64,000 nt of DNA. Origin: an uncultured delta proteobacterium. GTDB taxonomy: Bacteria > Myxococcota > Myxococcia > Myxococcales > Anaeromyxobacteraceae. Where the stretch lies: positions 1 to 64,000 of the forward strand of contig CAWHDZ010000034.1 of the NCBI GenBank assembly GCA_963828255.1, given 5' to 3'. A program made the position numbers and the translations under genes. Under the pieces are notes generated by a model. That model did no database searches and was not told the origin of the DNA. It saw only the letters and a program-made list of their open reading frames with translations. How positions within the stretch are numbered: the first letter of the stretch is position 1; each line of letters starts with the position of its first letter. Of the stretch, positions 1 to 64,000 are shown one piece after another.

Positions 1-33
1 GAGCGTCTCGAAGCGGGGCGGTCGGTCGGACAT
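1..33 (-). CDS. 5' end (first 11 codons) of a cystathionine gamma-lyase/synthase paralogue, running off the left edge
   Basis: Reverse complement reads ATG TCC GAC CGA CCG CCC CGC TTC GAG ACG CTC = MSDRPPRFETL, matching the N-terminus MPDQPPRFETL of the gene at 22568; GAGG upstream. Not in the ORF track. Confidence 0.7.
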   Translation of the reverse strand, partial: MSDRPPRFETL

Positions 34-132
34 GGGGTACCTCGAGCAGGACATTACCCCAAGGGCGCCGGCGTGACCCGGGTCGGGAGCGCCGGTTGTC
101 CGGCGCGGGCGCTTTCGCTAGGTTGACCAGCC

Positions 133-1461
133 ATGCCCCTCCATCCAGCACTCGCCGCCGCGACCGGCGGTCGCCTCGGAGAGGCCCTGGCTCTCTGGAG
201 CGTGGCCCCCTTCGCCCTCATGCTCCTCGGCATCGCCGTGCTGCCGCTCGTGGCGGGACACCTGTGGGAGCACAACCGCAACAAGGCCATCCTGAGCGCG
301 GTGCTCGGACTTCCCGTCGCGGTCTGGATGTGGACCCTGGACGCATCCGCCGTCGGCCATGTCGTCCACGAGTACGTCGCCTTCCTCCTCCTCCTCGGAT
401 CGCTCTACGTCATCGCCGGAGGCATCGTGATCCGGGGAACGCTGTCCGGGACCCCCGGCCTCAACACCGCCCTGCTCGCACTCGGCGCCATCCTCGCCTC
501 GATCGTGGGGACCACCGGCGCCTCGATGCTGCTCATCCGTCCGCTCCTGAGGGCCAACTCCGTCCGCAAGGCGAAGGCCCACGTGGTGGTGTTCTTCATC
601 TTCGTGGTGAGCAACACCGGAGGTCTCCTCACGCCGCTGGGGGACCCGCCCCTGTTCCTCGGATTCCTCCGCGGCGTGCCCTTCCTCTGGACCCTCCGGC
701 TCGTTCCCCAGTGGATCTTCGTGAACGTGCTGCTGCTCGTGGTCTTCCACGTCTTCGACTCCACCATCTTTCGGCGGGAGGACCTGGCGACACCCGGCGA
801 CCTGGACGAGGTGGCGGTGGGCCACCGGGTCCCGCTGCACGTGGTGGGGCTGCCGAACTTCCTCTACCTCGGCGGGGTGATCGCAGTCCTGGTCGCGAGC
901 GGATCGGCGCACCTCCCGGTCGGGGTGCAGGAGGCGGGGATGCTCTGCATGGTTGCGCTCTCCTGGTTCACGACGCCCCGGCCCCTTCGCCGGGAGAACG
1001 GCTTCACCTGGGCGCCCATCGTGGAGGTGGCGGTCCTCTTCGCCGGAATCTTCGCCACCATGATGCCGGCGCTCGCCATCCTGAACGCCCGGGGCGGAGA
1101 GCTCGGGCTCACCCAGCCGTGGCAGCTCTTCTGGGCGAGCGGCCTGCTCTCGTCGTTCCTCGACAATGCCCCCACGTACCTGACGTTCGCCTCCACGGCC
1201 AGTGCGCTCGCGGGGACCTCCGCCGCCAATCTCTCCGGGCTCATCTCGACGGAGAACGGCGCCCGGATGCTCGCGGCCGTGTCGCTCGGGTCGGTGCTCA
1301 TGGGCGCCAACACCTACATCGGGAACGGCCCCAACTTCATGGTGAAGGCCATCGCCGAGCAGGACGGCGTTCGCATGCCGGGGTTCTTCGGCTACATGGC
1401 CTACAGCGGGGCGATCCTCCTGCCCGTCTTCGTCGCGCTGACCTTCGTCTTCCTCAGGTAG
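133..1461 (+). CDS. IT-superfamily (NhaD/CitMHS-like) sodium:proton antiporter or anion permease, copy 1
   Basis: Highly hydrophobic 442 aa; motifs GGLLTPLGDPP, SSFLDNAPTY, GANTYIGNGPNFMVK. Confidence 0.85.
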   Translation: MPLHPALAAATGGRLGEALALWSVAPFALMLLGIAVLPLVAGHLWEHNRNKAILSAVLGLPVAVWMWTLDASAVGHVVHEYVAFLLLLGSLYVIAGGIVIRGTLSGTPGLNTALLALGAILASIVGTTGASMLLIRPLLRANSVRKAKAHVVVFFIFVVSNTGGLLTPLGDPPLFLGFLRGVPFLWTLRLVPQWIFVNVLLLVVFHVFDSTIFRREDLATPGDLDEVAVGHRVPLHVVGLPNFLYLGGVIAVLVASGSAHLPVGVQEAGMLCMVALSWFTTPRPLRRENGFTWAPIVEVAVLFAGIFATMMPALAILNARGGELGLTQPWQLFWASGLLSSFLDNAPTYLTFASTASALAGTSAANLSGLISTENGARMLAAVSLGSVLMGANTYIGNGPNFMVKAIAEQDGVRMPGFFGYMAYSGAILLPVFVALTFVFLR

Positions 1462-2254
1462 GCACGACCGCCACCGCCACGGGCGCCGAGGCGGCGAGCT
1501 CGGAGCCGATGCTGGCGTGCAGCCGCCGATCGATCCCGGAGAGCATGCGCGACCCGGTCACCAGGACCGGCGCCTCCAGCTCCCTGGCGAGCAGGGGAGC
1601 AGTGGTGAGGACCGGTCCCTCGACGACCTGCAACCGGTCGGCGCGGACGCCGGTCGAGGCCATCCACGCCTCGAGCGCCGGATGACCCTCCGGAGGCCGC
1701 TCCTCGCCGTGGGCGACGACGAGCTCTCGCCCGAGCCAGGTGGCCAGGCGGCGAGCGAACCGGACCGCCTCGACCGAGTCGTCACCGAGGCTGGAGAGGG
1801 CCAGGACCGGGCCGCCCCCGACGGCCTCCGGGGTCAGGTCGTGCGGGGCGACGATCACCGGACCGGCGAGCTCCTGGAGCGAAAGGCGGGCGATCCGTCC
1901 GAGCCGCCCCAGCCCCGCGCCATCCATCCCGGCGTGCCTGCCGACGACGATGGCGTCGGCGGCCAGCCGCGCCGCTGCGGCCGCAAGCCCGTCGGACGCC
2001 TCGATGGCCTGGACGATCTCCACCGGCGTGTCGAGCCGGTGGCGGGCCAGGGTTTCCTCGGTGACCCTTCGAGCCTCCGCCGTCACCTCGTCGAGGTGGT
2101 GGAGCCGCAGCACGACACGAAGGTGCTCGGCCTCGAGGACGTGCACCGCCACGAGGTCGCCGATGCCCGGGCGGGCCTGCGCCGCGGCCCAGGCGGCGAG
2201 CCCGAGCGCCCCGTGCCATCCCTCTCCGACATCGACGCCGACGACCCACCGCAT
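1454..2254 (-). CDS. Tandem universal stress protein (USP) domain protein, copy 1
   Basis: N-terminal VVGVD, HV motif, ADAIVVG, C-terminal GSELAASAPVAVAVVP; GGGAGG RBS. Confidence 0.8.
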   Translation of the reverse strand: MRWVVGVDVGEGWHGALGLAAWAAAQARPGIGDLVAVHVLEAEHLRVVLRLHHLDEVTAEARRVTEETLARHRLDTPVEIVQAIEASDGLAAAAARLAADAIVVGRHAGMDGAGLGRLGRIARLSLQELAGPVIVAPHDLTPEAVGGGPVLALSSLGDDSVEAVRFARRLATWLGRELVVAHGEERPPEGHPALEAWMASTGVRADRLQVVEGPVLTTAPLLARELEAPVLVTGSRMLSGIDRRLHASIGSELAASAPVAVAVVPT

Positions 2255-2287
2255 CCGGCACCTCCCGGGCGATCCCGCGATCCAGGA

Positions 2288-3667
2288 CTACTTCATCCTC
2301 TCCCCGAGGTACTCGATGAGATCGATCTTGGTGAGGATCCCGGTGACCTTCTCTCCCTCCTTCACCACCGCTACGTTGTCGTCGTTGAAGATGGCGCGGA
2401 GACGGCCAATGGGGGTGTCGAGCGTGACCACACCCTGGAGGGGCTGCACCAGCGGCTCCACCACCTCGGTGAGCCGGTGCTTCCCCTCGATGAGGAAGTT
2501 GAGCAGGTCGTACTCGTGGATCATGCCCACCGTGCGCCCGTCGTCGTCCACGACCGGCATCTGCGAGATGTCGTTCGAGCGCATGAGCTTCACCACCGCC
2601 TCGACCTTGTCGGTGCGCCTGGCGTGGACCACCCCGCCGCGCCGGTTGCCCAGCACGTCCGCGACCGTGGCGCCGGCCACCGAGTCGCCGCTCTCCACCG
2701 GGAAGCCGTTGTCGCGCATCCACTCGTCGGAGAAGAACTTGGAGATGTAGGCGCGGCCGGTGTCGGGCAGCGGGACCACGATCACCTTGCCCGGCCCCAT
2801 CTCGCGGGCCAGCTGGGCAGCCACGTGGACCGCGGCCCCCGAGCTTCCGCCTGCGAAGATCCCCTCCTCGCGGGCCAGCCGCCGGGCCATCGAGAAGGCC
2901 TGGGCGTCGTTCACCTGGCGGACGTCGTCGAGGACGGCGAGGTCCATGGCCCCGCACATCATGTCCTCGCCGATTCCCTCCACCTTGTAGACGCGGGGCT
3001 CGGACAGCTTCCCGGTCTTCCACATCGAGTGGTAGACCGAGCCCACCGGGTCCACGCCCACGTTGCGGATCCGCGCGTCCTTCTCCTTGAAGAAGCGGCC
3101 GCAGCCGGACATGGTGCCGCCCGTTCCGATGCCGGCAACGAAGGCGTCGAACCTGCCGCCGGTCTGCTCCCAGATCTCCGGGGCAGTGGACAGGTAGTGG
3201 GCCTCGACGTTGTCGGGGTTGTGGTACTGGTTCACGTAGAAGCTGTTGGGCGTCTCGGCGGCGATGCGCTTGGCCACCGAGTAGTAGCTCTCCGGCGAGT
3301 CGGCCGGGACGTTGGTGGGGGTGACCACCACCTGGGCGCCGAAGGCCTTGAGCGCGTCCTGCTTCTCCTTCGACATCTTGTCCGGCATGGTGAAGATGCA
3401 GCGGTACCCCTTGACGGCGGCGGCCACGGCCAGCGCCACCCCGGTGTTGCCGCTGGTGTTCTCGACGATGGTCCCGCCCTTGCGGAGGAGCCCCGCCTTC
3501 TCGGCCTTCTCGAGGATGTGGATGGCCATGCGGTCCTTGATGGAGCCGCCCGGATTCATGTACTCGAGCTTGACGAGAACGGTGGCGGCGCCCGCGGGCA
3601 CGACCTTCCCGAGCTTCACGAGAGGCGTGTGGCCGATTGCGGACAGGACGTCGGCGTGGAATGCCAT
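2288..3667 (-). CDS. Cystathionine beta-synthase / cysteine synthase family PLP enzyme with C-terminal CBS pair
   Basis: IGHTPLV, NPGGSIKDR (PLP Lys), TSGNTG, GIGTGGT, VEGIG, then a CBS pair. Start moved to MAFHADV directly after a -35/-10 promoter. Confidence 0.9.
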   Translation of the reverse strand: MAFHADVLSAIGHTPLVKLGKVVPAGAATVLVKLEYMNPGGSIKDRMAIHILEKAEKAGLLRKGGTIVENTSGNTGVALAVAAAVKGYRCIFTMPDKMSKEKQDALKAFGAQVVVTPTNVPADSPESYYSVAKRIAAETPNSFYVNQYHNPDNVEAHYLSTAPEIWEQTGGRFDAFVAGIGTGGTMSGCGRFFKEKDARIRNVGVDPVGSVYHSMWKTGKLSEPRVYKVEGIGEDMMCGAMDLAVLDDVRQVNDAQAFSMARRLAREEGIFAGGSSGAAVHVAAQLAREMGPGKVIVVPLPDTGRAYISKFFSDEWMRDNGFPVESGDSVAGATVADVLGNRRGGVVHARRTDKVEAVVKLMRSNDISQMPVVDDDGRTVGMIHEYDLLNFLIEGKHRLTEVVEPLVQPLQGVVTLDTPIGRLRAIFNDDNVAVVKEGEKVTGILTKIDLIEYLGERMK

Positions 3668-3673
3668 GCGGCG

Positions 3674-3703
3674 CTTATAGGACCCGTCCAGACGGGGTGT
3701 CAA
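3674..3703 (-). promoter_or_regulatory. Sigma70-type promoter TTGACA-18nt-TATAAG, 6 nt before the ATG (leaderless-type)
   Basis: Minus strand: gttgacaccccgtctggacgggtcctataagcgccgcATG. Confidence 0.65.
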
Positions 3704-3737
3704 CGCGCCGCGCCGGCGGGCCGGCGGGGAGGAGCGG

Positions 3738-4790
3738 GTGGTGACGGAAAGCGTCGAGGAGGTGACTGCGAGGGTGCGCGGGGCGGTCTCCCGGACGACG
3801 GGGCGGGACGCCTCGGCGTGGCCTGTGCGCAGGCTGGCCGGGCACGCCTCGATGCGGAGCTACTGGCGGGTGGGCCTGGCCCCTGACTCCCGGGTGGTGA
3901 TGGTGATGCCCGAGGACTCCCGGCCCGAGGAGGCCACCAGCGGCGGGCCGCCTCCCGAGGACCCGTTCGTCAACGTGCAGCGCTACCTGTCGAGGGTGGG
4001 GGTGCGGGTGCCGGCCATCCACGCCTTCCTCGAGGCCGAGCGGCTCATGGTCCTCGAGGACCTGGGCGACGAGATGCTGGAGACGCGGCTGCTGGCCGGC
4101 GACCCGGCCGGGCCGCTCTACGATCGGGCGGTGGACCAGCTGGCGCTCCTGCGAGCCCGGGCCGAGCGGGACCCGGACCCCTCCTGCCTGGCCTTCGGGC
4201 GCAGCTTCGACCGGGACCTCTACCGGTGGGAGCTCGACCACTTCCGGGAGTGGCTGCTCGAGGCATGGAAGGGGGCGGTGCTCTCGCCGTCGGAGCGCCC
4301 CGAGGTGGACAGGATCTTCGACGACCTGGCCGGGCAGCTCGCCGCCGAGCCGACAGGGTTCACCCATCGTGACTACCAGTCCCGCAATCTCATGGTCCTG
4401 CCCGGCGGCGAGCAGGCCGTCATCGACTTCCAGGACGCGCTGCTCGCCCCACGCCAGTACGACCTGGTGGCGCTGCTCCGCGACAGCTACGTGGAGCTGC
4501 CGCCCGAGCTGGTGGAACGGATGCTGGCGCGCTACCTGTCCCGGCTCGAGGCCGAGGGTGGACCCCGCCTCGACCCGGCCGCCTTCCGGGCCACCTTCGA
4601 CCTGCTCACCGTGCAGCGGAAGCTCAAGGACGCCGGGCGCTTCGTCTTCATCGACCGCGTGCGCGGCAACCCGGGATTCCTGCCGTCCATCCCGGCGTCG
4701 CTCCGGTACGTGCGTGAGGCGCTGGCGCGGCGGCCGGAGCTCTCGACCCTCCACGAGATCCTCGCGCGCCACGTGCCGGAACTCGGCTGA
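3738..4790 (+). CDS. APH/ChoK-family phosphotransferase, AmgK-like anomeric MurNAc/GlcNAc kinase
   Basis: LAGHASMRSYWR, LEDLGD, HRDYQSRNLM, IDFQDA, YDLVALLRDSY, QRKLKDAGRF. Confidence 0.8.
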   Translation: MVTESVEEVTARVRGAVSRTTGRDASAWPVRRLAGHASMRSYWRVGLAPDSRVVMVMPEDSRPEEATSGGPPPEDPFVNVQRYLSRVGVRVPAIHAFLEAERLMVLEDLGDEMLETRLLAGDPAGPLYDRAVDQLALLRARAERDPDPSCLAFGRSFDRDLYRWELDHFREWLLEAWKGAVLSPSERPEVDRIFDDLAGQLAAEPTGFTHRDYQSRNLMVLPGGEQAVIDFQDALLAPRQYDLVALLRDSYVELPPELVERMLARYLSRLEAEGGPRLDPAAFRATFDLLTVQRKLKDAGRFVFIDRVRGNPGFLPSIPASLRYVREALARRPELSTLHEILARHVPELG

Positions 4791-4876
4791 AGGCCCTCGC
4801 CGCGGGACTCCGTTCGCGGTGCCGGCGGGGTCCGGGCCGTCCCAGCCGGCCTGCTGGAACGAAGGCGATCCGCCAA

Positions 4877-6415
4877 CTACTCAGCGCCGACTCCGAGGTA
4901 CGTCCGAACCTTCTCCTCCTCGAACTTTCGCTGTGCCTCCGGCTCCGGGGTGAGCAGCGAGACGATGATGCCCACCGCGAAGGCCAGCGACATCGAGAAG
5001 ATGGCCGGCTGCTTCAAGGGGACGATGGCCTGCTCGAACTTGAAGATCGACACCCAGACCGTGGGGGAGAGGACGATCATGGTGAGCGAGCTGCTGGCCC
5101 CGGCCAGGATGGACCAGACGGCTCCCTGGGTCGTGAAGCGCTTCCAGGTGATGGACATGAGCAGGGCCGGGAAGTTGGCGCTGGCGGCGATGGCGAAGGC
5201 CAGGCCCACCATGAAGGCCACGTTCTGCCCCTTGAAGGCGATGCCCAGGCCGATGGCGCAGATGCCGAAGGCGATGGTGGCGATGCGGGCGACCTTGAGC
5301 TGGTCCTCCTCGCTGGCGCGCCCCTTCTTGATGACGCTCACGTAGATGTCGTGGGAGAAGGCCGAGGCTCCGGCCAGCGTGAGGCCGGCCACCACCGCGA
5401 GGATGGTGGCGAACGCCACCGCCGAGATGAAGCCCAGGAAGGCCTGCCCGCCCAGGAGCTCGCCGAGGAGCGGCGCCGCCATGTTGCCGCCGGGGGCGAT
5501 CTTGGTGACGACGTCTCGCCCCACCAGCACCGCGGCGCCGAAGCCCACGATGGGAATGATGACGTAGAAGTAGCCGATGAGGCCCGTGGCGTAGAGCACC
5601 GACTTCCGGGCCGCCTTGGCGTCGGGAACCGTGTAGAAGCGCATGAGGATGTGGGGGAGCCCGAGGAGGCCGAACATGAGGGCGAGGCCCAGGGAGACCG
5701 CCTCGAGAGGACTCGAGACGAAGCCGCCCGGCTGCAGCGCAGCCTGTCCGTACTTGGCCGAGACGGCGCCGTAGAGGTTTCCTGGGCTCCAGTCGAACTT
5801 GGACATCACCAGCCCGGTGAGGACGGTCACACCGATGAGGAGCAGCACGGCCTTGATGATCTGCACCCAGGTGGTGGCCAGCATGCCTCCGAAGAGCACG
5901 TAGGCCAGCATGACGGTGCCCACGATGATCTCGGCCCACTCGTAGGGGATTCCGAACATGAGGTTGATGAGCTGCCCGGAGCCGACCATCTGGGCGATGG
6001 TGTAGAAGAGGACGGTCAGGATCCCGCCCACCGCCGCGGCGATGCGTACCGGACGCTGCTGGAGCCGGAAGGCGACCACGTCGGCGAAGGTGAACTTGCC
6101 CAGGTTCCGGAGCGGCTCGGCGACGAGGAACATGAGCGCAGGCCACCCGACCAGCCAGCCCGTCGCGTAGATCATGCCGTCGTAGCCCTGCAGGGCCACC
6201 ATGCCGGAGATGCCCAGGAAGGAGGCGGCCGACATGTAGTCGCCGGCGAGCGCGAACCCGTTCTGGAGGGCCGAGACCGAGCGCCCCGCCGCGTAGAACT
6301 CGGAGGAGGTCTTGGTGCGCCGCGCCGCCCAGTAGGTCACCACGAGCGTGAGCGCGACGATCAGGAAGAAGAAGGCAATGGACGAAGCGGTGGGTGAACC
6401 GAGGGAACTCTGCAT
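4877..6415 (-). CDS. actP: Cation/acetate symporter ActP (SLC5/SSS family)
   Basis: NGFALAGDYMSAASFLG, LRNLGKFTFADV, GGMLATTWVQIIKA, GLPHILMRFYTV, AFATILAVVAGL; directly downstream of a DUF485 gene. Confidence 0.88.
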   Translation of the reverse strand: MQSSLGSPTASSIAFFFLIVALTLVVTYWAARRTKTSSEFYAAGRSVSALQNGFALAGDYMSAASFLGISGMVALQGYDGMIYATGWLVGWPALMFLVAEPLRNLGKFTFADVVAFRLQQRPVRIAAAVGGILTVLFYTIAQMVGSGQLINLMFGIPYEWAEIIVGTVMLAYVLFGGMLATTWVQIIKAVLLLIGVTVLTGLVMSKFDWSPGNLYGAVSAKYGQAALQPGGFVSSPLEAVSLGLALMFGLLGLPHILMRFYTVPDAKAARKSVLYATGLIGYFYVIIPIVGFGAAVLVGRDVVTKIAPGGNMAAPLLGELLGGQAFLGFISAVAFATILAVVAGLTLAGASAFSHDIYVSVIKKGRASEEDQLKVARIATIAFGICAIGLGIAFKGQNVAFMVGLAFAIAASANFPALLMSITWKRFTTQGAVWSILAGASSSLTMIVLSPTVWVSIFKFEQAIVPLKQPAIFSMSLAFAVGIIVSLLTPEPEAQRKFEEEKVRTYLGVGAE

Positions 6416-6448
6416 GGTGTCGTTCTCCGGCCTGGCGGAAAGCGCCGG

Positions 6449-6820
6449 CTAGTGACGGATCTCGTTGCGGAGGCGCTCGACCTCGGGATCGTAGGACCGG
6501 TTGGCCCAGGCGACGTACACGGCGGTGAGGACCCAGGCGAAGACGATGACCGCGATGCCCAGGGGGATGGCGAGCGTCGTGGCCCCGTCGATCTTCCGGG
6601 AGACGAACTCCTTGTCGCCGGCCACCACCAGGACGTACCCGTAGTAACTGACGAAGAGAAGGGCGAGCATCCCCATGCTCACCCACCAGCGCCGCTTCAC
6701 AAGCGCCTTGAACTCCGGCGAGGCGACCACGTCGGCTGCCGAGCGGCTGGCGCGGCCCTGACGGACCGGGCTGGCTGCTGGGTTCACTGCGGGTACTGCT
6801 GCCGTTGTGCCCTTTTTCAT
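6449..6820 (-). CDS. DUF485 (YjcH-like) small membrane partner of ActP
   Basis: SPEFKALVKRR, two TM helices, YVAWANRSYD; GGAGG RBS before MKKGTT; yjcH-actP gene order. Confidence 0.85.
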   Translation of the reverse strand: MKKGTTAAVPAVNPAASPVRQGRASRSAADVVASPEFKALVKRRWWVSMGMLALLFVSYYGYVLVVAGDKEFVSRKIDGATTLAIPLGIAVIVFAWVLTAVYVAWANRSYDPEVERLRNEIRH

Positions 6821-7014
6821 GACGACCTCCGGTTCCGGGTGCATGCCTTTAGCAAGCTTCGCCGGCTCCGTGAAGCGCTGAATTCGCGCGCCTGGAGCGC
6901 AAATCCCGACGTACCCCGGGGGGGGTGGCCAGCAGGGCCCTACGCAGACGGTGCGTGCACTTTGTGCACCGGGACGCTTTCCCCACGGACCTTCCAGGGG
7001 AGGCTGCGACTGGC

Positions 7015-7030
7015 ATTGACGACCGTCAAT
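7015..7030. promoter_or_regulatory. Perfect palindrome ATTGAC-GACC-GTCAAT, candidate transcription factor site
   Basis: 6-bp perfect arms with a 4-nt spacer in the intergenic region upstream of DUF485-actP. Confidence 0.5.
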
Positions 7031-7063
7031 CCCGGGAGCCCCGTCGCCCCGTCGCTCCGTCGG

Positions 7064-7666
7064 TCAGCGAAGCTCGCGAAGCGTGCGGGCGCCCAGCTTC
7101 TGGCGGAGGACGAGGAAGAGCTCCGCCGTGGCCACGGCGTCGGTGAGCGCGTCGTGGGCCTGGTAGTCGGGCAGGTCGAGCTCGCGGCGCGCCGCGGAGA
7201 GGTTGAGGGCCGGAAGCTCGTCCGGCATCTCGGGGTGGGCAACCCTGCGTCGCCTCCCGACCTTCACCAGGAGATCCACCGTGTCGACGATCCGGGGTTT
7301 GGGCCACTTCATCCCGTTCTCGGCGAAGGCCCTGCGGAGAAAGGCCACGTCGATGGACCTGTGGTGGACGAGCATCACGCCCTCCTTCAAACGGCGTTCC
7401 ACCTCGGGCAACACCTCCGAGAGAGGCGGCGCCTCGCGGATCTCGCCCCAGACGAGCTGGTGCGCGCGGATCGAGGCCGGATCCACGGCGCGGCCGCCGA
7501 CGGGCTTGACGAGCGTCCGGTAGGCCTCGCCGAGCCGGACGATGCCCTCCCGGATGGGGACCATCCCCACGGCGATCAGGGCGTCGGTCCTCGCGTTGAA
7601 CCCCCCGGTCTCGAGGTCGAGCGCCCAGTAGACGACCGAGTCCCACGGAGGGGAGTGGAAGAACAA
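7064..7666 (-). CDS. DEDDh (DnaQ-like) 3'-5' exonuclease family protein
   Basis: ALDLETGG (ExoI), HHRSID (ExoII), HDALTDA (ExoIII); TTG start abutting the upstream stop. Confidence 0.88.
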   Translation of the reverse strand: MFFHSPPWDSVVYWALDLETGGFNARTDALIAVGMVPIREGIVRLGEAYRTLVKPVGGRAVDPASIRAHQLVWGEIREAPPLSEVLPEVERRLKEGVMLVHHRSIDVAFLRRAFAENGMKWPKPRIVDTVDLLVKVGRRRRVAHPEMPDELPALNLSAARRELDLPDYQAHDALTDAVATAELFLVLRQKLGARTLRELR

Positions 7667-7667
7667 G

Positions 7668-9473
7668 TCAGAACTCCGCCTGGAAGTGGTACCCGGCGAG
7701 ATCCTGCCACTTGCGGATGGCCCGGAAGGAGTCGCGGAGCCGGGTCCGCTCCACGGGATTCAGCGCGGCCAGGGTGATCTCGTTGGTGGTGTCCTTCCCA
7801 TTCGAGAGGTCCCGGAGCTGGAGGTGGAGGCGCAGGGTCACCAGGAACCGGTAGGCCTCGGTGACCGAGATCCAGACCTCCTCCCCCATCAACCCGCCGC
7901 GGAGCGCGGCGTCGAGCCGCTCCAGGGTGTTCCTCCGTTCCGATCCGACCTCCATCGCATAGCACCGGGCCAGCGACACGATGGGGGAGATGCCGTGCTT
8001 CTTCAGATCGACCGTGATGGAGTCGCCCCGCAGGCGGAGAAGCAGGGGAGCCGGTGGGCGCTGCGCCAGGGCCGTCCGCGCCAGGAAGCGCAGGAACGCC
8101 GGCTTCCCCGGAGCGGCCGAGACCGGGACCTGCAACGGCGCCAGGTCGAGGTGGCCGGCCACGCCCCGGAAGTCGAAGAAGATGGCCGATTCCAGCAGGG
8201 CCTGGGGACGCGGCTCGTCGATCCACGTCCGGAAGCGCTCCGCCCACTCCGAGATCGTCCCGAGCCAGTTCCGCGCCATGTATCCGCCCGGGCAGGGCGG
8301 AAAGCCCGCCGTGACCAGGTCGTCGTTGACGCGGGCTGCGAGCTTCTGGAACCACTCCCGGTGGGGTCCGCCCTCGTCCGCGAAGACCAGCGCGTTGTCC
8401 TGGTCGGTGAGGAGCGTCTGCTCCATGCGCCCCTCCGACCCGAAGACCATCCACGCGTAGGGCACCGGCGCCGGGCCCAGGTCGGCGTGGGCCCAGTCGA
8501 GCACCCTCCGCAGCATCGCGTCGTTCAACCGGGCGACGAAGCCGGCGATGATGAGCGCGTCGAGCTTTCCGGAGAGCAGGGCCGCCACCATCTCGGTGAC
8601 CTTCTCCGCATACCCCGGCAGCCCGTCGCGGCTCGCCATCCGCTCCACCCGGCGGAGGACGCCGATCGGCCCCTGCGCGCTGCTCCGCAGCAGGTCGGTG
8701 GAGGTGATGACCCCGGTGACTCTGGAGTCCTGGACGAGCGGCAGGTGGTGCACCCCGGCCTCGAGCAGGAACTCCCAGGCCTGGTAGACCGGCATCGTGT
8801 CCGGCACCGTGATGAGCGGCCGGGAGAACACCTGCGTCACCGGCAGGGAGGGCCCCAGGCCGGCCGCCAGCACGCGGTTCCGGAAATCCCGGTCGGTCAC
8901 GATGCCCGGCGGGTCGGTCCGGACGAGGACCGAGGAGATGCGCTCCCGGCGCATCGCCTCGGCGGCTTCCTGCACCGTGGCGTCGGCCTCGACCCAGATG
9001 ACGGAGTGCCGGCTCAAGTTCAGGACCGGCTGGATCATGTCGGGCGGGAAGGTGGCCACCGGGGACGCGTCGAGGCTGGCCCGGAGACGCTCGGAGAGCC
9101 CCACCGCGAAGTGCCGGGCGAATCGGGCGTCGGCCAGGAGCTCGAGGAAGTCGTGGCCCGGGATCCGGTAGGCGACGAGGTCGTGCTCCACGAGGACGTC
9201 CAGGGAGGCCTCGCCCGTGATGAGCGACGTGTACCCGAAGGTCTCCCCCTCCTCCAGGACCTGGATGGTCTGCCCTTCTCGCTCGAGGCGCACGGCGCCC
9301 TTGCGGATGACGTGGAGGTCCCGGAGCGGCTCGCCGCCCGACCGCGCCAGCCAGATCCCGGCCGGGTGGGCCACCTCGACGACCGCGCGGGTGGCCTTCT
9401 CGAAGGCCTCCCGGGCGAGCCCGTCGAAGGGAGGCGTGGAGCGAAGGAACACGGCCGGATCGGTGGAATCCAT
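7668..9473 (-). CDS. cNMP-binding + CBS pair + DUF294 nucleotidyltransferase + DUF294_C protein, copy A
   Basis: FLRSTPPF, IRKGAV, GETFG, GIVTDRDFRNRV, GSEGRMEQTLLTDQDN, GFPPCPGGYMA, IFFDFR, DLKKHGISP. Start at MDSTDP after GGGAGG. Confidence 0.9.
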   Translation of the reverse strand: MDSTDPAVFLRSTPPFDGLAREAFEKATRAVVEVAHPAGIWLARSGGEPLRDLHVIRKGAVRLEREGQTIQVLEEGETFGYTSLITGEASLDVLVEHDLVAYRIPGHDFLELLADARFARHFAVGLSERLRASLDASPVATFPPDMIQPVLNLSRHSVIWVEADATVQEAAEAMRRERISSVLVRTDPPGIVTDRDFRNRVLAAGLGPSLPVTQVFSRPLITVPDTMPVYQAWEFLLEAGVHHLPLVQDSRVTGVITSTDLLRSSAQGPIGVLRRVERMASRDGLPGYAEKVTEMVAALLSGKLDALIIAGFVARLNDAMLRRVLDWAHADLGPAPVPYAWMVFGSEGRMEQTLLTDQDNALVFADEGGPHREWFQKLAARVNDDLVTAGFPPCPGGYMARNWLGTISEWAERFRTWIDEPRPQALLESAIFFDFRGVAGHLDLAPLQVPVSAAPGKPAFLRFLARTALAQRPPAPLLLRLRGDSITVDLKKHGISPIVSLARCYAMEVGSERRNTLERLDAALRGGLMGEEVWISVTEAYRFLVTLRLHLQLRDLSNGKDTTNEITLAALNPVERTRLRDSFRAIRKWQDLAGYHFQAEF

Positions 9474-9502
9474 CTGCCCTCCCGCGAACGGCTGGCCGGA
9501 CT

Positions 9503-11302
9503 TCAAGAAAAGTCGACCTGGTAGTGATAGGCGGCCTTCTCCTGCCAGGACTTGATGGCCCGGAAGGAGTCCTTGAGGCGGCTGCGCTCGATGCCGGTCA
9601 GGTCCCCAAGTGCCACCTTGTTCGTGGGGGGCTCCCCGGCCTGGATGGCCCGCAGCTGCACCCGGAGCCGCAGCCCGAGGAGGAACCGGTAGGCCTCGGT
9701 GACGGAGCTCCACACCTCCGGGCCCATGAGGCCGGCACGGTGAGCGGCCTCGAGCCGGTCGAGGGTGCTCCGGCCTGCTCCCCCCACCTCCAGGCCGTAG
9801 CAGCGCCCCAGGAAGACCACGGGGGAGATCCCCTGCCACTTGAGATCCACGGTCGAGGATTCGGACCGGAGCCGGAGCACGAGCGACCCGGGGGGGCTGA
9901 ACTCAAGCGCCTGCCTGGCCAGGAACCGCAGGAGGAGCGGGCTGCGTGGGGAGCGGGCCACGATGGCCGAGAGCTCCGCGAGGTCGAGCTCGCCGGCCAC
10001 GCGCCGGAAGTCGAAGTAGAGCGCCGCGTCGTGCGGCCGGGGCCCGTCGATGCAGTCCTCGAACTTCCGGACCCACCCGGACAGGACGCCGTGGGAGCGG
10101 TTGGCCATGTGCCCGCCCGGGCAGGGAGGGAAGCCCGCCGTCCCGAGGTCGGCCACCGCCAGGTCGGTGAAGGCCTGGAACCAGGCCGTGTGGGCGGCGC
10201 CCCCGTCCGCGTAGATGAGCCCGTGATCCTGGTCGGTGAGGAGGGTCTGCTCCATTCTTCCCTCCGAGCCGAAGACCACCCAGGCGTAGGGAACGGGCGC
10301 CGGCCCCAGGTCGGCGTGGGCCCAGTGGAGGATCCTCCGGAGCAGCGTGTCGTTCAGCCGCGCCACGAAGCCGGCGATCACGCTCGCATCCAGGCCGCCG
10401 GAGAGCAGCGCCGCCACCATCTCGGTCACCTTCCCCGAGTACCCGGCCAGCTGCTCGCGGCCGGACAGCCGCTCGACCCGGCGGAGCACCGCCACGGGAC
10501 CCTGGGCGGTGTGCTTGAGCAGGTCGGAGGAGGTGATGACCCCCACGATCGACCCCTCCCGCGTGATGGGGAGGTGGTGCGCCCCGGTGTCGAGCAGCAG
10601 GGTCCAGGCCTGGTAGACCGGCGTGCTCGCCTCGACGGTCCGCAGCGGCCGGGAGTAGACGTCCACGACCGGCGTATCCGGCCCCCGTCCCTGCGCCAGC
10701 ACGCGGTTGCGCAGGTCGCGATCGGTGAGGATGCCCGGAGGATCGTCCCGGACCAGCACCGAGGAGATGGCCTCCCGGCTCATGGTCCGGGCCGCGTCGC
10801 CGACGGTGGACGAGGCGTCCACCCAGGCGGGCTCGCGGCGAACCAGGTGGCCCACCTCGGCGGAGAGGTTCACCTGGAAGGTGGCGACCGGAGAGTGCTC
10901 CAGGCTGGCCCGGAGCCGCTCGGAGAGCCCGACCGCGAAGTGGCTGGCGAAGCGCGCGTCGGCCAGGAGGCGCTGGAACTCGGCGTCGGGGAGGCGGTAG
11001 GCGAGGAGGTCCTGCTCCACGGCCACGTCGAGGGTGGCCTTGCGGGTGATGAGGGAGGTGTAGCCGAACGTCTCCCCCTCCTCGAGGACCTGGAGGACCT
11101 GTCCTTCCCGCTCCAGCCGGACCGAGCCCTTCCGGATCACGTAGAGGTGGCCGAGCGGCTTTCCGCCGGCCCGCACCAGCCAGGTACCGGCCGGGTTGTA
11201 GCTCACCTCCAGCGACCGGGCGGCGGTGGCGAACAGGTCCTCGGGAAGCTCGTCGAAGGGCGGGGTGGCGCGGACGTAGGCGACGGGGTCGATTCCTGCC
11301 AT
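9503..11302 (-). CDS. cNMP-binding + CBS pair + DUF294 nucleotidyltransferase + DUF294_C protein, copy B
   Basis: Same architecture as copy A; GSEGRMEQTLLTDQDH, GFPPCPGGHMA, YFDFR. Start at MAGIDP, 6 nt after TATCCT. Confidence 0.9.
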   Translation of the reverse strand: MAGIDPVAYVRATPPFDELPEDLFATAARSLEVSYNPAGTWLVRAGGKPLGHLYVIRKGSVRLEREGQVLQVLEEGETFGYTSLITRKATLDVAVEQDLLAYRLPDAEFQRLLADARFASHFAVGLSERLRASLEHSPVATFQVNLSAEVGHLVRREPAWVDASSTVGDAARTMSREAISSVLVRDDPPGILTDRDLRNRVLAQGRGPDTPVVDVYSRPLRTVEASTPVYQAWTLLLDTGAHHLPITREGSIVGVITSSDLLKHTAQGPVAVLRRVERLSGREQLAGYSGKVTEMVAALLSGGLDASVIAGFVARLNDTLLRRILHWAHADLGPAPVPYAWVVFGSEGRMEQTLLTDQDHGLIYADGGAAHTAWFQAFTDLAVADLGTAGFPPCPGGHMANRSHGVLSGWVRKFEDCIDGPRPHDAALYFDFRRVAGELDLAELSAIVARSPRSPLLLRFLARQALEFSPPGSLVLRLRSESSTVDLKWQGISPVVFLGRCYGLEVGGAGRSTLDRLEAAHRAGLMGPEVWSSVTEAYRFLLGLRLRVQLRAIQAGEPPTNKVALGDLTGIERSRLKDSFRAIKSWQEKAAYHYQVDFS

Positions 11303-11327
11303 CCCCGGAGGATAGCACCCGGCAACG

Positions 11328-11359
11328 CAAAGAGCGGCCGCCCCGGAGGGCAGCCGCTC
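11328..11359 (-). terminator. Probable intrinsic terminator after the SSS symporter gene
   Basis: Minus strand gagcggctgccc-tccg-gggcggccgctc followed by TTT. Confidence 0.55.
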
Positions 11360-11388
11360 GTGGTCACTGCAGGGATCCTGCCCGAGGC

Positions 11389-13122
11389 CTAGGCCTTGGC
11401 GTGGTCCGACTCCTTCGGGTAACGGAGGGTGGCGACCATGTCCTGGATCTCCTTCGGCGGAGGCTTCGTGAACATGGTCACGATGCCCATGACCGCGAAG
11501 TTCAGCATCATTCCGAGCATGCCGATGCCCTCGGGGGAGATGCCGAACCACCAGTTCTTCAGGACGTTCATCTCGGGGTGGACGAACTTGAAGTAGATGA
11601 TGTACCACGCGGTGAAGACGATGCCGGAGAGCATGCCGGCGATGGCCGCCTCCTTCGTGGCCCGCTTCCAGAAGACGCCGAGGATGATGATGGGGAAGAA
11701 GGACGACGCCGCGAGGCCGAAGGCGAAGGCCACCACCTGGGCCACGAAGCCTGGGGGGTTGATGCCGAAGTAGCCGGCGATCACCACCGCGCCGCCGGCC
11801 GCTGCTCGCGCCCAGAGGAGCTCCTTCTTCTCGCTCATGTCAGGCGTGAGCACGCCCTTCATGAGGTCGTGTGACACGGCGGACGCGATGACGAGCAGCA
11901 GTCCGGCCGCGGTCGAGAGCGCGGCCGCCAGGCCGCCAGCCGCCACGAGCGCCACCACCCAGGCCGGCAGCTTGGCGATCTGCGGGTTGGCGAGCACCAT
12001 GATGTCGCGGTCGACGTTGACCTCGTTCTTCGACTTCGGGTCGGTCCAGGCGCCCGGCGCGTACTGCATGATGCCGTCGCCGTTCTTGTCCTTCCAGCCC
12101 ACGAGCTTGGTCTTCTCCCAGTCCTTGAACCACACCGGGGCGTCGGCGTAGGCCTTGTTGTTGATGGTCTGGATGAAGTTCGTCTTCGCGAAGACCGAGA
12201 CGGCGGGGGCGGTGGTGTAGAGGATGGTGATGAAGACCAGCGCCCATCCGGCCGAGGCGCGGGCGTCGCGGATCTTCGGCACCGTGAAGAACCGGATGAT
12301 GATGTGGGGCAGGCCAGCGGTGCCGACCATCATGGTGAAGGTGATGGCGAAGACGTCCCACATGTAGCCGGGGCGCCCGGCGGTGTACTTGGGGAAACCC
12401 AGGTCGACCTGCACCTTGTCGAGCACGTCGAGCAGGTGCATCCCGGGCTGGGCACCCAGCAGGGCCGCCCCGCTCTCGCTCAGGGTCGACCCGTACCCGA
12501 ACTGGGGAATGGGCATGCCCGTGAGCATGAAGGCGATGAAGAAGGCCGGCACCATGTAGGCGACGATGAGCACGCAGTACTGGGCCACCTGCGTGTAGGT
12601 GATGCCCTTCATGCCGCCCAGCGTGGCGTAGAAGAACACGATGGCCATGCCGATGTAGACGCCCTGGTTGATGGACGTCTCGAGGAAGCGCGAGAACACG
12701 ATGCCGACGCCGCGCATCTGGCCGGCCACGTAGGTGAACGACACGAAGATCGCGCAGACGAGCGCGATGATGCGGGCCGTGTCGGAGTAGTACCGATCGC
12801 CCACGAACTGGGGAACGGTGAACTTTCCGTACTTGCGGAGGTAGGGGGCGAGGAGCACGGCGAGCAGCGTGTAGCCGCCCGTCCAGCCCATCAGGTACTG
12901 GGAGCCGTCTCGACCCATGAAGGCGATGAGGCCGGCCATCGAGATGAAGGAGGCCGCCGACATCCAGTCGGCGCCGGTGGCCATGCCGTTCAGGATGGGG
13001 TGGACCTGCTTCTCGGCGACGTAGAAGTCACCGGTCGACTTGGCCTTGGCCCACCAGGCAATTCCCAGGTAGAGGGCGAACGACGCCCCGACGATGATCC
13101 ACGTCCAGGTGAGGATTGACAT
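11389..13122 (-). CDS. Sodium:solute symporter (SLC5, VC_2705-like subfamily)
   Basis: NGMATGADWMSAASFISMAG, GWTGGY, YVAGQMRGVG, GGMKGITYTQVAQY, GTAGLPH, AALSTAAGLLL, GISPEGIG; preceded by a DUF4212 gene. Confidence 0.9.
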   Translation of the reverse strand: MSILTWTWIIVGASFALYLGIAWWAKAKSTGDFYVAEKQVHPILNGMATGADWMSAASFISMAGLIAFMGRDGSQYLMGWTGGYTLLAVLLAPYLRKYGKFTVPQFVGDRYYSDTARIIALVCAIFVSFTYVAGQMRGVGIVFSRFLETSINQGVYIGMAIVFFYATLGGMKGITYTQVAQYCVLIVAYMVPAFFIAFMLTGMPIPQFGYGSTLSESGAALLGAQPGMHLLDVLDKVQVDLGFPKYTAGRPGYMWDVFAITFTMMVGTAGLPHIIIRFFTVPKIRDARASAGWALVFITILYTTAPAVSVFAKTNFIQTINNKAYADAPVWFKDWEKTKLVGWKDKNGDGIMQYAPGAWTDPKSKNEVNVDRDIMVLANPQIAKLPAWVVALVAAGGLAAALSTAAGLLLVIASAVSHDLMKGVLTPDMSEKKELLWARAAAGGAVVIAGYFGINPPGFVAQVVAFAFGLAASSFFPIIILGVFWKRATKEAAIAGMLSGIVFTAWYIIYFKFVHPEMNVLKNWWFGISPEGIGMLGMMLNFAVMGIVTMFTKPPPKEIQDMVATLRYPKESDHAKA

Positions 13123-13158
13123 TTAGAGAGGTCTCCTTGGGCGGTGCCGGGTGTGAGG

Positions 13159-13416
13159 TCAGTCCTCAAAGACGCCGAACTTCTTGTCGAGCCGGTTCAT
13201 CAGCCAGACGTACCAGAAGATCAGCACCACGAAGACGACCAGCGAGCCCTGATTCGCGAACCAGAAGCCCAGGGGGAAGCCGCCGAGGTGAAACTGGTCC
13301 AGCGCGTCGGCGAAGATGATCCCGGCCAGGTAGGAGACGGAGAACCAGATGGCGAGAATCCAGATGATGTAGCGAAGATTGACTTTCCAGTAGGCGACTT
13401 GCTGTTCGTGTGTCAT
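13159..13416 (-). CDS. DUF4212 small subunit of the solute:sodium symporter
   Basis: YWKVNLR, LGGFPLGFWFANQGS, MNRLDKKFGV; GGAGAGG RBS before MTHEQQ. Confidence 0.88.
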   Translation of the reverse strand: MTHEQQVAYWKVNLRYIIWILAIWFSVSYLAGIIFADALDQFHLGGFPLGFWFANQGSLVVFVVLIFWYVWLMNRLDKKFGVFED

Positions 13417-13701
13417 CGACCTCTCCCGACTTCGGGTCTCAAATGGCACTGAAAAAGGGAAGGAATCCGACTGTGCGTTCTGCGATTACCTACGCGCGAG
13501 TTCGGGGAGATTAGCCGAACCGATCGCGTAACGGAAGGGGCGCGCAAGCGGTGCGCGAAATAAGTTCGGGCCGGAAGCTGTTGTGAAAACTGGTTCCCAA
13601 GTCCATGATGCGCCAGTTCATCAGGAGATACGCAGGGGTTGCGCAGCGACGCATTGCGGCAATTAGTTGACCAACGGTGAACGGCAAACGGAGGGACCCA
13701 C

Positions 13702-14133
13702 GTGACGAGAGAGGCCCATACCACCCGCTCCCTCGCCCTTTCGGCGGGGATCCCGGCGCTCGTCATGCTCGCCGCCTGGATGCTGTGGACCGTGATCCGC
13801 CCCATGCCGGACGGCTTCGGGAGCACGGTCGAGGCCACCGCCCAGCCCGCCGCGGATCGGGTGTACGAGATCAAGCTCGTCGCCGATCAGGGCGGGTACA
13901 AGCCCAACGTGATCTACACCGAGGTCGGGCAGCCGCTTCGACTGCGGGTGACACGCAAGGATCCCTCGCCCTGCTTCGATCAACTCCGGGTGGACGGGCT
14001 CGGGATCGCCGTTCCCCTGCCGGTCGGCCAGGAGACGGTGGTGACGTTCCCGCCCACGCCCCGCGGGGAGTTCCCGATCACCTGCGCCCCGGCCGGCTCC
14101 ACGCAGGTGAGGGGCGCGCTGCGCATCCACTGA
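13702..14133 (+). CDS. Membrane-anchored cupredoxin-like domain protein (CupA-like)
   Basis: N-terminal TM; GYKPNVI, GQPLRLRVTR, SPC, LPVGQETVVTFPPTPRGEFPITC; GGAGGG RBS. Confidence 0.75.
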   Translation: MTREAHTTRSLALSAGIPALVMLAAWMLWTVIRPMPDGFGSTVEATAQPAADRVYEIKLVADQGGYKPNVIYTEVGQPLRLRVTRKDPSPCFDQLRVDGLGIAVPLPVGQETVVTFPPTPRGEFPITCAPAGSTQVRGALRIH

Positions 14134-14199
14134 ACGGCGGTTGACACCCCTGCCGCCTGTGGCGACGATGTCCCCGCTCGTTGCGCCAGGGAGGCACGC

Positions 14200-15045
14200 A
14201 TGAGGTGGATCGTAGGACTCGACGTGGGCCCGGAAGCACACGCTGCGGTGGAGTTCCTGCGCGGGGTCCAGGCCGCCGGACCCGACGCGGGAGAGTCCGT
14301 CGTCACCGCGCACGTGCTCGTCGAGGAGCACATGCGCGTGGCGCTGCGGCTCCACCACCTCGACGAGGTGGTCGCCGAGGCCCGCCAGGCCGGGGAGGCC
14401 GCGCTCCGGGCGCAGCAGTTCGAGGCGCCCCTGGAGGTCGTGCAGGCCGTCGACGCAGCCGACGGGATGGCCGAGATGGCCCGCCGGCTCTCCGCCGATG
14501 CGGTGGTCGTGGCGCGCCACGCCGGGCGGGATGGGCACGGGCTCGTCCGACTCGGCCGGGTCGCCCGCCAGCTGCTGCACCTGCTCCCCGCGGCGGTGGT
14601 GGTCGTCCCCCACGACCTGCGCGCCACCGACCTGGGCACCGGCCCGGTGGTGGTCCTCACCAGCCTGGGCGAGCACGCGGTCGACGCGGTCCGGTTCGCC
14701 CGGCGCGTCGCCACGCGCCTCGGTCGCGGGCTCGTAGTGGCCCATGCAATCCCGTTCGCAGTGGATGCCGAGCACGCGACGCACCTCACGAACGCCCGCG
14801 AGGACCTCCTGAAATGGGTCTCCGCCCACGGCATCGACGCGGACGACACGCGGGTCGTGGAGGGGTCGGCATTCTCCCGTTCCGTCGAGCTGGCCCGGGA
14901 GCTCCGCGCGCCGCTGCTCGTCACCGGGGCCATCCGGGAGGACGGGGAGCTCTCCCGGTTCACGTCCCAGCTCGGGGACGAGCTCGCCGCCTCGGCGCCC
15001 GTGCCGGTGGCCGTCGTGCCTCCCGGCGAGGCCGACGCGGACTAG
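14200..15045 (+). CDS. Tandem USP domain protein, copy 2
   Basis: Paralogue of 1454..2254 (MRWIVGLDVG, LRLHHLDEV, ELAASAPVPVAVVP); GGGAGG RBS. Confidence 0.8.
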   Translation: MRWIVGLDVGPEAHAAVEFLRGVQAAGPDAGESVVTAHVLVEEHMRVALRLHHLDEVVAEARQAGEAALRAQQFEAPLEVVQAVDAADGMAEMARRLSADAVVVARHAGRDGHGLVRLGRVARQLLHLLPAAVVVVPHDLRATDLGTGPVVVLTSLGEHAVDAVRFARRVATRLGRGLVVAHAIPFAVDAEHATHLTNAREDLLKWVSAHGIDADDTRVVEGSAFSRSVELARELRAPLLVTGAIREDGELSRFTSQLGDELAASAPVPVAVVPPGEADAD

Positions 15046-15058
15046 ATCTCCCGGGCCA

Positions 15059-15517
15059 CTACCGGCGCTTCTTCGGGCCTTCGTCCCTGGGCGTCACCGC
15101 CTGCCGCAGCTTGGCCCAGCGGACCTCGGAGGGAAACTGTCCGAGAAGCGCGAGCAGGCCGATGCCGGACGCGAAGATCAGGATCTCCGCGTGCGTGGCC
15201 TGGTAGGCCGCGATCGCGAAGAGGGCCGCACCGAAGCACAGCGCCATGGCGATCACCGAGCGGGTCCAGGCGAGCCGGCCAGGGGGCCAGGCTTCGGGCG
15301 CCTTGGCCGCGCGCCGGGCGATGGAGGCGGGAACGAGGACCGACGCGGCCAGCTCGACCACCATGGTGAGCGCCACCAGCGGGACGAGCAGCCCCACCAT
15401 CCCCGGATCGGTCGGCTTCGGGGAGGAGAGCACGGTGGCCAGGAGCAGAAACGAGAAGGCGGACAGCGCAGCCCAGAGGAGGAGCGCCTGGCGGCGCTCT
15501 GGAAACCGGCGTTCCAT
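15059..15517 (-). CDS. Hypothetical membrane protein, about 4 TM helices
   Basis: Four hydrophobic segments; ATG (MERRFP) 10 nt after the antiporter stop. Confidence 0.6.
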   Translation of the reverse strand: MERRFPERRQALLLWAALSAFSFLLLATVLSSPKPTDPGMVGLLVPLVALTMVVELAASVLVPASIARRAAKAPEAWPPGRLAWTRSVIAMALCFGAALFAIAAYQATHAEILIFASGIGLLALLGQFPSEVRWAKLRQAVTPRDEGPKKRR

Positions 15518-15527
15518 GCGATGGGCC

Positions 15528-16850
15528 TCAGCGGAGGAAGACGAAGGATACCGCGACGAAGATGGGGATGAGGATCGCGCCACTGTAGGCCATGTAGCCG
15601 AAGAATCCGGGCATGCGCACGCCCCCCTGCTCGGCGATGGCCTTGACCATGAAGTTGGGGCCGTTGCCGATGTAGGTGTTGGCGCCCATGAACACGGCGC
15701 CGAGCGAGACGGCGGCGAGGAAGGAGGCCCCCCTCTCGGTGGCGATGAGCTGGGCCAGGTTGGACGCGTCGGTGCCCATGAGCGCGCTCGCGGTCGAGGC
15801 GAAGGTGAGGTAGGTGGGGGCGTTGTCGAGGAACGAGGAGAGCAGCCCGCTCGCCCAGAAGAACTCCCAGGGCTTCGTCAGGCCCAGCTCGCCGCCCCGG
15901 GCGTTCAGGATGATGAGCGCCGGGAGCATGGTCGCGAAGATGCCGGCGAAGAGGACGGCCACCTCCACGATGGGGCTCCAGCTGAACTCGTTCTCCTTCC
16001 GCAGGGGGCGCGAGGTCGTGACCCAGGACAGGACGGCCATGAGGACCATGCCGGCCTCCTGGACGCCGGTCGGCAGCTTCATCGACCCTCCGGCCAGGAG
16101 CACGCCCACCACGCCGAGGAGGTAGATGAAGTTCACCTTCCCGGCGATCTCGAAGGGCACCTTGTGGGCCACCGCGACCTCGTCGAGGTCACCCGGGGTG
16201 GCCAGGTCCTCCCTGCGGAAGAGGGTCGAGTCCATGACGTAGAAGGTCACGAGCAGGAGCGCGTTCACGAAGAGCCACTGCGGGAAGAGCTGCATCGTCC
16301 AAAGGAACGGGACTCCCCGCAGGAAGCCCAGGAAGAGCGGCGGGTCGCCCAGCGGGGTGAGGAGGCCGCCGGCGTTGCTCACGATGAAGATGAAGAAGAC
16401 CACCACGTGGGCCTTCCCCTTCCGGATCGAGTTGGCGCGGAGCACCGGCCGGATGAGGAGCATGGAGGCACCGGTGGTCCCGACGAAGGAGGCGATCGCC
16501 GCCCCGATGGCCAGCAGGACCGTGTTCACCCCGGGCGTCCCCGCCAGCGTGCCCCGGATCACGATGCCGCCTGCGATGACGAAGAGCGCACCCAGCAGGA
16601 TGATGAAGGCGACGTACTCGTGGACCAGGTGGCCGAGGATGGTGAGGTCGCGGACGCCCATCCAGACCGCGACCGGCAGCCCGAGGACGAGGCTCAGGAT
16701 GGCCTTGTTCCGGTTGTGCTCCCACATGTGGCCCGCCACGAGCGGCAGGACGGCGATGCAGAGCAGCATGACGGCGAACGGGGCGACGCTCCAGAGCGGA
16801 AGGGGCGAGCCGCCGGGGGCCGCAGCCGCGAGGACAGGCAGAAGATTCAT
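15528..16850 (-). CDS. IT-superfamily antiporter/permease, copy 2
   Basis: Close paralogue of 133..1461 with long identical stretches (GGLLTPLGDPPLFLGFLRGVPFLWT; FWASGLLSSFLDNAPTYLTFASTASAL). Confidence 0.85.
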   Translation of the reverse strand: MNLLPVLAAAAPGGSPLPLWSVAPFAVMLLCIAVLPLVAGHMWEHNRNKAILSLVLGLPVAVWMGVRDLTILGHLVHEYVAFIILLGALFVIAGGIVIRGTLAGTPGVNTVLLAIGAAIASFVGTTGASMLLIRPVLRANSIRKGKAHVVVFFIFIVSNAGGLLTPLGDPPLFLGFLRGVPFLWTMQLFPQWLFVNALLLVTFYVMDSTLFRREDLATPGDLDEVAVAHKVPFEIAGKVNFIYLLGVVGVLLAGGSMKLPTGVQEAGMVLMAVLSWVTTSRPLRKENEFSWSPIVEVAVLFAGIFATMLPALIILNARGGELGLTKPWEFFWASGLLSSFLDNAPTYLTFASTASALMGTDASNLAQLIATERGASFLAAVSLGAVFMGANTYIGNGPNFMVKAIAEQGGVRMPGFFGYMAYSGAILIPIFVAVSFVFLR

Positions 16851-16923
16851 GGCGCGTCACCCTAATGGGTTCGGAGCGGATCGGTCAAACCTCGGGGAGG
16901 GAACGCCCGGGGCGAACGACCCG

Positions 16924-18594
16924 CTAGCCGTCGTGCGAGATCGACGCTTTCGGGTCGGTGTCCTTGAGGAAGAGCACTCCGACGACGAGCGACATGACCG
17001 CGATGAGGACCGGGTACCAGAGGCCGGAGTAGATGTCCCCGGTGGCGGTGACGATGGCGAAGGCGATCGTGGGCACGAAGCCGCCGAACCAGCCGTTTCC
17101 GATGTGGTACGGCAGCGACATCGACGTGTAGCGGATGCGCGCCGGGAACATCTCCACAAGGTAGGCGCCGATGGGCGCGTACACCATGGTCACGAGGAGG
17201 ACCAGGAGGACGAGCAGGAAGACCAGCATCGGCTGGTTCACGCGCGCAAGGTCCGCCCGGACCGGATAGGTCCTCGTGGCCGCCGACATCTTGGCGGAGA
17301 AGGCGGCGGACTGGGCCCTGAAGTCGGCCTCCGGGAGGTGGGCTCCCTCGAAGGAGTCGATCCGCGCCGAGCCCACGGTCAGGTAGGCGACCGATCCGGC
17401 CGAGAGCATCTCGTTCGCGTACGGGATGCCCTTCCTCGACAGGAAGCTCTTGGCCACGTCGCAGGACTGCCGGAAGCTGGCCTTGCCGACCGGGTCGAAC
17501 TGGAAGGCGCAACTGAACGGATCGGCGTGGACCTTCACCGGGAACTGCTCGGTGGCCTCGAGGAGCGCGGGGTTCGCCGCCCTGGTGATTCCGTGGAAGA
17601 TGGGGAAGTAGCTCACGGCGGCGATCAGGAGGCCGGCCATGATGATCCACTTGCGCCCCAGCTTGTCGGACAGCGCTCCGAAGACGACGAAGAACGGCGT
17701 GCCGATGAGAAGGGCGATCGCGACGACCCGGTTGCCGAACTCCGGGTCGACCTTGAGGATGTCGACGATGAAGAAGAGCTCGTAGAACATGCCCGTGTAC
17801 CAGACCGCGCCCTGGCCGGCGACCGCCCCGAACAGCGCGAGGAGGACGACCTTGAGGTTGCGCCAATCGAGGAACGACTCGGTGAGCGGTTCATCGGATT
17901 CCTGTCCCGCCTCCTTCATCCGCCTGAACACCGGGGACTCCTGGAGCTGGAGCCGGATCCAGACGGAGATGCCGAGGAGCGCGATGGAGAGGATGAAGGG
18001 GATGCGCCAGCCCCAGGCCTCGAAGGCCTCCGACCCGAGGAGGGCCCGACAGCCCAGGATCACGAGCAGCGAGAGGAAGAGGCCGATGGTGGCCGTGGTC
18101 TGGATGAACGAGGTGAAGTAGCCCCGGCGGCCGTCCGGCGAGTGCTCGGCCACGTAGATGGCCGCGCCCCCGTACTCCCCTCCGAGCGCCAGCCCCTGGA
18201 TGAGGCGCAGCGCGATGAGGATGACGGGGGCCGCGATCCCGATCTGCTCGTACGTGGGGAGGATGCCCACGATGAAGGTCGCGGCGCCCATGATCAGGAT
18301 GGTGATGAGGAAGGTGAACTTGCGGCCGATCACGTCGCCGAGGCGGCCGAAGACGACGGCTCCGAAAGGCCGGGCGAAGAAGCCTGCTGCGAAGGCGAGG
18401 AGGGCGAAGATGAACGACGTCGCCTCGTTCACGGCCACGAAGAAGTGCCGGGCGATGATCGCGGCCAGCGAGCCGTAGAGGTAGAAGTCGTACCACTCGA
18501 AGACCGTGCCGAGCGACGACGCGAAGACGACCCGTCTCTCGTCCTGGGTCATCCCCGCGCCGGATGGGGGGGCGGTGATCGGGGATGCGGCCAT
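16924..18594 (-). CDS. MFS transporter, metabolite:H+ symporter (MHS) family
   Basis: ASSLGTVFEWYDFYLYG, RPFGAVVFGRLGDVIGRK, QGLALGGEYGGA, WGWRIPF, RYTSMSLPYHIGNGWFGG. Confidence 0.9.
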   Translation of the reverse strand: MAASPITAPPSGAGMTQDERRVVFASSLGTVFEWYDFYLYGSLAAIIARHFFVAVNEATSFIFALLAFAAGFFARPFGAVVFGRLGDVIGRKFTFLITILIMGAATFIVGILPTYEQIGIAAPVILIALRLIQGLALGGEYGGAAIYVAEHSPDGRRGYFTSFIQTTATIGLFLSLLVILGCRALLGSEAFEAWGWRIPFILSIALLGISVWIRLQLQESPVFRRMKEAGQESDEPLTESFLDWRNLKVVLLALFGAVAGQGAVWYTGMFYELFFIVDILKVDPEFGNRVVAIALLIGTPFFVVFGALSDKLGRKWIIMAGLLIAAVSYFPIFHGITRAANPALLEATEQFPVKVHADPFSCAFQFDPVGKASFRQSCDVAKSFLSRKGIPYANEMLSAGSVAYLTVGSARIDSFEGAHLPEADFRAQSAAFSAKMSAATRTYPVRADLARVNQPMLVFLLVLLVLLVTMVYAPIGAYLVEMFPARIRYTSMSLPYHIGNGWFGGFVPTIAFAIVTATGDIYSGLWYPVLIAVMSLVVGVLFLKDTDPKASISHDG

Positions 18595-18786
18595 GTGGTT
18601 CGTCCTCCGCCGACTGACGGGAGTGGGGAGCGCGAACGGTACTTCATCCCGGTCCGATCGGGAAAATGTCGTGCCTGCGTCGGCGCATGGGAGGGGATGA
18701 CGCGTCGCGGCGCCGCGGGGCAGGGACCCGTCCGGGCCTGACCGGTTTCCCTGGGTGGCGTCCGGGCCGTGGCCTACCCTGGAGAC

Positions 18787-21548
18787 ATGAGGGGAGCGGA
18801 CGGAAGAGCTGGAGGGACAGGTCCCTTCGCCGCCGGCGACGCCGCAGCCTGGCACGCCCTTCCCCGCGACGAGCTGCTGGCCCGGCTCGATGCGAGCGAG
18901 GCCGGGTTGTCGCCGGAAGAGGTCACGGCGCGGCGTGCGGCCACTGGACCCAATGCGCTTCCCGAGCGACGCGGTCGCTCGGTGTTCCAGATCTTCTTCC
19001 GGCAGTTCAAGAGCCCCCTCATCTACCTGCTGCTCGTCGCGGCGGGCATCGCGGCGGTGCTCGGGGAGCACGCCGACGCTGCCGTCATCGTCGGCGTCCT
19101 CCTGACAAACGCCATCGTCGGGGCCTTCCAGGAGGGGCGCGCGGAGCGCTCCATGGACGCGCTGCGGAAGCTATCGGCGCTGCAGTCCCGCGTGCTCCGC
19201 GGCGGGGCCGAGGCGGAAGTGGCGGCGCGAGAGCTGGTCCCGGGCGACGTGCTCCTGCTCGCGGCGGGGGACGCGGTGGGGGCGGACGCGCGGCTCCTCG
19301 AGGCCTCGCGCCTTGCCACCCTGGAGGGCGCGCTGACGGGCGAGTCGACCGCGGTCGCCAAGGACCCGGCCGCCTCCCCGGAGGGCGCCGGCGTCGCCGA
19401 CCGTGCGAGCATGGTCTACGCCGGAACCCACGTGGCGGCGGGACGGGGGACGGCCGTCGTGGTCGCCACCGGGGCGGGCACCGAGGTGGGGCGCATCGCC
19501 GCGCTCACCGAGGGTGCGCAGGAGCCCGCCACGCCGCTCGAGCGGCGCCTCGCCCAGCTGGGCCGACACCTCGCCATCGCCGCCGTGGGGATCTTCCTCC
19601 TGATCGTCGCGATCGCCACCTGGCGCAGCCTCCCGCTCTCCGAGGTGCTGATGGTGGCCTTGAGCCAGCTCGTCTCCACCGTGCCCGAGGGCCTGCCGGT
19701 GGCGACCACCGTCGCCCTGGCGGTGGGAATGCAGCGCATGGCCAGGCGCGGCGCCATCGTCCGGCGGCTGGCCGCGGTGGAGTCGCTGGGGTCCACGACC
19801 GTCATCTGCACCGACAAGACCGGGACCCTCACCCGGAACGAGATGACCGCAGTCGCCGTCTGGCTGCCCGACGGGCGCACCCTGTCGGTCGGCGCCTCCG
19901 GCCTCGTCCCCTCGGCCGAGATCCGCCACGGCGATGGCGTACCGATCCCCCCGGGCAGCGACACGGCGCTCACGCCCCTGCTCGAGGCGGCGGCCCTCTG
20001 CAACGACGCCCACCTCCTCCCGCCCGACGCCGGGAGCCCGCGCTGGCACTCCACCGGCGATCCCACCGAGGCGGCGCTGCTCGCGCTGGCGCTCCAGGGT
20101 GGCGTCGACCCTGCCACCGTCGCCGGACGCTTCCCTCGGACGGGCGACGTTCCGTTCGACGCCGGCGTGAAGATGATGGCGACCGGGCACCGGGGGCCGG
20201 ACGGACCGGTGGTGCTGGTGAAGGGCGCGCCGGAGGCCTTGCTGCCGCTCTGCGGGGAGGTGCTGCGGGACGGCGCCGTGTGCGCGCTGTCGGAGGCGGA
20301 GCGGGGGGACGCATCCCGGGCGGTGGAGGAGCTCGCCGCGCACGCACTGAGGGTGCTGGCCTTCGCTCGCGTCCCGGGCCCCATGCCCGAGGGCGAGGAT
20401 CCCTGGGGTCCCCTGCGCGGGCGGATGCAGCTGCTCGGCATGGTGGGAGAGATCGATCCCCCCGGGAGGACGCCGCCCAGGCGGTCCACGACTGCCGCGC
20501 GGCGGGCATCCGGCCGGTGATGGTCACCGGGGACCACCGCCTGACCGGCGTGGCCATCGCCCGGAGCCTCGACATCGCCCGGGACGGGGACCTGGTCCTC
20601 GACGGCGAGGAGCTGGCGCGGCTCTCCGGGGAGGAGCTCCTCCGGGACGTTCCCCGGGTGGCCGTCTTCGCCCGGGTCCACCCGGAGCAGAAGCTCCGCA
20701 TCGTGGAGGCGCTCCAGGCCAGCGGCGAGGTCGTGGCCATGACCGGAGACGGCGTGAACGACGCGCCGGCGCTGGCACGCTCCGAGGTCGGCGTGGCCAT
20801 GGGCCGATCCGGAACCGACGTGGCGAAGCAGGCTGCGGACGTCGTGCTCACCCATGACGACTTCTCGTCCATCGTGGCCGCCGTCGCCGAGGGACGACTC
20901 GTCTACCGGAACCTCCGCAAGGCCCTGCTCCTCCTGCTCTCCACCGGACTCGCCGAGATCCTGGTGCTCCTGGGCGCGCTCGTGGCGGGGATGCCCTTCC
21001 CGTTCGTCGCCGTCCAGATCCTCTGGAACAACGTGGTGACGGAGGGGACCGTCACCGTGAACCTGGCCATGGAGCCGGCGGAGGGAGACGAGATGGCTCG
21101 CCCCCCGACGGCTCCGGACGCCCCGCTCCTGGGACGCGCCCTCCTGGAGCGGATCGGCTGGCTCGGGTTGGTCATCACGGGGATCACGCTGGGCTACTTC
21201 GCCTGGGAGGTCTCCCGGGGCCGGCCGCTCCCCGAGGCGCGCACGGCCGCCTTCACGCTGCTCGCATTCTGCGAATGGGCCAACGTGCTCAACATCCGCT
21301 CCGAGACCCGCTCGATCCTCTCCTCGCCGATCTGGAGGAACCCCTGGCTGCTGGGAGGGCTCCTGCTGTCCATCGCGCTGCAGGCGGCGGTCCTCTACTG
21401 GCCGCCCCTCATGAGGCTCTTCCGCACGGTGCATCTGCAGGCGAGCGAGATCGCCCTGCTGGCGCTCCTGGGGAGCGTCGTCGTGGTGGCCGAGGAGGCG
21501 CGCAAGGCCTTCGTGCGCCGGCGAGCAGGTGCAGGGGCTTCCGCATGA
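18787..21548 (+). pseudogene. P2-type (Ca2+-like) cation-transporting P-type ATPase, split by a 1-nt frameshift at ~20458-20463 (true pseudogene or sequencing error)
   Basis: Frame 1 carries TGES, PEGLP, DKTGTLT, KGAPE and GEIDPP; the -1 frame continues REDAAQAV, MVTGD, TGDGVNDAPAL, QILWNNVVTEG. Adding one C restores DPPRED. Confidence 0.85.
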
Positions 21549-22522
21549 CCGCCGGGCTCCTCTTCGTGGCCGCCGCAGCCGCCCTCGTGCTGGCGGGCAC
21601 CTGGCTCGCGCGGGCGGCGGACATGATCGCCGAGCGCAGCGGGATCGGGCGGGTCTGGGTCGGCACGATCCTGCTGGCGGCGGCGACCTCGCTGCCGGAA
21701 CTGGCGAGCGACGTCGCCGCGGTCCGGCAGGGCAACCCGGACCTCGCCGCAGGCGACCTCTTCGGCAGCAGCATGGCCAACATGCTCATCCTGGCGCTGC
21801 TCGATCTCTCGTCCCCGCGCCGCCGCGTGCTGCGCCAGGTGTCGGTCCAGCACGCGATGTCGGCGAGCCTGGCCCTCGTGCTCACCGCCATCGCCGGTGC
21901 CGCCGTGCTCGCCAGGCAGCACCCGAGCTTCCTCGGCCTGGGAATCTTCTCGGTGATCCTCCTCGTCGTCTACCTCGGCGGAGCACGGTTCGCCTGGACC
22001 AGCCGCCCCCGCGACGTCGCCCCCACGGTCGCCCGCTCCGGGGGGCTCCTCCGGCCGGGGCTGACCTTCGCCGCGGCCGCCGTGGTCATCGCCCTCGCCG
22101 CGCCGATCTTCGCTTCGTCGGCCGCGACACTGGCGGCGATCACCGGGGCCGGGCAGACCTTCCTGGGCGGCTGGCTGCTCGGCCTGACCACCTCCGCGCC
22201 CGAGCTCGTGGCCTCCCTGGCGGCGATCCGGATGGGCGCCTTCGACCTCGCGGTGGGAAACCTCTTCGGCAGCAACGCCCTCAACATGGCGCTCTTCGTG
22301 GCCCTCGATCTCGCGAACGGGGGGACCCCGGTGTTCTCCGTTCTCGACCCGGCGCACGCCATCACGGCGTTCCTCGCCATCCTCCTCACGGCGATCGGGC
22401 TCTCGGCGGTCCTGGAGCGCGGGGAGCGCCGCAGCCTCCCGGTCGACCCGGCGGCGCTCGCCATCGTGGTCGCCTACCTTGCCGGGATCGCAGTCCTCTA
22501 CCTGGCGACGCGGGCCAGCTGA
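21545..22522 (+). CDS. Sodium:calcium exchanger (CaCA) family protein
   Basis: Alpha repeats AATSLPEL...GDLFGSSMAN and LTTSAPEL...GNLFGSNALN; ATGA overlap with the ATPase stop. Confidence 0.88.
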   Translation: MTAGLLFVAAAAALVLAGTWLARAADMIAERSGIGRVWVGTILLAAATSLPELASDVAAVRQGNPDLAAGDLFGSSMANMLILALLDLSSPRRRVLRQVSVQHAMSASLALVLTAIAGAAVLARQHPSFLGLGIFSVILLVVYLGGARFAWTSRPRDVAPTVARSGGLLRPGLTFAAAAVVIALAAPIFASSAATLAAITGAGQTFLGGWLLGLTTSAPELVASLAAIRMGAFDLAVGNLFGSNALNMALFVALDLANGGTPVFSVLDPAHAITAFLAILLTAIGLSAVLERGERRSLPVDPAALAIVVAYLAGIAVLYLATRAS

Positions 22523-22567
22523 GCGTCGGTCGCACGCGCTCCCCGGGCGAGCGGTTAGGATGTCGCC

Positions 22568-24815
<2,248 letters not shown>

Positions 24816-24828
24816 ACGGAGACCCACA

Positions 24829-26004
24829 GTGAACCACTTCGCCGAGCCGGTGGCGGTCCTCTCCCGCAAGGGGGTGGAGCGGATCCTGCGCGGCCACCCC
24901 TGGGTCTACCGCTCCGACGTGGCCACGCCCCCGAAGGCCGCCGGCGGGGACGTGGTGGTGCTCCTGGACGGGCGCGGCCGCTTCCAGGGCAAGGCCTTCT
25001 GGTCGGAACGCTCCCAGATCGCCATCCGGCTGCTGACCCGGAACGAGGAGCCGGTGGACGACGACTTCTTCGCCCGGCGCATCGCTTCGGCCGCGGGCCT
25101 GCGGCGGCGGGCCTTCGGCGCGGAGACCCTCTGGCGCGCCGTTCACGGGGAGTCCGACCTGCTCCCCGGGCTGGTGGCCGACCGCTACGGCGACGTGGGG
25201 GTGATCCAGACGCTGGTGCCCGGGACCGAGCGGCGCAAGGAGTTGCTGGCCACCCTGCTCACCCGCGAGCTCGGGCTGCGCGCGGTCCTGGAGCGCAACG
25301 ACGTCCGGGTCCGCGAGCTGGAGGGGCTCCCCCAGGTGAAGGGTGTGGTCCTGGGGCAGGACCCCGGCCCGGTGGAGGTGCGGGAGGGGACGGTGCGCTT
25401 CCGGCTCGACCTGCTCGCCGGGCAGAAGACCGGCTCCTTCCTCGACCAGCGGGAGAACCACCTGCGCGCGGGCGAGTACGCCCACGGGCGGGCGCTCGAC
25501 TGCTTCTCCTACGCCGGGGGCTTCGCGCTCCAGATGGCGCCGCGCGCCGACGAGGTGGTGGCGGTGGAGATGCAGCCAGGGGCCGCCGCCATGCTGCGCG
25601 AGAACGCCGCCCTGAACGGAGCGTCGAACCTCCGGGTGGAGGAGAAGAACGCCTTCGACTTCCTGCGCGACGAGTCGGACCGGGGGCGCACCTGGGACAC
25701 CATCGTCCTCGACCCCCCCGCCTTCGCGAAGAACAAGACCTCGGTGGACGCCGCGCGCCGCGGCTACAAGGAGGTGAACCTCCGGGCCTTCCAGGCGCTC
25801 AAGGAGGGGGGCGTGCTCGTCACCGCCTCCTGCAGCTACCACGTGTCGGCGGAGGCCTTCGAGGAGCTGGTGCAGGACGCCGCCCACGACGCCGGGCGGG
25901 CCGTGCAGGTGCTGGAGCGGCGCGGCGCCGGTCGCGACCACCCGGAGCGGCTGGGGATGCCGGAGAGCCGCTACTTGAAGTGCCTCGTCCTCCGGGTCCC
26001 ATGA
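24829..26004 (+). CDS. rlmI: Class I SAM-dependent rRNA methyltransferase, RlmI-like (PUA + MTase)
   Basis: GHPWVY, HGESDLLPGLVADRYG, GQKTGSFLDQREN, LDCFSYAGGF, LDPPAF, SCS, PESRYLK. Confidence 0.8.
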   Translation: MNHFAEPVAVLSRKGVERILRGHPWVYRSDVATPPKAAGGDVVVLLDGRGRFQGKAFWSERSQIAIRLLTRNEEPVDDDFFARRIASAAGLRRRAFGAETLWRAVHGESDLLPGLVADRYGDVGVIQTLVPGTERRKELLATLLTRELGLRAVLERNDVRVRELEGLPQVKGVVLGQDPGPVEVREGTVRFRLDLLAGQKTGSFLDQRENHLRAGEYAHGRALDCFSYAGGFALQMAPRADEVVAVEMQPGAAAMLRENAALNGASNLRVEEKNAFDFLRDESDRGRTWDTIVLDPPAFAKNKTSVDAARRGYKEVNLRAFQALKEGGVLVTASCSYHVSAEAFEELVQDAAHDAGRAVQVLERRGAGRDHPERLGMPESRYLKCLVLRVP

Positions 26005-26065
26005 CGGCCGGGATCCACTCCCCGCGCGGCAGCGGGTTCGAGTACCAGCCCGCCTCGCCCCCAGG

Positions 26066-26182
26066 TCATTCGAACTGAGCGAGCGGGTCATTCATCCTGA
26101 CTGGATCGGGCCCACGTTCGATCCGGGCCGGGAGCCAACCCGCTGATCTCGTTGGGCTCCCGGTGGTGGCCCGATCGGTGCT
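26066..26182 (+). promoter_or_regulatory. Sigma54-dependent promoter A: two palindromic UAS (26066-26104), linker GGAGCCAACC (26131-26140), -24/-12 box TGGCCCGATCGGTGCT (26167-26182)
   Basis: GG-N10-GC spacing is exact; the whole layout recurs at 31461-31579. Confidence 0.7.
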
Positions 26183-26431
26183 CCAGGGGAGTCCCATGAT
26201 GACCTCGACAGCAGCCGCTTCCCCGCCGTCCAGCCGAGCACCCTTCCGCGCGGCGGCCCGGAAGGGTCCCATCCCGTTCCTCGGAACACAGGCCCCTGCC
26301 TACCTCGCGACCGTCTTCGTCGGGGCCTGGAACGCATCCGGCGTTCGCGTCCCATCGACACGCGAGCACCACGACACGACCGGCCGGTGCGCCGGGTGTC
26401 GCTAGCGACGCCACCAGGACGAGGAGCGGCC

Positions 26432-28927
26432 GTGCCCAGGAAGACCCGGGTTCGCCACCTTCAAAAGACCGGCGCCCTGCAGGACGCCATCTTGAACAGC
26501 GCCAACTTCTCGAGCATCGCCACCGACGAGAAGGGCGTCATCCAGATCTTCAACGTCGGGGCCGAGCGCATGCTGGGCTACGCAGCCGCCGACGTGGTGA
26601 ACAAGATCACCCCGGCCGACATCTCCGATCCGCAGGAGCTGATCGCGCGCGCGAAGGCCTTGAGCGCCGAGCTCTCCACCCCGATCACGCCCGGCTTCGA
26701 GGCCCTGGTCTTCAAGGCCTCCCGCGGCATCGAGGACATCTACGAGCTGACCTACATCCGCAAGGACGGCAGCCGGTTCCCGGCCGTGGTGTCGGTCACG
26801 GCCCTGCGCGACGCGGGCAGCGCCATCATCGGCTACCTGCTGATCGGCACCGACAACACCGCCCGCAAGCAGGCCGAGGAAGCCTTGCTCAAGGCGGGCG
26901 CCCTGCAGAGCGCCATCTTCAACAGCGCCAACTTCTCGAGCATCGCCACCGACGCCAAGGGCGTCATCCAGATCTTCAACGTCGGCGCCGAGCGCATGCT
27001 GGGCTACGCGGCCGCCGACGTGATGAACAAGATCACCCCGGCCGACATCTCCGACCCGCAGGAGCTGATCGCGCGCGCCATGGCCCTGAGCGTCGAGCTC
27101 TCCACGCCCATCACGCCGGGATTCGAGGCCCTGGTCTTCAAGGCCTCCCGCGGCATCGAGGACATCTACGAGCTGACCTACATCCGCCAGGACGGCAGCC
27201 GCTTCCCGGCGGTGGTCTCGGTCACGGCCCTGCGCGACGCGCACAACGCCATCATCGGCTACCTGCTCATCGGCACCGACAACACCGCCCGGAAGCGGGT
27301 CGAGGCCGAGCAGAAGATCCTCGACCAGCGCCTCCGCGACCAGCAGTTCTACACGCGCTCCCTGTTCGAATCGAACATCGACGCGATCATGACCACCGAT
27401 CCATCCGGGATCATCACCGACGTCAACAAGCAGATGGAGACGCTCACCGGCAGCACGCGCGACGAGCTGATCGGCGCTCCCTTCAAGAGCTTCTTCACCG
27501 ACCCGGAGCGGGCCGAGGCCAGCATCAAGCTGGCCCTGAGCGAGAAGAAGGTCACCAACTACGAGCTCACCGTCCGGGCCTGGGACGGCACCGAGACGGT
27601 GGTCTCCTACAACGCGACCACATTCTACGACCGCGGCCGGAGGCTGCAGGGCGTCTTCGCCGCCGCCCGGGACGTCACCGAGCGCAAGCGCCTGGACCAG
27701 GTGCTGCAGGAGAAGAACGTCGAGCTGGAGAGCGCCCGGGCGCTCGCCGAGAAGGCCAACCGCGCCAAGTCGGAGTTCCTCTCCAGCATGAGCCACGAGC
27801 TGCGCTCCCCGCTCAACGCGATCCTGGGGTTCGCCCAGCTGATGGCCTCGGAGGCCCCGCAGCCGACGCCCTCCCAGGCCGGAAGCATCGACCAGATCCT
27901 GCACGCCGGATGGTACCTGCTGGAGCTGATCAACGAGATCCTCGACCTCTCGGCGATCGAGTCCGGAAAGCTGTCGATGTCGGTGGAGCCGGTGCCGCTG
28001 ACCGAGGTCCTGGCCGAGTGCCAGGCCATGATCGAGCCGCAGGCGCAGAAGCGCGGCCATTCCCTCCACTTCCCGCGCCTCGACCCTCCTCGCTTCGTGC
28101 TCGCCGACCGGATCCGGCTGAAGCAGGTCCTCATCAACCTCCTCTCCAATGCCATCAAGTACAACCGGCCGGGCGGAAGGATCGTGGTCGAGTGCACCGC
28201 GGTCACTCCGGCACGGACCCGCCTCAGCGTCCGGGACACGGGGCTCGGCCTCTCCCCCGAGAAGCTGGCCCAGCTCTTCCAGCCCTTCAACCGGCTCGGT
28301 CAGGAGAAGGGCGGCGAGGAGGGCACCGGCATCGGCCTGGTCATGAGCAAGCTCCTGGTCGAGATGATGGGAGGCATGATCGGCGTGGAGAGCATCGTCG
28401 GGGAGGGCAGCGTCTTCTGGTTCGAGCTGGACTCGTCGGCCCCGTCCACGCTGGAACCCGACACGGCTGCGACCCCGAGCGCGGCCGGCGAGAAGGCCCG
28501 GCCCGACGCGCCGCTCCGCACCCTGCTCTACGTCGAGGACAACCCGGCCAACCTCCTGCTGGTCGAGCAACTCATCGCCCGCCGCCCCGACATGCGCCTG
28601 CTCAGCGCCACCGACGGCAACGCCGGGATCGAGATCGCGCGCGCTTCCCTTCCGGACGTGATCCTGATGGACATCAACCTCCCCGGGATCAGCGGCACCC
28701 AGGCCATGCGGGTCCTCCGGGAGGACCCCGCGACCGCGCACATCCCCGTGATCGCGATCAGCGCCAACGCCATGGTGGGCGACATCAAGAGGGGCATCGC
28801 GGAGGGATTCTTCCGATACCTCACGAAGCCCATCCACGTCGACGAGTTCATGGAGGCGCTCACCGTGGCGCTGGAGACCGCGGCAGGGCGATCGGGTGAG
28901 GGTGCACGGGAAGGGGGCAGCACATGA
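26432..28927 (+). CDS. Soluble hybrid sensor histidine kinase, PAS-PAS-PAS-HisKA-HATPase-REC
   Basis: FLSSMSHELRSPLNAILG, QVLINLLSNAIKYN, DTGLG, GTGIGL, YVEDN, ILMDINLP, LTKP; GTG after GAGGAG; no TM seen. Confidence 0.9.
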   Translation: MPRKTRVRHLQKTGALQDAILNSANFSSIATDEKGVIQIFNVGAERMLGYAAADVVNKITPADISDPQELIARAKALSAELSTPITPGFEALVFKASRGIEDIYELTYIRKDGSRFPAVVSVTALRDAGSAIIGYLLIGTDNTARKQAEEALLKAGALQSAIFNSANFSSIATDAKGVIQIFNVGAERMLGYAAADVMNKITPADISDPQELIARAMALSVELSTPITPGFEALVFKASRGIEDIYELTYIRQDGSRFPAVVSVTALRDAHNAIIGYLLIGTDNTARKRVEAEQKILDQRLRDQQFYTRSLFESNIDAIMTTDPSGIITDVNKQMETLTGSTRDELIGAPFKSFFTDPERAEASIKLALSEKKVTNYELTVRAWDGTETVVSYNATTFYDRGRRLQGVFAAARDVTERKRLDQVLQEKNVELESARALAEKANRAKSEFLSSMSHELRSPLNAILGFAQLMASEAPQPTPSQAGSIDQILHAGWYLLELINEILDLSAIESGKLSMSVEPVPLTEVLAECQAMIEPQAQKRGHSLHFPRLDPPRFVLADRIRLKQVLINLLSNAIKYNRPGGRIVVECTAVTPARTRLSVRDTGLGLSPEKLAQLFQPFNRLGQEKGGEEGTGIGLVMSKLLVEMMGGMIGVESIVGEGSVFWFELDSSAPSTLEPDTAATPSAAGEKARPDAPLRTLLYVEDNPANLLLVEQLIARRPDMRLLSATDGNAGIEIARASLPDVILMDINLPGISGTQAMRVLREDPATAHIPVIAISANAMVGDIKRGIAEGFFRYLTKPIHVDEFMEALTVALETAAGRSGEGAREGGST
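26471..27295 (+). repeat. Tandem 426-nt (142-codon) intragenic duplication encoding two near-identical PAS/PAC domains
   Basis: Units start GGCGCCCTGCAG at 26471 and 26897 and end ...GACAACACCGCCCG.AAG; mostly synonymous differences. Confidence 0.92.
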
Positions 28928-29790
28928 TCGGCAAGGCCGAGATCCTCCAGGGAAAGATCCTGATCGTCGACGATCAGAGGGCCAACGTGGCCTTGCTCGA
29001 GCAGATGCTGGGGAATGCCGGCTACGTGTCGGTCACGTCCACCATGGATCCGGGGCAGGTCTGCGCGCTTCACCTGCTGAACCGGTACGATCTCATCCTC
29101 CTGGATCTCCAGATGCCCGGCATGGACGGGTTCCAGGTGATGGAGAACCTGGAGCAGATCGAGACCGGCGGCTACCTTCCCGTCCTCGTGGTCACCGCCC
29201 AGCCCGAGCACAAGGTACGTGCGCTCCGGGCCGGTGCGAGGGACTTCGTCAGCAAGCCCTTCGACCTGGTGGAGGTCCTGCTCCGGGTCCACAACCTCCT
29301 GGAGGTGCGCCTGCTGCACAAGGAGACGAGGAGCCTGTACGACCGGGTCATGGAGGAGCAGAAGGTCTCGGAGCGGCTCCTGCTCGGCCTCCTGCCCCGG
29401 TCCGTCGCCCAGGGCCTGAAGGAACGTCCGGAGACGACCACCGCCAGCGACCTCAACGGACTGGTCACGGAGAGCTATGCGGAGATGACGGTCCTGTTCG
29501 CCGACCTCCTCGAGTTCACCACGTTCTCGGAGGGAGCGAGCGCCGAGGTCCTGAGGGGCGTGCTCGACGACATCTCCACCCGTTTCGACGTCAGCGTCGA
29601 CGCCACCGGCGTCCAGCGGGCCCGGACCATCGGTGACGCCTACCTGGCCTCCGTCGGACTGACCGATCCCGTCGCCATCCACACCATCCGGGTGGCTCAC
29701 AAGGCGATCGACCTGATCGAGGCCGCGGATCGGTTCAACGCGCACAGCCGGCACCAGGTGCGGTTGCGCATCGGCGTCGATCCCGCCGCG

Positions 29791-29796
<6 letters not shown>
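28924..29796 (+). CDS. Response regulator receiver fused to a C-terminally truncated class III adenylate/guanylate cyclase domain
   Basis: ILIVDD, LLDLQMP, FVSKP; SERLLLGLLP, TVLFAD, TIGDAY, RLRIGV, then stop. Confidence 0.8.
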
Positions 29797-31449
<1,653 letters not shown>

Positions 31450-31460
31450 GACCGCTCCCT

Positions 31461-31579
31461 TACTTCGAAATGAATGACATCGCACTTCATATTGACTGAA
31501 TCAGCCATGGCAAGCCGAGAAGGCGCTGGAGCCAACCATTTGAAAACACTTATTCTTGGTTTGTGGTCCGGCCGATGCT
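31461..31579 (+). promoter_or_regulatory. Sigma54-dependent promoter B: two palindromic UAS (31461-31499), linker GGAGCCAACC plus AT-rich IHF-like tract, -24/-12 box TGGTCCGGCCGATGCT (31564-31579)
   Basis: GG-N10-GC spacing is exact; divergent from a sigma54 activator; homologous to 26066-26182. Confidence 0.72.
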
Positions 31580-31656
31580 CAACGAAGGACCAGGGCAGGC
31601 CGCTGCCAGCGGCCCACGCCCCCTCACGCCACGAACCATCACGAATGGAGCAGTGA

Positions 31657-32751
31657 ATGACGATCTCGAGCTTCAACCTCCCCGGACGGGTGGCAGCGTT
31701 GCTGCTGCTCTCCTTCGCCGCCGCCTGCGGGGACACCAGCGACGGGGGCATGGCCACCGGGCCGACGGTCCTGTCCATCACCCCCTTCACCGACGCCACC
31801 GACGTCTCGCTGAACTCGGGCATCAGCGCCACCTTCAGCGAGGCGATGGATCCGGCCACGCTGACCGCGAGCACCTTCACGCTGACCTCCGGCACGGCGG
31901 CAGTCCCGGTCCTGGGCACGGTGTCCTGCTCGAACTCGACCGCGGTGTTCTCGTCGGCCGCTCCGCTCGCGGCCGACACCTCGTACACCGCGACGATCAC
32001 CACCGGGGCGAAGAGCGCCCCCGGCGTCGCCCTGGCGGCGAGCCGCTCCTGGTCCTTCACCACCGGCCGGATGCAGCCGATGGGTCTCCCGGTCATGCTC
32101 GGGACGGCCGGGAACTTCGCCATCCTCGCCAAGAGCGGGATCTCGACCGTGCCGGCCTCGGCGGTCACCGGGAACATCGGCGTCAGCCCCGCCGCCGCCT
32201 CCTCGATCACCGGCTTCGCGCTGATCCCCGACGCCACCACCGCGTTCTCGACCTCAGCGCAGGTGGTCGGGAGGGTGTACGCGGCCGACTACGCGCCGCC
32301 CACCCCGTCGAGCCTGACGATTGCCGTCGGTGACATGGAGCTGGCCTTCACCGACGCGGCCGGGCGCCCGCCCGACGTCACCGAGCTGGGCGCCGGGAAC
32401 ATCGGCGGGATGACGCTGGCCCCGGGCGTCTACAAGTGGGGCACCGGCGTCCTCATCCCCACGGACGTCACCCTCAGCGGCAGCTCGACGGGCGTCTGGA
32501 TCTTCGAGATTGCCCAGGGCCTGACCGTGAGCAGCGCCGCCAAGGTCCTCCTGGCCGGCGGAGCGCTGCCCAGGAACGTCTTCTGGCAGGTCGGCGGCGT
32601 GGTGGTCCTCGGCACGACGGCCCACCTCGAAGGCATCGTCCTGACCCAGACGGCGATCACCCTGGCCACCGGCGCCTCGGTGAACGGCAGGCTCCTGGCC
32701 CAGACGGCCGTCACACTCGACGGCAGCACCGTGGTCGCACCCACTCCGTGA
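31657..32751 (+). CDS. Ice-binding family (DUF3494/IBP-1 fold) lipoprotein with an N-terminal bacterial Ig-like domain
   Basis: Lipobox-like FAAAC; Ig-like ATFSEAMDPAT...YTATITTG...WSFTT; LGTAGNFAILAKSGIS, TGNIGVSP, TLAPGVYKW, VWIFEI, NVFWQV, NGRLLAQTAVTL. Confidence 0.9.
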   Translation: MTISSFNLPGRVAALLLLSFAAACGDTSDGGMATGPTVLSITPFTDATDVSLNSGISATFSEAMDPATLTASTFTLTSGTAAVPVLGTVSCSNSTAVFSSAAPLAADTSYTATITTGAKSAPGVALAASRSWSFTTGRMQPMGLPVMLGTAGNFAILAKSGISTVPASAVTGNIGVSPAAASSITGFALIPDATTAFSTSAQVVGRVYAADYAPPTPSSLTIAVGDMELAFTDAAGRPPDVTELGAGNIGGMTLAPGVYKWGTGVLIPTDVTLSGSSTGVWIFEIAQGLTVSSAAKVLLAGGALPRNVFWQVGGVVVLGTTAHLEGIVLTQTAITLATGASVNGRLLAQTAVTLDGSTVVAPTP

Positions 32752-32769
32752 GAGGCGACGCGTGATCGG

Positions 32770-32801
32770 GATGGCACGAATGGATCCCCGTTCGTGCCAT
32801 C
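32770..32801. terminator. Inverted repeat between convergent genes, possible bidirectional terminator
   Basis: GATGGCACGAA / TTCGTGCCATC perfect 11-bp arms; no clear U tract. Confidence 0.5.
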
Positions 32802-32807
32802 TCCATT

Positions 32808-33839
32808 TCAGCCCCCGCCGCGGATCCCCGGGAAGTCCTCCGCCGGGAAGAGCAGGACGTCGCGGATGCGCGGGGCGCCGGTGAGGAGCATGAGCAGCCG
32901 GTCGATCCCCAGCGCCACCCCGCCGGCGTCGGGCATGCGCCCCACCGCCTCGAGGAAGCGCTCGTCGAGCGGGTAGGCCGGCCGGCCCAGCGCGATCCGC
33001 AGCGCCCGCTCCGCCTCCAGGCGTCGCCGCTGCTCGGCGGCGTCGTTCAGCTCGGCGAAGCCGTTGGCCAGCTCGAGCCCGGCGGCGTAGAGCTCGAAGC
33101 GCTCCGCCCAGCGCGGGTCGTCGGCGCGGATGCGGGAGAGCGCCGCCATGGAAGCCGGCCAGTCGGTCAGGTACACGGGTCGTGAAAGGCCCAGGCCCGG
33201 CTCGACGGCCTGCAGGAAGATCCGGAAGAAGGCGTCGTCGAACCCCTCCCCGTCCGGCCCGGCGTCGATCCCCCGCGCCCGGGCGGCGGCGCGCAGCCGG
33301 GCGGGGTCCTCCCCGCAGGCCTCGAGGTCCACTCCTGCGCGGGCGAAGGCGTCTGCCACGCGCACCCGGTCGAAGGGGACGGCCCAGTCCACCTCGCGGC
33401 CGCGCCAGGCGAGCCTCGTCCCGCCCGACGGGTGGAGGGCGCGGGCCCCGGCTTCCACCGCCTCCTCCAGATCTTCCATGACCCCCGTGTGGTCGGTGCC
33501 GGCCCGGTAGAGCTCGAGCATGGTGAACTCGGGGTTGTGGGTGTCGGAGACCTCGCCGTTCCGGAAGACCCGCGCCAGCTGGAAGATCCGCCCGAACCCG
33601 TCGGCCAGCAGCCGCTTCATGGCGTACTCGGGGCTCCCGTGGAGCCAGAGCGGGTGCGGCGCGCCGCCCCCCTCCGGGACGAAGGGGGCATCGAAGGCCC
33701 GGATGTGCGGCTCCATCCCCGGCGCCGGCACGAGGCACGGGGTCTCCACCTCCTCGAACCCGCGCGCCGAGAGGTGGGCGCGCACGGCGCCCTGGAGGCG
33801 GGATCGGGCCCGACTCATCTCGATGCGCGTCCCGTTCAC
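32808..33839 (-). CDS. epmA: EF-P lysine aminoacylase (GenX/PoxA/YjeA)
   Basis: GFEEVETP, SPEYAMKRLL, VFRNGE, HNPEFTMLELYR, ERFELY, ELANGFAELND, GVALGIDRL; no anticodon-binding domain. Confidence 0.92.
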   Translation of the reverse strand: MNGTRIEMSRARSRLQGAVRAHLSARGFEEVETPCLVPAPGMEPHIRAFDAPFVPEGGGAPHPLWLHGSPEYAMKRLLADGFGRIFQLARVFRNGEVSDTHNPEFTMLELYRAGTDHTGVMEDLEEAVEAGARALHPSGGTRLAWRGREVDWAVPFDRVRVADAFARAGVDLEACGEDPARLRAAARARGIDAGPDGEGFDDAFFRIFLQAVEPGLGLSRPVYLTDWPASMAALSRIRADDPRWAERFELYAAGLELANGFAELNDAAEQRRRLEAERALRIALGRPAYPLDERFLEAVGRMPDAGGVALGIDRLLMLLTGAPRIRDVLLFPAEDFPGIRGGG

Positions 33840-33886
33840 CGGGCGAGCTTAACCGGTCGCGCCGCGCCCCTGTTAGCATGCCGCCG

Positions 33887-35473
33887 GTGAAGCGACTCCT
33901 CCCGTTCGCACTCGCGCTCTCCGCCTGCGCCCACGCGCCCGAGGTCCCCCCGCCGCCGGCCCCGGCGCCGCCTCCGGTTGCCGCCCGCCCGGAACCACCG
34001 GCCATCGACCGCATCCGCGCCGACGTGGACGCCCTGCTCGAGGCCCAGGGGGAGGCCACCTGGCTCACCTGGACCACCGGCGCCCCGCTCGACGTGGCGG
34101 GACCGCTGGCCGGCCGGGCCTGGATCGCCGACGGCGGCGCGCTCGCAGCGCTCGACGCCCTGCCCCCCGTCTCCGACCCCACCGAGGGCGCGCGCCGGCG
34201 GATGCTCCGCGACTTCCTCCTGGGCGAGCGGCTCGCCGCGGCGGCGGCGCCCGGCGCCCCACCGGCCGACCTGACCTTCTCCTTCGAGGGGCGGACCCTG
34301 GCACTGAGGGACGCAGCCTCGATGCTCGCCGCGGAGCCGGACCCCGCCCGCCGCGCCGCCCTGGACGCCGCGCGCGCCCCGGCCGCGGCCCGGCGCGCCC
34401 GCGAGGCCGACGCGAGCGCCGCTGCGCTCTCCGACGCCGCCCGGCGGCTCGGCCTGGGCGACCTTCCGTCGATCGCCGCCGAGCTGCGACGGGCCTCCCC
34501 CGGGGATCTGGCCGCGCTGGCCTCGGCCACCCTCGACGCCACGGGGCCCGCATACTGCGTGGCCATGGAGGCGCTGGCGCGCGGCGAGGCCGGGGTGTCC
34601 CTCTCCGCCACCCACCTCCGCGACCTGCCCAGGATCCTGCGCGCATCCCACGAGCCCAAGGCCCACCCCGCCTCCCGGCTCGCCGACGACGGCCGGGCCG
34701 CCGCGGCGGCCACCGGGGTGGACCTCTCCACCCGGGTGAAGCTCGACGACCGGGCGGCCGGCGGCAAGAGCCAGCGTCCGCTCGCAGTGCCGGTCCGGGT
34801 GCCGGACGACGTCCGCCTCTCGGCGATGCCGTCGGGGGGCGCGTCCGAGGCCCGGGCCTTCCTCCACGAGCTGGGCGTGGCCCTCTTCCTCTCGGGCATT
34901 CGCGCGAGCGGCGTCGAACCCCGCAGGCTCGGCTCCCCGGCCGTGACCGCGACCTGGGGCCACCTGCTGGAGGCGCTCGCCGCCGACCCGGCCTGGCTGG
35001 GCGAGCGCTCCGGGATGACCGGCCACGTGCTGGCCCGGGAGATCAAGGCCGCCCAGGCCGAGCGTCTCCACGCGGTGCGCATGCAGGCGGCCCGGCTCCT
35101 GCGGGAGGTGGAGCGGCAGCAGGGCGGCCCGCCCGCCTCCTCCGGCGACGGCAAGGTCCTCGCGCGCGCCCTCTGCCGGCCGGTCTCGGCCGAGGACGCG
35201 GCGCGCTGGCCGCTCCCCCGCGACCCGCTGCTCTCGTCTGCCGACGCCCTGCGGGGCGCGCTGCTCGCCGCCCAGATCGAGGTGGCCCTCGCCGAGGCGG
35301 GGGGCGGTCCCTGGTGGCGCTGGAAGGGCGCGCCCGGATGGTTCGGCCCGATCTGGGCGGCGGGCGCCGTCGCGAGCCCCGACGAGCTGGCCCGGGCCGC
35401 CGGGATCGGGGCGCTGTCGGCGGAGCCTCTGGCGCGGACGGCGCGGGCCCGGTTCGACGCTGCCGGCTGGTGA
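33887..35473 (+). CDS. Hypothetical lipoprotein, possibly a degenerate M2/M3 metallopeptidase fold
   Basis: MKRLLPFALALSAC lipobox, Pro-rich linker, PVRVPDDVRLS, FLHELGVAL; alternative start at 33878. Confidence 0.65.
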   Translation: MKRLLPFALALSACAHAPEVPPPPAPAPPPVAARPEPPAIDRIRADVDALLEAQGEATWLTWTTGAPLDVAGPLAGRAWIADGGALAALDALPPVSDPTEGARRRMLRDFLLGERLAAAAAPGAPPADLTFSFEGRTLALRDAASMLAAEPDPARRAALDAARAPAAARRAREADASAAALSDAARRLGLGDLPSIAAELRRASPGDLAALASATLDATGPAYCVAMEALARGEAGVSLSATHLRDLPRILRASHEPKAHPASRLADDGRAAAAATGVDLSTRVKLDDRAAGGKSQRPLAVPVRVPDDVRLSAMPSGGASEARAFLHELGVALFLSGIRASGVEPRRLGSPAVTATWGHLLEALAADPAWLGERSGMTGHVLAREIKAAQAERLHAVRMQAARLLREVERQQGGPPASSGDGKVLARALCRPVSAEDAARWPLPRDPLLSSADALRGALLAAQIEVALAEAGGGPWWRWKGAPGWFGPIWAAGAVASPDELARAAGIGALSAEPLARTARARFDAAGW

Positions 35474-35486
35474 AGGGGTCCGGGGC

Positions 35487-35951
35487 CTACTCCGGACCCC
35501 CGCTGCGGGCCTTCGCCTCCAGCTCGGCGAGCCGCTTGCGCATGCCGCGGTCGCGGGTGAAGCGGTCGGTGACGTCGCGGATGATGGCGGAGGCGCCGAC
35601 GAGCTTGCCCTCGTCGTCCCAGATCATCTGGATGGTGAACTCGATGGAGAGGGGCGCGCCGTCCTTGCGCGACGCCGGAACCGCCAGGATGTCCTTGCCG
35701 TAGCGGGTGTGGCCGGACTTCATCACCTCGTCCCAGCCGCCCCAGTGGCGCCCCCGCAGCCGCTCCGGGATGATGAGGTCCATCGAGTTCCCCAGGGCCT
35801 CGACCGCGCTCCAGCCGAACATGGCGGCCGCGCCGGCGTTCCAGAAGCGGATGATCCCCTCCCGGTCGGCGAAGAGAACGGCGTCCCCTGCGCCCTCCAC
35901 GATGCGGCGGCACAGCCAGTCCCGCGGAAGCTCCCTCGCCGGGTCGGTCAC
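35487..35951 (-). CDS. Stand-alone PAS domain protein with C-terminal coiled coil
   Basis: DAVLFADREGIIRFWNAGAAAMFGW, MDLIIPE, RKDG, IIRDVT; GTGA overlap with the upstream stop. Confidence 0.8.
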   Translation of the reverse strand: MTDPARELPRDWLCRRIVEGAGDAVLFADREGIIRFWNAGAAAMFGWSAVEALGNSMDLIIPERLRGRHWGGWDEVMKSGHTRYGKDILAVPASRKDGAPLSIEFTIQMIWDDEGKLVGASAIIRDVTDRFTRDRGMRKRLAELEAKARSGGPE

Positions 35952-37660
35952 CGCGACACCCCTTCCTCGCCGGACGGTGGGTCCGTCAGCTCCACGAGGC
36001 GATAGCGCCCGGTGGCCGGTCCCGCAACCCGCAGCAGCTTGCCGGGCCCGACCGCGCTCCCGAGCGACGGCACGCGCTCCGCCTCGGTGACGACCCAGAG
36101 CCGCCCGGGGCGCGCCGCGACCTCGCGCATGCGCGCCGGATCCACCACCTCGCGGACGCGGTTCTTCCCGTAGAAGGTCTCCCCCCGCCAGTTCATGAGC
36201 CAGGCCAGGAGCGGCTCGTCCGGCTCCGGCTTCCCCGCCCGGAAGGCGGCGAAGAGCTCCCGCTGCGTCCAGTGGACGGCCAGCGCGGGCCAGTGGACGA
36301 AGGAGATCCAGGCCGCCGAGAGCGCCGCCGCGGCGAGGAGGCCCACCACGGCGACGCGGGCAGAGCGCCGGAACGCCCCCGCGGCGATCCCGACGAGCGC
36401 CAGCGCGGAGAGCGCCGCCAGCACCGTCCCGGGGGCCCCGAGCGCCGCCTCCGGCCAGGCGCGGCGCGGATCGTAGGTGAAGAGGGCGGTGAGGAGGCGG
36501 GGATGGCGCGCCAGCCACCACCCCGACGCCGCCAGCGCGGCCACGCCGAGGAGCCCCTCCACCACGCGGCCGCGGAACCCCTCGTCGAGAAGCCGGTCGA
36601 GGAAGAGGGCCGAGAGCACGAGCAGCGGGGGCGCGACCGGGAGCACGTAGTGCGGGTAGCGGGTGGCGGCGAACCCCATGAGCAGCCAGCCGGCGCCCGC
36701 CCAGATCGCGCAGAGCAGGGCCAGGCCGGCCCGCGCGCTCCCTGGTTCACCACGGGTGCGGATGGCCTCCCCGAGTCCGCCCGGGATCGCGGCCACCCAG
36801 GGGAAGGTCCCCACCGCGAGCCATCCCAGGTAGGGGAGGAGGCCGCCGCCCGGCGTGGGGACGTGGACCCCCTGCCCGAGGCGGCGCAGGTGGTCGTGGA
36901 GCCAGAACCGCTGCAGGAAGGTCCAGCCCGCGTCGTCACGCCCGGGCCACGCGGCCATGGCCAGGTACCAGGGGAGCGCGATGGCGAGGAACACCAGAGG
37001 GCCCACCGGGACCGCCACCCGCCCCACCCGCTCCACGAACCCGAGCCGGAGCGCCCGCCGCCACTCCCCGGTGACGACGAGCCAGCCGAGCAGCGCCCCG
37101 GCCGGCAGGAGGAGCCCGAGCGGCCCCTTCACGAGCGTGGCCAGCCCGAGCAGGATCCAGCCGGCGCGGGCCCATCCCGGGCCGGCCCCGTCTTCGAGGA
37201 GCGCCACCGCGAAGGCCAGGCCGCCTGCGGTGGAGAGGGCGGCGAGGGGCGCGTCGGGGACGGCCTGCCGCGCGAAGAGGGCGACGAATGGGGCGGTGAC
37301 GAGTGCTGCCGCGGCGAGCAGGCCGGCGCGGCGGGAGGCGAGGCGCGCCACCGCGGCGGCGGACAGGGCGATCCCCAGGACGGAGAGGAGCGCCCCCGGC
37401 AGGCGCACCCCCCACTCCGCCCGGCCGTCCCCGGCCAGGGCCAGACCCGCCGCCCCGCCCCAGAGGAGCAACGGCGGCTTCGAGAAGAAGCCGGCCTCGC
37501 GCCACCAGGGGTGGACCCAGTCTCCCCGGACCAGCATCTGCCGGGAGACCTCCGCGTAGTGGGACTCCCAGGGGTCGAAGAGCCCCACCGAACCCAGCCC
37601 GGGCAGGAAGAGGAGCCCGGCGAGGAGCGCGGCGGCGAGCCAGACGGGGATCCGTGCCAC
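35948..37660 (-). CDS. ArnT/PMT-like (GT-C) membrane glycosyltransferase
   Basis: LFDPWESHYAEVSRQM, FSKPPL, VRLP, LVKGP, ALPWY, FPW, YPHYVLP; many TM helices. Confidence 0.85.
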   Translation of the reverse strand: MARIPVWLAAALLAGLLFLPGLGSVGLFDPWESHYAEVSRQMLVRGDWVHPWWREAGFFSKPPLLLWGGAAGLALAGDGRAEWGVRLPGALLSVLGIALSAAAVARLASRRAGLLAAAALVTAPFVALFARQAVPDAPLAALSTAGGLAFAVALLEDGAGPGWARAGWILLGLATLVKGPLGLLLPAGALLGWLVVTGEWRRALRLGFVERVGRVAVPVGPLVFLAIALPWYLAMAAWPGRDDAGWTFLQRFWLHDHLRRLGQGVHVPTPGGGLLPYLGWLAVGTFPWVAAIPGGLGEAIRTRGEPGSARAGLALLCAIWAGAGWLLMGFAATRYPHYVLPVAPPLLVLSALFLDRLLDEGFRGRVVEGLLGVAALAASGWWLARHPRLLTALFTYDPRRAWPEAALGAPGTVLAALSALALVGIAAGAFRRSARVAVVGLLAAAALSAAWISFVHWPALAVHWTQRELFAAFRAGKPEPDEPLLAWLMNWRGETFYGKNRVREVVDPARMREVAARPGRLWVVTEAERVPSLGSAVGPGKLLRVAGPATGRYRLVELTDPPSGEEGVSR

Positions 37661-37767
37661 CCGGTCCTTATCGCACCCCAATCCCGGGGAGCGAAGGGGT
37701 GTCCTGCCCGGGGGGGACGCCCGGCTCCTTGGATCCCCCGCCAGCCGGGGCTATCCTCCCTCCCAGC

Positions 37768-39492
37768 GTGGCCTCCCCGGCACAGACCCCAGCGGCGCCG
37801 GAATTCAAGCCGCACGTCTTCGGCAAGTTCTTCCTGCTGCAGCGGCTCGCCGTGGGCGGGATGGCCGAGATCTTCCGGGCCAAGGTGGCCGGGGCCGAGG
37901 GGTTCGAGAAGGAACTGGTGGTGAAGCGCATCCTCCCGGCGCGCTCCCAGGATCAGGGCTTCATCCAGATGCTGGTGAACGAGGCCAAGCTCACCGTCCA
38001 GCTCACGCACAACAACGTCACCCAGATCTACGAGTGCGGCTCCATCGACGGGAACTACTTCATCTCGATGGAGCTCGTGAACGGCGTCTCGCTGAAGGAC
38101 ATGATGGTCTCCTTCGCGCGGGCCGGAACGGCCATCACGCCGGAGCAGTCCATCTTCATGGTCCTCCAGCTCCTGCAGGGGCTCGAGTACGCCCACCGGA
38201 AGGCCGACGGCCAGGGCAACCCGCTGCGGATCATCCACTGCGACGTCTCGCCCGACAACGCCCTCATCTCCTGGCAGGGCGAGGTGAAGCTGCTCGACTT
38301 CGGCATCGCCCGCGCCGCCACCGGCCTCTCCAACTACAAGGAGGGGATGCTGATGGGGAAGCTCGGGTACGTGGCGCCCGAGCAGGCCTCGCTGGACCGC
38401 CCCTGGGACCACCGGGTGGACGTCTTCGCGGCCGGCATCATTCTCTACGAGCTCCTCACCAAGCAGAAGCCCTTCCAGCGCGCGGTGGACGTCGAGTCGC
38501 TCATCCAGTCCCGCCTCGGCAAGGTGGTGCCCCCCTCGTCCGTGGACGAGCGGCTCCCCAAGGAGCTCGACGCCATCGTGCTCCGGGCGCTGGCCGCCGA
38601 CCCCGACCAGCGCTACCCGGACGCCCGCTCCTTCGGCGACGCACTCGTGGACGTGCTCTTCCCCACCCCCCACTCGGCCATCCAGGACCACCTGGGGCGG
38701 CAGATGCACCAGGTCTACGCGGAGCGGATCGCGAGGCAGCGGGCCGCCCGGGCCCACGACGCGCTGGTGATGAAGGTCCTGCGCAACGTGGCCGAGCAGC
38801 AGCGGGCCGCGGTCTACGACTCGGTGGCGCGCGCCGAGACCACCGGGCCGCTCCCGGTCCAGACGCCGCTCTCCGAGCTCGGCACCCAGAGCATCGACAT
38901 CGACGTGGACCGCTCCCCGGGACGCACGCCCGCGCTCGGACCGGAGCGCATCCGGACCATCCGCGTGGGCGCGGGCCGGGCCGTGATGCTGGGCATCGCC
39001 TCCGGACTCGCCGTGGCGGTGGCCGCCTTCGCCGCCTCCCCCTGGTTGCGCGACGGAGTGCTCGTGATCTCCACCACCCCGCCCGGCGCGCAGGTCACCC
39101 TGGACGGCCGCTCCATCGCCGGGGCGACGCCCGTCGTGGTCGAGGGGATCCGGCTCTCCGACGCGCACCGCGTCGAGGCGGTCCTGCCCGGCCACCGCGC
39201 GGCCTCGATCGAGGTGGCCGGGGAGCCGGGACGCCTGGCCCGCTCGGTGCACCTGGCGCTCTCCTCCGCACTGGGCTCCTTCACCGTGGAGAGCGTGCCT
39301 TCCGGCGCCGAGCTCCGGGTGAACGGGAGGCTGGTCGGACGCACGCCCTACCGGGTCACCGACGTGCGGGTGGACGAGCGGCACCGCATCGACCTCACCC
39401 TCCCCGGCCACGACATCGACCAGTTCATGGTGCTGCCGGAGAAGGACGGGAACCGGTTCGTGCGGACGCTCCTGCCCCGCCCTCGCGGGTAG
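37768..39492 (+). CDS. Hanks-type Ser/Thr protein kinase with TM helix and two PEGA domains
   Basis: LAVGGMAEIF, VVKRI, IHCDVSPDN, DFGIA, GKLGYVAPEQ; STTPPGAQVTLDG and SVPSGAELRVNG..GRTP. Confidence 0.9.
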   Translation: MASPAQTPAAPEFKPHVFGKFFLLQRLAVGGMAEIFRAKVAGAEGFEKELVVKRILPARSQDQGFIQMLVNEAKLTVQLTHNNVTQIYECGSIDGNYFISMELVNGVSLKDMMVSFARAGTAITPEQSIFMVLQLLQGLEYAHRKADGQGNPLRIIHCDVSPDNALISWQGEVKLLDFGIARAATGLSNYKEGMLMGKLGYVAPEQASLDRPWDHRVDVFAAGIILYELLTKQKPFQRAVDVESLIQSRLGKVVPPSSVDERLPKELDAIVLRALAADPDQRYPDARSFGDALVDVLFPTPHSAIQDHLGRQMHQVYAERIARQRAARAHDALVMKVLRNVAEQQRAAVYDSVARAETTGPLPVQTPLSELGTQSIDIDVDRSPGRTPALGPERIRTIRVGAGRAVMLGIASGLAVAVAAFAASPWLRDGVLVISTTPPGAQVTLDGRSIAGATPVVVEGIRLSDAHRVEAVLPGHRAASIEVAGEPGRLARSVHLALSSALGSFTVESVPSGAELRVNGRLVGRTPYRVTDVRVDERHRIDLTLPGHDIDQFMVLPEKDGNRFVRTLLPRPRG

Positions 39493-39510
39493 GGACGGGT
39501 CCGGACCGGT

Positions 39511-40302
39511 TCACTCCCCGCGAAATCGGGGGGGCCTTCTCCCTGCCCAGGCGGCGCGCCCCTCGCGCAGGTCGGCGCTCTCGAAGGCGCGCGTGCGCAG
39601 GGAGGCGATCTCCACCCGCTCGGCCTCGGTGAGGCCGCGCTCGTGGGTCTCCTCGAGCAGCCGGAGGATGCGCTTCATCCCCTGCACGGCCAGCGGGGCG
39701 TTCAGGGCGATCTCCTCGGCCAGCGCCAGGGCCGCGGCCTCGGCGTCGGCCGGGGAGGCCACCCGGTCCACGAGCCCCATGGCGAGCGCCTTCGCGGCGT
39801 CCACCGGCCTCCCGGTGAAGAACATCTCCCGGGTGTGGGCCGGGCCCACCAGCGCCAGGAAGCGGCGCACCCCGGCGGCGGCGTAGACCACCCCGAGCTT
39901 GGCGGGGGGCATGCCGAGCTTCGCCCCCTGGCTGGCGATGCGCAGGTCGCAGGTGGCGGCGAGCTCGCAGCCGGCGCCGAACGCCGCACCGTTCACGAAG
40001 GCCACGGTGGGGCAGGGAACCGCCTCGACCGCCTCCATGGCCCGCTCGGTGGCCAGGTCGGGCCGGTCGCCGTCCGGCCCGTCCCCCTCCATGGCGTCGA
40101 TGTCGAAGCCGGAGCAGAAGGCCTGGTCGCCGGCGCCCCGCAGGACGAGGCAGCGGACCCTGTCCTCGGCGGCGCGCGCGCAGGCCCGGGTGAGCTCGGC
40201 CAGCGACCCGTAGTCGAAGGCGTTCCGCTTCCCCGGGTTGTCGATGGTGAGGACCCGGACGAAGCCGCGGTCCTCGACCCGGATCTTCGCCAGGGGCGTC
40301 AC
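39511..40302 (-). CDS. Enoyl-CoA hydratase/isomerase (crotonase) family protein
   Basis: DNPGKRNA, AFCSGFDI, NGAAFGAGCELAATCD, MPPAKLG, EMFFTG, NAPLAV; GTGA overlap with the biotin carrier gene. Confidence 0.88.
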   Translation of the reverse strand: MTPLAKIRVEDRGFVRVLTIDNPGKRNAFDYGSLAELTRACARAAEDRVRCLVLRGAGDQAFCSGFDIDAMEGDGPDGDRPDLATERAMEAVEAVPCPTVAFVNGAAFGAGCELAATCDLRIASQGAKLGMPPAKLGVVYAAAGVRRFLALVGPAHTREMFFTGRPVDAAKALAMGLVDRVASPADAEAAALALAEEIALNAPLAVQGMKRILRLLEETHERGLTEAERVEIASLRTRAFESADLREGRAAWAGRRPPRFRGE

Positions 40303-40511
40303 TCCACGACGGCCAGGACGTCGCCCTCGGCGACGGACTGCCCTTCCTTCACCCGGATCTCCTTCACCCGACCGTCCACCGGCGACTCCAGCGGCATCTC
40401 CATCTTCATCGACTCGAGGACGAGGATGGCCTCGCCGGCGCCGACCTGCTCGCCAGGGCTCTTCTCGATGCGGACCACGGTGCCGGTGATGTGGGCGGGG
40501 ACGTTGGGCAT
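40299..40511 (-). CDS. Stand-alone biotin/lipoyl carrier protein (70 aa)
   Basis: AHITGTV, LESMKME biotinylation motif, GQSVAEGDVL. Confidence 0.9.
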   Translation of the reverse strand: MPNVPAHITGTVVRIEKSPGEQVGAGEAILVLESMKMEMPLESPVDGRVKEIRVKEGQSVAEGDVLAVVE

Positions 40512-40627
40512 GAGGGGGCCAACCTACCAGGGGAATGAAGAGGTCCGCCACGGGGGCGGACCTCGGTGAGTCGGGGACGGAGTTCCCTCTCGTCCCACGG
40601 CCGGCTTGCGACCGGCCCTGTTGATGG

Positions 40628-41479
40628 TCAGTCTCTCCCCTTCCGCAGCGTGGGGTCAACCCGATCCGGGCCGAATTCGACGGCCGTTCGGGGCTCCTCG
40701 GACGAGGGGGCTTGACGGGTGGACATGGGCGCCCCTGGCTGGGGACCGGCCCGCAGCAGGGTCCGGACGGTGGCGACGATGTCCTGGTACTTGACCGGCT
40801 TCTGGAGGAAGAAGTTGGCGCCCAGCCGGCTCACCCGCTCCCGCTCCTCGTCGCCCGCCGAGGAGATGACGATGATGGGCAGGTGGCGCAGGCGTGGCTC
40901 GGCCCGGACCTTCTCCACCAGCGCGAAGCCGCTCATGACCGGCATGTAGACGTCGGTGATGATGAGGTCGATGGGGGGCTGGGCGTGGAGCCTCGCGAAG
41001 GCCTCGTTCCCGTCCACCGCCACGTCCACCGCCAGTCCACCCACACCCTCGGTGGCGGCGAGGCGCCGCAGCGCGGACGCGTACATGGCGGCCACGAGCG
41101 AGTTGTCCTCGACGAGCAACACCCGGTAGCCGGGGCGGCTCGACTCGGCCTGCGCGGCCGCCGCGACGGCGAGCCGCTCCAGGCGGCGCCGGTCATCCAC
41201 CCGGTCGGGAGGGATCCAGACGGCGACGCCCGGGGTCTGCGAGGATCCGCCCGGGCGCATCCGGACCACCTCGACCTCGAGCTCGGCCGGCTCGAGGAGC
41301 TCGGGGAAGGAGATGAGCAGGGAGAGCCGCTCCCCCACCTCGAACTCCCGCTCGGTGCGGATGAAGAGACCGCCCGCGGAGAGGTTCTCCGTGTAGTCGC
41401 GCACCGTGGAGGCCGCGCCCGGATAGTCCACCGCCAGGATGAGCGGGAATCGCGGGTGTGATCGTTTCTCCGTCCCCAT
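40628..41479 (-). CDS. PilZ domain (myxobacterial TIGR02266-like) fused to a receiver domain
   Basis: KRSHPR (RxxxR), ENLSAGGLF, then VLLVEDN, IITDVYMP, FLQKP. Confidence 0.85.
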   Translation of the reverse strand: MGTEKRSHPRFPLILAVDYPGAASTVRDYTENLSAGGLFIRTEREFEVGERLSLLISFPELLEPAELEVEVVRMRPGGSSQTPGVAVWIPPDRVDDRRRLERLAVAAAAQAESSRPGYRVLLVEDNSLVAAMYASALRRLAATEGVGGLAVDVAVDGNEAFARLHAQPPIDLIITDVYMPVMSGFALVEKVRAEPRLRHLPIIVISSAGDEERERVSRLGANFFLQKPVKYQDIVATVRTLLRAGPQPGAPMSTRQAPSSEEPRTAVEFGPDRVDPTLRKGRD

Positions 41480-41632
41480 GGTCTCCGGCCGGCCGCCTCG
41501 TTCCCCTGCACCTGACCCGTGCCGGCCGATTATGCCCCGGCCCGGAAAGAAATCTCCTCCGCGAACGTCCGTTCCGGTCGATTTCATCGGAAGTTGAAGG
41601 TGTGGCGGGGCGCCGGTAGTCTGCTGTCCTAC

Positions 41633-42304
41633 ATGTTCCGCCGACGACACCGCCGCGAGCGCATCCTCCTCCCCGGCGAGAGCGAGGGGCGCCGGAGCTT
41701 CCTCAAGTACGGGCTGGCCGGCGCGGCGATCCTGGCCGTGGGCGGCGGGACCTGGCTGGGAACGCGGCGGACGCGCCCGTCGTCGGGACTGTCCGGGGCC
41801 TTCACGGTCCTCTCGCCCGAGGAGGCCACGGTCTTCCTCGAGCTCTCCGAGCGGCTCCTGCCCCCGCGCCCGGGATTCCCGGCCCCGCTCGACGTGGACC
41901 TCCCCCGGCGCATCGACGCCCTCCTCGGGCTCATGCCCCCGGAGGGGCAGAAGGAGGTCCGCCAGCTCGTCGGGCTCTTCGAGAACGCGCTGGCCGGGCT
42001 CCTCCTCGACGGACAGTGGAAACCCTTCACCGCCTCGACGAACGAGCAGCAGGACGCGCGCATCCGCTCCTGGCAGCAGAGCCGCCTCGAGGTGCGGCGC
42101 ACCGGCTACCGGGCCCTGAAGAAGATCGTCTACTCGAGCTACTACGGGGCCCGCGAGACCTGGGCCGCCATCGGCTACCCCGGGCCGCCCCCGACCGGCG
42201 GCATGGTCGAGCGCGAGCCACGCTTCGTCCCCGGTACCATCACCGAGGGTGCATCCCCCTCCCCGCTCGCCCCTCCCCCCGCCCTGCCCGAGGTGAAGCC
42301 GTGA
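41633..42304 (+). CDS. Twin-arginine signal protein, probable small partner of the GMC oxidoreductase
   Basis: GRRSFLKYG plus hydrophobic stretch; SSYYG..ETWAAIGYPGPP; stop overlaps the GMC start. Confidence 0.7.
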   Translation: MFRRRHRRERILLPGESEGRRSFLKYGLAGAAILAVGGGTWLGTRRTRPSSGLSGAFTVLSPEEATVFLELSERLLPPRPGFPAPLDVDLPRRIDALLGLMPPEGQKEVRQLVGLFENALAGLLLDGQWKPFTASTNEQQDARIRSWQQSRLEVRRTGYRALKKIVYSSYYGARETWAAIGYPGPPPTGGMVEREPRFVPGTITEGASPSPLAPPPALPEVKP

Positions 42305-43848
42305 CCGACACCCCGGGGCGCTTCCTCGACGCGGCCGCGCTCCGGAAGGACGTGGACGACCGGCCCGACGTCTGCGTGGTGGGCTCCGGGCCGGGCGGCG
42401 CGGTGGTGGCGGCGCGCCTGGCCGCGCGCGGGCTGCGGGTCACGGTGCTGGAGGAGGGCGGCCGCTTCCCCCCCGACCAGATGAAGATGGACGAGTCCTG
42501 GGCCTATCCCGCCATGTACCAGGACCGGGGCATGCGGGCCACGGCCGACCTGGCCATCACCGTCCTGCAGGGGCGGGGCGTGGGGGGCGGCACCCTGATC
42601 AACTGGACCACGAGCTTCCGCACCCCGCCGCGGGTGCTGCGCCACTGGGCCCAGGCCTTCGGCGTGACCGGGCTCGACGAGAAGGCCCTCGAGCCCCACT
42701 TCGACGCGGTGGAGCGGCGCCTCTCCATCGCCCCCTGGCCCATCGAGGCCGCCAACGAGAACAACAAGGTCCTCTGGGACGGGGCCGGCAAGCTGGGGTG
42801 GGACCGCGAGACGACCCGCCGCAACGTGACCGGCTGCCAGTCGCTCGGCTTCTGCGGGACGGGCTGCCCGGTCGGCGCCAAGAACTCGCTCGACCTCACC
42901 TACCTCGAGGACGCCGTGAAGGCCGGGGCCAAGGTCTACGCCCGGGCCCGGGTGGTGCGGCTCGAGAAGGCGGGGCGGCGCATCGCCGCGGTCCACGCGG
43001 TGGCCCTCGACGCGAACTTCCGCCCCACGGCGCGCAAGGTGGTGGTCCGGCCGCGCCTCGTGGTGCTCGCCGCCGGGGCCATCGGCACGCCGGAGATCCT
43101 GCTCCGCAGCGGCTACGACCCGAACGGCAAGGTGGGGCGACGAACCTTCCTCCACCCGGTGGTGGGGAGCGCCGGCTTCTTCTCCCGCCCCATCCTCCCC
43201 TTCTACGGAGCCCCCCAGTCGGTGGCCAGCCACCACTTCGCCGAGCGGGGAGGCGGGAAGGTCTCCTTCTTCCTCGAGGCCGCGCCGGTCCACCCGGTCC
43301 TGGCGGCCACCTCCTTCGGCGGCTTCGGGGCCGAGCAGCAGGACCAGATGGCGCGGATGGCCAGCGCCAGCGCCCTCATCGCGCTGGCCGTGGACGGGTT
43401 CCTCCCCGAGGAGAAGGGGGGGACGGTCTCGCTGCGCACCGACGGGCGGGTCCGGCTCGACTACGAGATCCGCCCGGAGATCTGGGAGGCGCTGCGCGAG
43501 GGCTCGAAGGCGCTGGCCCGCGTCCAGTTCGCCGCCGGCGCCACCGAGGTCCGCTCCTTCCACGAGGATCCGGTGGTGATGCGCGGCGAGGGCGACGTGG
43601 GGCTCCTCGACCGGGCCCGCTGGGAGCCGAACCGGGTGGCGGTCTTCAGCGCCCACCCCATGGGCGGCTGCCCCATGGGGCGCGACCCGGAGAAGAGCGT
43701 GGTGGACTCGCGCCTCAAGGTGCACTGGCTCGACAACGTCTGGATCACCGACGGCTCGGTCTTCCCCACCTCCCTGGGCGTGAACCCCATGGAGTCGATC
43801 CTGGGCGTGGCCCACTGGGCCTCCGACCACATCGCCGGGGCGACGTAG
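42301..43848 (+). CDS. GMC family FAD oxidoreductase
   Basis: VVGSGPGG, LEEG, GVGGGTLIN, CQSLGFCGTGC, AAGAIGTP, SAHPMGGC, DGSVFPTSLGVNP. Confidence 0.9.
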   Translation: MTDTPGRFLDAAALRKDVDDRPDVCVVGSGPGGAVVAARLAARGLRVTVLEEGGRFPPDQMKMDESWAYPAMYQDRGMRATADLAITVLQGRGVGGGTLINWTTSFRTPPRVLRHWAQAFGVTGLDEKALEPHFDAVERRLSIAPWPIEAANENNKVLWDGAGKLGWDRETTRRNVTGCQSLGFCGTGCPVGAKNSLDLTYLEDAVKAGAKVYARARVVRLEKAGRRIAAVHAVALDANFRPTARKVVVRPRLVVLAAGAIGTPEILLRSGYDPNGKVGRRTFLHPVVGSAGFFSRPILPFYGAPQSVASHHFAERGGGKVSFFLEAAPVHPVLAATSFGGFGAEQQDQMARMASASALIALAVDGFLPEEKGGTVSLRTDGRVRLDYEIRPEIWEALREGSKALARVQFAAGATEVRSFHEDPVVMRGEGDVGLLDRARWEPNRVAVFSAHPMGGCPMGRDPEKSVVDSRLKVHWLDNVWITDGSVFPTSLGVNPMESILGVAHWASDHIAGAT

Positions 43849-43922
43849 CGCCCGTCGCTTGACTCGGCTCGCCCGATCGGGTTCCGATCGCCCCCTTTCC
43901 TTCGCGAAGGGGCACCACACCG

Positions 43923-45284
43923 ATGCAGACCAAGTACCTCCTGTCCGAGAACCAGATCCCCACCCACTGGTACAACGTCATCCCCGACCTCCCCGGGCCG
44001 ATGTCGCCGGTGCTCCACCCCGGCACGAAGCAGCCCGTCACCCCCGCCGACCTGCTCCCCCTCTTCCCCATGGGGCTCATCGAGCAGGAGATGAGCCCTG
44101 AACGCTGGGTGAAGATCCCCGACGAGGTCCGCGAGATCTACCGGATCTGGCGCCCCAGCCCGCTCTTCCGCGCCCACCGGCTCGAGAAGGCGCTCGGCAC
44201 CCCGGCCCGCATCTACTACAAGTACGAGGGGGTCTCGCCGGCCGGGTCGCACAAGCCCAACACGGCGGTGCCCCAGGCCTACTACAACAAGATCGGCGGA
44301 ACGAAGCGCATCGCCAGCGAGACCGGCGCCGGGCAGTGGGGAAGCTCCATCGCGCTGGCCTGCAAGATGTTCGGCCTCGAGTGCACCGTCTACATGGTGA
44401 AGGTGAGCTTCGAGCAGAAGCCCTACCGCAAGAGCATGATGCAGCTCTGGGGCGCCGAGGTCATCCCCTCGCCCTCCCCCCGCACCAACGCCGGGCGGGG
44501 CATCCTGGCCCGAGACCCGGACAGCCAGGGCTCGCTGGGCATCGCCATCAGCGAGGCGGTGGAGGACGCCGCCACCCGCGAGGACACCCGCTACGCGCTG
44601 GGCAGCGTGCTGAACCACGTCTGCATGCACCAGACCGTCATCGGCCTCGAGTCGAAGGAGCAGATGAAGCTGGCCGGCGACACCCCGGACGTGGTCATCG
44701 GCTGCCACGGCGGCGGCTCCAACTTCGCCGGCATCGCCTTCCCCTACGTGGCCGACAAGGCCACCGGTTCCAAGGTGCGGCTCATCGCCGCCGAGCCCAG
44801 CTCCTGCCCCACGCTCACCAAGGGCGTCTACGCCTTCGACTACGGCGACACCGCCCAGATGGCCCCCATCTCCCACATGTACACGCTGGGTCACGACTTC
44901 ATGCCCCCGGGGATCCACGCCGGAGGGCTGCGCTACCACGGCGCCTCGCCGCTGGTCTCCCAGCTCGTGAACGCCGGGATCATCGAGGCCCGCGCCGTCG
45001 GCCAGATGGCGGTCTTCGAGGCCGCGGTGACCTTCGCGCGCACCGAGGCCATCATCCCGGCCCCCGAGTCCTCCCACGCCATCCGGGTGGCCATCGACGA
45101 GGCCCTGCAGGCAAAGCAGGAGGGGAAGGAGAAGGTCATCCTCTTCAATCTCTCCGGCCACGGACACGTGGACATGGCGGCCTACGACGCCTACTTCTCC
45201 GGCAAGCTGGAGGACTTCGAGTACCCGGCCGAGCGGGTGAAGGAGTCGCTGGCCCACCTGCCGAAGGTCGAGTTCGCGAGGTGA
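43923..45284 (+). CDS. trpB2: TrpB2-type tryptophan synthase beta-like PLP enzyme (no trpA adjacent)
   Basis: [65 protein letters not shown]. Confidence 0.92.
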
Positions 45285-45333
45285 ACCCCGCGCGACCCGT
45301 CCTCGTCCGGGTTCAACGCGCTCGAGAAGCGCG

Positions 45334-45825
45334 TCACCGCGCTGGTGATGGCAGAGCAGGACCGCCACGAGCGGGACGAGCGGGGCGCCCCGGCAGGTTG
45401 ACGGGCGCGTCGGTGTAGTCGGGGAGCATCTCGACGAAGGCGCGGAAGTGCTCGAGCCCCACGCCGCCCGGCCCCTCCGCCGAGCGCACCGGGAACCCTC
45501 CTCCGGGCACGAGCAGGATGGCCTCGCCGCGGCGCGGGTCCACCAGCACCGCGCGGATGTCGTCCCAGCGCACCGCGTGGAGCACGCTCCCGTCGCCACG
45601 CACGCGCCGGATCCCGGTCCCGTCGAGGACCAGCACTCCCAGTCGCGCCGCCTCGTCCCGGCGCGCCACCCAGAGCAGCGCGCCGGCCGCCGCGGCGGGC
45701 GCCGGGAGCAGCGGCGAGAGCGATCCGGCCTCGGGGGCGAGGAGCGCCGCCAGCGTGCCGCAGAGCGCCGCGCCCACGATGAGGGCCACGGGCGCGAGCG
45801 AGAAGGAGCGGTACCGGAAGGTCAT
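45334..45825 (-). CDS. Hypothetical membrane protein (2 TM plus small soluble domain)
   Basis: Two hydrophobic segments then LVLDGTGIR..VRWDDIRAV; fills the gap between trpB2 and mraZ. Confidence 0.6.
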   Translation of the reverse strand: MTFRYRSFSLAPVALIVGAALCGTLAALLAPEAGSLSPLLPAPAAAAGALLWVARRDEAARLGVLVLDGTGIRRVRGDGSVLHAVRWDDIRAVLVDPRRGEAILLVPGGGFPVRSAEGPGGVGLEHFRAFVEMLPDYTDAPVNLPGRPARPARGGPALPSPAR

Positions 45826-46001
45826 GGGTGGTGAACGTCGGGGCGTCGGAGCGACGATCCTCCCGGTATCGCCCGGGCGCCAGTTTTCAGGCCGCCTCCG
45901 CCCCCTCCCCACCGGTTGCGTGTAGGTACCGCTCCTCCCCCTATCCCTCGTTCACCGGCTAGACGTCTGAGCAGTGCAAGCATCGGTATCTCCGAGCCTT
46001 C

Positions 46002-46065
46002 TTGACTTCCGGGGCCCGATCTTCGTAGATCGACCCGTCGGTGGGAAAAAGTGTCACCCAGCGGA
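46002..46065 (+). promoter_or_regulatory. Probable dcw promoter (TTGACT-18nt-TAGATC) followed by 10-bp-spaced GTGGG/GTGTC/GCGGA boxes (MraZ-operator-like)
   Basis: Boxes start at 46041, 46051 and 46061; MraZ is known to bind GTG(G)-type repeats with 10-bp period. Confidence 0.45.
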
Positions 46066-46090
46066 TCTTGGTGTCAGGATCGGTCAGGCC

Positions 46091-46522
46091 GTGTTCTTCG
46101 GGAACTTCCAGCATTCGATCGACGCGAAGGGGCGAACCAGCCTCCCGGTGAAGTTCCGGGAAGCGCTCGCCGCGGCGGGCGAGCCGAAGCTGGTGCTCAC
46201 CCAGTACCCGTACTGGCGGGCCGTGCAGGCGCTCCCGCAGTCGGTGTGGAAGGAGCTCGAGAAGAAGGTGCTCACCACGAGCCCCCTCGACGCCCGCGCC
46301 CAGCGCAACATCCTGCGCTTCTACTCCTCCGCCCACGAGGTGGACCTCGACGTCCACGGCCGCGTCCTGGTGCCGCCCATCCTCCGCGACTTCGCCCAGC
46401 TCTCGAAGGACGTGGTCTGGGTCGGCATGGGGCGCACCATCCAGCTCTTCGACCGCGCCGCCTACGACGAGCAGATGCTGCAGGACATCCCCCCCGGCGA
46501 CGTCGTGGACTTCTTCGGATAG
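46091..46522 (+). CDS. mraZ: Division/cell wall cluster transcriptional repressor MraZ
   Basis: [24 protein letters not shown]; first gene of the dcw cluster. Confidence 0.93.
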
Positions 46523-46525
46523 GCC

Positions 46526-46825
46526 ATGCACGTCCTCCGCGAACAGGCCGGCGTCACCGTGCTCCGCTGCTACGGGGAGCTCCCGCTCGCCGAGCTGGTC
46601 TCGGTCGCGGCCGCCGCGGCGCGGGCCCGCGCCGGCGGGAGCCTCGTGGTCGTGGACCTCTCCCGCGTCCGCCACCTCCACTACGCCGGGGCGCGGCTGC
46701 TCCGCGAGGTCCCCGGGCTGCGCCTGGCCGGCGCGAGCCCCTACCTGCGCGACCTCGTGCACGCCGGCGGCGGATTCGGCGTCGAGTTCCACCCCGACCT
46801 GGCCCACGCCCTGGAGGCCGGGTGA
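46526..46825 (+). CDS. Small STAS-like (anti-sigma-factor antagonist fold) protein
   Basis: [39 protein letters not shown]; fills the mraZ-rsmH gap exactly. Confidence 0.72.
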
Positions 46826-47757
46826 CCGGGTTCGCGCATGAAACCGTTCTCCAGAGCGAGGTCGTCCTGCTGCTCGCACCCCGCGAGGGCGCGCTCATCC
46901 TCGACGGCACCCTGGGCGGCGGCGGCCACTCCGAGGCGCTGCTCGAGCAGGGGGCGCGCGTGATCGGCACCGACCGCGACCCGCGCGCCATCGCCGCCGC
47001 GAAGGCCCGCCTGGCCCGCTTCGGCGAGGCCTTCCGCGCCGTGCGCGCCGACTTCCGCGACGCCGAGGGCGTGCTCCGCTCGCTGGGGATCGAACGGGTG
47101 GACGGGGCGCTCGTGGACCTGGGCGTCTCCTCTCCGCAGCTCGACGTGGGGGAGCGCGGCTTCTCCTTCTCCCGCCCCGGCCCGCTCGACATGCGGATGT
47201 CCGGCGAGGGGGAGACGCTCGCCGAGCTCCTCGAGCGCGCCGACGTGCGCGAGCTGACCCGCATCCTGCGCGAGTACGGCGAGGAGCCGTTCGCCCGCCC
47301 CATCGCCCGCGCCATCCGCGCCACCGTCGAGAAGCACGGCGCCCACTCCCTCGACACCGCCCGGCTCGCCGAGGTGGTGGCCGGCGCCATCCCGCGAAAG
47401 GCCTGGCCTCGCAGCATCCACCCGGCCACCCGCACCTTCCAGGCGCTGCGCATCGCCGTGAACGACGAGCTGGGGGCGCTGGCCGCCTGGCTCGAGGCGC
47501 TCCCGCGCGTGCTCGGCAAGGGTGGCCGCGCCGCCGCCGTGAGCTTCCACTCGCTGGAGGACCGGATGGTGAAGCGGGCCTTCCAGTCGCTCACCCGGGA
47601 GTGCACCTGCCCGCCGGGGTTCCCGGTGTGCCGCTGCGGCTCCGACCCCGAGTTCCGCCAGGTCACGAGGAAGGCGGTCACCGCCTCCGCGGCCGAGGTG
47701 GCCAGGAACCCCCGCTCCCGCAGCGCGAAGCTCCGCGCGGTGGTGAAGGTCCGGTGA
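46822..47757 (+). CDS. rsmH: 16S rRNA m4C1402 methyltransferase RsmH (MraW)
   Basis: [63 protein letters not shown]. Confidence 0.96.
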
Positions 47758-48188
47758 GGGGCTCCGGACGCGCGGGCGGCCCGACCGCCGTGCTGCTCGG
47801 GCTCCTGCTCGCGGCGCCGCTCCTCGGCGTCGGGCTCTTCCACGTGTGGTCGCGGACCCGCGTGCAGGCGACCGGCTACGCGCTGGGACGGCTGGAATCG
47901 GAGCACCGGCAGCTCCTCTCGGAGCGGGACCGGCTGAACCTCGAGGTTGCGACGTTGCGCTCGCCGGGCCGCCTGGAGCGGTTCGCACGCGAGCGACTGG
48001 GCATGGCTCCGCCGGCACCGGGTGCGGTGATGGCGGGTATGGCGGGCGGGAAGGTACGGGTTGGTGGGGTTGGCGACGGGGCAGATCAACGACCCGGCCC
48101 GGCGGAGCCAGATGTGAAGGAGCAGTCCAGGCGGCGGGAGGCCCGCAGCGGCCCCCTCGCGCGCGCGCCCGAGGCGGCGCGCCCCTGA
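47754..48188 (+). CDS. ftsL: Cell division protein FtsL
   Basis: Single TM, heptad coiled coil, [17 protein letters not shown]; position rsmH-ftsL-ftsI. Confidence 0.85.
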
Positions 48189-48194
48189 GGGGCG

Positions 48195-50204
48195 ATGCGC
48201 GCCGGGATCGAGCCCCGCACCGCGCGCTGGATGGCGATCCGCATCGGGATCGTCGCCTTGGCGTTCGCGGTGGGCTTCGTGGTGGTGGCGGCCCGCGCGG
48301 TCCAGCTCCAGATCCTGCAGGGCGACCGGCTCGGCGGCATGGCCCGCGACCAGTACCTGCGCGAGCTGACCCAGAAGCCGCGGCGCGGGACCATCACCGA
48401 CCGCAACGGCGCGGTGCTGGCCGGCAACGCCGAGGTCGACTCGATCTTCGTCGATCCCCGCACCTTCCCGGCCGGCGCCCGGACCCGCGACCTCGTCCGT
48501 CTCGGGAAGGCGCTGCAACTCGACCAGAAGGTGCTCGAGAAGAAGGTGGCGAAGGGCGCGCGCTTCGCCTGGGTGAAGCGCCGGGTCTCCCCGGCCGAGG
48601 CGGAGCAGGTCCGCGCCATGAAGCTCGCCGGGGTCGGCTTCGTGAAGGAGACCCGCCGCTACTACCCGCGCCGCGAGCTGGCCGGCCAGATCCTGGGCTT
48701 CGTCGGCGACGACGGAGAGGGGCTGGAGGGGGTCGAGAAGTCCTGGGACGAGTCGCTGCAGGGGGAGGCCATGCGGCTGCCCTCGCTGCGCGACGCGCGC
48801 GGGGCCCACCTGCTCGCCGCCGGGCCGGCGCCGGAGCGGGTGCTGGAGGGCGCGCGGGTCGAGCTGACCATCGACCAGGGGCTCCAGAACGCCGCCGAGC
48901 GGGCGCTGGTCCAGGCCGTCGCGCAAGCGCGTGCGGCGTCGGGGATGGCCGTGGCCATCGACCCGGCCACCGGCGAGATCCTGGCGCTGGCCACCGCGCC
49001 GCTGCTCAACCCCAACGCGCCCCGCAAGGAGGACCTTCGCAACCGCGCCGTCCTCGACACCTTCGAGGTGGGATCGACGGCCAAGGCCATCGTGCTGGCC
49101 CGCGCCCTCGACGAGGGGGCCATCACGCCGACCGGGCCGATCTTCTGCGAGAACGGTCGCTGGCCCATCGGCAAGCACACCATCCACGACCACAAGGGGC
49201 TCGGCTGGGCCCCGCCGGCGCGCGTGATGGCGGCGAGCTCCAACATCGGCGCGGCGAAGGTGGGAGGGAAGCTCGGCCGGGAGCGGCTGCAGCAGGCCTT
49301 CCTGGCCTTCGGCTTCGGCGAGCGGACCCAGGTCGGGGTCCCCGGCGAGCCCCGCGGCCAGATCCCCTTCCCGAAGGCCGAGATCTCGCTCGCCAACATG
49401 AGCTTCGGCCAGGGCCTCACCGCGACCCCGCTCCAGATCACCCTCGCCATGGGCGCCATCGCCAACCGCGGCATCCTCATGAAGCCCTGGCTCGTCCGGC
49501 GCGTCGTGGACCCGGTCTCGGGCGACATCCTCTCCGAGGCGGTGCCGACCCCGGTCCGGCGCGTGGTCTCGGCCGAGACCGCGGCGCAGGTCTCCCTCTG
49601 GCTGGAGGGGGTGGTCTCCGACGCCGACGGAACGGGCAAGAAGGCCCGGCTCGAGGGCTGGCGCGTGGCCGGGAAGACCGGCACGGCGCAGAAGGCCGAC
49701 GCCGCCACCGGTGGATACTCGGCCGACAAGCGCTTCTCCTCCTTCGTGGGCTACGCGCCGGCCAACGCGCCCCGGGTGGTCATCGGGGTCTTCATCGACG
49801 AGCCGAAGGGGGACGTCTACGGCGGGGACGTGGCCGCCCCGGTGTTCCGCGAGCTGACCGAGCACGCGCTCAAGGCGCGTGGGGTCCCCACCACCGGCGG
49901 CGCGCTGGCGGCGCTCGCTGCCCCCCTTCCGGTCCCCGCGGCGGACGCCGCTCCCGACCGGGACGAGGGGCTCACGCTCCCCTCGGTCGAGGTTCCCGCG
50001 CGCCGGGCCTCTCCCGAAGCGGGCGCCGTGGCGGTGCCGGTCGTCCAGGGACTCCCGGCCCGGGCCGCCCTGCGAAGGCTCGAGTCGGCCGACCTGGCCG
50101 GGGACATCCGGGGAAGCGGCCGGGTGACCGCGCAGGCTCCCCGCGCCGGGGAGGTCGTGAAGCGGGGGACGCGGGTCCGCCTCACGCTGGCGCCTCCGGG
50201 TTGA
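48195..50204 (+). CDS. ftsI: Class B penicillin-binding protein FtsI with C-terminal PASTA domain
   Basis: RGTITDRNG, RYYP, GLEGVE, GSTAK (SxxK), SSN, KTGTAQK. Confidence 0.93.
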   Translation: MRAGIEPRTARWMAIRIGIVALAFAVGFVVVAARAVQLQILQGDRLGGMARDQYLRELTQKPRRGTITDRNGAVLAGNAEVDSIFVDPRTFPAGARTRDLVRLGKALQLDQKVLEKKVAKGARFAWVKRRVSPAEAEQVRAMKLAGVGFVKETRRYYPRRELAGQILGFVGDDGEGLEGVEKSWDESLQGEAMRLPSLRDARGAHLLAAGPAPERVLEGARVELTIDQGLQNAAERALVQAVAQARAASGMAVAIDPATGEILALATAPLLNPNAPRKEDLRNRAVLDTFEVGSTAKAIVLARALDEGAITPTGPIFCENGRWPIGKHTIHDHKGLGWAPPARVMAASSNIGAAKVGGKLGRERLQQAFLAFGFGERTQVGVPGEPRGQIPFPKAEISLANMSFGQGLTATPLQITLAMGAIANRGILMKPWLVRRVVDPVSGDILSEAVPTPVRRVVSAETAAQVSLWLEGVVSDADGTGKKARLEGWRVAGKTGTAQKADAATGGYSADKRFSSFVGYAPANAPRVVIGVFIDEPKGDVYGGDVAAPVFRELTEHALKARGVPTTGGALAALAAPLPVPAADAAPDRDEGLTLPSVEVPARRASPEAGAVAVPVVQGLPARAALRRLESADLAGDIRGSGRVTAQAPRAGEVVKRGTRVRLTLAPPG

Positions 50205-50286
50205 CCCCCGCGGAATTCGGGAGCAAAAAGCTGCTCCCGATATCGCACCGGGCTACGCTCCCGGGCAGGTCGGGAAGGGCGAGAAC

Positions 50287-51780
50287 ATGCTGCTGTCCAG
50301 GGTCATCGTAGGCACCGGCGCGTCGCTCGGGCAGGCGCCCGACGCCGAGGTGTCGGCGGTGACCTCTGATTCACGGAGAGTGAAACCAGGCGCGCTCTTC
50401 GTGGCCGTCCCCGGGGCCCGCGCCGACGGGGCCGACTTCGCCCCGGCCGCGGTCCGGTCCGGAGCGGTGGCCGTGCTGGCCGAGCGCCCCCTCGACTGCC
50501 CACCTTCGCCGGTGCTGCTCGTCCCCTCGGCGCGAAGGGCGCTGGCCATCGCCGCCGGGAACCTGCACGGGCGCCCCGGCGAGCGGCTCGCCCTCTGCGG
50601 CGTCACCGGCACCAAGGGGAAGACCACCGTCACCTACCTCGTCGAGGCCTGCGCCGCGGCGGCCGGCGTCGCCACCGGCGTCGTCGGCACGGTGAACGTC
50701 CGCCTCCCGGGGCGCACCCTCCCCTCCTCGCACACCACGCCCGACGCCGCCGAGCTCCAGGAGTTCCTGGCCGCCATGCTGGAGGCGGGCGCGCGCCTGG
50801 GCATCCTGGAGGTCTCCTCCCACGCCCTCGACCAGGAGCGGGTGGCCGGACTCCCCTTCCGCGCCGCCGGCTTCACCAACCTGGGGCGCGACCACCTCGA
50901 CTACCACCCGGACGTGGAGTCCTACTTCCAGGCCAAGCGGCGCCTCTTCACCGAGGGTCTCAGCAGCGACGGGGTGGCGGTGGTCAACGCCGGCGACGCC
51001 CACGGGGCCCTCCTCGCGGCCGGGCTGCGCGCCGCCGGGCGGACGGTGTGGCGCTTCGGCGTCCCCGGCGCCGAGATCGCGCCCCGGTCGGTGGCCATCG
51101 ACCTGTCGGGGATCCGCACGGTTCTGGCGACGCCGGCCGGCGAGGTGGCGCTGTCGTCGCCGCTGGTGGGCGCGCACAACCTCGAGAACCTCATGCTCGC
51201 CGCGGGCCTGGCGCTCGCGGTCGGGCTTCCGGTCGAGGCGGTCTCGGCCGGCCTCTCCGCCTCGCGCGGCGCCCCGGGACGCCTCGAGCGCATCGACGGT
51301 CGCGGGGTGTCGGCCTTCGTCGACTACGCCCACACGCCCGACTCGCTCTCCGCCGCCTGCGCGGCCGTCCGCGCCCTCTCGCCGCGCCGGCTCGTCGTGG
51401 TCTTCGGCTGCGGCGGCGACCGGGACCGGGGCAAGCGGCCGCTCATGGGGCGCGCCGCCGGCCTGGCCGCCGACCTGGTGGTGGTGACGAGCGACAACCC
51501 GCGCACCGAGGATCCCCGGGCCATCCTCGACGCCATCGTACCGGGAGTGGAGGAGGCCGGGCTCTGCCGCCTCTCCCGCGAGCGGCTGCTCGCCGGGGAG
51601 CGGGGCTACCTGGTCGAGGAGGACCGGCGGGCCGCCATCGCGCTGGCGCTCTCCGCCGCCCGCCCTGGCGACGCGGTGCTCATCGCCGGCAAGGGGCACG
51701 AGGACTACCAGATCGTGGGAACCGAGCGGCGCCCCTTCGACGATCGGGAGGAGGCCCGCCGGGGCCTCGAGGCCGCGTGA
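50287..51780 (+). CDS. murE: UDP-MurNAc-dipeptide--diaminopimelate ligase
   Basis: DSRRV, VTGTKGKTT, HTTPD, EVSSHAL, DHLDYH, DYAHTPD, DNPR (DAP specificity), GKGHE. Confidence 0.95.
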   Translation: MLLSRVIVGTGASLGQAPDAEVSAVTSDSRRVKPGALFVAVPGARADGADFAPAAVRSGAVAVLAERPLDCPPSPVLLVPSARRALAIAAGNLHGRPGERLALCGVTGTKGKTTVTYLVEACAAAAGVATGVVGTVNVRLPGRTLPSSHTTPDAAELQEFLAAMLEAGARLGILEVSSHALDQERVAGLPFRAAGFTNLGRDHLDYHPDVESYFQAKRRLFTEGLSSDGVAVVNAGDAHGALLAAGLRAAGRTVWRFGVPGAEIAPRSVAIDLSGIRTVLATPAGEVALSSPLVGAHNLENLMLAAGLALAVGLPVEAVSAGLSASRGAPGRLERIDGRGVSAFVDYAHTPDSLSAACAAVRALSPRRLVVVFGCGGDRDRGKRPLMGRAAGLAADLVVVTSDNPRTEDPRAILDAIVPGVEEAGLCRLSRERLLAGERGYLVEEDRRAAIALALSAARPGDAVLIAGKGHEDYQIVGTERRPFDDREEARRGLEAA

Positions 51781-53168
51781 GCCCCGGACCCTCGTTCACC
51801 GCAGGTGAACTGGCGGCGGCCACCGGCGGCCGCTGGCTGGGCGACCGCCCGGCCCCGGTCGCGGGGATCTCCACCGACACCCGCGCCATCCTGGCCGGCA
51901 GCGCTTTCCTGGCCCTGCGCGGCGAGCGCTTCGACGGGCACGACTTCCTCGCCGAGGCGGCCCGGTCGGGGGCCTCCTGCGCGGTGGTGGCCCGCGGGCG
52001 CGCCGTGGCGGGGCCGCCGGAGCTTCCGCTCCTCGAGGTCGAGGACACGCTCCCGGCCCTCGGCGCCATCGCCCGCCTGCACCGGCTGCGCTTCTCCATC
52101 CCGGTGGTTGGCGTCACCGGCTCGAACGGCAAGACCACCACCCGCGAGATGATCGCCGGCATCCTGGCCACGCGCGGCCCGGTGCTCGCGACCGAGGGCA
52201 ACCTGAACAACGAGGTGGGGGTGCCGCTGACGCTCCTGCGGCTCGGCTCCTCCCACACCGCGGCGGTGATCGAGATGGGCATGAGCCACCGGGGCGAGAT
52301 TGGCCGGCTCACCGCCATGGCCGAGCCGCGCGTGGGCGTGGTGACGAATGCCTTCCCGGCCCACCTCGAGGGGCTCGGCTCGGTGGACGGCGTGGCCGAG
52401 GCCAAGGGGGAGCTCTACAAGGGGCTGCCCGCCAGCGGCATCGTCATCGCCAACGCCGACGACCCGCGCATGCTGCACCGGGCCCGCAAGTCGGGGCGCC
52501 GCGTCCTCACCTTCTCGGGAGGCGGCGCGAAGGGGGCCGACGTGTCGGTCCTCTCCGTCCTGTCGCAGGACCCGGAGGGCATGCGCTTCCTGCTCGGCAT
52601 CGGCACGAAGGAGGTCGAGGTGCGCCTCCCGCTGGTGGGTCGGCACAACGCCGTGAACGCCGCGGCCGCGGCCGCAGCCGCGCTCTCGCTGGGGTGCAGC
52701 GACCGCGAGATCGTCCGCGGCCTGGCCGGGGTGCGCCCGGTGGGGCGGCGCCTGCGCGTGGAGCGGCTCCCCTCCGGCGTGCTGCTGGTGGACGACTGCT
52801 ACAACGCCAACCCGGCCTCGATGAAGGCGGCCCTGCTCACCCTGCGGGAGCTGGCCGGCCCGGGGCGCGCGCTCGCCGCGCTCGGCGACATGCTCGAGCT
52901 CGGCCCCACCGAGGACGAGCTGCACCGGGAGCTGGGCAGGGACGCCGCCGCCGCGGGGCTCGCCGCCCTGGCCACCTTCGGACCGCGCGCCCGGCTGGCC
53001 CGCCTGGCCGCGCTCGAGGCCGGCATGAACCCGTCCGACACCTTCCACACCGAGGATCCCCTGCCGCTCGTCGCGTTCGTGCGCGAGCGGCTCCGCCCCG
53101 GCGACGTGCTCCTCGTGAAGGGGAGCCGGGGGATGAAGCTCGAGAGACTCGTCGAGGCCCTGCGCTAG
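51777..53168 (+). CDS. murF: UDP-MurNAc-tripeptide--D-Ala-D-Ala ligase
   Basis: STDTR, FDGHDF, TGSNGKTT, NLNNEVGVP, EMGM, DCYNANP, DMLELG, KGSRG. Confidence 0.95.
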   Translation: MSPGPSFTAGELAAATGGRWLGDRPAPVAGISTDTRAILAGSAFLALRGERFDGHDFLAEAARSGASCAVVARGRAVAGPPELPLLEVEDTLPALGAIARLHRLRFSIPVVGVTGSNGKTTTREMIAGILATRGPVLATEGNLNNEVGVPLTLLRLGSSHTAAVIEMGMSHRGEIGRLTAMAEPRVGVVTNAFPAHLEGLGSVDGVAEAKGELYKGLPASGIVIANADDPRMLHRARKSGRRVLTFSGGGAKGADVSVLSVLSQDPEGMRFLLGIGTKEVEVRLPLVGRHNAVNAAAAAAAALSLGCSDREIVRGLAGVRPVGRRLRVERLPSGVLLVDDCYNANPASMKAALLTLRELAGPGRALAALGDMLELGPTEDELHRELGRDAAAAGLAALATFGPRARLARLAALEAGMNPSDTFHTEDPLPLVAFVRERLRPGDVLLVKGSRGMKLERLVEALR

Positions 53169-54311
53169 ATGCTCTACCTCCTCCTCTATCCCATGGCGCA
53201 GCGCTTCACGGTGCTCAACGTGCTGCGCTACCCCTCCTTCCGCATCGTGGCGGCGGGGCTCACCGCGCTGGTCCTCGGGCTGCTCCTCGGCCCCTGGTTC
53301 ATCGAGCGCATGCGCAGGCTCCAGTACGGCCACTCCAACGTCCGCGAGGACACGCCCGACGGTCACAAGAAGAAGATCGGGACCCCGTCGATGGGTGGCG
53401 CGCTCATCCTGCTCGCGCTGGTGGCGGCCACGCTGCTCTTCGCCGACCTGCGCAGCCGCCTGGTCTGGGCGGTGCTCCTCGTCACCGTGGGTTACGGGGC
53501 GGTGGGCTTCGCCGACGACTACCTCAAGATCGCGAGGAAGAACTCCAAGGGGCTTCCCGGCCGCCAGAAGCTCTTCTGGCAGACCCTCATCGTCCTGGTC
53601 GTCTACGTGGTCTTCCTCACCGACTGGAACTTCCAGCTCGACGCCACCTTCCCCTTCCTGACCGTGGGCTCCTTCCTCGACACCCACGTGACCCTCCCCT
53701 TCGTCCCCACCCGGCGCTTCGACTGGAACATGGGCTGGGCCTACGTCCCCTTCATGCTCCTCGTGGTGGTGGGGACCTCCAACGCGGTCAACCTCACCGA
53801 CGGCCTCGACGGGCTCGCCATCGGCCCCTCCATCGTCTCGGCGGTGGCCTTCCTGGTGCTCTCCTACGTGGCCGGCACCACCATCGCCGGCTTCAGCCTG
53901 GCCGCCTACCTGGGCATCCCGCCGGTGCACGGCTCCGAGGAGCTGGCGGTCTTCTGCGCCGCCATGGCCGGGGCCGGCATCGCCTTCCTCTGGTTCAACA
54001 CCTACCCGGCCTCGATGTTCATGGGGGACGTCGGCTCGCTGGCCCTGGGCGGCGCGCTGGGCATGCTGGCCATTCTCACCAAGAACGAGGTGGCCTCGGC
54101 CATCCTGAACGGCGTCTTCCTGGTCGAGGCGGTGAGCGTCATCGTGCAGGTGGCCTCCTTCCGCACCACCGGGAGGCGGGTCTTCCGCATGGCCCCCATC
54201 CACCACCACTTCGAGCTCTCCGGGCTTTCGGAGCCCAAGATCATCGTGCGATTCTGGATCGCTTCCATCATGCTGGCGCTGGTCGCCCTCATGTCGCTCA
54301 AGCTCCGCTAG
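53169..54311 (+). CDS. mraY: Phospho-MurNAc-pentapeptide transferase
   Basis: GTPSMGG, GFADDY, NAVNLTDGLDGL, FMGDVGS, MAPIHHHFE. Confidence 0.97.
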   Translation: MLYLLLYPMAQRFTVLNVLRYPSFRIVAAGLTALVLGLLLGPWFIERMRRLQYGHSNVREDTPDGHKKKIGTPSMGGALILLALVAATLLFADLRSRLVWAVLLVTVGYGAVGFADDYLKIARKNSKGLPGRQKLFWQTLIVLVVYVVFLTDWNFQLDATFPFLTVGSFLDTHVTLPFVPTRRFDWNMGWAYVPFMLLVVVGTSNAVNLTDGLDGLAIGPSIVSAVAFLVLSYVAGTTIAGFSLAAYLGIPPVHGSEELAVFCAAMAGAGIAFLWFNTYPASMFMGDVGSLALGGALGMLAILTKNEVASAILNGVFLVEAVSVIVQVASFRTTGRRVFRMAPIHHHFELSGLSEPKIIVRFWIASIMLALVALMSLKLR

Positions 54312-54321
54312 GAGGAGAACC

Positions 54322-55692
54322 GTGCCGCTGCAGCTCTCCGGGAAGAAGGTGCTGGTGGTCGGGCTGGCCCGCAGCGGCGCCGCGGCCGCGCGGCTGGCCA
54401 TCCGGGAGGGTGCGCGGGTCACGGTCACCGACCGGCGCACCGCCGGCGAGCTCTCCCAGGCGCTGGCCCCGCTGGAGGGGCTGCCCGTCTCGCTCTCGCT
54501 GGGCGGCCACGAGGAGCGCGACTTCACCTCGGCCGACCTGGTGGTGGTCTCGCCGGGCGTCCCGCTCACCCTGCCGGGAATCGCCGCGGCCCGGCGCGCC
54601 GGCATCCCCGTCCTGGGCGAGGTGGAGCTCGCCTCCCGTCTCCTCGGGGACGTCCCGGTGGTCGCCATCACCGGCACGAACGGCAAGAGCACCACCACCG
54701 CCCTCACCGGGCGGCTCTTCCAGGAGGACCGGGCCGCCTTCGTGGGCGGCAACCTGGGGACGCCCTTCTCCGAGATCCTGCTCTCCGGCACCCGGTTCGA
54801 CGTGGCGGTCCTCGAGCTATCCTCCTTCCAGCTCGAGGGGATCGAGCGCTTCCGCCCCAGGGTGGCGGCCATCCTGAACGTCACCCCGGACCACCTCGAC
54901 CGGCACGGCGGCATGGACGGCTACATCGCGGCCAAGGCGCGCCTCTTCTCGAACCAGCAGCCAGGCGACGTGGCGGTGGCGAACGACCGGGACCCGCTGG
55001 CGCTGGCGGCGGCCCGCTCGAGCCGGGGCGACGTGATCACCTTCGGATTCGGCGGCCGCGCATCCATGGCCGCCCGCGACGACGGAGAGGTGGTCCGCTG
55101 GACCGGCCCCACCGGCGAGCCGGAGCGCTACCGGATCCGCAGCCGGGCCCTGCTCGGCCGCCACAACCGGGAGAACGCCATGGCGGCGGTGATCTGCGCC
55201 CGCATGATGGGCGTGCCCGGGCCGGCGGTGCAGCGCGGGCTGGACGGTTTCCCGGGGCTGCCGCACCGGCTCGAGCTGGTCGCCTCGCGCGGCGGCGTGG
55301 AGTGGGTGAACGACTCCAAGGCCACCAACGTGGACTCGACGGTGGTCGGGCTCTCGGCCTTCCCGGCCGGCAAGGCGTCGGTGATCCTGCTCCTGGGCGG
55401 GCGCGGCAAGGGGGCCCCCTACGCGCCGCTCCGCGCCCTCTTCCCCGGGCGCGTCAAGGCCCTCCTCACCCTGGGTGAAGACGCCCCGGCCATCGAGCGG
55501 GAGCTCGGCGACCTCGGCCCCACCGAGTCCTGCGGCGACCTCCCCACCGCGGTGGCCCGCGCCGCCCGCCTGGCAGCCCCCGGGGACGTGGTCCTCCTCT
55601 CCCCGTCCTGCGCCAGCTACGACCAGTTCCGGACCTACGAGGAGCGCGGGGAGACCTTCCGGCGCCTCGCCGCGGCGGCTCCCCTGCCATGA
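54322..55692 (+). CDS. murD: UDP-MurNAc-L-Ala--D-Glu ligase
   Basis: GLARSG, VSPGV, TGTNGKST, ELSSFQL, DHLDRH, HRLE, NDSKATN, SPSCASYDQF. Confidence 0.96.
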   Translation: MPLQLSGKKVLVVGLARSGAAAARLAIREGARVTVTDRRTAGELSQALAPLEGLPVSLSLGGHEERDFTSADLVVVSPGVPLTLPGIAAARRAGIPVLGEVELASRLLGDVPVVAITGTNGKSTTTALTGRLFQEDRAAFVGGNLGTPFSEILLSGTRFDVAVLELSSFQLEGIERFRPRVAAILNVTPDHLDRHGGMDGYIAAKARLFSNQQPGDVAVANDRDPLALAAARSSRGDVITFGFGGRASMAARDDGEVVRWTGPTGEPERYRIRSRALLGRHNRENAMAAVICARMMGVPGPAVQRGLDGFPGLPHRLELVASRGGVEWVNDSKATNVDSTVVGLSAFPAGKASVILLLGGRGKGAPYAPLRALFPGRVKALLTLGEDAPAIERELGDLGPTESCGDLPTAVARAARLAAPGDVVLLSPSCASYDQFRTYEERGETFRRLAAAAPLP

Positions 55693-56873
55693 GCGACGAC
55701 GCCATCCCCGCCCGCCGCTCCCCGGCCGCCCTCCCGCTCGACCCGTGGATGATGGCCGCGGTGCTGCTCCTCACTGGATTTGGCCTCGTCATGGTCTACT
55801 CGGCGAGCGCCGTGACCGCCGACGCCAGGGTTCACGACCAGTTTTACTACCTCAAGCGGCAGCTGGTCGCCTCCGGGGTGGGGTTCGCCCTCCTGCTTGC
55901 CTTCCTCAAGATCGGGTACCGCCGCCTCGAGCCGCTGGCGGTGCCGCTCCTGCTCGCGGTGGTGGTGGCGCTCCTGCTCGTGCTCGTCCCCGGCATCGGC
56001 AAGGTGGCCGGCGGGGCGCGGCGCTGGATCGACCTGGGGATCGTCCGCTTCCAGCCCGCCGAGGCCGCCAAGGTGGTCCTGGTGCTCTACCTGGCCCGCT
56101 CGCTCTCCCGCAAGAAGGAGCGGATGCGCATGTTCTCGGTGGGCTTCCTCCCCCACCTCGCGGTGACGCTCGCGCTGGTGGGGCTGGTGCTGGCCGAGCG
56201 GGACCTGGGGACGGCCGTCATCCTGCTCCTCGTGCTCTTCGTCATGCTCTTCGCGGGCGGCGTGAAGGTGGTCTACCTGCTCGGCGCCGTGGCGCTCTCC
56301 ATCCCCATCGGCTGGAAGCTCATCGCCGGCACCCCCTACCGCATGCAGCGCATCACCGCCTTCCTCGATCCCTGGCAGCACCGGGAGGGCATCGGGTTCC
56401 AGATCGTCGAGTCGATGCTGGGCATCGGCAACGGCGGCTGGTTCGGCCAGGGGCTCGGCGAGGGCAAGGGGAAGCTCTTCTACCTGCCCGCCGCCCACAC
56501 CGACTTCATCGCCGCGGTCATCGCCGAGGAGGTCGGCCTGGTCGGCATGTCCCTGCTCGTGCTCCTCTTCGCGGTGCTGGTGTGGCGCGGGTTCCGGGCC
56601 ACCGTGCGCGCTCCCGACGCCTTCGGCTGCCACGTGGCGCTGGGGCTCACCACCCTCATCGGCTCCCAGGCCCTGGTGAACCTGTCGGTGGTGCTGGGGC
56701 TCCTCCCCACCAAGGGGCTCACCCTGCCCTTCGTCTCCTACGGGGGCAGTTCCCTCATGACCATGCTGGCGGCGGCCGGGATCCTGCTCTCGGTCTCCGG
56801 CGGCCAGGGCGGCTTCCTGAGGGCCCAGCGCGCGCCCCGCCTCGCCGCCACCGCGGAGGGGAGCGCCTCGTGA
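55689..56873 (+). CDS. ftsW: SEDS peptidoglycan polymerase FtsW
   Basis: [43 protein letters not shown]. Confidence 0.95.
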
Positions 56874-58023
56874 GGCTGCTCGTGGCCGGCGGAGGAACGG
56901 GGGGACACGTCTTCCCGGGCATCGCGCTGGCCGAGGAGGTGGTCACCCGCCACCCCAAGAACGACGTGGTCTTCGTGGGGACGGCCCGCGGCCTGGAGGC
57001 CTCGGTGGTCCCCATCGCCGGCTACCCCATCGAACTCATCGACGTGCGCGGCCTCAAGGGCAAGGGGATCGGGAGCGTCCTCACGGGGCTCCTGCGCCTG
57101 CCGCGCGCCTTCGTGCAGTCCTGGCAGGTCCTGCGGAAGTGGAGGCCGGACGTGGTGGTGGGCGTGGGCGGCTACGCCTCCGGCCCCGTGGTGCTGGCAG
57201 CGCGCCTCATGGGCATCCCCACCGCGGTGCAGGAGCAGAACGCGGTGGCCGGCCTCACCAACCGGCTGCTCGGCAAGTTCGTCCAGGCCGCCTTCACCGC
57301 CTTCCCCGAGGCCGGACGCCTGTTCCCGGCCCGCAAGGTCCAGCAGCTCGGCAACCCCATCCGCCGCCAGCTCCTGGAGAACTACATGCGGCCGGTCTCC
57401 AAGCGGGACGAGCAGCTCCGCGTGCTGGTCTTCGGCGGGTCGCAGGGCGCCCACGGCCTCAACATGCGGGTCATCGAGGCGCTCCCCTTCCTCGCCGACC
57501 TGCGCGAGCGCGTCCGCTTCGTCCACCAGACCGGGGCGCGGGACCGCGAGCAGGTGGAGAAGGGGTACGCCGGCGTGGGGTTCGCCCCGGACGTGCGCGA
57601 GTTCATCACCGACATGAGCGCCGCCTACGCGGGCAGCGACCTGGTGGTCTGCCGCGCCGGGGCCACCACGCTCGCCGAGCTCACGGTCTGCAAGAAACCC
57701 TCGATCCTGGTCCCCTTCCCGGCCGCCGCCGACAACCACCAGGTGGTGAACGCCCGGAGCCTGGTGGACGCCGGGGCCGCGGTGATGATCGAGGAGCGCG
57801 ACCTCACCGGCGAGCTGCTCGCCTCCGAGATGCGCCGCGTGCTGCTCGACCCTTCGGTGCGCGACCGGATGGCCCGGGCGGCCGGCCTGCTGGGGCGCCC
57901 CCAGGCGGCCAGCGAGATCGCCGACGTGCTCACCCAGCTCACCGTGCGTCGCTGGGGAACCCCCAAGGGGCGCCCGCGCCCTCCGGGCTTCGCCCCCGTC
58001 CGCCCCCCCACCGCCGGACCGAA

Positions 58024-58027
<4 letters not shown>
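56870..58027 (+). CDS. murG: Lipid II GlcNAc transferase MurG
   Basis: [43 protein letters not shown]. Confidence 0.96.
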
Positions 58028-59399
<1,372 letters not shown>

Positions 59400-59403
<4 letters not shown>

Positions 59404-60314
59404 CCTGGCCCCGGGAGGTGGCGGCCGCCGTCCGCGGCGAGTGCACGCCGGACGCGCCCATGGCCCCCCGGACCTCCATCCGCGTGGGCGGGCCCGCCGA
59501 CCTCCTGGTGCGCCCGGCCGACGCGGCCGACGTGGTGGCGCTCCTCCGGGAGTGCGCCCCGCACGCCCTGCCCGTGATGGTGCTGGGCGGCGGCGCCAAC
59601 CTGCTCGTGGCCGACGCCGGCATCCGCGGGGTGGTGGTCCGGCTCCCCGTGGACCTGGGCGAGGAGTCCCTGGACGGGGAGCGGCTCGTGATCTCCGGTG
59701 GAGCGCCGGTGACCCGGCTCGTGCAGCGCGCCGTGGCCGCCGGCCTCACCGGCTGCGAGTTCGCGGCCGGCATCCCGGGCACCCTGGGCGGCGCCGTCGC
59801 CATGAACGCCGGGACCCGCGCCGGCGAGATGAAGGACGTGGTGGAGCGGGTCGAGGTGGCCACGCCGGAGGGGGTGCGCTGGATCCCGGCCGAGGAGCTC
59901 GGCTTCGCCTACCGCACCTGCCGCCTCCCCGAGGGGGCGGTGGTCACGCGGGTGGGGCTCCGCCTGCAGCGCGGCGACGTGGCGGCGAGCCGCGCGGTGA
60001 TGGACGCCGACCGGGATCACCGGCGCCGCACCCAGCCGCTCAACTGGCCGACCTGGGGCTCGACCTTCCGCAACCCCCCCGGCGACCACGCCGGCAGGCT
60101 CGTCGAGGCCGCCGGGCTGAAGGGGCACCGCGTGGGCAACGCCATGTGGTCCGACCTGCACGCCAACTTCGTGGTGAACCTGGGCGGCGCCTCGGCGCGC
60201 GACTGCCTCACGCTCATCCGGATGGCGCGGGAGAGGGTCCGGGAGCGGTTCGGAGTCGAGCTGGAGCTCGAGGTGCGGCTCGCCGGCGCGTTCGCGCAGG
60301 ACGAGCACCCCTGA
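59400..60314 (+). CDS. murB: UDP-N-acetylenolpyruvoylglucosamine reductase
   Basis: [48 protein letters not shown]. Confidence 0.95.
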
Positions 60315-60327
60315 AGCGGAGGAGATC

Positions 60328-61254
60328 ATGGGTCGCTGGAGCGGGAAGAAGGTGGCGGTGCTGTACGGGGGCCGCTCGGCGGAGCGGGAGGTCTCGCTCA
60401 AGACGGGCGAGGCCTGCGCGGAGGCGCTGCGGTCGCGCGGGCTCGACGTGACCCTCGTGGACGCGGGGCTCGACCTCGACGTCCGGCTGCGGGCTCTCCG
60501 CGCCGAGGTGGCCTTCGTCGCCCTCCACGGGCGGTACGGGGAGGACGGCTGCGCCCAGGGGCTCCTCGAGTCGATGGGCGTCCCGTACACCGGGTCGGGG
60601 GTGCTCTCGTCGGCCATGGCCATGGACAAGGTGGTCTCGAAGCTCGTCTTCCGCGAGGCCGGGCTGGCGCTCGCCGCCTACCGGGTGTTCCCCGCCTCCC
60701 GGGCCGCATCGATCGGGGTGGCCGACCTGGCCACCGGGCTGCCGGCGGTGGTGAAGCCGGCGTGCGAGGGCTCCTCGGTGGGGGTCCACGTCGTGAAGGA
60801 GGCCGGGGAGCTGGCCTCCGCCCTGGCCGACGCCGCCCGGTTCAAGGGGGATCTCATCGTCGAGGAGTACCTCCGGGGGCAGGAGGTCAACGTGGCCGTC
60901 CTCGACGGTGCGGCGCTGGGAACCGTGGAGATGGTCCCCTCGCGGGAGTTCTACGACTACGTGGCCAAGTACACGCCCGGTTCCACGACCTACCACGTCC
61001 CGGCCCGGCTCCCACCCGAGGCGACCGCCCGGGTGTGCCGCGACGCCGAGACGGCCTACCGGGCGCTGGGGTGCTCCGGCGCGGCCCGGGTGGACTTCAT
61101 CGTCGCCGGGGGTGGGATCCCGTACATCCTCGAGGTGAACACCCTGCCCGGGATGACCGGGACGTCGCTCGTGCCGAAGATCGCCGCCGGGAGGGGAATC
61201 CCCTTCCCCGAGCTCTGCGAACGCATCCTGGACGGCGCCACCCTGAAGGGCTGA
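60328..61254 (+). CDS. ddl: D-alanine--D-alanine ligase
   Basis: GGRSAEREVS, LHGRYGEDG, PYTGSG, GSSVG, FYDYVAKY, LEVNTLPGMT. Confidence 0.96.
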   Translation: MGRWSGKKVAVLYGGRSAEREVSLKTGEACAEALRSRGLDVTLVDAGLDLDVRLRALRAEVAFVALHGRYGEDGCAQGLLESMGVPYTGSGVLSSAMAMDKVVSKLVFREAGLALAAYRVFPASRAASIGVADLATGLPAVVKPACEGSSVGVHVVKEAGELASALADAARFKGDLIVEEYLRGQEVNVAVLDGAALGTVEMVPSREFYDYVAKYTPGSTTYHVPARLPPEATARVCRDAETAYRALGCSGAARVDFIVAGGGIPYILEVNTLPGMTGTSLVPKIAAGRGIPFPELCERILDGATLKG

Positions 61255-61370
61255 GCCATGCTCCAGGGACCTTGAATTTACTGGACAGGATCCCCGGCTG
61301 CGTCATGCTGCGCAGTTGGGCGATACCGTCCGGAAGCGGTGGGCGGCGGCGGGGGTCGGGAGGCGGTGGC

Positions 61371-62243
61371 GTGGCGCGGGCGCGCAACAGGCGGCGTGTG
61401 GACCAGGGGCCAAAGGCCCCTCCGGGCGCCCTTCGCCATGGGCTCACCCTGGCCGTGCTGTGGGGCCTCGGCGCGGCCGCCCTCGGAGCCGGCGGGATCG
61501 CCGCCTGGCGCCACTTCACCAAGGGTGACTCGCTGCGGGTCGGGGCGGTGCGCGTGACCGGCACGTCCCGGGCCGCCGCGGCCGAGATCCTGGCGCTCTC
61601 GCCGGTGAAGCCGGGCGACGACCTCCTCACCGCCGACGTGGATGCCGTCGAGCGGGCCGTGGCCCGCCACCCCTGGGTGGCCCGGGCCGAGGCGAGCCGG
61701 ACGCTGCCGCCCGCCATCGAGATCGCGGTGACCGAGCGGATGGCCCGCGCGCTCGTGGACCTGGGGGGAACGTACCTCGTGGACGGCGACGCCCAGGTCT
61801 TCAAGCGGGCCGTGGCGGGCGACGGGCTCGACCTGCCGGTGGTCACCGGCTTCGGGCGGGACGACTTCGCGAAACGGCGGGCCACGGTCGAGGCCGGCCT
61901 GCGCGGCGCCCTGGCGCTCGCCGACGAGTACGAGCGGGAGGGGCTCGTTCCCCTCGCCGCCATCCAGGAGATCCACCTCGACGCCGACTGGGGGGTCACC
62001 CTCTACGTCGGAGACGAGGGAACGCAGGTCCGCCTCGGTCAGGGCGACCTGCCGCAGAAGCTCGACCGGTTGCACCGCGTTCTCGAGGCGCTCCGCGCCG
62101 AGGGGCGCAAGGCCGAGGTGATTCACCTCGACGACCGGAGCCACCCGGATCGGGTCGGTGTCCGGATGTCGGGGGACGTGGAAGGGGTCCGAGAGGGCCC
62201 GGGTCGGCGGCGTGGGCGCGATGCGCCACTCGTCAGGAGGTAG
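61371..62243 (+). CDS. ftsQ: Cell division protein FtsQ/DivIB
   Basis: Basic N-terminus, one TM, POTRA ([22 protein letters not shown]); between ddl and ftsA; GTG after GGGAGG. Confidence 0.88.
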
Positions 62244-62246
62244 CAC

Positions 62247-63476
62247 ATGGCGAAGACTGGGGACATCCTGGTCGGTCTCGACATCGGGACCACCAAGATC
62301 TGCGCGATCGTCGGGGAGATCACCGACGAGGGCATCGACATCATCGGCATCGGGACGCACCCGTCGAAGGGGTTGCGCAAGGGGGTGGTGGTCAACATCG
62401 ACGCCACCGTGGCCTCCATCAGGCGGGCCATCGAGGAAGCCGAGCACATGGCCGGGTGCGAGATCACCACGGTCTACACCGGCATCGCCGGCGGGCACGT
62501 GAAGGCGTTCCCGTCCCACGGCGTGGTGGCCATCAAGGACAGGGAGGTCAAGCAGTCGGACGTGGACCGGGTCATCGACCAGGCCAAGGCGGTCGCCATC
62601 CCCCTCGACCGCGAGGTCATCCACGTCCTGCCCCAGGAGTTCCTGGTGGACGACCAGGATGGCGTGAAGGAGCCGGTGGGGATGAGCGGGGTGCGTCTCG
62701 AGGCCAAGGCCCTCATCGTGACCGGCGCGGTCTCCTCGGCCCAGAACATCGTGAAGTGCGCCCAGCGCACCGGCCTCAACGTGGCCGACATCGTGCTGCA
62801 GCCGCTGGCCAGCTCGCTCGCCACCCTGTCCGAGGACGAGAAGGAGCTGGGGGTGTGCCTGGTGGACGTGGGCGGCGGCACCACCGACATCGCCATCTTC
62901 GCGAACGGCGCCATCCGCCACACCGCGGTGCTGGCGCTGGGCGGCAACCACCTGACCAACGACGTTGCGGTCGGGCTGCGCACCCCCACCCACGAGGCGG
63001 AGCGCATCAAGAAGGCCTACGGATGCGCCATGGCCTCCATGGTGGACCGCGGCGAGACCATCGAGGTCCCCAGCGTGGGCGGCGGCCAGCCCCGGGTGCT
63101 CTCCCGCCAGATCCTGGCCGAGATCATCGAGCCCCGGGTGGAGGAGATCTTCATGCTGGTGCAGCACGAGATCCAGAAGTGCGGGCTCGAGGAGGCCATC
63201 GCCTCGGGCGTGGTCATCACCGGCGGCTCCACGCTGCTCTCGGGGATGAACGAGATGGCCGAGGAGGTGCTGGGCGTGCCGGTGCGGCGCGGGATGCCCA
63301 AGGGGATCGGAGGGCTCGTCGACGTGGTGAAGAGCCCGGTGTTCGCCACCGCGGTGGGGCTCGTCATCTACGGGGCCCAGCAGCGGGCCGGCAGCCCGTA
63401 CTTCAAGATCCGCGAGGAGAACGTCTACCGGAAGGTCAAGAACCGCATGAAGGACTGGCTGGGCGAGATCTTCTAG
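62247..63476 (+). CDS. ftsA: Cell division protein FtsA
   Basis: [44 protein letters not shown]. Confidence 0.97.
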
Positions 63477-63493
63477 CTTCGGGAGAAACCGAC

Positions 63494-64000
63494 ATGATCG
63501 ACTTCGATTCGAGGGAACCCGCGGCGAAGATCAAGGTGATCGGCGTGGGCGGCGGCGGCGGAAACGCCATCAACACCATGGTGGCCGGGCGGCTGGAGGG
63601 CGTCGAGTTCATCGCCGCCAACACCGACGTCCAGGCCCTCGGGGCCAACCGGGCGCAGGTGAAGCTGCAGCTCGGCAAGACCGTGTCGCGCGGCCTGGGG
63701 GCCGGGGCCAACCCCGACCGCGGGCGCGAGGCTGCGCTCGAGGTGCAGGACGCCATCGGCGAGGCCCTGGCCGGCGCCGACATGGTCTTCGTCACCGCCG
63801 GGATGGGGGGCGGCACCGGGACCGGCGCGGCGCCCATCATCGCCGAGATCGCCAAGAAGGCCGGCGCGCTCACGGTGGGCGTGGTCACCAAGCCCTTCCT
63901 CTTCGAGGGCAACCGGCGCCGCAAGCAGGCCGAGACCGGCATCGACGAGCTGCGCGCCGCCGTGGACACGCTCATCGTCATCCCCAACCAGCGGCTGCTC
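63494..64000 (+). CDS. ftsZ: Cell division protein FtsZ (5' part; runs off the right edge)
   Basis: Read directly from the sequence: [48 protein letters not shown]. Confidence 0.97.

Follow-up and report, generated by a model that had tools for sequence, protein, structure and literature searches.

The 64,000-nucleotide stretch of DNA analyzed here (the window) carries on its forward strand genes for a soluble hybrid histidine kinase with three PAS domains, HisKA, HATPase and REC (26432–28927) and for a receiver, a coiled coil and the N-terminal half of a class III cyclase (28924–29796), then, on the reverse strand, a sigma54 activator of the XylR_N/V4R type, which belongs to the enhancer-binding protein class (29791–31449), and, again on the forward strand, a predicted lipoprotein with Big_5 and DUF3494 (Ice_binding) domains (31657–32751). 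Pfam upheld the gene calls of the initial annotation, namely the kinase, REC with partial Guanylate_cyc, XylR_N-V4R-AAA-HTH with GAFTGA, and Big_5 with Ice_binding. The kinase has the H-box SHELR and a first PAS domain that is 77–93% identical among homologues; a PAS ligand search gave only faint FixL matches (E 0.004), and the atlas PAS only. The activator, the sole XylR_N match in the genome, combines XylR_N (PF06505), V4R (PF02830), AAA (PF00158) and a Fis-type HTH (PF02954), with Walker A/B and GAFTGA motifs that are kept in homologues. The lipoprotein, the only Ice_binding match in the genome, has a lipobox (Cys24), an Ig-like stalk and a full Ice_binding domain (PF11999; 245 bits against a cut-off of 28.7), and its closest solved chains are 4nu3 and 9li0. 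When its b-face was aligned with 4nu3 and read by eye, Thr stood at the ladder position in three of five C-terminal rows and one row was Val-Val-Val; the protein scored under the NCBIfam IBP_CFB cut-off. The GC content of the module genes is slightly below that of the flanks.

Two intergenic regions, A and B, share one layout, and the similarities first described were all reproduced: the segments 26069–26107 and 31464–31502 are identical at 26 of 39 positions without gaps, GGAGCCAACC lies at 26131 and 31528 (62 and 64 nt from the aligned-segment starts), and GG-N10-GC boxes begin at 26167 and 31564 (98 and 100 nt past those starts). Local alignment of both regions scored 135, against a mean of 74 and a maximum of 108 in 2000 dinucleotide shuffles, while the 26/39 match by itself was equalled in 2 of 500 shuffles. 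Sites were scored with a matrix built from 120 homologous loci only, as a matrix from the four window boxes was circular and was discarded. All elements predicted in this way lie on the forward strand. Enhancer (UAS) A spans 26064–26104, with palindromic boxes at 26066–26082 and 26088–26104, and its 27.1 bits rank second in the 4.3-Mb genome; it is followed by an IHF-like box (26136–26148, two mismatches to the IHF consensus), whose offset of -29 is shared by 23 of 54 homologues where 0.65 would be expected, and by a sigma54 -24/-12 box (26167–26182, 13.4 bits) at the modal spacing of 101 nt from the UAS start, with a predicted +1 near 26193. UAS B (31459–31499, boxes 31461–31477 and 31483–31499) is the top site genome-wide at 43.9 bits and starts 10–12 nt ahead of the activator start codon, a position kept in 107 of the 120 homologous loci; its IHF-like box (31533–31545) has one mismatch to the same consensus, and its -24/-12 box (31564–31579, 14.2 bits) lies 103 nt from the UAS start, with a predicted +1 near 31590.

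Some details of the initial annotation required revision. Its paired boxes with a 22-bp period stood, but its single symmetric TCAnTCA-N3-TGAnTGA, used twice, gave way to the homologue consensus TCCTTCGAATTGAAGG then TACTTCATTTTGATTG, and GGAGCCAACC, taken there as a separate element, overlaps the IHF-like CAA-N4-TTGA box instead. As a genome-wide element GGAGCCAAC was rejected, since only the two window copies among its 13 matches have such a context. A sigma70 scan gave no match, and a 69-codon leader ORF after A (26197–26406, forward strand), which has neither a Pfam match nor a homologue in the fetched loci, is probably no gene. The description of A and B as duplicated was likewise not borne out: their spacers are identical at 23 of 60 positions, against a mean of 20 and a maximum of 30 between A and unrelated homologues. 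An exact 10-mer common to A and B is absent from 54/54 homologues and is the sole hint of copying; a recent duplication is otherwise unsupported.

Comparison across homologous loci, whose counts are not independent because the genomes are related, revealed a conserved switch. The paired UAS is present in 107 of 120 loci, and 78 of 120 have YGGY-N8-TGC, a pattern seen in 2.5% of shuffles; the spacings from UAS to -24/-12 box group in helical steps at 76–81, 88–93 and 98–106 nt (phase coherence 0.73 at period 11), and an IHF-like box is likewise conserved between the two. The genome encodes rpoN and three IHF/HU genes. These features bear out the proposed sigma54 enhancer-promoter architecture. 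In the genome-wide scan, the two window sites were joined at the top by a third, C17:39591, which precedes a LuxR-type gene on another contig: the combined scores of the three were 58.0, 43.8 and 40.5, the next in the genome reached 17.7, and the best in simulated sequence (3 x 2 Mb) was 3.0. C8:119101 (11.3 + 6.5 bits) was doubtful as a fourth site. The high rank of both window sites with a homologue-only matrix supports co-regulation of the kinase operon and the DUF3494 gene, and on sequence grounds A and B are true copies of one conserved switch. The exact pattern occurred in 12 of 92 family genomes (reversed control, 0), and with a 68% identity cut, chosen after the table was seen, the activator body was called in 10 of the 12 genomes with the pattern versus 2 of 75 without it. 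In G062 (90% complete) and G083 (100%) the promoter is present and no close activator body was found. The co-occurrence of pattern and activator body, together with the conserved UAS at its locus, supports the adjacent activator as cognate regulator. The regulon thus appears real but, owing to the third high-scoring site, not self-contained as first proposed, and its targets vary widely between homologues.

The commonest first gene behind the promoter encodes DUF3494 (18 of 124 promoters, at 17 loci in Myxococcota and Holophagae), the activator body is found in 11 of 15 family genomes with Ice_binding, and loci in which the activator is fused to a receiver retain the DUF3494 target. These observations would fit a self-contained module dedicated to cold or ice, in which the activator exists for the ice-binding adhesin and its own kinase. 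However, 106 of the 124 promoters precede other genes, the third promoter is on another contig, four genomes (G060, G020, G066 and G024) have the activator without an Ice_binding match, and PF11999 is also found in ice-free habitats, according to PMC12337378; we therefore regard such a module as very unlikely, DUF3494 being one of many stress-type targets. Other first genes across homologous loci include DUF5670, BON, CsbD, GlsB-like, YflT and chaperones, and for 27 of 124 promoters the first gene is unclassified or lacking. Among them, BON/OsmY, YflT, GlsB/YeaQ/YmgE and lmo0937 (DUF5670) are presumably stress genes. CsbD, BON, YflT, GlsB and DUF5670 stand under the promoter as general-stress markers across homologous loci, not in this genome, and csbD is described as a direct EcfG target (PMC7083833). 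Because the DUF5670, GroES, Hsp20, pirin, SPFH and RpoH-like genes of the window genome lack the enhancer, the regulon here comprises three units only: the DUF3494 lipoprotein, the operon of kinase and receiver-half-cyclase, and the LuxR-type regulator on C17.

The sensor of the activator (residues 1–230) resembles those of phenol regulators. Its zinc site (C135, E158, C161 and C169) is kept in 120/120 homologues, the equivalent of MopR His106 is retained in 108 of 120, and the MopR/PoxR/DmpR fold is preserved, which might suggest a classical phenol/toluene-type sensor whose targets, rather than breaking the compound down, shield the envelope from solvent stress, a role that chaperones, pirin and SPFH would fit. 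In MopR, His106 and Trp134 anchor the phenolic OH and a W134A mutant lacks ATPase signalling, as described in PMC9556785, yet all 120 homologues have L, V, I or F at the Trp134 position (Leu in the window activator). As the initial annotation had anticipated, no aromatic catabolic enzyme was found among the first genes (77 cluster representatives scanned), the single LigB match among the scanned proteins belonging to a sister subfamily. An aromatic sensor of this kind is accordingly hard to credit. The sister subfamily retains the phenol Trp in 17 of 19 members, has a different HTH, a 20-bp period in 15/19 (versus 1/120 in the window's subfamily) and YceI/hemerythrin neighbours; the window activator scores 352 bits against NCBIfam MobR, under the cut-off of 999. 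With the pocket His retained and an aliphatic residue in the Trp position, the pocket probably accepts a small hydrophobic ligand other than a phenol, and one that is hydrocarbon-like may be common ground between the aromatic sensor and our preferred explanation.

The half-cyclase covers positions 3–107 of the 183 in the Guanylate_cyc profile and has both metal-binding Asp motifs; WGDxVNxASR, the C-terminal Asn/Arg motif with a role in class III adenylate cyclases, is missing. It had been viewed as a remnant, but truncation in 11 of 13 homologous loci, six of them stopping just before that motif, marks it as a conserved form. Read-through was rejected, as the stops differ (TGA, TAG, TAA) and no cyclase motif lies beyond. 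The genome has one other cyclase, at C25:86994. Of the two enhancers in the window, A is the more degenerate (27.1 vs 43.9 bits), and it is followed by a 240-nt unconserved leader. The promoter precedes the kinase in L074, L075, L083 and four fusion loci (weak -24/-12, 4.7–8.7 bits), and none was found within 1.5 kb ahead of it in G060, G079 and G087; the kinase-partner receiver is promiscuous, being found in fusions with cyclases, kinases, GGDEF and MgtE as well. These features, with several kinase homologues lacking the promoter and the slightly lower GC of the module genes, could mean that a mobile stress island carries the kinase-receiver pair along with the activator, promoter A and the kinase operon being passengers and A weak or vestigial, without feedback on the activator. 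Against this, A has three independent elements at canonical offsets, the kinase is itself the divergent target in L074, L075 and L083, and kinase and half-cyclase remain beside the activator across two phyla, so that we consider passengers unlikely. Plasmid searches gave nothing decisive.

In six related genomes (G075, G084, G090, G091, G047 and G147), the activator body carries the kinase-partner receiver, as a fusion, where the V4R sensor would be, and in five of them the same enhancer-promoter precedes DUF3494. Both forms belong to one body clade with a common enhancer; a single clade for the fusions is not rejected (p-AU 0.335), so that they may have one origin or several. This swap of receiver for V4R is a new element of the present analysis. 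It would also be compatible with Myxococcota and Holophagae having a sigma54-based general stress response in which one activator body takes either of two interchangeable inputs, ligand-sensing V4R or a conserved PAS kinase via receiver, and in which the receiver-half-cyclase here would be a catalytically dead adaptor acting in trans on the V4R activator and DUF3494 a general envelope-stress protein, not a cold specialist; activator induction of the receiver-half-cyclase would then close a feedback loop. We hold this two-input version to be possible but rather doubtful.

Taken as a whole, the activator is probably the one-component switch of a small general-stress-type sigma54 regulon, which in soil and peat bacteria appears to drive ice-binding-family and general stress genes, not pollutant-degrading enzymes. 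Judging by conservation, it reads the pair of palindromes with 22-bp period about 100, 90 or 79 nt upstream of the -24/-12 box, with the putative IHF site in between. By analogy with its family, binding of a small ligand by the V4R pocket, which zinc stabilises, may free the AAA domain, whereupon the activator would oligomerise on the enhancer, IHF bend the DNA and sigma54 polymerase open. Bound to UAS B, it may also repress its own gene: autoregulation is plausible as earlier suggested, but not as self-activation, since no -24/-12 box faces the activator gene (best score -2.9), and XylR is a documented case of negative autoregulation (PMC3469447). The kinase operon, besides being a target, would most likely feed a second signal into this response or modulate it, since relatives use its receiver to drive the same activator body directly, and the DUF3494 protein would be one envelope-protective output of many rather than the purpose of the circuit.

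No such stress circuit in Myxococcota or Holophagae lineages was found in the literature searched. The analysis yields a regulator, a predicted binding site and a target list for stress genes in these lineages, and provides handles on what XylR-type sensors detect outside catabolism and on the role of DUF3494 outside permanently frozen habitats; the V4R-to-receiver swap, with activator and enhancer unchanged, is a clear natural example of a one-component system rewired into a two-component one. Type 1 ice-binding proteins of the DUF3494 family (4nu3, 9li0, 3wp9) share PF11999, the lipoprotein signal and the Ig-like stalk with the window protein, whose b-face is only partly regular and whose score is below the IBP_CFB cut-off. 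Target families are common to the promoters of the window family and the SigB, RpoS and EcfG general stress regulons, whereas the window family uses sigma54 with an enhancer-binding protein instead of a stress sigma factor with a partner switch, counts DUF3494 and heat-shock chaperones among its targets, and is small and variable per genome. The fused form in relatives, a kinase with REC-AAA-HTH, is like NtrB/NtrC, while in the window the receiver is on a separate half-cyclase protein and the activator bears a V4R sensor. XylR, DmpR (CapR), MopR and PoxR (PDB 5fru, 5kbe, 6iy8) have the same XylR_N-V4R-AAA-HTH order, zinc ligands and pocket His, and likewise a divergent gene, an enhancer beside their own start, an IHF-like box and a -24/-12 target; unlike them, the window family lacks the phenol-anchoring Trp throughout (120/120), targets envelope and stress genes rather than catabolic operons, has a sensor that can be swapped for a receiver, and resides in Myxococcota and Holophagae.

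Enhancer-promoters A (26064-26182, before the kinase/half-cyclase operon) and B (31459-31579, before the DUF3494 lipoprotein gene), together with the XylR_N/V4R activator encoded between them (29791..31449, -), appear to form a sigma54 regulon that is real and, by comparative evidence, well supported. A recount reproduced the 26/39 identical positions claimed for the two enhancer segments in the initial annotation, the shared 10-mer was confirmed at 26131 and 31528 and the GG-N10-GC boxes at 26167 and 31564, and profile searches bore out the gene identities. Alignment of intergenic regions A and B scored 135, while shuffles averaged 74 and peaked at 108 (0/2000 as high). The module is flanked by an RlmI-like methyltransferase gene on one side and epmA on the other, in a genome (4.3 Mb in 40 contigs) with single matches to XylR_N and to Ice_binding, a single rpoN and three IHF/HU genes. 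The kinase leader contains a 28-nt palindrome (26240-26267) that looks perfect and is a possible RNA hairpin.

The promoter is probably a conserved target of an activator subfamily. Sensor-region relatives occur in Myxococcota and Holophagae and sporadically in other phyla (183 + 344 loci found, 160 kept, identity 74-85%), and a set of 120 homologues, with the window left out, was drawn from 168 loci at ≥70% identity by dropping near-duplicates and loci with <150 nt upstream. As had been anticipated, the motif accompanies activator orthologues: in 107/120 loci a 41-nt paired site precedes the activator start codon, at a distance of 5-15 nt in 105. A YGGY-N8-TGC box follows it in 78/120 loci (shuffles, 2.5%), at spacings that fall into three groups ~11 bp apart. 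Scored against what we take to be the IHF consensus, an IHF-like box at -29 to -27 was present in 23 of the 54 loci in the longest spacing class (0.65 expected); the window's GGAGCCAACC overlaps such a box.

Scanning the genome with homologue-derived matrices gave B 58.0, a site on contig C17 (C17:39591) 43.8 and A 40.5, with 17.7 as the next best score and 3.0 as the highest in simulated sequence. Because this third enhancer-promoter (C17:39591-40318, equal to 6592-7319 of fetched locus L193) precedes a LuxR-type regulator gene (188 residues), after which comes a sugar-transferase-like ORF, the self-contained regulon that was first proposed does not hold. The LuxR-type gene carries an orthologous site in related genome G062 and is the divergent target in G060; the scan found no other stress gene with the enhancer in the window's genome. 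Divergent from the third promoter, L193:6130-6420 (-) encodes a secreted-looking 96-residue protein with no Pfam match and no -24/-12 box on its side, whose tandem DDTxDWSKKAA repeats we take to resemble LEA-type repeats. Nearby, C17:38943-39047 is a 36-codon sigma54 activator fragment (61% identity), an intact relative of which stands after a promoter copy in G084 (C65, L209). A LuxR paralogue (58%) at C3:156697-158058 adjoins a DUF5670 gene and has a strong -24/-12 box (21 bits) without an enhancer of the activator's type.

The activator itself is, on these comparisons, the likely cognate regulator. An exact pattern, designed to match the consensus as well as the three own-genome sites, occurred in 12/92 family genomes and 27/355 phylum genomes, and its reversed control in none. 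The activator body (the AAA-HTH C-terminal part) was present at ≥68% identity in 10/12 pattern-bearing vs 2/75 pattern-free genomes, with the cut-off set in hindsight, no more than 54 candidates scored in any genome, and the genomes akin and so not independent; no close body was found in the exceptions, G062 and G083. Site and protein seem to change together, since a sister subfamily (45-55% identity) differs in HTH, in enhancer period (20 bp in 15/19 loci) and in neighbours (YceI or hemerythrin). This sister XylR/V4R subfamily (L014-L032), within the same family and also with a LigB-like neighbour, looks like a regulator of phenolic or redox stress.

In G075, G084, G090 and G091 the order is DUF3494, shared enhancer, kinase and a 504-residue receiver-body fusion without V4R (receiver 68-72%, body 69-76% identical to the window's). 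Such fusions indicate that the body reads the enhancer and that the kinase can drive the body. The same fusion occurs in G047, where a DUF3494 gene with the enhancer-promoter sits on a different contig next to a broken V4R copy, and in G147, where 9 kb of sequence showed no enhancer. Among the best 120 matches of a protein search, 87 were receiver-body fusions with the same HTH; fusion bodies were 71.5-83.7% identical to the window's, the own genome's 33 other activator matches ≤54%. V4R and fused forms group in a single clade that excludes the sister subfamily, and a single origin of the fusion was not rejected (p-AU 0.335). Kinase, half-cyclase and V4R activator are co-directional and 10 nt apart in L150, and one deletion in such a layout would yield the fusion. 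That a free receiver contacts the V4R activator does not follow, because this receiver also occurs in fusions with many other outputs.

The kinase (26432..28927, +) contains a tandem PAS repeat (26462-27310) with a long insert and no close relative among solved structures. The repeat is present in one to three copies, and its identity between phyla is 77-93%, with 87% for Gemmatirosa. The half-cyclase (28924..29796, +) had been called a remnant. Its cyclase part is likewise truncated in 11 of the 13 loci with a homologue reaching it (two of the 11 near-identical), ends exactly before the WGDxVNxASR motif in six and is full length in two; because truncated homologues occur in both Myxococcota and Holophagae, the short form is being kept rather than decaying. 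Without the Asn/Arg half it should presumably be inactive alone.

Across the homologues, 124 enhancer-promoter pairs were found in 93/120 loci (two or more in 25). First genes, called with a purpose-made codon model and clustered, each cluster taking its name from a single representative, were DUF3494 (15, plus three Big_5 starts), DUF5670 (11), GlsB-like (7), BON (6), an unnamed 92-residue family (6), CsbD (5), SPFH, GroES, DUF4398, YflT (4 each), a small membrane peptide (4), RpoH-like sigma, pirin and kinases (3 each), and others including Hsp20, GroEL, DnaK, GrpE, OmpA and PRC (1-2 each); 17 were unclassified, and at 10 promoters no gene was called. The cluster representatives included no aromatic catabolic enzyme. 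The list is of general-stress type, BON, GlsB-like, YflT and DUF5670 being stress families. EcfG directly targets csbD (PMC7083833). The unnamed helical family (L059:8450-8728, L214) is present in 18 loci and has no Pfam match.

The DUF3494 protein (31657..32751, +) is predicted to be a lipoprotein (lipobox Cys24) and carries a single Ig-like domain and a complete PF11999 domain; its nearest solved chains are 4nu3 and 9li0. PF11999 occurs in 15/92 family genomes, 11 of which also have the activator body. Genus g11 (G082-G087) has an expanded DUF3494 set (4 to 14 matches per genome), and several of these genes carry the activator-type promoter away from the activator. The family occurs in ice-free habitats too (PMC12337378). 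Our literature search, with subscription papers mostly outside it, found no paper on the regulon or on an XylR-type activator-DUF3494 link.

Aligned with PoxR, MopR, DmpR and the 120 homologues, the sensor retains invariant zinc ligands and, in 108/120, the His106 equivalent; the Trp134 equivalent is Trp in none (L in 105, otherwise V, I or F), and the sister subfamily keeps Trp in 17/19 as well as His. In MopR, which shares the zinc site, His106 and Trp134 hold the phenolic OH, and mutation of either abolishes ATPase output (PMC9556785). Phenol is therefore an unlikely signal, because MopR needs the Trp134 that is replaced in 120/120; we infer a small hydrophobic ligand. Autoregulation, proposed initially, agrees with UAS B beginning 10-12 nt before the activator start codon, but the scan found no -24/-12 box facing the gene, and self-control should therefore be repression. 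XylR likewise represses its own gene (PMC3469447), and the window activator is predicted to resemble it in this. The regulon appears to be a variation on the XylR class in which the targets are of stress type, the pocket is altered and the sensor can be exchanged.
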